Source: Candidatus Odinarchaeia archaeon (GTDB lineage: Archaea; Asgardarchaeota; Odinarchaeia; Odinarchaeales; Odinarchaeaceae). Taken from it: a stretch of DNA of 9,980 nucleotides. Where the stretch lies: assembly GCA_029856525.1 (NCBI GenBank), contig JAHQXC010000050.1, positions 1 through 9,980 of the forward strand. The letters run 5' to 3'. Positions 1 through 9,980 of the stretch are shown in pieces; the stretch's first letter is position 1; each line of letters opens with the position of its first letter. Made by a program: the position numbers and the translations under genes. The notes beneath the pieces were generated by a model. The model was not told the DNA's origin. It did no database searches and worked only from the letters and a program-made list of their open reading frames with translations.

Positions 1-81
1 TCTAAAAAGTATCGTAAACAATTATATTTAGTTGAAAAAAAGCTTTCCACCGGTTTTGAAGACGGGTCTAAACGCTCATAG
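1..81 (+). CDS. 3' end of an upstream CDS (partial, SKKYRKQLYLVEKKLSTGFEDGSKRS*); possibly the steadiness-box C-terminus of an ESCRT-I Vps23/37-like subunit
   Basis: Frame 1 is open from base 1 to TAG at 79-81, directly before the vps28 SD and start. RKQLYL resembles the TSG101 steadiness-box RKQFQL, and the position upstream of vps28 fits. Only 26 aa are visible. Confidence 0.4.
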   Translation, partial: SKKYRKQLYLVEKKLSTGFEDGSKRS

Positions 82-93
82 AAGGTGTTGGTG

Positions 94-807
94 ATGGAGG
101 GGCGGGAGCGTATTTTAAACTCAAGTTCTTTGAAAGAGGAGCTTCAAACTCATACTAGGAGATTAGTGAGTGAAAGGGAGCTTTTAGCCACTGTAGACGA
201 GGCGACTATGAAAAGAATATACGAGCTTGAAGCTGAATTATACGCTAATCTTGCAACGCTTCAATCTATATCAAAGAGTTTTGAGGAGAGTCATATAGAC
301 CCCGCTACTTTTAAACGTCTTCTAAAAGCTCTTATGAAAGCATCTTTTAAAGCTAAACATGAACTTGAGAAACTCGGACTAGATGTTAAAGAGTTTATAC
401 GAAACCACGGGTTTCTAGAAGAATTTAACTTAGCGGTTAAAAACTTGGATTGGAATGTGGAAGCGGATAGCTCAATATATGAGATTCTTTTAGAGTCCCC
501 TGGGAGAATAGCGGTTAAAACATCTGAGGTTGTCTCCAACTTTATCACATTATCCGACTTGGTTAAAATCAGAGCTTCCTGCGAGTTTATCTCCACTTTT
601 TTAAACGAGTTATTCATCGCTTTGAGCAAATACCCTGGGTTCAGTTCAACCCACCCGATTTGTAAAAGAATACTTGAATGGCAGAGTAAATTGAAAGATC
701 TGAATCCCTCCGATAAATTAGATGAGAAAACAAGCTTAGAGCTTGATAATGCTATTCAAATCTGGAAAAGTGAATTCGATAGTATTATTAGAAAAGCATG
801 TTTATGA
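94..807 (+). CDS. vps28: ESCRT-I subunit Vps28 homologue (full length: N-terminal helical hairpin plus C-terminal four-helix bundle)
   Basis: YELEAELYANLATLQSISKSFEESHIDPATFKRLL matches the Vps28 N-terminal pattern (ENLAELYSIIxTLExLEKAYIKDxI). VVSNFITLSDLVKI and ILEWQSKLKDLNPSDKLDE match the CTD (VQxFITxMDxLKL; IxxWLxKLNxMxASDEL). The ORF track starts at GTG 85; ATG 94 is preferred because AGGTG at 83-87 lies 6 nt upstream. Confidence 0.88.
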   Translation: MEGRERILNSSSLKEELQTHTRRLVSERELLATVDEATMKRIYELEAELYANLATLQSISKSFEESHIDPATFKRLLKALMKASFKAKHELEKLGLDVKEFIRNHGFLEEFNLAVKNLDWNVEADSSIYEILLESPGRIAVKTSEVVSNFITLSDLVKIRASCEFISTFLNELFIALSKYPGFSSTHPICKRILEWQSKLKDLNPSDKLDEKTSLELDNAIQIWKSEFDSIIRKACL

Positions 808-820
808 AGAGGTTTTATAG

Positions 821-1552
821 TTGGGTATAAGTGAAATAGAGAGAAGATTAAAAATTAAAAGAGCTTATAATTTAAAGTCTATCGAGTTGAGGCTTATCGA
901 ACTTGTTTCAAACCCCTTGTATAAAGAGAATCCTGAGCGGATTATAGAATGTTTATTCAATGAATTCGGCGTCGACGTGTTTGAAGATAAAAATTTAATT
1001 GAAGCTTTATCAGCGTCTCTTAGAAGCTTAAATATTAATCCTAATAAAATATTCGGCGGATTATTACCTGATAATACGGTGTTTGAGAAAAATATTTTCG
1101 GTAAATTAAAAGTTAACCATAGGAAACTAGGGGAGTTACTTCTCCGCAGAGCCTTTTTATTAAAGAATACTCGGGGCGGATTGTTCACAATCGGAGAGTT
1201 ACTTGAATGGTTTAATAGTAGTGCAGAATATAAGTTACAGGCTGAGGATATATTGAAAGCTGTGAAAATACTTGAAGAAAATAAATTGATCCCGGGGAGA
1301 AAGATTATAGGCGGTAATGTGACGGTTGTTCAATTCCTTCCTTTAGAGTTAACCTTAGACCACCGTTTTATACTAGATCTAGCATGCGCTAAAGGATGGG
1401 TTACTGTTGAAGAGGTTAGTAGAAGTTTAAAATGGCCGCTTGAACGGGTAACCATGGTGCTTGATAAACTCGTCGAGTACGGTTTAGCAAGAGTGGATTC
1501 AAGTTACTCTCACGGTAAAAAATACTATTTCCCAGCTTTTCTAAACAAGTAG
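821..1552 (+). CDS. vps22: ESCRT-II Vps22/36-like subunit (EAP30 tandem winged-helix; Vps22/SNF8-like, no GLUE domain)
   Basis: LGELLLRRAFLLKNTRGGLFTIGEL, EDILKAVKIL, VQFLPLELTLDHRFILDLACAKGWVTVEEVSRSLKWPLERVTMVLDKLVEYGLARVD and YYFPAF closely parallel SNF8 (NGGLITLEEL; QSVPAELNMDHTVVLQLAEKNGYVTVSEIKASLKWETERARQVLEHLLKEGLAWLD; YWLPALF). TTG start with SD GAGGT at 809-813. Confidence 0.92.
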   Translation: MGISEIERRLKIKRAYNLKSIELRLIELVSNPLYKENPERIIECLFNEFGVDVFEDKNLIEALSASLRSLNINPNKIFGGLLPDNTVFEKNIFGKLKVNHRKLGELLLRRAFLLKNTRGGLFTIGELLEWFNSSAEYKLQAEDILKAVKILEENKLIPGRKIIGGNVTVVQFLPLELTLDHRFILDLACAKGWVTVEEVSRSLKWPLERVTMVLDKLVEYGLARVDSSYSHGKKYYFPAFLNK

Positions 1553-1562
1553 TTTTTTAAAA
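1553..1562. terminator. T6/A4 tract between the convergent vps22 and vps25 stops (archaeal oligo-U terminator, possibly bidirectional)
   Basis: TTTTTT at 1553-1558 directly follows the vps22 TAG. AAAA at 1559-1562 gives U4 on the minus strand after the vps25 double stop TAA-TAG (1571-1576). Confidence 0.5.
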
Positions 1563-1573
1563 TATTAAATCTA

Positions 1574-2272
1574 TTAGAATAATATTCTTATATGCATGTT
1601 TTTCTTACTAATCCACTCCGCGCGCTTATTTTTAACTAGAATGTTAAAAATTTTTTTAAAGTCTTCTTTCGACAGCATGTGGAAGTTATCCGGGCTTTCC
1701 TCTAAGTCGATTATCTCAAAAAAAGTCAGCTCTGTTCTACCCTTTTTTAAAGCCCAATTATAGATTACTTCACTCCAATCATTGTAGCTTCTCCAAAAAA
1801 CCCGGATACTTTTACGCTCTTTATCCGTGTACTCGCAGAATTTCCTGTTAACGAGATTATTTAAGATGAGTGTTAACGCTTTACTCTTGTTTTGCAGATT
1901 TGAAAATGGTTTCTCGCTCATAAGCTCAACTAAAGTTATACTATGCAGTTTATTAGTTTTAAACCATTGAAGAGTGAAATCACTCCACTCGTTTAACCAG
2001 TCTTCGAAATCTTCAGTTTTAGTTGGAATAGTATACATCCAAGGATATCGTTCACATTGAACTGCCCAATTAAACCCTTCTCCAGGTATTTGACGGCTTT
2101 CATGTTTTATTACGCTCTCATTTTGTTGAACTGGAATCTTCTTCTCATTCTCTTCTAGATCATCTTCTATATTTTCCTCTCCGGCTTCTAATTCCTCTTT
2201 CAGAATGTTGATCTCCTCTAGCAGCTTATCTCTTCTCCCTCTATTCTTCAACCGCCGCCTGTTAAGCTCCAC
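1574..2272 (-). CDS. vps25: ESCRT-II subunit Vps25 homologue with a ~65-aa charged N-terminal extension
   Basis: FNWAVQCERYPWMYTIP resembles human FEWPWQYRFPPFFTLQP. WSDFTLQW, PFSNLQNK, IRVFWRSYNDWSEVIYNWA, LTFFEI, FHMLSKEDF and KRAEWI match the tandem WH domains (WRRPEEWGKLIYQWV; FTLYEL; FHGLDE; KAEII). GTG start with GAGG 8 nt upstream. Confidence 0.92.
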   Translation of the reverse strand: MELNRRRLKNRGRRDKLLEEINILKEELEAGEENIEDDLEENEKKIPVQQNESVIKHESRQIPGEGFNWAVQCERYPWMYTIPTKTEDFEDWLNEWSDFTLQWFKTNKLHSITLVELMSEKPFSNLQNKSKALTLILNNLVNRKFCEYTDKERKSIRVFWRSYNDWSEVIYNWALKKGRTELTFFEIIDLEESPDNFHMLSKEDFKKIFNILVKNKRAEWISKKNMHIRILF

Positions 2273-2297
2273 GCATAAACCCTCATATTAAATATTT

Positions 2298-3449
2298 CTA
2301 ACTCTTATATTCTGCAGCCCATTCCTCATATTTTTTAATTTCTTCACGGGTTACTACAGGTTTTATCCTATTCAGTGAAGTTAATAAATCATCCATATTT
2401 ACAGGTCGAGGTTTACAGTTGAAGTCTTCAAGTAACCCTTGCCGGTCTAGTTCTCTTATAGGGTTCATAATAGATTCACGGCATATTAACGCTATATCAG
2501 AGGAAGTGTATCCTTCAGATTTCTCGGCGAGTTCATCGAAGTCAACATCTTCATCCAGCTCTACGCCTTTTAAATGATATTTGAAAACTTCTCTTCTAGC
2601 CTCTCTATCAGGTAAAGGAATGTATATTCTTTTTTCGAATCTACGCCTGAAGGCTGGATCTAAATCCCATGGCCGATTTGTAGCACCTAAAACCATAATC
2701 TGACCAGCTTTATTCTCTTTTATACCGTCCATTTCAATAAGCATCTGGGTTTTTAATCTTCTCTCACCTCCAACCTCTTCGTTATCTCTCGTAGAGGCTA
2801 TAGCGTCAATTTCATCGATGAAAATTATCGAAGGCGCATTCTCTCTAGCTGTTTTAAAAAGTGTTTTAATAGTTTTCTCAGATTCGCCAAGCCATTTAGA
2901 TACGAGTGAAGCTGCATCCGCGCTGAAAAACATAGCTTTAGCCTCGCTAGCCACAGCCTTCGATATAAAAGTTTTACCGCAACCCGGTGGACCGAATAAA
3001 AGTATCCCCTTCCAAGGTGTTCTTGAACCTGTGAAGAGATCCGGTCTAAGCATAGGGAGTATTACAGCTTCTCTGAGCGCTTGTTTCGCTTCTTTAAGGT
3101 CAGCTACATCACTCCAGCGGACAGACGGTTTCTCTACTAGAATAGTGTTTGAAACATTCTGGGTTATCTCTTTTTCAGAATCTTTTTCATTGAATAACTC
3201 ATCTGTTTTAATATTAACGGTAGCCGTTCTTCTAAGCTCTTTAGCACGTCTAATATATTGTTCAGCTGTCTTTAAACAAATATTTTTAAGCGTTGAATTA
3301 TCGGTCACCTTGGAGAGTTTAATAAGGACGTCCGCTGCTTTAAGATAGTGTTGAGAAGCCTGCTGCCATTTATTATTTTTATCCAATCTAACAGCTTCCT
3401 TAGCTATTCTAGACGCGGTTTCGAATAATTCACGGCTCATATCCGACAC
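2298..3449 (-). CDS. vps4: Vps4/CdvC AAA+ ATPase (MIT domain, AAA cassette, C-terminal helix)
   Basis: N-terminal MIT (AKEAVRLDKNNKWQQASQHY...QYIRRAKEL). EKPSVRWSDVADL, Walker A GPPGCGKT, pore loop SKWLGESEK, Walker B IFIDEID, Vps4-type arginine finger FRRRFEKRIYIPLP, and C-terminal EEIKKYEEWAAEY. Start is GTG 3449 or ATG 3440. Confidence 0.96.
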   Translation of the reverse strand: MSDMSRELFETASRIAKEAVRLDKNNKWQQASQHYLKAADVLIKLSKVTDNSTLKNICLKTAEQYIRRAKELRRTATVNIKTDELFNEKDSEKEITQNVSNTILVEKPSVRWSDVADLKEAKQALREAVILPMLRPDLFTGSRTPWKGILLFGPPGCGKTFISKAVASEAKAMFFSADAASLVSKWLGESEKTIKTLFKTARENAPSIIFIDEIDAIASTRDNEEVGGERRLKTQMLIEMDGIKENKAGQIMVLGATNRPWDLDPAFRRRFEKRIYIPLPDREARREVFKYHLKGVELDEDVDFDELAEKSEGYTSSDIALICRESIMNPIRELDRQGLLEDFNCKPRPVNMDDLLTSLNRIKPVVTREEIKKYEEWAAEYKS

Positions 3450-3569
3450 TTAATAATATTCTAACTGAACTTCTTTAAATAAACTATGATCTGATTCAAA
3501 CATTTACTGGAATAATTTAAATTCTTAAACGACTATTACATTAAATAAGCTGGTTTAAGGTGTTTTCAA
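3450..3569. promoter_or_regulatory. Divergent promoter region for vps4-vps25 (minus) and ESCRT-IIIA/B (plus)
   Basis: Minus-strand TTTATTTAAAG at 3483-3473 lies about 25-35 nt before the vps4 start, consistent with a leaderless or short-leader transcript. Plus-strand TTTAAATT at 3516-3523 is preceded by purine-rich GGAATAA. SD AGGTG at 3558-3562 precedes ATG 3570. Confidence 0.55.
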
Positions 3570-4181
3570 ATGCCTATTTTAGAGCGGCTTATATCATGGT
3601 TGAGAGGCCCTAAATTATCTGACTTGAATAGAAAACTAGAGGTTGTATGCAGGAAACTTGAACTTGAAAGTTTAAGATTGGATAAACAGGCTAAAAGTAA
3701 TCGAGCTAAAGCTAAAAAAGCACGTTTAGAAGGGGATGAGCAGGCTGCTAAAACATATATAAACCACTATCTTAAATTCAAGAACTCTATTCTTGAAATA
3801 GACTCGTATAGGCTTGGAATAGAAGGGCTTTTAACGGATCTTAGAATGAATGAAGCTGTCAGCGATGTTTCAAAAATTCTAGGGAATCTTAAATATGTTA
3901 TAAACATCGTTAAAAACAGGATTAGAATTCCAGATTTAACTAAAACACTGGAAGAAATAGATAGAAGCATGAAGCATATTAGCGGAGCTAAAGATTTAGC
4001 TGAAACCCGGATTCTATCTATGACTAAAGTAAGCCAGATTCAACAAGAGGATGTTCAAAAGGTTTTAAACGAGATAGACCAGGAGATCGCGGTTGAAGCT
4101 GAGAAATCCCTGCCTGAACCTTCAGGTAAGATCTCCGAACTGGAAAGGGAGATTGAGAAAATGAAGGAGTCTAATGTTTAA
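3570..4181 (+). CDS. ESCRT-III subunit, A-type (Vps2/24/46-like, Snf7-fold)
   Basis: N-terminal amphipathic helix MPILERLISWLRG. Basic helical hairpin (AKKARLEGDEQAAKTY). RIPDLTKTLEEI resembles Vps2 NLPQIQKIMMEF. Acidic C-terminus with SLPEP and a MIM1-like LEREIEKMK. Confidence 0.88.
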   Translation: MPILERLISWLRGPKLSDLNRKLEVVCRKLELESLRLDKQAKSNRAKAKKARLEGDEQAAKTYINHYLKFKNSILEIDSYRLGIEGLLTDLRMNEAVSDVSKILGNLKYVINIVKNRIRIPDLTKTLEEIDRSMKHISGAKDLAETRILSMTKVSQIQQEDVQKVLNEIDQEIAVEAEKSLPEPSGKISELEREIEKMKESNV

Positions 4182-4207
4182 TAGCTGTAATTATTGGAGG
4201 TTTAATA

Positions 4208-4849
4208 TTGGGTTTTTTAAGAAAACTATTCCCTAGTAGAAAGAAATCTAAGGATGAGATACTCGCCGAACTTAGAGCTACTATAAATAGATTCACTTTA
4301 ATAAGCAGACAGTATTATAATAGAGCTGTTGATAGCAGGGATAATGCTAAAAAATGTTTAAGACAAGGAGATGTTGAAACCGCTCGCAGTCAGCTTAAAC
4401 GTTGGAGTAAATATATTGCTCGTTTTAAAAGATACCAGCAACAGGTTGATATATTAGAGGATACTATTGAAAGCATTCACTCCGCTGAGGATGCTGCGAC
4501 AATGCATAAAGCTCTCGAATCAGCTAATATATTATTGTCTAAGTCAGTTGAATTTTTAACTATGGATAAAGCTATTGAAACTAGAATGGAAACCCAGGAT
4601 TTAATTAATGAGATAGAGGCTAAGCAAGAGGAGCTTTCACGGGCTCTTGAAATAGGCGTTGAAGATGAATCTTTCATTGACAGGGAGCTTGAAAAATTAC
4701 AGAACGAGGTGGCTGTTGAAGCAGCCGCCTCTCTGCCTGAGACGCCTAGTGAAACACCTCTAGAGTTATCTGAACGTGACAGAATTAAAAAAGAGGTTGA
4801 AGAGTTGAAAAAAGCGCTTTCAGAAGAGAATTTAGAGGAGAAAGAATAG
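4208..4849 (+). CDS. ESCRT-III subunit, B-type (Vps20/32/60 / Snf7-like)
   Basis: TTG start with a perfect GGAGGT at 4196-4201. MGFLRKLF amphipathic start. Snf7-like segments LRATI, ARSQLKRWSKY, LEDTIESIHSA, EELSRAL and IDRELEKLQNE. MIM2-like SLPETPSETP (compare CHMP6 ELPEVPSEPLP) and a terminal helix RDRIKKEVEELKKAL. Confidence 0.9.
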   Translation: MGFLRKLFPSRKKSKDEILAELRATINRFTLISRQYYNRAVDSRDNAKKCLRQGDVETARSQLKRWSKYIARFKRYQQQVDILEDTIESIHSAEDAATMHKALESANILLSKSVEFLTMDKAIETRMETQDLINEIEAKQEELSRALEIGVEDESFIDRELEKLQNEVAVEAAASLPETPSETPLELSERDRIKKEVEELKKALSEENLEEKE

Positions 4850-4857
4850 GGGGCCAA

Positions 4858-4864
4858 TTTTTTT
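4858..4864 (+). terminator. T7 tract terminating the ESCRT-IIIA/B transcript
   Basis: TTTTTTT starts 9 nt after the ESCRT-IIIB stop, typical of archaeal oligo-U termination. Confidence 0.6.
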
Positions 4865-4866
4865 AA

Positions 4867-4881
4867 CGTAATGTTTATATG
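4867..4881 (+). promoter_or_regulatory. BRE/TATA-like promoter (CGTAATG-TTTATATG) with no long ORF directly downstream
   Basis: TTTATATG at 4874-4881 is a near-consensus archaeal TATA box. Usual spacing puts the TSS at about 4903-4906, exactly where the GC-rich structured segment begins. Confidence 0.45.
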
Positions 4882-4904
4882 AGTGTATCTTTTAAAATAG
4901 GATT

Positions 4905-5006
4905 GATGCGGGGTTCAAGCGCCCTAAGACTCCTGCTTTATGAAGCTGCCCGGTTAAATCTGGTAGCCTCATTTTAAGCGGGAAGCGTTCAACCGTTGAA
5001 CGCACA
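4905..5006 (+). ncRNA. Candidate structured ncRNA or miniature IS200/IS605-derived (omegaRNA-like) element
   Basis: 53 G+C in 101 nt (4905-5005) between very AT-rich flanks. Hairpins at 4908-4936, 4945-4967, 4968-4982 (degenerate) and a perfect 8-bp stem at 4985-5003. Upstream TATA. TTGAT at 4903-4907 and TTCAA at 4988-4992. Confidence 0.4.
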
Positions 5007-5013
5007 CTTGAAC

Positions 5014-5044
5014 TATATAAAAGTGGAATTAAAGTTAATTCCAC
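5014..5044 (+). promoter_or_regulatory. ssb promoter TATA (TATATAAA, 5014-5021) followed by a perfect inverted repeat GTGGAATTAA-AG-TTAATTCCAC (5023-5044), a likely operator
   Basis: 10-bp arms with a 2-nt spacer lie between the TATA box and the predicted TSS (~5044-5047), about 30 nt before ATG 5074. Confidence 0.6.
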
Positions 5045-5073
5045 GTTAAAAATTCGATACGAGTTGAGTATGA

Positions 5074-5541
5074 ATGTCTGATGAAAATGAGAGAACTGGA
5101 CAGTTTATAACTGTTGAAGAGTTGAAACCTAACTCTAAAAATGTGAATTTAAAAGTGAAAGTAGTATCTAAGACTGAGACTAGGGAGGTTGTATCTAGGA
5201 TTTCCGGGGAAACGCTTAGAGTTGCTGAAGCTTTAGTGGGTGATGAGACAGCGTCTATTCTATTAACATTGTGGAATGATGATATTGATAATCTTAAAGA
5301 TGGGAAGATCTATCAGATTAACAACGGTTATGTGACATTGTTTAAAGGCTCTATGAGGCTGAACACAGGGAAATATGGTAGTATTGAGGAGATTGAAGCA
5401 GAGGATTTCGGAGAGGTGAACTCTGAGAAGAATTTATCTGATCAGGTTTTCGAACAGCCTAGGTTTAAACGGCCGTTTAACCCTTCTCAGAGAGATTTCA
5501 GCCGTAGAGATCAGCGTAGACGTAGTTTTAGAAGAAGATAA
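5074..5541 (+). CDS. ssb: Single-stranded DNA-binding protein, single OB-fold (Sulfolobus SSB / RPA / hSSB1-like) with an Arg-rich tail
   Basis: LKPNSKNVNLKVKVV, VAEALVGDETASILLTLWND and IYQINNGYVTLFKGSMRLNTGK parallel crenarchaeal SSB ([55 protein letters not shown]). Confidence 0.9.
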   Translation: MSDENERTGQFITVEELKPNSKNVNLKVKVVSKTETREVVSRISGETLRVAEALVGDETASILLTLWNDDIDNLKDGKIYQINNGYVTLFKGSMRLNTGKYGSIEEIEAEDFGEVNSEKNLSDQVFEQPRFKRPFNPSQRDFSRRDQRRRSFRRR

Positions 5542-5553
5542 AATAATTTTTAA

Positions 5554-5584
5554 CGGCGCCGATTAGAGCGCCGCTTTCTTTTTT
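5554..5584 (+). terminator. Hairpin plus U-tract terminator after ssb
   Basis: CGGCGC-(8 nt)-GCGCCG at 5554-5573 is followed by CTTTCTTTTTT (5574-5584). Confidence 0.65.
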
Positions 5585-5661
5585 ATAAGAATGATGTGAT
5601 AAAGCTGCTATTCTGTTAGTGGATTTTAGCCGCCTTAAATCCTCTTATATAAAGTATTCTT

Positions 5662-6573
5662 TTAACTGTTTAGCACGCTTGGAGTGAAGTCGCTTTTATT
5701 AGATAGTTGTGTGTTTATCTTAGAGACTTCCTCTATTTTCTCGTTTATTATTTTTAAAAGCTCTCTGCGATAGGATGGGTCTATTGCTACGAATCCATAT
5801 GTTGGCGCGTTTATTATCTCTTCTATTATATTAGGTTTTATAGCTTTTGGGAGATCTTGTTTATTAGCGATTACAATCACTTTCGCGTTAGGGTTCTCTT
5901 CTTCTATAAGTTTCATAATTTTTCTTCTAGTTTTTAAGAGATTAATCATGGTGGAGTCGACTACAACTATTATTAGGTCAGATCCTTTTATCAGAATTTT
6001 CCATAGGCTTTCGAATCGTTCTTGACCGGCGAAATCCCATACTATAAGTTTCACGCCGGGAAGTTTAACTTCTTTAAAAGGTTTTATGTCCACTGCTATT
6101 GTAGGGTTGTGTTTTAAAGGTATCTCCTCGTTTTTTAGAAGTTTCAGGATTGTCGTTTTACCGACTCCTCCGAATCCTATTAAGGAGACTTTAACAGTTC
6201 CTGAAATTATATCCTCTAAGTCGTCGTCGAATTTTTTAAAGCTGCTTATATCCCCTGTCCAGTTTTCTAATTCTAGTTTAAACTTATTGTAGAATGCTTC
6301 GCTTATTTTCTCCACTTTTTCCTGTAGTTTTTTCTCATCGTCGTCTTTATCAGCTACAACCACGACTATTATATCATGGAGGATATTGTAGATGAATTTA
6401 ACGTTGCCTGTTTTTATTGTTCTTATCACGTCTCCGCTGCTTACCTCTGAGACAAAGTTTTGGAGTGCGCTTAGGAAGCCGGATATTAGATTATCATCTA
6501 TGCTGCTCTCCTCATATTTTTTAGTGTATATGTTTTCCCCTGTTTTCCGCATTATGTACACTGAGTGAATCAT
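5662..6573 (-). CDS. Longin domain-small GTPase (Ras superfamily, Arf/Rab-like) fusion protein
   Basis: Residues ~1-123 show an Asgard longin pattern (IHSVYIMRKTGENIY; DNLISGFLSALQNF; VKFIY; IIVVVVAD; FYNKF; WTGDISSFKKF). Then G1 GFGGVGKT, G2 PTI, G3 WDFAGQERF and G4 NKQD. ATG with GAGGT (6584-6580) 6 nt upstream. Confidence 0.85.
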   Translation of the reverse strand: MIHSVYIMRKTGENIYTKKYEESSIDDNLISGFLSALQNFVSEVSSGDVIRTIKTGNVKFIYNILHDIIVVVVADKDDDEKKLQEKVEKISEAFYNKFKLELENWTGDISSFKKFDDDLEDIISGTVKVSLIGFGGVGKTTILKLLKNEEIPLKHNPTIAVDIKPFKEVKLPGVKLIVWDFAGQERFESLWKILIKGSDLIIVVVDSTMINLLKTRRKIMKLIEEENPNAKVIVIANKQDLPKAIKPNIIEEIINAPTYGFVAIDPSYRRELLKIINEKIEEVSKINTQLSNKSDFTPSVLNS

Positions 6574-6584
6574 TATTAAACCTC

Positions 6585-6605
6585 TTATGTAGCTTAGCTA
6601 CATAA
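6585..6605. promoter_or_regulatory. Perfect 21-bp palindrome TTATGTAGCT-T-AGCTACATAA upstream of the longin-GTPase SD, a candidate operator
   Basis: 10-bp arms with a 1-nt spacer abut the SD (6580-6584), within the divergent GTPase/MFS intergenic region. Minus-strand TATA candidates lie near 6631-6624 and 6650-6643. Confidence 0.55.
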
Positions 6606-6762
6606 TATTATTCATTCTACAAATATATTAAGAAAAATCTATAATATTAACTTATCCATCTCACTTTAATAAAAAATATAGTCTAGTCGACGCCTATGAA
6701 ACCTAAAAATTTTTAAACTAGGATCGTTTAAAGCTGAATTCTAACTCTATAACTTAACAATA

Positions 6763-8019
6763 ATGGAGTTAGCGAATATGTCTGAGAATAGGCTTTTTAA
6801 TAGATGGATTGTAGTTATCGGCGCGGTTGTAATTCAACTAGCTTTAGGTACAATTTACACATGGGGCGTGATGACAATCTTCGTATCACCTTATCTTGGT
6901 CTTCCACGGGAGTTAACTGTTTTCGTTTTCGGAGTCGGTTTACTAGCTTTCGGTTTATCAATGATTTTCTCAGGTCAATTCCAGCAGCGGGTGGGTCCGC
7001 GTAAAGCGACTATGATCGGAGGTATAATATTAGCAGCCGGTGTCATGTTATCCGCAGCTATGACAACTCTTATCGGCTTGATTATAACCTACGGTCTCCT
7101 CTTCGGTATAGGAATCGGTATATGCTATGTATGCCCTATAGCTACAGCTCAGAAATGGTTCCCGGATAAGAAGGGGCTTATAAGCGGTATAGCTGTAGCC
7201 GGTTTCGGTGCAGGCGCTTTCATATTCAACTATGTGATTTCAGCATTAGCTGTGATCAGCATTCCATTAATGTTCATAATTCTAGGGGTGATATACGCTG
7301 CAATGATTTTAATTGGAGCTTTAACTTTAAAACTACCTCCCGTAGACTACCGTCCTCCAGGCTGGACGCCTCCCCCTCCGACGGCTGGAGTCTCCTCAGG
7401 TCTAGATCTAACTAGAAATGAAACAGTTAAAACTAAAGCGTTTTGGACACTTTGGTTGATGTTCACGCTTTCAGCTATATCAGGGCTGCTAGTTATAGGC
7501 TCTTTCGCCGCTTTCGCTAAGCTTACAGACTCTTTAGGTAACCCATTATACGCGATATCAGCGACAGACTTTGTTCTATTAGGCGGTATAGCAGCGTTAT
7601 TTAACGGTTTAGGTCGAATTATATGGGGTAGAATCGCGGATACACTCACCTATAAGAGAACAATGCTAATAATGTTCACCGTTCAAGGTATATTAATGAT
7701 CGTATACTTCTTCACTAATGTGAGTGTCCCAGCATTTATGGCTTTAACATGCTTAATCTATTTCTGCTTTGGCGGGAACTTCTCACTGTTTCCAACAGCT
7801 ACAGCAGATTTATTCGGGTTGAAAAACGTTGGCGCTAATTACGGTGTAGTCTTTTCAGCTTACGGTATAGCGGGATTCATAGGCGCTACAATGGTGCCGG
7901 CATTCTACGCAGCCTTCGGCAGCTATCTGCTCCTATTTGTTACAATGGGTTTAATGTCTTTCGCAGCCTCAGCGCTTACATTGATTATAAAACCGCCTAA
8001 AACTGGATCGACTGCTTAA
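6763..8019 (+). CDS. MFS transporter, oxalate:formate antiporter (OFA / OxlT / YhjX-like) family
   Basis: About 12 hydrophobic segments. Family motifs NRWIVV, LGTIYTWGV, PIATAQKWFPDKKGLISGIAVAGFG, FNGLGRIIWGRIAD and GGNFSLFP..TADLFGLKNVGANYG. The start may be ATG 6778 (GGAG at 6765-6768). Substrate cannot be determined from sequence. Confidence 0.88.
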   Translation: MELANMSENRLFNRWIVVIGAVVIQLALGTIYTWGVMTIFVSPYLGLPRELTVFVFGVGLLAFGLSMIFSGQFQQRVGPRKATMIGGIILAAGVMLSAAMTTLIGLIITYGLLFGIGIGICYVCPIATAQKWFPDKKGLISGIAVAGFGAGAFIFNYVISALAVISIPLMFIILGVIYAAMILIGALTLKLPPVDYRPPGWTPPPPTAGVSSGLDLTRNETVKTKAFWTLWLMFTLSAISGLLVIGSFAAFAKLTDSLGNPLYAISATDFVLLGGIAALFNGLGRIIWGRIADTLTYKRTMLIMFTVQGILMIVYFFTNVSVPAFMALTCLIYFCFGGNFSLFPTATADLFGLKNVGANYGVVFSAYGIAGFIGATMVPAFYAAFGSYLLLFVTMGLMSFAASALTLIIKPPKTGSTA

Positions 8020-8023
8020 CCCC

Positions 8024-8042
8024 TTTTTATCTTTTATTTTTT
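8024..8042 (+). terminator. Oligo-T terminator after the MFS gene
   Basis: T5 (8024-8028), T4 (8032-8035) and T6 (8037-8042) in the 31-nt convergent gap. Confidence 0.55.
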
Positions 8043-8050
8043 GTTAATTG

Positions 8051-8986
8051 TTAGAATACGCCTATTAGAAAGGCTAGTAATCCTAGGAAGGCTCCAAGTT
8101 TATCGAGGAGACTAGCTTTTCTCTGATTCTTATTGTTTTCAGGATTTAACCTGATTAATATCGTTGACCCGGCTACGCATAACATTCCCGGAACATATAA
8201 TATTGAAAATAATATTCTCGGAAGAGATGAGACCCCTGTAAGTGATAGTGTTAAAGCTAATGTGAACGCGATCATACCTATTATATTGGATAACTGTGCA
8301 ATTCGCGCCGCTGTTAGAATACCGTATCGTCTAGCTATTGTCTGAACGCCTCGAATAGCGTCCCCTTCAATATCCTCTATTCCCTTTATTATCTCTCTTC
8401 CCTGTAATACCATGAACGCTGTTATGAAATAAAGCCATATTATCGGTGGTATTCCTATTAATCTGAGAAGCTGATAGTAGACGATTAGAGCACCGTATAA
8501 TAAACCGAAGGAGAAAGAGAATGAAACCATGAAGTTTCCTATTAGCCCCATTATTTTACCTTTAGCCGCGTAGAGTAACCCTACTATGGAGAACGCTATT
8601 GCTATAATCCCTCCTAATATATTAGTTAGAAAGGCTAATGTGACCCCTGTTGCCCAGAATATTATAGTTAACGCTTTCGCTTCATTAACTGTAAGCCGAC
8701 CGCTGGGTAAAGGTCTATCCGGCCGGTTAACTTTATCCACTTCTATATCGAAGATATCGTTAACTATGTTTCCTGCGGTTGCTATACTGAAATAAGTGAA
8801 ATATGATAAAACTAAAAAAACGGCTAGTAAATGTGTTGGTAAACTAACATCTAAATCAACTCGGAGTAACTCATTAACTGTTAGAACGGAGATGGTTGTT
8901 GTTATACTACCGAAAACCACGTTAGACGGTCTCATAATACTTACGATGGCTTTAATTTTTTCTTTTCTCGATGTCATTGTAACCAC
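8051..8986 (-). CDS. UbiA-family prenyltransferase, most likely digeranylgeranylglyceryl phosphate (DGGGP) synthase
   Basis: N-terminal MRPSN. First Asp-rich motif GNIVNDIFDIEVDKVNRPDRPLPSG, then LYAAKGKIMGLIGNF. Second motif REIIKGIEDIEGDAIRGVQTIARRYG. All are typical of archaeal DGGGP synthases. The start may be ATG 8977 (GTGGT just upstream). Confidence 0.82.
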   Translation of the reverse strand: MVTMTSRKEKIKAIVSIMRPSNVVFGSITTTISVLTVNELLRVDLDVSLPTHLLAVFLVLSYFTYFSIATAGNIVNDIFDIEVDKVNRPDRPLPSGRLTVNEAKALTIIFWATGVTLAFLTNILGGIIAIAFSIVGLLYAAKGKIMGLIGNFMVSFSFSFGLLYGALIVYYQLLRLIGIPPIIWLYFITAFMVLQGREIIKGIEDIEGDAIRGVQTIARRYGILTAARIAQLSNIIGMIAFTLALTLSLTGVSSLPRILFSILYVPGMLCVAGSTILIRLNPENNKNQRKASLLDKLGAFLGLLAFLIGVF

Positions 8987-9174
8987 TGACTTTTAGAAAA
9001 GGTTACTTCTTCATATTATACATATTGTTTTAAGTTTTACTCACTTAAATATTAAATCAAACTTTAAATATAGTATTACAACACATTTAAGCTAATCTTT
9101 TGTTAACAGTCAGCTATAAGAACCATGGGTGATTAGCGAATTTAGTATAACTTATATATAAATAAGGTGGGTTT

Positions 9175-9912
9175 ATGAAGTTAAAAAATTCAACTGTTTA
9201 CCTTATTATTACTTTAACGGTTGTGGGCTGTCTTCTATATTTAATTCTTTCTTCACCTGATATAATGTCTTTTTTCGACGGTTTAACTACTGTAATGTAT
9301 GATTTCGTTATGAATAATCCGGTTTCAGCTTACTTCGGCGCGTTTATTATATCAACATTCGGTAATTTCACGGTTTTTCTCCCTGTTCCATATGCTTTAG
9401 CTGTTTTCCTCCTCGGAGCTCAACCATTCATAAACCCGTTGCTTTTAGCTTTAATCTGCGGTTTAGGTTCAGGTATAGGTGAGGTTTCAGCTTATCTTAT
9501 AGGTGTAGGCGGTAGAAAATTTATAGAAAGAAAATATGAGAAGAATTTAAAGTCTATTAGTGCTTTAATTGAACGTTACGGATTCTGGGCGATTATATTA
9601 TTCGCAGTTACACCTTTACCTGACGATACTCTTCTAATACCTTTAGGGGTTTTAAGATATAATATGGCTAAAACACTCTTCGCTTGTATTCTAGGTAAGA
9701 CTCTATTATGTCTTCTACTAGCTTTCGGCGGTCGTTTAGGCTGGGGTTTTGTAGAGTTAATTTTCACAGGCGGAGGGGTTATAGGTACCGTGCTGGCTGT
9801 GATCGGGACGATTCTCCTCATATACTTTATGCTAAAAATCGATTGGTCTGTTATATTAAACAAGAAGAGAGTGGCTGAAACAAGTGTGGGAAAAGATTCA
9901 GATTCTCGTTGA
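9175..9912 (+). CDS. DedA/VTT (SNARE-associated) family membrane protein, putative lipid scramblase/transporter
   Basis: Re-entrant helix motif FTVFLPVP, GLGSGIGEVSAYLIG, basic amphipathic segment, YGFWAIILFAVTPLPDD, IPLGVLRY and ILGK. SD AGGTG about 6 nt before ATG 9175. Confidence 0.88.
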   Translation: MKLKNSTVYLIITLTVVGCLLYLILSSPDIMSFFDGLTTVMYDFVMNNPVSAYFGAFIISTFGNFTVFLPVPYALAVFLLGAQPFINPLLLALICGLGSGIGEVSAYLIGVGGRKFIERKYEKNLKSISALIERYGFWAIILFAVTPLPDDTLLIPLGVLRYNMAKTLFACILGKTLLCLLLAFGGRLGWGFVELIFTGGGVIGTVLAVIGTILLIYFMLKIDWSVILNKKRVAETSVGKDSDSR

Positions 9913-9954
9913 TAAAAGCTTGATAAATAAAATTAAATCTTTAACTTTATTGGC

Positions 9955-9980
9955 GTGAAGTTCCCTGCGAAAGCCGGGGG
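9955..9980 (-). mobile_element. Possible IS200/IS605-family right end (hairpin plus TTCAC), truncated by the window edge
   Basis: The minus strand reads CCCCCGGC-TTTC-GCAGGGAAC-TTCAC, resembling the common IS605 right-end pattern GAAG-CCCC..TTT..GGGG..TTCAC. It is a GC-rich hairpin next to an AT-rich intergenic stretch. Only 26 nt are visible. Confidence 0.3.

Follow-up and report, generated by a model that had tools for sequence, protein, structure and literature searches.

The first 4.85 kb of the window, by which I mean the whole analysed stretch of 9,980 nucleotides, contain a complete Asgard-type ESCRT cluster of six genes, as judged from open reading frames and Pfam matches. The genes for a Vps28-like protein (85-807), Vps22/EAP30 (821-1552), ESCRT-IIIA (3570-4181) and ESCRT-IIIB (4208-4849) are located on the plus strand, and vps4 (2298..3449) and vps25 (1574..2272) on the minus strand. 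Vps4 contains Pfam MIT (residues 10-73), AAA (residues 149-279) and Vps4_C domains, while vps25 encodes an ESCRT-II subunit of 232 amino acids and starts with GTG. The closest database relatives are Odinarchaeota, and the cluster itself has been described before (Hatano et al. 2022, PMC9192718; Makarova et al. 2024, 10.1101/2024.02.06.579148). As the preliminary description of this DNA had stated, vps4 is followed after 25 nt by vps25, both genes having the same orientation. All 41 sampled Asgard loci (40 loci fetched around Vps25, L031-L070, plus the present one) show this order, the two genes being direct neighbours on one strand with vps4 first, which agrees with the synteny published by Hatano 2022 and Makarova 2024. 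In these loci the ESCRT-III genes, vps22 and vps28 are often located away from the vps4-vps25 pair. If the longest ORF is taken for each gene, GTG or TTG is the start codon of five ESCRT genes out of six in the window (vps28, vps22, vps25, vps4 and the ESCRT-IIIB gene); as vps4 has an ATG at codon 4, some of these starts may be located a few codons downstream.

The product of vps25 matches the Pfam family ESCRT-II (PF05871) with 61.4 bits (cut-off 27). Its residues 66-232 match the Odinarchaeum Vps25 deltaN structure (PDB 7pb9, E = 4.9e-96), and human VPS25 (3cuq_C) matches the same core (E = 8e-14), which carries the N-terminal F-x-W...Y-P-W motif and is confidently predicted by AF2 as a tandem winged-helix fold (block-mean pLDDT 86-96). 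The alignment of the human protein begins with its residue 4 at residue 66 of the query, which supports the statement of the preliminary description that the N-terminal extension (residues 1-65, 2078..2272, minus strand) is missing in eukaryotes. The open frame of vps25 begins after a TAA at 2288-2290, and its first start codon is the GTG at 2272, preceded at a distance of 7 nt by a Shine-Dalgarno-like GAGGG (2280..2284, minus strand). All seven vps25 loci from the Odin order have a GAGGG or GGTGA box at this same place, followed after 6-7 nt by a GTG or TTG start. The only other start codons are a TTG at codon 8 and an ATG at codon 79, with no ATG, GTG or TTG in between. M79 is part of the conserved FNW..YPWMY segment of the core, a segment that aligns to the first residues of the human and Odin Vps25 structures. 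With a Shine-Dalgarno-like box and a non-ATG start upstream, and M79 within the core, a true start downstream of the helix described below is rejected, and the extension is translated. The orthologue from Ca. Odinarchaeum yellowstonii LCB_4 (PDB 7PB9; 84% core identity, same gene order) has the same extension and the same helix (KEELLEQINLLKKEL, locus L031). Its full-length Vps25 was expressed and found to be soluble and folded, while crystals were obtained only after removal of residues 1-58; the function of the extension is not discussed in that study (Hatano et al. 2022, PMC9192718).

N-terminal extensions, ranging from 55 to 144 amino acids, are present in all 41 sampled Asgard Vps25 proteins, and their length and sequence vary widely across lineages. 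That Asgard Vps25 (cog.003176) carries additional N-terminal subdomains is already known from the work of Makarova et al. (2024), who describe some of them as steadiness-box-like and do not mention a likeness to MIT-interacting motifs (MIMs), while a 2025 preprint calls the extension of the MK-D1 Vps25 unstructured. In the protein studied here, the extension has three parts: the head is polybasic, a single amphipathic helix comes next, and a tether that is acidic and disordered leads to the core. The head (residues 5-14, RRRLKNRGRR, 2231..2260, minus strand) contains the best 15-aa window, with a net charge of +7, and outside this window the extension has a net charge of -11. The core of the helix (residues 14-28, RDKLLEEINILKEEL, 2189..2233, minus strand) displays a hydrophobic stripe of L17, I21, L24 and L28, with K25 at +8 and a charged polar face. 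AF2, run with an alignment of 11 sequences, assigns residues 3-29 to a helix, though at low confidence (block-mean pLDDT 43-54), and gives no secondary structure for residues 30-60 and a pLDDT below 50 for residues 31-57. The tether comprises residues 30-65 (2078..2185, minus strand). Pfam contains no family for this extension, nor for those of the Loki-type and sister-family proteins, in searches with E up to 10 that returned sub-threshold coiled-coil noise only, and no Snf7 match was found. A steadiness-box-like helical hairpin, comparable to the core of Vps23, Vps28 and Vps37, was considered and rejected: unlike the cases of Makarova et al. (2024), the studied protein is predicted by AF2 to form a single helix followed by disorder, and residues 1-66 gave no Vps23_core match even at E = 10. 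In the Loki-like Vps25 proteins L043, L063, L064 and L066, a second conserved helix is located directly before the core (for example IESELQILEEEIVGE or IEKELQSIESEIVIE), and these extensions of 120-144 amino acids may therefore form a helical hairpin.

The helix is conserved where the tether is not. L17, E19, I21, L24, K25 and L28 are invariant in Vps25 of the four genus members, and the sister family within the order has kept the register of the helix (RIKEELKELKEEV) at an overall identity of only 33%. Among genus members, 3-5 synonymous and 7-10 nonsynonymous codon changes were counted in the helix, against 2-3 synonymous and 21-22 nonsynonymous changes in the tether. The invariant stripe, the kept register and these counts show that constraint acts on the helix and not on the tether. 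The idea put forward in the preliminary description has survived two of the checks named there, the one for a start downstream of the motif and the one for conservation in related Vps25 proteins. Similar helices occur at residues ~12-35 in Loki-like Vps25, and all matching helices begin at residues ~12-22. About 70% of the sampled Asgard extensions are without a comparable match, so that the role of the helix, whatever it may be, is lineage-specific. The N-terminal module of Vps25 is thus real, translated and partly conserved, and the helix is solidly established as a conserved feature within the genus. Opposed to any role stands the view that the extension is a charged, helix-prone spacer of low complexity, and that its likeness to other ESCRT helices is due to compositional chance. 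The highly variable length and sequence of the extensions across Asgard and the low AF2 confidence for the helix would agree with this. However, the stripe and K25 are invariant where most tether positions differ, the register has survived down to 33% identity, and the start of the helix (residues ~12-22) is kept across the Odin and Loki-like lineages; I consider the absence of any specific function quite improbable.

The preliminary description had drawn attention to a resemblance between the helix and the C-terminal tail of ESCRT-IIIB, which it called a near-copy. Its sequence data are correct: positions 2165-2233 (minus strand) encode residues 14-36 of Vps25 (RDKLLEEINILKEELEAGEENIE), residues 190-210 of ESCRT-IIIB read RDRIKKEVEELKKALSEENLE (4775..4837, plus strand), six residues are identical in the core of 15 amino acids (R, D, E, L, K and L), and ESCRT-IIIA ends with LEREIEKMK. 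The term near-copy, on the other hand, is too strong. A gapped local alignment of Vps25 residues 1-65 with the ESCRT-IIIB tail scores 45, where composition-preserving shuffles score 35.3 +/- 5.8 (p = 0.07), and the comparison of the extension with the last 35 amino acids of ESCRT-IIIB yields a shuffle p of 0.03; such pairwise values are also what a chance likeness within a functionless spacer might produce. The sequence EEN(I/L)E, proposed as a shared part of the motif, is specific to Vps25 of the studied genome and absent from that of three genomes of the same genus, and was discarded as such. The two stretches show no similarity at the DNA level (p = 0.74), which indicates that nothing was recently copied between them. 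Open frames that start with ATG (357 kaa) contain 68 instances of the loose pattern [LIVM]xxE[LIVM]xx[LIVM][KR], and a stricter pattern, formulated after the fact, occurs seven times; as the pattern was defined from the very sequences being compared, these counts are not used as a statistic.

The C-terminal helix of Asgard ESCRT-III proteins, of both the A and the B class, is strongly conserved and reads x-[S/T/D]-[D/E]-L-E-x-E-[I/L]-x-x-L-[K/R]-[K/E]. I built a position matrix from 37 such C-terminal tails only, with the K/E/L-rich composition of the Vps25 extensions as background. The best site of the genome is the C-terminal helix of ESCRT-IIIA (ISELEREIEKMKES, residues 188-201, 4131..4172, plus strand) with 26.3 bits, and the second-best is found in the MIM1-like helix of ESCRT-IIIB (residues 190-203) with 20.0 bits. 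Residues 14-27 of Vps25 reach 9.5 bits, whereas shuffled sequences average -3.2 bits (p about 0.004). The sister-family helices score 10-12.8 bits and the Loki-like ones 13.5-20.4 bits, while the three orthologues from the same genus reach 11.7, 3.1 and 0.2 bits, the value of 3.1 bits belonging to the LCB_4 protein. Among 86 representative extensions (clustered at 50% identity), six score at least 9.5 bits, against 0.26 expected from shuffles. However, when the extensions are reversed, which keeps both composition and helical periodicity, 9.5 bits or more are still reached in two of the 86 representatives and in one of the 41 loci, and at 6-8 bits the reversed counts equal the forward counts. 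In the genome-wide search (401 kaa), 15 sites score at least 9.5 bits and the Vps25 helix ranks 15th, behind unrelated proteins such as Rrp4 (13.8 bits), PadR (11.7 bits), Roadblock/LC7 (11.2 bits) and TFE-alpha (10.1 bits). That reversed and unrelated sequences match equally well is the observation to be expected from compositional chance, and the likeness of the Vps25 helix to the MIM of ESCRT-III appears to be mostly what any K/E/L-rich amphipathic helix would give; the case for specific mimicry, as far as it can be made from sequence, is weak. Two C-terminal helices attain 11-12 bits against the same matrix, TEELERILKALKES in an acidic protein of 246 amino acids without Pfam family (G000 C37:23666-24403, plus strand) and TEDLKAALGELEKS in a Roadblock/LC7 protein (G000 C51:3377-3847, minus strand), and both matches, despite their C-terminal position, are probably due to chance.

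In eukaryotes, Vps4 is not known to be brought in other than via the tails of ESCRT-III. A rather doubtful possibility, put forward in the preliminary description, is that the Vps25 helix acts as a MIM1-type ligand of the Vps4 MIT domain (residues 1-80, 3210..3449, minus strand; Pfam PF04212, 41.4 bits over residues 10-73), which would be the reader of the helix and of which 39 Asgard sequences were aligned. In this case Vps4 would be directly recruited or sequestered by ESCRT-II, or would extract ESCRT-II by taking up the acidic tether into its pore. Several features point in this direction. The hydrophobic residues at i, i+4 and i+7 and the Lys or Arg at i+8 that characterize MIM1 are present as L17, I21, L24 and K25, in a segment that AF2 predicts to be helical with low confidence, and the full register of Vps25 (i, i+4, i+7 and i+11 with Lys at i+8) is that of the ESCRT-IIIB tail (IKKEVEELKKAL). 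The sister-family helix RIKEELKELKEEV resembles the ESCRT-IIIB tail of its own lineage (KIRRELEDIKKGL), Loki-like Vps25 proteins match the scores of true tails (20.4 bits), and the shuffle p of about 0.004 for the 9.5 bits of the studied helix, obtained with a matrix of tails only, is low. As in the MIM1 of ESCRT-III proteins of the Vps2/24/46 class, a short amphipathic helix lies at one end of the chain and is connected to the rest by a flexible linker, in a protein encoded beside a Vps4 with MIT domain. The topology is nevertheless a mirror image, since MIM1 is located at the C-terminus of a Snf7-family ESCRT-III subunit and the present motif, predicted from sequence, at the N-terminus of an ESCRT-II subunit.

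Position by position, the agreement with the tails is mixed. MIM1 has a conserved charged specificity residue at i+3, which is Arg in eukaryotes, and an acidic residue ahead of the first Leu. In Asgard, nearly all 37 ESCRT-III tails have Glu at +3, where the four Vps25 proteins of the genus have E, E, Q and T and five of eight Vps25 proteins within the order have Glu; the studied protein has E20 here, and in addition D15 before the first Leu. The +1 position, usually Glu in the Asgard tails, is Leu or Met in the genus, where instead the +2 Glu is invariant. As Vps25 keeps the +2 Glu and not those at +1 and +3, the conservation of its polar face differs from that of the ESCRT-III tails. These substitutions count against a MIT ligand, as do the scores of 3.1 and 0.2 bits of two orthologues from the same genus, the reversed extensions that reach 9.5 bits, with equal counts at 6-8 bits, and the four unrelated proteins at 10-14 bits. 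The adjacency of vps4 and vps25 in 41 of 41 loci, which at first sight favours a direct contact, is also found in lineages without the motif and is therefore not specific evidence for Vps4 binding. A complex prediction of the Vps4 MIT domain (1-85) with Vps25 residues 1-66, made without controls, resulted in a score of 0.16 and a mark of 0.32, values that speak neither for nor against binding.

In the literature, MIM1 motifs have been predicted in the Asgard Vps2/24/46 proteins, with no mention of Vps25 (Lu et al. 2020, PMC7240154). The available text on the systematic reciprocal two-hybrid screen of Hatano et al. (2022, PMC9192718) gives Vps4-ESCRT-III and Vps25-ESCRT-IIIB pairs but reports no Vps25-Vps4 pair, even though the Lokiarchaeum Vps25 used in that screen carries LKKELEKLK. 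That a short MIM-type motif outside ESCRT-III can recruit Vps4 has a precedent in the HCMV mimic recruiting VPS4A (PMC11218997); such cases, however, are eukaryotic or viral and come with binding data, whereas the Vps25 motif is predicted from sequence. I found no proposal of a MIM in Vps25, and the idea of a direct contact between Vps25 and Vps4 is new with respect to the literature found. At rather long odds, the helix of Odin- and Loki-type Vps25 may function as a MIM1 that binds the MIT domain of Vps4, which would either be recruited directly or strip off ESCRT-II via the acidic tether. If true, it would represent a wiring of ESCRT-II to Vps4 that disappeared in eukaryotes together with the extension of Vps25, and it would give a function to a segment that is present on nearly all Asgard Vps25 proteins and has been cut off in structural studies.

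The most widespread feature of the extensions is not the helix but the basic head. A 15-aa window of at least +4 is present in 25 of the 41 extensions, with an acidic remainder (median -6), and most Asgard extensions open with a polybasic, KEKxRKK-like head, which is commoner than the MIM-like helix. Eukaryotic ESCRT-II binds to membranes by means of a basic N-terminal helix of Vps22. With this precedent, and with a charge of +7 here, the head, assisted by the helix, might form a membrane or electrostatic tether that keeps ESCRT-II attached to acidic partners, either archaeal lipids or the tails of ESCRT-III, standing in for the eukaryotic Vps36 GLUE domain and the Vps22 H0 helix, in which case the likeness to a MIM would be incidental. 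Published analyses detected no homologue of Vps36 in Asgard genomes (PMC9192718), in line with such a substitution. The head (residues 5-14, +7) fits a basic or hydrophobic amphipathic segment of the H0 type, poor in acidic residues, such as Vps22 H0 or the N-terminal anchor of ESCRT-III, but the helix at residues 14-28 does not: its net charge is -2, its polar face is acidic (E19, E20, E26 and E27), and its stripe is one residue wide and devoid of aromatic residues, unlike membrane-inserting helices. Moreover, the invariance of L17, I21, L24, K25 and L28 next to a variable head would be left without explanation, and I regard a membrane tether as an unlikely account of the extension.

Instead, I propose that the helix of Vps25 is a tethered docking helix, a reading to which I would assign a probability of about one half. 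The stripe of L17, I21, L24 and L28 would fit a groove between helices of a different ESCRT component. The two Vps25 arms of ESCRT-II would each present such a helix, which the basic head would keep close to the membrane or to acidic partners. The module is translated, as seen from the GAGGG box and its counterparts in seven of seven Odin-order loci; it has a three-part architecture, for which AF2 predicts a helix at residues 3-29, disorder at 30-60 and a confident core; and its stripe is invariant, with a kept register, while the tether drifts. The recurrence of the helix in Loki-like Vps25 at 13.5-20.4 bits, the six of 86 representatives against 0.26 expected from shuffles, the mirror-image topology with respect to the ESCRT-III tails and the crystallisation of the LCB_4 protein only without residues 1-58 are all consistent with a helix that docks on a flexible arm. 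Against a docking helix it can be held that AF2 confidence is low (block means 43-54), that the extension has no Pfam family, that no partner emerged from the analysis, and that a charged helix of two to three heptads could also be a spacer or an element of weak self-association.

I infer that the docking helix binds to a protein, and likewise which protein that could be. The MIT domain of Vps4 is the best single candidate that can be named, even if the odds are clearly against it, and the ESCRT-IIIB core, for which the helix would be a tail mimic, and the helical bundles of ESCRT-I and Vps22 are together about as likely. Even without Vps4, a docking helix on each Vps25 arm could link the Odinarchaeial ESCRT sub-complexes, between which Hatano et al. 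(2022, PMC9192718) point to a link that is as yet unidentified.

In one genome of the same genus (G024), the predicted Vps4 (L033:4979-6634) is 551 amino acids long, compared to 383 in the window. The difference is due to an insert of ~165 amino acids at the start of the AAA domain, where residues 177-327 match Intein_splicing with 31.4 bits, below the cut-off of 35.8; the insert resembles a mini-intein placed at the P-loop region of Vps4.

Follow-up and report, generated by a model that had tools for sequence, protein, structure and literature searches.

How might a single Vps4 recognise two ESCRT-III proteins when the residues at the centre of the expected contact carry, on both sides, charges opposite to those of the eukaryotic pair? 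The question is raised by a contig of a Candidatus Odinarchaeia archaeon (JAHQXC010000050.1), of which a stretch of 9,980 nucleotides, hereafter the window, was analysed. The window carries a compact Asgard ESCRT cluster (Table 1), in which a Vps4 with the domain order MIT, AAA, AAA_lid_3, Vps4_C (Pfam matches: AAA 2.1e-42, MIT 1.6e-10, Vps4_C 2.1e-07) is encoded together with two ESCRT-III proteins, whose classes are named here following PMC11804906. Both of these tail-bearing proteins score above the 27.3-bit cut-off of the Snf7 profile (PF03357). The genome has a size of 1.32 Mb and encodes one MIT protein above the Pfam cut-off, Vps4 itself, and two Snf7 proteins, so the two tails have one obvious partner.

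Table 1 Genes and sequence elements of the window (positions count from its first letter)
Feature	Position	Strand	Basis or detail
Vps28-like gene	85-807		Pfam
Vps22/36-like EAP30 gene	821-1552		Pfam
Vps25	1574-2272	minus	Pfam
Vps4 AAA ATPase, 383 aa, MIT + AAA + AAA lid + Vps4_C	2298-3449	minus	
MIT domain, Vps4 residues 10-73	3231-3422	minus	Pfam PF04212 and AlphaFold2 model
MIT helix 3 segment YIRRAKELR, Y65-R73	3231-3257	minus	Translation and alignments
Vps4 R67-R68-A69-K70	3240-3251	minus	
MIT helix 2 residue D40, which would pair with the tail's terminal Lys	3330-3332	minus	
ESCRT-IIIA (Vps2/24/46, CHMP1-3 class), 203 aa	3570-4181	plus	Pfam Snf7 7.9e-09, 35.8 bits
L181-P182 of the MIM2-like LPxP element that immediately precedes the IIIA tail helix	4110-4115	plus	
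IIIA Glu-centred MIM1-like core LEREIEKMK, L191-K199	4140-4166	plus	E194 = 4149-4151
ESCRT-IIIB (Vps20/32/60, CHMP4-7 class), 213 aa	4208-4849	plus	Pfam Snf7 3.4e-14, 53.3 bits
IIIB tail RDRIKKEVEELK, R190-K201, core I193-K201	4775-4810	plus	E196 = 4793-4795

In eukaryotes, the canonical MIM1 follows the consensus (D/E)xxLxxRLxxL(K/R), and its central Arg faces an Asp or Glu of MIT helix 3. This pairing was the premise of an earlier note made from the letters of the window, and by analogy with characterised complexes it is sound. In Vta1-Did2, the central Arg, R198', forms salt bridges to the helix 3 residues D54 and E57, the terminal one, R203', does so with E33 in helix 2, and three leucines fill the groove; E33A and E57A each abolish binding (PMC5141497). 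E73A in MITD1 likewise abolishes ESCRT-III binding (PMC3496609); as the Glu of the MITD1 string RAENIK, E73 corresponds to K70 of the window Vps4.

The minus-strand translation agrees with the earlier reading of MIT helix 3 as YIRRAKELR, and the two tail motifs claimed with it, L191-x-x-E194-I-x-x-M-K in IIIA and I193-x-x-E196-V-x-x-L-K in IIIB, are present residue for residue. The MIT match reaches 41.4 bits against a cut-off of 30, and an AlphaFold2 model of Vps4 residues 1-88 is a three-helix bundle (pLDDT 89; helices 3-24, 28-48 and 52-85) whose best Foldseek matches are the MIT domains of Vps4, VPS4B and MITD1 (TM 0.7-0.85). When a profile of 54 Asgard MIT domains was compared with the PDB, it matched yeast and human Vps4 MIT structures (E 1e-15 to 1e-10), with the Asgard string 'YieRakeLk' aligned to 'YLNRAEQLK' of yeast Vps4, K70 being opposite the Glu of RAEQLK, and with 'AaeiL' of helix 2 aligned to 'GLDYL', D40 being opposite its Asp. 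The helix 3 segment of the window itself aligns to 'YMDRAENIK' of MITD1. The yeast Vps4 profile alignment and the MITD1 alignment thus both support the placement of K70 at the site of the eukaryotic type 1 MIT Glu, as the earlier note had it; at the level of sequence, R67 likewise takes the place of the eukaryotic Asp or Asn and D40 that of the Asp or Glu. For human VPS4A, D65 and E68 are presumably the equivalents of R67 and K70. From its spacing to the helix 2/3 hairpin and to the equivalents of D54 and E57, we further infer D40 to be the equivalent of Vta1 E33.

On the ESCRT-III side, the C-terminal end of IIIA reads ...SLPEPSGKISELEREIEKMKESNV, with the core L191-E-R-E194-I-E-K-M198-K199, and the tail of IIIB reads R190-D-R-I193-K-K-E196-V-E-E-L200-K201. 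Measured against the MIM1 consensus, both tails have the hydrophobic residues at 0, +4 and +7 (L191/I195/M198 in IIIA and I193/V197/L200 in IIIB) and the terminal basic residue at +8 (K199 and K201), whereas the central position +3 holds Glu in place of Arg (E194 and E196) and the leading position -3 holds I188 in IIIA and R190 in IIIB in place of an acidic residue. The earlier note had taken R190 for an inverted leading D/E; the residue is there, but the position is unconserved, being mostly I/S/A/T in IIIA and K/T/S/R/E in IIIB across Asgard archaea. A phmmer search of the PDB with the IIIB tail aligned it to 9ftl, the ESCRT-IIIB of Heimdallarchaeota AB_125, and matched no eukaryotic MIM1 peptide, so the equivalence of the tail Glu with the eukaryotic Arg rests on the motif pattern. 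A structure model of IIIA has a helix at 187-201, preceded by a non-helical segment at 181-186 (LPEPSG). This segment belongs to the proline motifs found upstream of the tail helices, SLPEP and SLPETP, in which LP is invariant or nearly so; in a set of 37 IIIA sequences L181 never varies, and P182, like E194 within the helix, reaches a conservation of at least 90%. The motifs do not match the full eukaryotic/TACK MIM2 consensus, as Lu et al. likewise remarked (PMC7240154).

In order to place the locus in its phylum, we surveyed 94 species genomes from 26 GTDB families, covering the Vps4 loci and also the ESCRT-III genes where these were not adjacent. Of the 94 Asgard Vps4 proteins, 45 have K and 31 have R at MIT position 70 (76/94, 81%), and 5, all from one family (f21), have an acidic residue (D/E) there. 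Position 67 is variable; Odinarchaeia, basic at both sites (R67/K70), represent the extreme, which is reached in 10 of the 94 genomes. The 124 Asgard tails with a recognisable hydrophobic pattern are centred on E in 91 cases and on D in 11 (together 102, 82%); among the 34 motif-bearing IIIB tails the centre is E in 31. A further 12 tails, from Thorarchaeia, are Ala-centred, and only 3 are basic-centred, all with R and all from one paralogue of family f23. At +8, K or R is found in 86 of the 124 tails, and the exceptions, Thorarchaeia and families f24 and f26, change together with MIT position 40. A Glu-centred MIM1-like tail opposite a basic MIT is thus conserved in nearly all sampled Asgard archaea, and a mechanistic role for this combination is plausible. 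The charge pattern is probably a phylum-wide ancestral state, judging from these sequences, and not peculiar to the locus in the window. The Thorarchaeia are GC-richer and yet lie within the conserved set of 26 GTDB families.

The same data bear on the reading that motif and MIT residues arose by accident from the composition of a genome rich in AT and in Lys/Glu. The pattern is indeed of low information, with 0.32 matches per 1000 residues. Against this, two paralogous families keep it at their very C-terminus in 26 GTDB families, GC-richer Thorarchaeia included, and within the genome a Glu-centred pattern in the last 25 residues occurs in only 10 of 1236 ORFs (0.8%). Proteome-wide, moreover, K/R-centred patterns outnumber Glu-centred ones about twofold (218 versus 121), so composition does not explain the tail Glu. 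Conservation effectively refutes the reading, and we regard chance as hardly credible.

To which surface of the MIT domain the tails would bind was addressed by an unbiased scan for opposite charge over 72 MIT and 21 tail positions, that is 1512 pairs, in 107 same-genome pairs of proteins. MIT position 40 with tail position +8 ranks first of the 1512, with opposite charge in 89% and same charge never, and is also the best 'compensated flip' in the scan. Most families combine D/E40 with a terminal K/R, and Thorarchaeia combine K/R40 with a terminal Glu. A Thorarchaeota contig with the same signature showed f31 to be Thorarchaeia. A genome of family f24 (G284), a second lineage with reversed polarity, likewise has K40, and the terminal K/R is lost there; in its sister family f26, position 40 is T or S and the end of the tail motif is hydrophobic or mixed. 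In a quick Vps4 tree, f24 with f26 and f31 form separate, strongly supported clades. In the canonical type 1 mode this pair is the second salt bridge, and its recovery from the sequences is the strongest, though indirect, support here for the canonical groove and register, in which the central tail Glu would face MIT positions 67 and 70. The objection that a tight hairpin puts D40 too far from tail position +8 was dropped, as the Vta1-Did2 contacts appear to have the same offset. A predicted complex of Vps4 1-85 (MIT) and IIIA 165-203 (tail), computed with our own alignments, scored 0.14 against a mark of 0.32 and was weighed neither way.

The terminal pair also bears on whether the tail helix lies outside the groove between helices 2 and 3 altogether, be it in the helix 1/3 groove together with the LPxP element in a type 2/3-like manner, in an autoinhibitory position on the basic ESCRT-III core, or on another partner. 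Such an arrangement would give a purpose to the invariant LP motif 9 residues upstream, it would agree with the molecular dynamics (MD) model of Lu et al., which puts the Loki interaction on MIT helices 1 and 2 (PMC7240154), and it could account for the observation that Loki VPS4 without its MIT domain still co-localises with CHMP4-7 (bioRxiv 10.1101/2021.11.29.470303). The top covarying pair, however, fits a type 1 contact with helices 2 and 3 and no other mode, and the 0/+4/+7 spacing of hydrophobic residues followed by K/R is that of MIM1. We consider binding elsewhere improbable.

The reading we prefer, to which we assign a probability of about 0.5, has MIT and MIM in contact in the type 1 manner, with the central salt bridge inverted relative to eukaryotes and the terminal bridge conserved. 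In it, both ESCRT-III proteins would offer their amphipathic C-terminal helices as type 1 MIM1-like motifs to the single Vps4 MIT domain, to dock between helices 2 and 3 in the register of eukaryotic MIM1. L191/I195/M198 of IIIA and I193/V197/L200 of IIIB would fill the groove, and K199 or K201 would make the terminal pairing known from eukaryotes, here with the helix 2 residue D40. E194 or E196 would face K70 of helix 3 and, in Odinarchaeia, R67 as well. The groove, the contact of the Glu with K70 and R67 and its part in affinity or specificity are what we infer from the conservation and from the covariation of the terminal pair.

At the central pair itself, covariation between MIT positions 67/70 and tail position +3 is weak. 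In family f21, E or D occupies position 70 in 5 of 6 genomes while all IIIA and IIIB tails are Glu-centred, which indicates that a K70-Glu pair is not obligatory. Four of the five genomes with E/D70 have K67, a possible substitute, and the fifth (G132) is D67/D70. In family f23, the Arg-centred IIIA paralogue, YKSRIDSLK, occurs with uncharged MIT positions 67/70 (A/N or A/A); this points in the predicted direction and amounts to one event. The contrast between Asgard archaea and eukaryotes is likewise a single event per side and so does not constitute statistical covariation. Of the co-evolved, inverted code proposed in the earlier note, the two-sided difference is conserved phylum-wide, but the covariation that would tie its two sides together is weak, f21 being an exception; the covariation analysis places MIT position 40 and tail position +8 at the top of 1512 pairs, in the canonical register.

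Family f21 lends some weight to a reading in which the type 1 groove is used but the central Glu is no recognition residue, serving helix propensity or making intrahelical or solvent contacts, with K70 ancestral and the apparent swap being two unrelated differences. Besides f21, it would be in keeping with the three TACK CdvC sequences, users of MIM2 in which position 70 is already R, S or L, and with the composition of the tails, where flanking positions are mostly E/K and a Glu could serve stability in an E/K-rich helix. It would also fit the reported cross-recognition: human CHMP1B recruits Loki VPS4, for which the MIT domain is needed (bioRxiv 10.1101/2021.11.29.470303), and four Asgard Vps4 proteins partly rescue a yeast vps4-null strain, according to Lu et al. 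(PMC7240154). The same two findings make it doubtful that the Asgard arrangement is orthogonal to the eukaryotic code, as had been suggested, although both could involve other contacts. On the other hand, 102 of 124 tails have E/D at exactly this place, whereas the polar positions next to it vary among E, K, D and A, and K/R is nearly excluded from the centre despite being commoner there in the proteome-wide pattern. Furthermore, all type 1 complexes with a solved structure use the homologous position as a key contact, and Arg-centred tails occur only where MIT positions 67 and 70 are uncharged. We judge this main rival, a Glu without any role in recognition, to be rather unlikely, and continue with an inverted central salt bridge as the preferred reading.

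The TACK sequences also suggest a direction of change. With R, S or L and no acid at position 70 of CdvC, the acidic residue would be the derived, eukaryotic state, and what Asgard archaea have there is probably ancestral. CdvC has a K/R or neutral residue at position 70 without a MIM1, so the basic residue would predate the tail helix, a point against the preferred reading.

Much of the system has been treated before. For Asgard ESCRT-III, Lu et al. (2020) put forward helices resembling MIM1 and proline motifs resembling MIM2 on the basis of prediction, and they measured binding of Asgard MIT domains to both ESCRT-III classes by ITC (PMC7240154). In their MD of Odinarchaeota LCB_4 with Vps2/24/46, R67 gives the largest term, -8.28 kcal/mol, followed by E71, and K70 is absent from the list of contributors, as far as Table S3 goes (PMC7240154). 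Vps4 of a same-genus genome (G303) has V20, K53, I57, K60, Q64, R67 and E71, which is the full LCB_4 set of seven given by Lu et al.; the window would thus belong to a relative of Odinarchaeum, its Vps4 being 85-87% identical. Frohn et al. (2022) termed some Asgard motifs 'fragmented MIM1' (PMC8970359). The proteins and tail helices of the two papers are the same as ours and were called MIM1-like there; the sections considered note Leu-to-Ile changes and a 'fragmented' MIM1, and not the Arg-to-Glu centre, the Glu-to-Lys change in the MIT domain or the Thorarchaeial inversion. A literature check on Asgard Vps4-ESCRT-III coevolution, which the earlier note had called for, found binding and MIM1-like motifs already published. 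The searched literature, in the portions consulted, contained no mention of salt bridges, charge inversion, a Glu centre or a Thorarchaeial flip. As far as we have found, then, a charge-inverted MIM1-MIT variant has not been described.

Compared with canonical MIM1-MIT pairs (VPS4A-CHMP1A, 2JQ9; yeast Vps4-Vps2, 2V6X; Vta1-Did2; LIP5-CHMP1B), the Asgard system shares the C-terminal amphipathic helix with 0/+4/+7 hydrophobic residues and a terminal K/R, the MIT three-helix bundle, and an acidic helix 2 residue, D40, matching that terminal K/R; IIIA moreover belongs to the same Vps2/24/46 class as the eukaryotic MIM1 bearers. It differs in having Glu for the central Arg, R67/K70 for the Asp/Glu pair of helix 3 and no leading D/E, and in the presence of this helix also on the B-type (Snf7-class) paralogue, which in eukaryotes has MIM2 only. 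The tandem MIM2 and MIM1 tail of IST1 offers a parallel: on this A-type ESCRT-III, too, a proline element leads directly into a helical MIM, an arrangement in which both MIT grooves could be filled; the IST1 helix, however, is Arg-centred where the Asgard tails are Glu-centred, and bipartite binding by the latter is putative. Crenarchaeal CdvB-CdvC (2W2U) resembles the Asgard pair in a Vps4-type MIT domain without an acid at the position 70 equivalent, but CdvB has only a proline-rich MIM2, bound in the helix 1/3 groove, and no C-terminal MIM1-like helix such as the Asgard tails possess.

From these comparisons, the Glu-centred form would be the general and probably ancestral Asgard state, and the pairing of Arg with Glu would have arisen later, on the stem leading to eukaryotes. 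We tentatively propose a history, possible though in our view not the likeliest outcome, in which an ancestral pair of ESCRT-III Glu and Vps4 Lys/Arg was flipped on the eukaryotic stem and Thorarchaeia, independently, flipped the second bridge from D/E40-K to K40-E, the two pairs together making up an evolvable electrostatic 'address'. If so, nature would have provided partly insulated Vps4/ESCRT-III pairs that could be exploited or put to swap experiments. The double flip in Thorarchaeia offers a natural control for the register of binding.

Recognition of ESCRT-III by Vps4 is the step that gives the machinery its direction, and Asgard systems now serve as minimal models of the eukaryotic machinery. 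Should the polarity of the central contact indeed be opposite in the two, searches with the eukaryotic MIM1 consensus would under-call or mis-describe the Asgard motifs, and Asgard proteins placed in yeast or human cells would be working through partly mismatched interfaces. The flip would then also mark a datable change on the eukaryotic stem.

The second MIM1 salt bridge, which would pair the terminal tail residue (+8) with MIT position 40, has its two residues changed in Thorarchaeia (family f31, loci L107-L135). Thorarchaeial Vps4 carries Lys or Arg at position 40, within a helix 2 that reads LKASKILIK, and the family's ESCRT-IIIA tails have Glu at the terminal position, with the C-terminus L-E-E-A-I-K-S-L-E-K-E-L-G. 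From these residues, the second bridge is predicted to be reciprocally inverted in Thorarchaeia with respect to both the other Asgards and eukaryotes.

Both ESCRT-III tails of the window possess an LPxP element a few residues upstream of the tail helix, and its LP is invariant or almost so throughout Asgard IIIA and IIIB; this arrangement of element and helix resembles the tandem MIM2 and MIM1 tail of IST1. At the other end of the protein, the window ESCRT-IIIB has a short, basic and amphipathic N-terminus (MGFLRKLFPSRKK), similar in kind to the ANCHR-like membrane anchor discussed for B-type ESCRT-III. Separately, KLLEEINILKEELE in the N-terminal extension of Vps25 fits the pattern hydrophobic-x-x-E-hydrophobic-x-x-hydrophobic-K, which is rare at C-termini (10 of 1236 ORFs in this genome's proteome) and itself holds little information. 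A genome of the window's genus, G302, matches Vps4 only over residues 159-383, inside a 583-aa open frame; gene fusion, rearranged DNA or an error of assembly may lie behind this.

Coordinates of the tail, N-terminal and Vps4 features
Feature	Position	Strand
LPxP element, IIIA tail (SLPEP)	window 4110-4124	
LPxP element, IIIB tail (SLPETP)	window 4730-4747	
Vps25 N-terminal stretch with KLLEEINILKEELE	window 2165-2233	minus
ESCRT-IIIB start, TTG codon, protein opening MGFLRKLFPSRKK	window 4208-4246	
Thorarchaeial f31 example locus	L116:1198-1461 and L116:392-1015	
f23 IIIA-like paralogue, Arg-centred tail	L243:1387-2055; L252:595-1299; L254:1050-1796	
Partial Vps4 match	G302:C57:5957-6631	

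MIT position 70 is acidic and eukaryote-like in five of the six genomes of f21 (L148, L150, L151, L152, L068; helix 3 YFKRAELL, YFKRADQL or YLDRADEL), a family that includes closed genomes of ~4.4 and 6.0 Mb, and the ESCRT-III tails of these five are Glu-centred throughout. The sole Arg-centred, canonical-looking MIM1 type among 124 Asgard tails belongs to an IIIA-like paralogue of f23, ending ...I-K-D-Y-K-S-R-I-D-S-L-K/R-G; in the genomes bearing it, MIT positions 67 and 70 are uncharged (YLARANYL, YLARAAYL). Finally, small-genome lineages of f24 and f26 (L054, L072, L080, L081; L137-L147) have a divergent helix 3 (RVLELL, RIQKLL). Position 40 is Thr, Ser or Lys in these lineages, and in their ESCRT-III tails the third hydrophobic position is followed by a hydrophobic or mixed residue (LEKELKDIL), a combination that may represent a third state of the MIT-tail interface.

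Follow-up and report, generated by a model that had tools for sequence, protein, structure and literature searches.

The GC-rich block upstream of ssb in a contig of Candidatus Odinarchaeia archaeon is very probably a diverged copy of a protein-less IS200/IS605 mini-transposon (PATE), and not an unrelated small RNA. It covers positions 4866-5013 of the window, by which we mean the whole 9,980-nt stretch that was analysed: contig C85 of a genome of 1.32 Mb in 127 contigs (G000, 93% complete). The initial annotation had seen here a miniature IS200/IS605 element, or an orphan omegaRNA; it was right in kind, and the kind of element has already been described. According to Pfam, the window encodes, in this order, ESCRT-II, Vps4, two Snf7 proteins, an Ssb-like OB-fold protein and a longin-Arf GTPase. 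We take these to be the Asgard gene set.

The block upstream of ssb and its parts

Pfam places the first Snf7 gene at 3570-4181, the second (an ESCRT-III reading frame on the + strand) at 4208-4849 and ssb (Ssb-like_OB) at 5074-5541, with the ATG at 5074. The second Snf7 gene and ssb are separated by a 224-nt spacer, in which the block stands. Its GC content reaches 0.51 (4900-4999), compared with 0.30-0.39 for the flanks. A predicted fold of -43.7 kcal/mol for the + strand of 4895-5015 (z = -3.4 relative to dinucleotide shuffles) and the retention of the block in relatives confirm the GC-rich, foldable segment first described. The - strand of the same segment folds about equally well (z = -3.6), so fold energy alone gives no strand.

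Upstream of the block, direct reading of the + strand confirmed the run of seven T after the ESCRT-III gene (4858-4864). With the next A (4858-4865) it ends in TTTA (4862-4865), the likely insertion target, or TAM, because TTTA precedes every copy of the PATE family described below. As a second role, the T run may be the oligo-T terminator of the ESCRT-III gene. A residual left end with its own promoter follows on the + strand (4866-4899) and aligns with the family promoter; 23 of its 34 columns are invariant, and the mean pairwise identity is 0.83 (5 sequences). The TATA box reported for this place, TTTATATG at 4874-4881 (TTTATAT, 4874-4880, in our alignment), is present and conserved among orthologs. 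The predicted transcript would start 20-25 nt past the TATA box with the 5' tail GGATTGATGCGGG (4900-4912, + strand), in which ATGCGGGG is invariant and aligns with GGATAAAGATGC in the family.

The proposed + strand fold consists of four helices. The closing helix P0 pairs GTTCAAGCG (4913-4921) with positions 5005-5013 of the 3' tail ACACTTGAAC (5004-5013), both in the minimum-energy fold and in RNAalifold. Alternatively, 4913-4921 forms the loop between GGGG (4910-4913) and CCCT (4922-4925), a local hairpin that matches the first hairpin of the omegaRNA scaffold as it occurs in tnpB 3' ends. The core stem-loop (4932-4982) is colinear with the PATE copies on contigs C32 and C119 and with tnpB 3' ends. 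It holds helix P2, CCTGCT (4932-4937) with AGCGGG (4977-4982), whose pairs are invariant, and helix P3, TGAAGCTGCC (4941-4950) with GGTAGCCTCA (4962-4971), which shows covariation. The core internal loop reads TA / TTTTA here and K-turn-like GA / ATTGA in the family consensus; judged by eye, the family's K-turn-like G.A pairs appear to have become U-A/A-U, which would keep the helix but probably not the kink. The terminal hairpin, GCGTTCAA-CCG-TTGAACGC (4985-5003), corresponds to the subterminal palindrome of the family's right end, and the 3' tail after it is the right end in the colinear alignment. GTTCAA at 4913 and 4987 and TTGAAC at 4996, which had been put forward as alternative pairing partners, were both found as claimed, and there is a further TTGAAC at 5008.

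Comparison of five related sequences gave this fold modest covariation support. Paired cells made up 82.6% in the proposed fold versus 29-42% when the partners were slid, seven pairs change on both sides, and the covariation score was reached by 4 of 500 shuffles. In P0, two pairs have changed in both partners, one from C-G to U-A and the other from G-C to A-U. The interspecies identity of the terminal hairpin is 0.50, yet three of its pairs keep pairing through changes on both sides.

Several known classes of RNA were considered for the block. A tRNA, including a split or intron-bearing one, was ruled out by ARAGORN, which returned nothing credible in the block, also with introns allowed and at lower thresholds. 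A C/D-box or H/ACA guide RNA was rejected by eye: GATGC/CTAA are not C/D boxes, and the ACA after the last hairpin is not conserved. Rfam 15 had no match at E values up to 10 in 4866-5013, and none for canonical PATE copies or a full tnpB element. At 127-148 nt, the ssb copy is too short for a transposase and has no conserved reading frame; the sole small frame, 23 codons from the ATG at 4906, carries a frameshift and an early stop in G002 and a stop in G003 (by eye).

Between the element and ssb there is a flank (5014-5073, + strand) that would be the 'guide' if the right end were at 5013. In the alignment of orthologs it begins with an A/T box (5014-5022), followed on the same strand by the palindrome GTGGAATTAAAGTTAATTCCAC (5023-5044) with perfect 10-bp arms and by the invariant CGTTAAAAAT (5045-5054). 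This last box, some 24 nt ahead of the ssb ATG, is the probable core promoter of ssb, and a box of this type stands at a like distance before the ssb ATG in the sister family as well. Since ssb seems to have this core promoter of its own, the element is not simply the ssb promoter. The palindrome may serve in ssb control as an operator or a hairpin; from species to species its arms show paired changes (GTGG..CCAC versus GCGG..TCGC), and the sister family's spacer lacks it.

A mini-transposon family and its tnpB relatives

A first BLAST search of 4860-5072 against the genome found the block itself alone. The single-copy reading is wrong because the ssb copy is too diverged for BLAST, and profile and covariance-model searches are needed. 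The relatives were discovered with a covariance model of four orthologs (R1), which gave three weak extra matches in the genome, on contigs C32, C55 and C119. Word-7 blastn with the C32 and C119 copies and then nhmmer raised the number to 29 hits, about 20 of them near full length and several at contig ends. The dispersed copies with different 3' flanks that the initial annotation had suggested looking for were thus found, about 29 in all, by sensitive search. As with the ssb block, a TATA box precedes each of the first three copies by about 25 nt, and the four share the string GATGYGGGG-N8-9-CCYT-RAGA-NN-CCTGCT ... AGCRGG. Four occurrences of the 28-nt motif GGGG-N-YCTRAG-N-CCTGCT were counted in the genome, each in a PATE element, and none in the reversed control.

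The family is a mini-transposon of about 190 nt (range about 185-215) with sharp ends and unrelated flanks in the alignment. It begins with ACTTTATCGG directly after TTTA and closes with GGGGTAGTTCAC; every genuine left end has TTTA ahead of ACTTTATC. The 5' part runs from the TTTA of the flank through ACTTTATCGG, a GC-rich hairpin with a GAAA loop and the TATA box to AAAGATGC. The 3' part has an optional first hairpin, a stem with the K-turn-like GA / ATTGA and a small apical hairpin, and the element ends with a second GC-rich hairpin and the terminus GTAGTTCAC. RNAalifold gave no useful consensus on the short-form family. When inspected by eye, the internal loop of the family's main stem (5' GA / 3' ATT-GA) is flanked by GCT/AGC and GAC/GTC, for example in L049:73-258 (minus strand) and L012:1501-1632, with A for G in some copies. 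It reads as a kink-turn, a possible L7Ae site in an archaeal omegaRNA.

The family was compared with the related genomes of the genus (G001-G003). BLAST with a canonical copy gave 29 matches in G000 and none in G001-G003, so the burst is specific to the species of G000. The C32, C55 and C119 copies are absent from the matching sites of G001-G003, where flank searches found empty sites; at the C32 site the flanks in G001 abut exactly (...CTTTA directly followed by ATTC). Empty sites in relatives do therefore exist as foreseen, but for these three other copies. No empty site of the ssb copy (TTTTTTTA joined to the flank) was found: in the sister family, the outgroup compared, the Snf7-ssb neighbourhood is kept, and the spacer is not alignable and has no significant match to any of three HMMs.

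A second PATE copy lies in the window itself. Its left end, TTTA followed by ACTTTATTGGCGTGAAGTTCCCTGCGAAAGCCGGGGG, is at 9940-9980 on the + strand (nhmmer E = 4e-4 and 1.4e-6) and is cut by the contig end, so that the likeness noted earlier between the block and the window's far end has a real basis. PATE copies are also seen at the ends of contigs C17 and C31, and the family probably causes many of the 127 contig breaks of the genome. The C55 copy (L013:1418-1529, minus strand) and the C119 copy (L014:676-885) lie directly upstream of genes. By translation and by eye, one of the two precedes the RBS of an iron-type alcohol/glycerol dehydrogenase-like gene and the other precedes a gene for a small DUF134-like DNA-binding protein; the outward-reading promoters of these copies could now drive the genes.

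The genome has both tnpA and tnpB, as a search proposed at the outset showed: the two together on contig C44 and a second tnpB on C93. The C44 tnpA is of the IS200 type, and its product may be the enzyme that moved the PATE family. Upstream of this tnpA-tnpB pair, C44 7990-8140 (L051:190-340) resembles the left end of the C119 mini-element, and the likeness extends to the promoter variant (AGCTGATAGTCTTATAAAAGATAT) as well as the segment of the first hairpin. For the C93 protein there are matches to structures of Cas12f and TnpB, and its element has a right end of another subtype, ...GTAGCTCAC. No full-length element of exactly the parental subtype was found in the G000 assembly.

Full-length tnpB-only elements with PATE-type ends are carried by three genomes of the sister family. 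Those at L072 (G006:C32), L064-L066 and L074 are intact, encode 384-399 aa, use a TTTA target and have the right end GTAGTTCAC. At L072, TTTA is followed by a left end and promoter that match positions 2-84 of the family model (E = 3e-5) and by a 389-aa tnpB, whose last ~90 nt match, together with the right end, positions 96-185 (E = 2e-9). Its stop codon is inside the loop of the right-end hairpin, and the element terminates in GTAGTTCAC. Left end and promoter are shared between PATEs and sister-family tnpB elements with E = 2e-10 and 3e-5, and the expected match of the family's 3' half to tnpB 3' ends and right ends was obtained at E = 2e-9. Other tnpB 3' ends have the same order of parts: first hairpin, CCTGY, stem-loop, AGCAGG, AAGC, hairpin and tail. 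When the canonical copy was used in BLAST against the sister family, it matched solely right ends beside tnpB.

Because target, left end and right end are shared with the PATEs, the sister-family tnpB-only elements are the likely parental lineage, and the short elements are tnpB transposons with a deleted core. The parent would have been a tnpB-only (IS1341-type) element from which the tnpB reading frame was deleted, joining the left end and promoter to the last ~90-120 nt. This retained segment would be the omegaRNA scaffold, ending at the right end and reading into the flank. What the family retains is the left end after TTTA, the parent's promoter, and the last ~90 nt of tnpB with the right end.

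Link of the ssb copy to the family and its boundaries

We used profile and covariance-model searches to connect the ssb copy with this family. The five best non-self matches in G000 of an HMM built from the five orthologs include four PATE copies (C55, E = 1.6e-6; C32, 2.8e-4; C119, 3.8e-3; C16, 0.05), the other match being on C118 (0.036). The C32 and C119 alignments are colinear with the ssb copy from the promoter to the terminal hairpin. C55 in turn matches the long-form family HMM (E = 5.6e-6), which also matches the ortholog in the metagenome contig L015 (19.5 bits). Over 151 genomes of the phylum, R1 found four orthologs, C32 and C55, and nothing else. A second covariance model (R2), in which seven long PATE copies were combined with four tnpB 3' ends, had its top match on the ssb block in four of the five loci, that in G002 being elsewhere. 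E values were 9e-7 for L015, 0.002 for G003, 0.008 for the window (4908-4992) and 0.7 for G001, where the match is weak and partial. Two further metagenome pattern matches, L016 and L017, were discarded as chance matches.

The link from the ssb copy to tnpB is transitive, since the ortholog HMM found nothing significant on tnpB loci and the best match of the family HMMs on the window copy has E = 2.6. TTTA, the promoter with its spacing and the order of helices all agree between the ssb copy and the family, and it is by homology (R2) that the window copy is placed on the omegaRNA scaffold, the tnpB 3' end with the right end. We have good reason, from these comparisons of sequence, to regard the ssb copy as an ancient, fixed PATE (4866-5013 or 4866-4992) with the parent's promoter and omegaRNA scaffold. 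The profile and covariance-model matches thus bear out the original proposal of a miniature, ORF-less IS200/IS605 derivative with an omegaRNA-type scaffold and a promoter of its own.

Subterminal palindromes were looked for at both ends. The right-end type is present (4985-5003), and the left-end hairpin (CCCCCTGCGAAAGCTGGGGG, about 50 nt in the family) is missing in five of five orthologs, all of which have the same shortened form, TTTTAACGTAAYGTTTATAT. The left-end hairpin is needed by the TnpA transposase. This makes the ssb copy a truncated derivative that can no longer move, as opposed to an intact PATE, and the common shortened form indicates that the hairpin was lost before speciation. 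The element would have inserted behind a TTTA in the spacer of the ESCRT-III gene and ssb at a time before the genus divided into its four known species. Later it would have lost the left-end hairpin, precluding further movement by TnpA, and diverged until only profile searches link it to its relatives.

The boundaries differ from those first proposed. TTGAT (4903-4907) and TTCAA (4988-4992), taken by the initial annotation as the junctions, are both present as strings. At the left, G002 has TTAAT in place of TTGAT, and both G003 and the metagenome contig have TGGAT; at the right, TTCAA is TTCGA in G001 and CCCAA in G002, so neither pentamer is a conserved junction mark. The flanks of TTGAT are conserved, the homology to the family runs straight across it into the promoter, and the family inserts after TTTA. 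The analogy with ISDra2 (target TTGAT, end TTCAA) accordingly fails at the target, and TTGAT lies in the 5' tail of the transcript. Homology to the family begins in the promoter, at about 4866-4880, and the probable left boundary is TTTA (4862-4865) followed by AC, a placement that rests on few bases.

For the right end there are two candidates, of which TTCAA at 4992 is one and 5013 (CTTGAAC) the other. Alignments with the complete C32 and C119 copies and the fold make the terminal hairpin part of the element, which would then end at 5013. R2 aligns GGTAGCCTCATTTTAAGCGGGAAGC-GTTCAA with GGAAGCCCCATCCGATAGGGAGGGGTAGTTCAC of the family, with the end at 4992; GTTCAA (4987-4992) is the best sequence match to the family terminus GTTCAC, and G001 reads GGGGTAGCGTTCGA at this position. 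Both registers are possible because the family has a repeated GGAAGCC motif. The 85-bp unit of the first proposal survives in part: R2 matches exactly 4908-4992, and the whole element is larger, the 85 bp being the RNA scaffold only.

Conservation, present role and known systems

The block is found in the same place, between Snf7 and ssb, in G000-G003 and in the G003-like metagenome contig L015, with 80-84% identity in G001-G003. It changes more slowly than synonymous sites in the genes on either side. In pairwise comparison of G000 with G001, G002 and G003 the element has identities of 0.86, 0.80 and 0.69, versus 0.69, 0.62 and 0.52 at fourfold-degenerate sites of two flanking genes (one-sided Fisher p = 0.0007-0.004 for the G000 pairs); of the six pairs of species, two give a weak or non-significant difference (p = 0.017 for G001-G002, p = 0.07 for G001-G003). 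By region, identity is 0.83 in the promoter, 0.82 in the 5' tail and 0.77 in the core stem-loop; the linker and terminal hairpin are near neutral in sequence (0.50-0.52). Spacers at other loci, such as C32, are not alignable between the same genomes.

Three of the four species lack an intact TnpB, and all four keep the ssb copy. G002 (one contig, 98% complete) and G003 have no match to the TnpB domain (PF07282) and, with the C93 TnpB as query, no intact reading frame, G002 giving only a stop-ridden trace. G001 has only TnpB fragments with stop codons. No nuclease-dead TnpB-like gene of the TldR type was found in G002 or G003. In G000, neither 5014-5029 nor 5014-5033 has a second genomic match with up to 1 mismatch, nor does the guide of the first proposal (the 20-mer 4993-5012) with up to 3 mismatches, and there is no TTTA-flanked match to either candidate guide.

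Taken together, the slow change of the block, its presence in TnpB-free genomes, the lack of a second target and guides that differ between species argue against present guiding of a TnpB and for a constraint independent of TnpB. We think it fairly likely that the conserved promoter still makes a folded RNA of about 110 nt running towards ssb. We regard it as a nearly even matter whether the block is kept because it now serves the host independently of TnpB, either in the form of a stable small RNA or as a promoter/leader module upstream of ssb. The fullest form of such host reuse, itself plausible, is offered tentatively: an omegaRNA module adopted by the host without the nuclease, acting independently of TnpB as a small RNA, or tuning ssb as a structured transcript from upstream, and held by purifying selection since before the genus diversified, in genomes purged of TnpB and of all other copies. 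The constraint would act on the RNA or on the region upstream of ssb; the conservation could instead come from overlap with ssb control. Pairing of the RNA with the ssb start region was rejected, with RNAduplex energies no better than for shuffled targets in five of five sequences, and the CTCATTTT/AAAATGAG match between the two is not conserved.

A decaying fossil of the same origin, with no present use, is rather unlikely in our estimation. Its conservation would be apparent only, caused by short divergence times, by AT-biased synonymous sites that make a poor yardstick, or by overlapping ssb control sequences. The near-neutral terminal hairpin and linker, the loss of the family's K-turn-like GA motifs, the weak G001-G002 and G001-G003 comparisons and a data set of five sequences all fit such decay. 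It has to contend with a promoter and first 80 nt of RNA that are 0.77-0.83 identical while fourfold sites are at 0.50-0.69, with other intergenic spacers of the same genomes that cannot be aligned at all, and with stems that keep pairing through changes on both sides. Overlap with the core promoter leaves 4866-4982 unexplained, as ssb has its own invariant A/T box closer to the start.

That the ssb copy still guides a TnpB is very unlikely, and we regard as highly improbable also the wider proposal of a working guide RNA, loaded in trans by TnpB or by a nuclease-dead TnpB-like repressor and carrying its guide in the 16-20 nt past the right end. This was the function suggested at the outset (TnpB or TldR in trans), and it is unsupported in view of G002 and G003 without a TnpB match, the broken fragments in G001 and the lack of a second target. 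The scaffold architecture is kept (first hairpin, CCTGCT/AGCGGG stem, terminal hairpin and tail), G000 has tnpB genes, and if the right end is at 5013, the putative guide spans the stretch immediately before ssb; but the block is conserved in G001-G003 despite the lack of an intact TnpB, candidate guides find no second or TTTA-flanked match in G000 and differ between species, and the scaffold is too diverged for the family HMM. There is also only a slight chance that the block is a lineage-specific small RNA or ssb 5' leader without transposon ancestry, its likeness to PATEs being due to chance or to capture of a host RNA. Such a reading could draw on the lack of a direct significant match to tnpB loci and of an Rfam family. 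It is opposed by the best non-self matches of the two independent ortholog profiles (in 1.3 Mb and in 151 genomes, respectively), which are mostly PATE copies and colinear, and by the promoter, spacing, TTTA left junction and helix order common to the ssb copy and PATEs. The direction of descent is fixed by the sister family, where this sequence forms the coding 3' end of tnpB. Descent from a PATE is thus the reading that we retain.

PATEs, or palindrome-associated transposable elements, were defined in Haloquadratum walsbyi as gene-less derivatives of IS200/IS605 (IS1341-type) elements (PMC3119063), and PATE-like elements in Geobacillus stearothermophilus 'often encode omegaRNAs' for use in trans (PMC10055086). 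Like these, the G000 family has no terminal inverted repeats, makes no target duplication and inserts after a fixed 4-nt target; it has subterminal palindromes as in the parent tnpB element, an origin by core deletion and an omegaRNA region. Unlike them, it has the parental left-end promoter fused directly to the scaffold, and the ssb copy lacks the left-end palindrome, is orthologous across the whole genus, changes more slowly than synonymous sites and persists without any other PATE or an intact TnpB. The omegaRNA, or reRNA, of TnpB (PMC8612924; structure, PMC10097598; processing, PMC10278001) likewise has a scaffold from the tnpB 3' end and right end that ends at the boundary, with a transcript continuing into the flank; at the ssb copy, in contrast, there is no adjacent tnpB, and the scaffold is known by homology only. 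TldR proteins are nuclease-dead TnpB repressors with guide RNAs (bioRxiv 10.1101/2023.11.30.569447). The ssb copy resembles them as a transposon-derived guide-RNA module fixed in the host genome beside a promoter, but TldR is defined by a domesticated protein gene beside the guide RNA, and neither such a gene nor a target match was found here.

An orphan structured RNA in an Asgard archaeon would thus be explained by descent from a known mobile element, with its boundaries corrected. One Odinarchaeial species has undergone a burst of about 29 guide-RNA-bearing mini-transposons, with none in its congeners, and one much older PATE copy is kept by all species of the genus. As the family probably lies behind many contig breaks in G000, masking it is advisable before novel RNAs are called there. 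The ssb copy stands out by its age and by being conserved in genomes free of TnpB. To our knowledge, known domestications (Cas12, TldR) keep the protein. If the ssb copy is truly selected without TnpB, the host would have reused the omegaRNA scaffold alone, by a route different from that of Cas12 and TldR.
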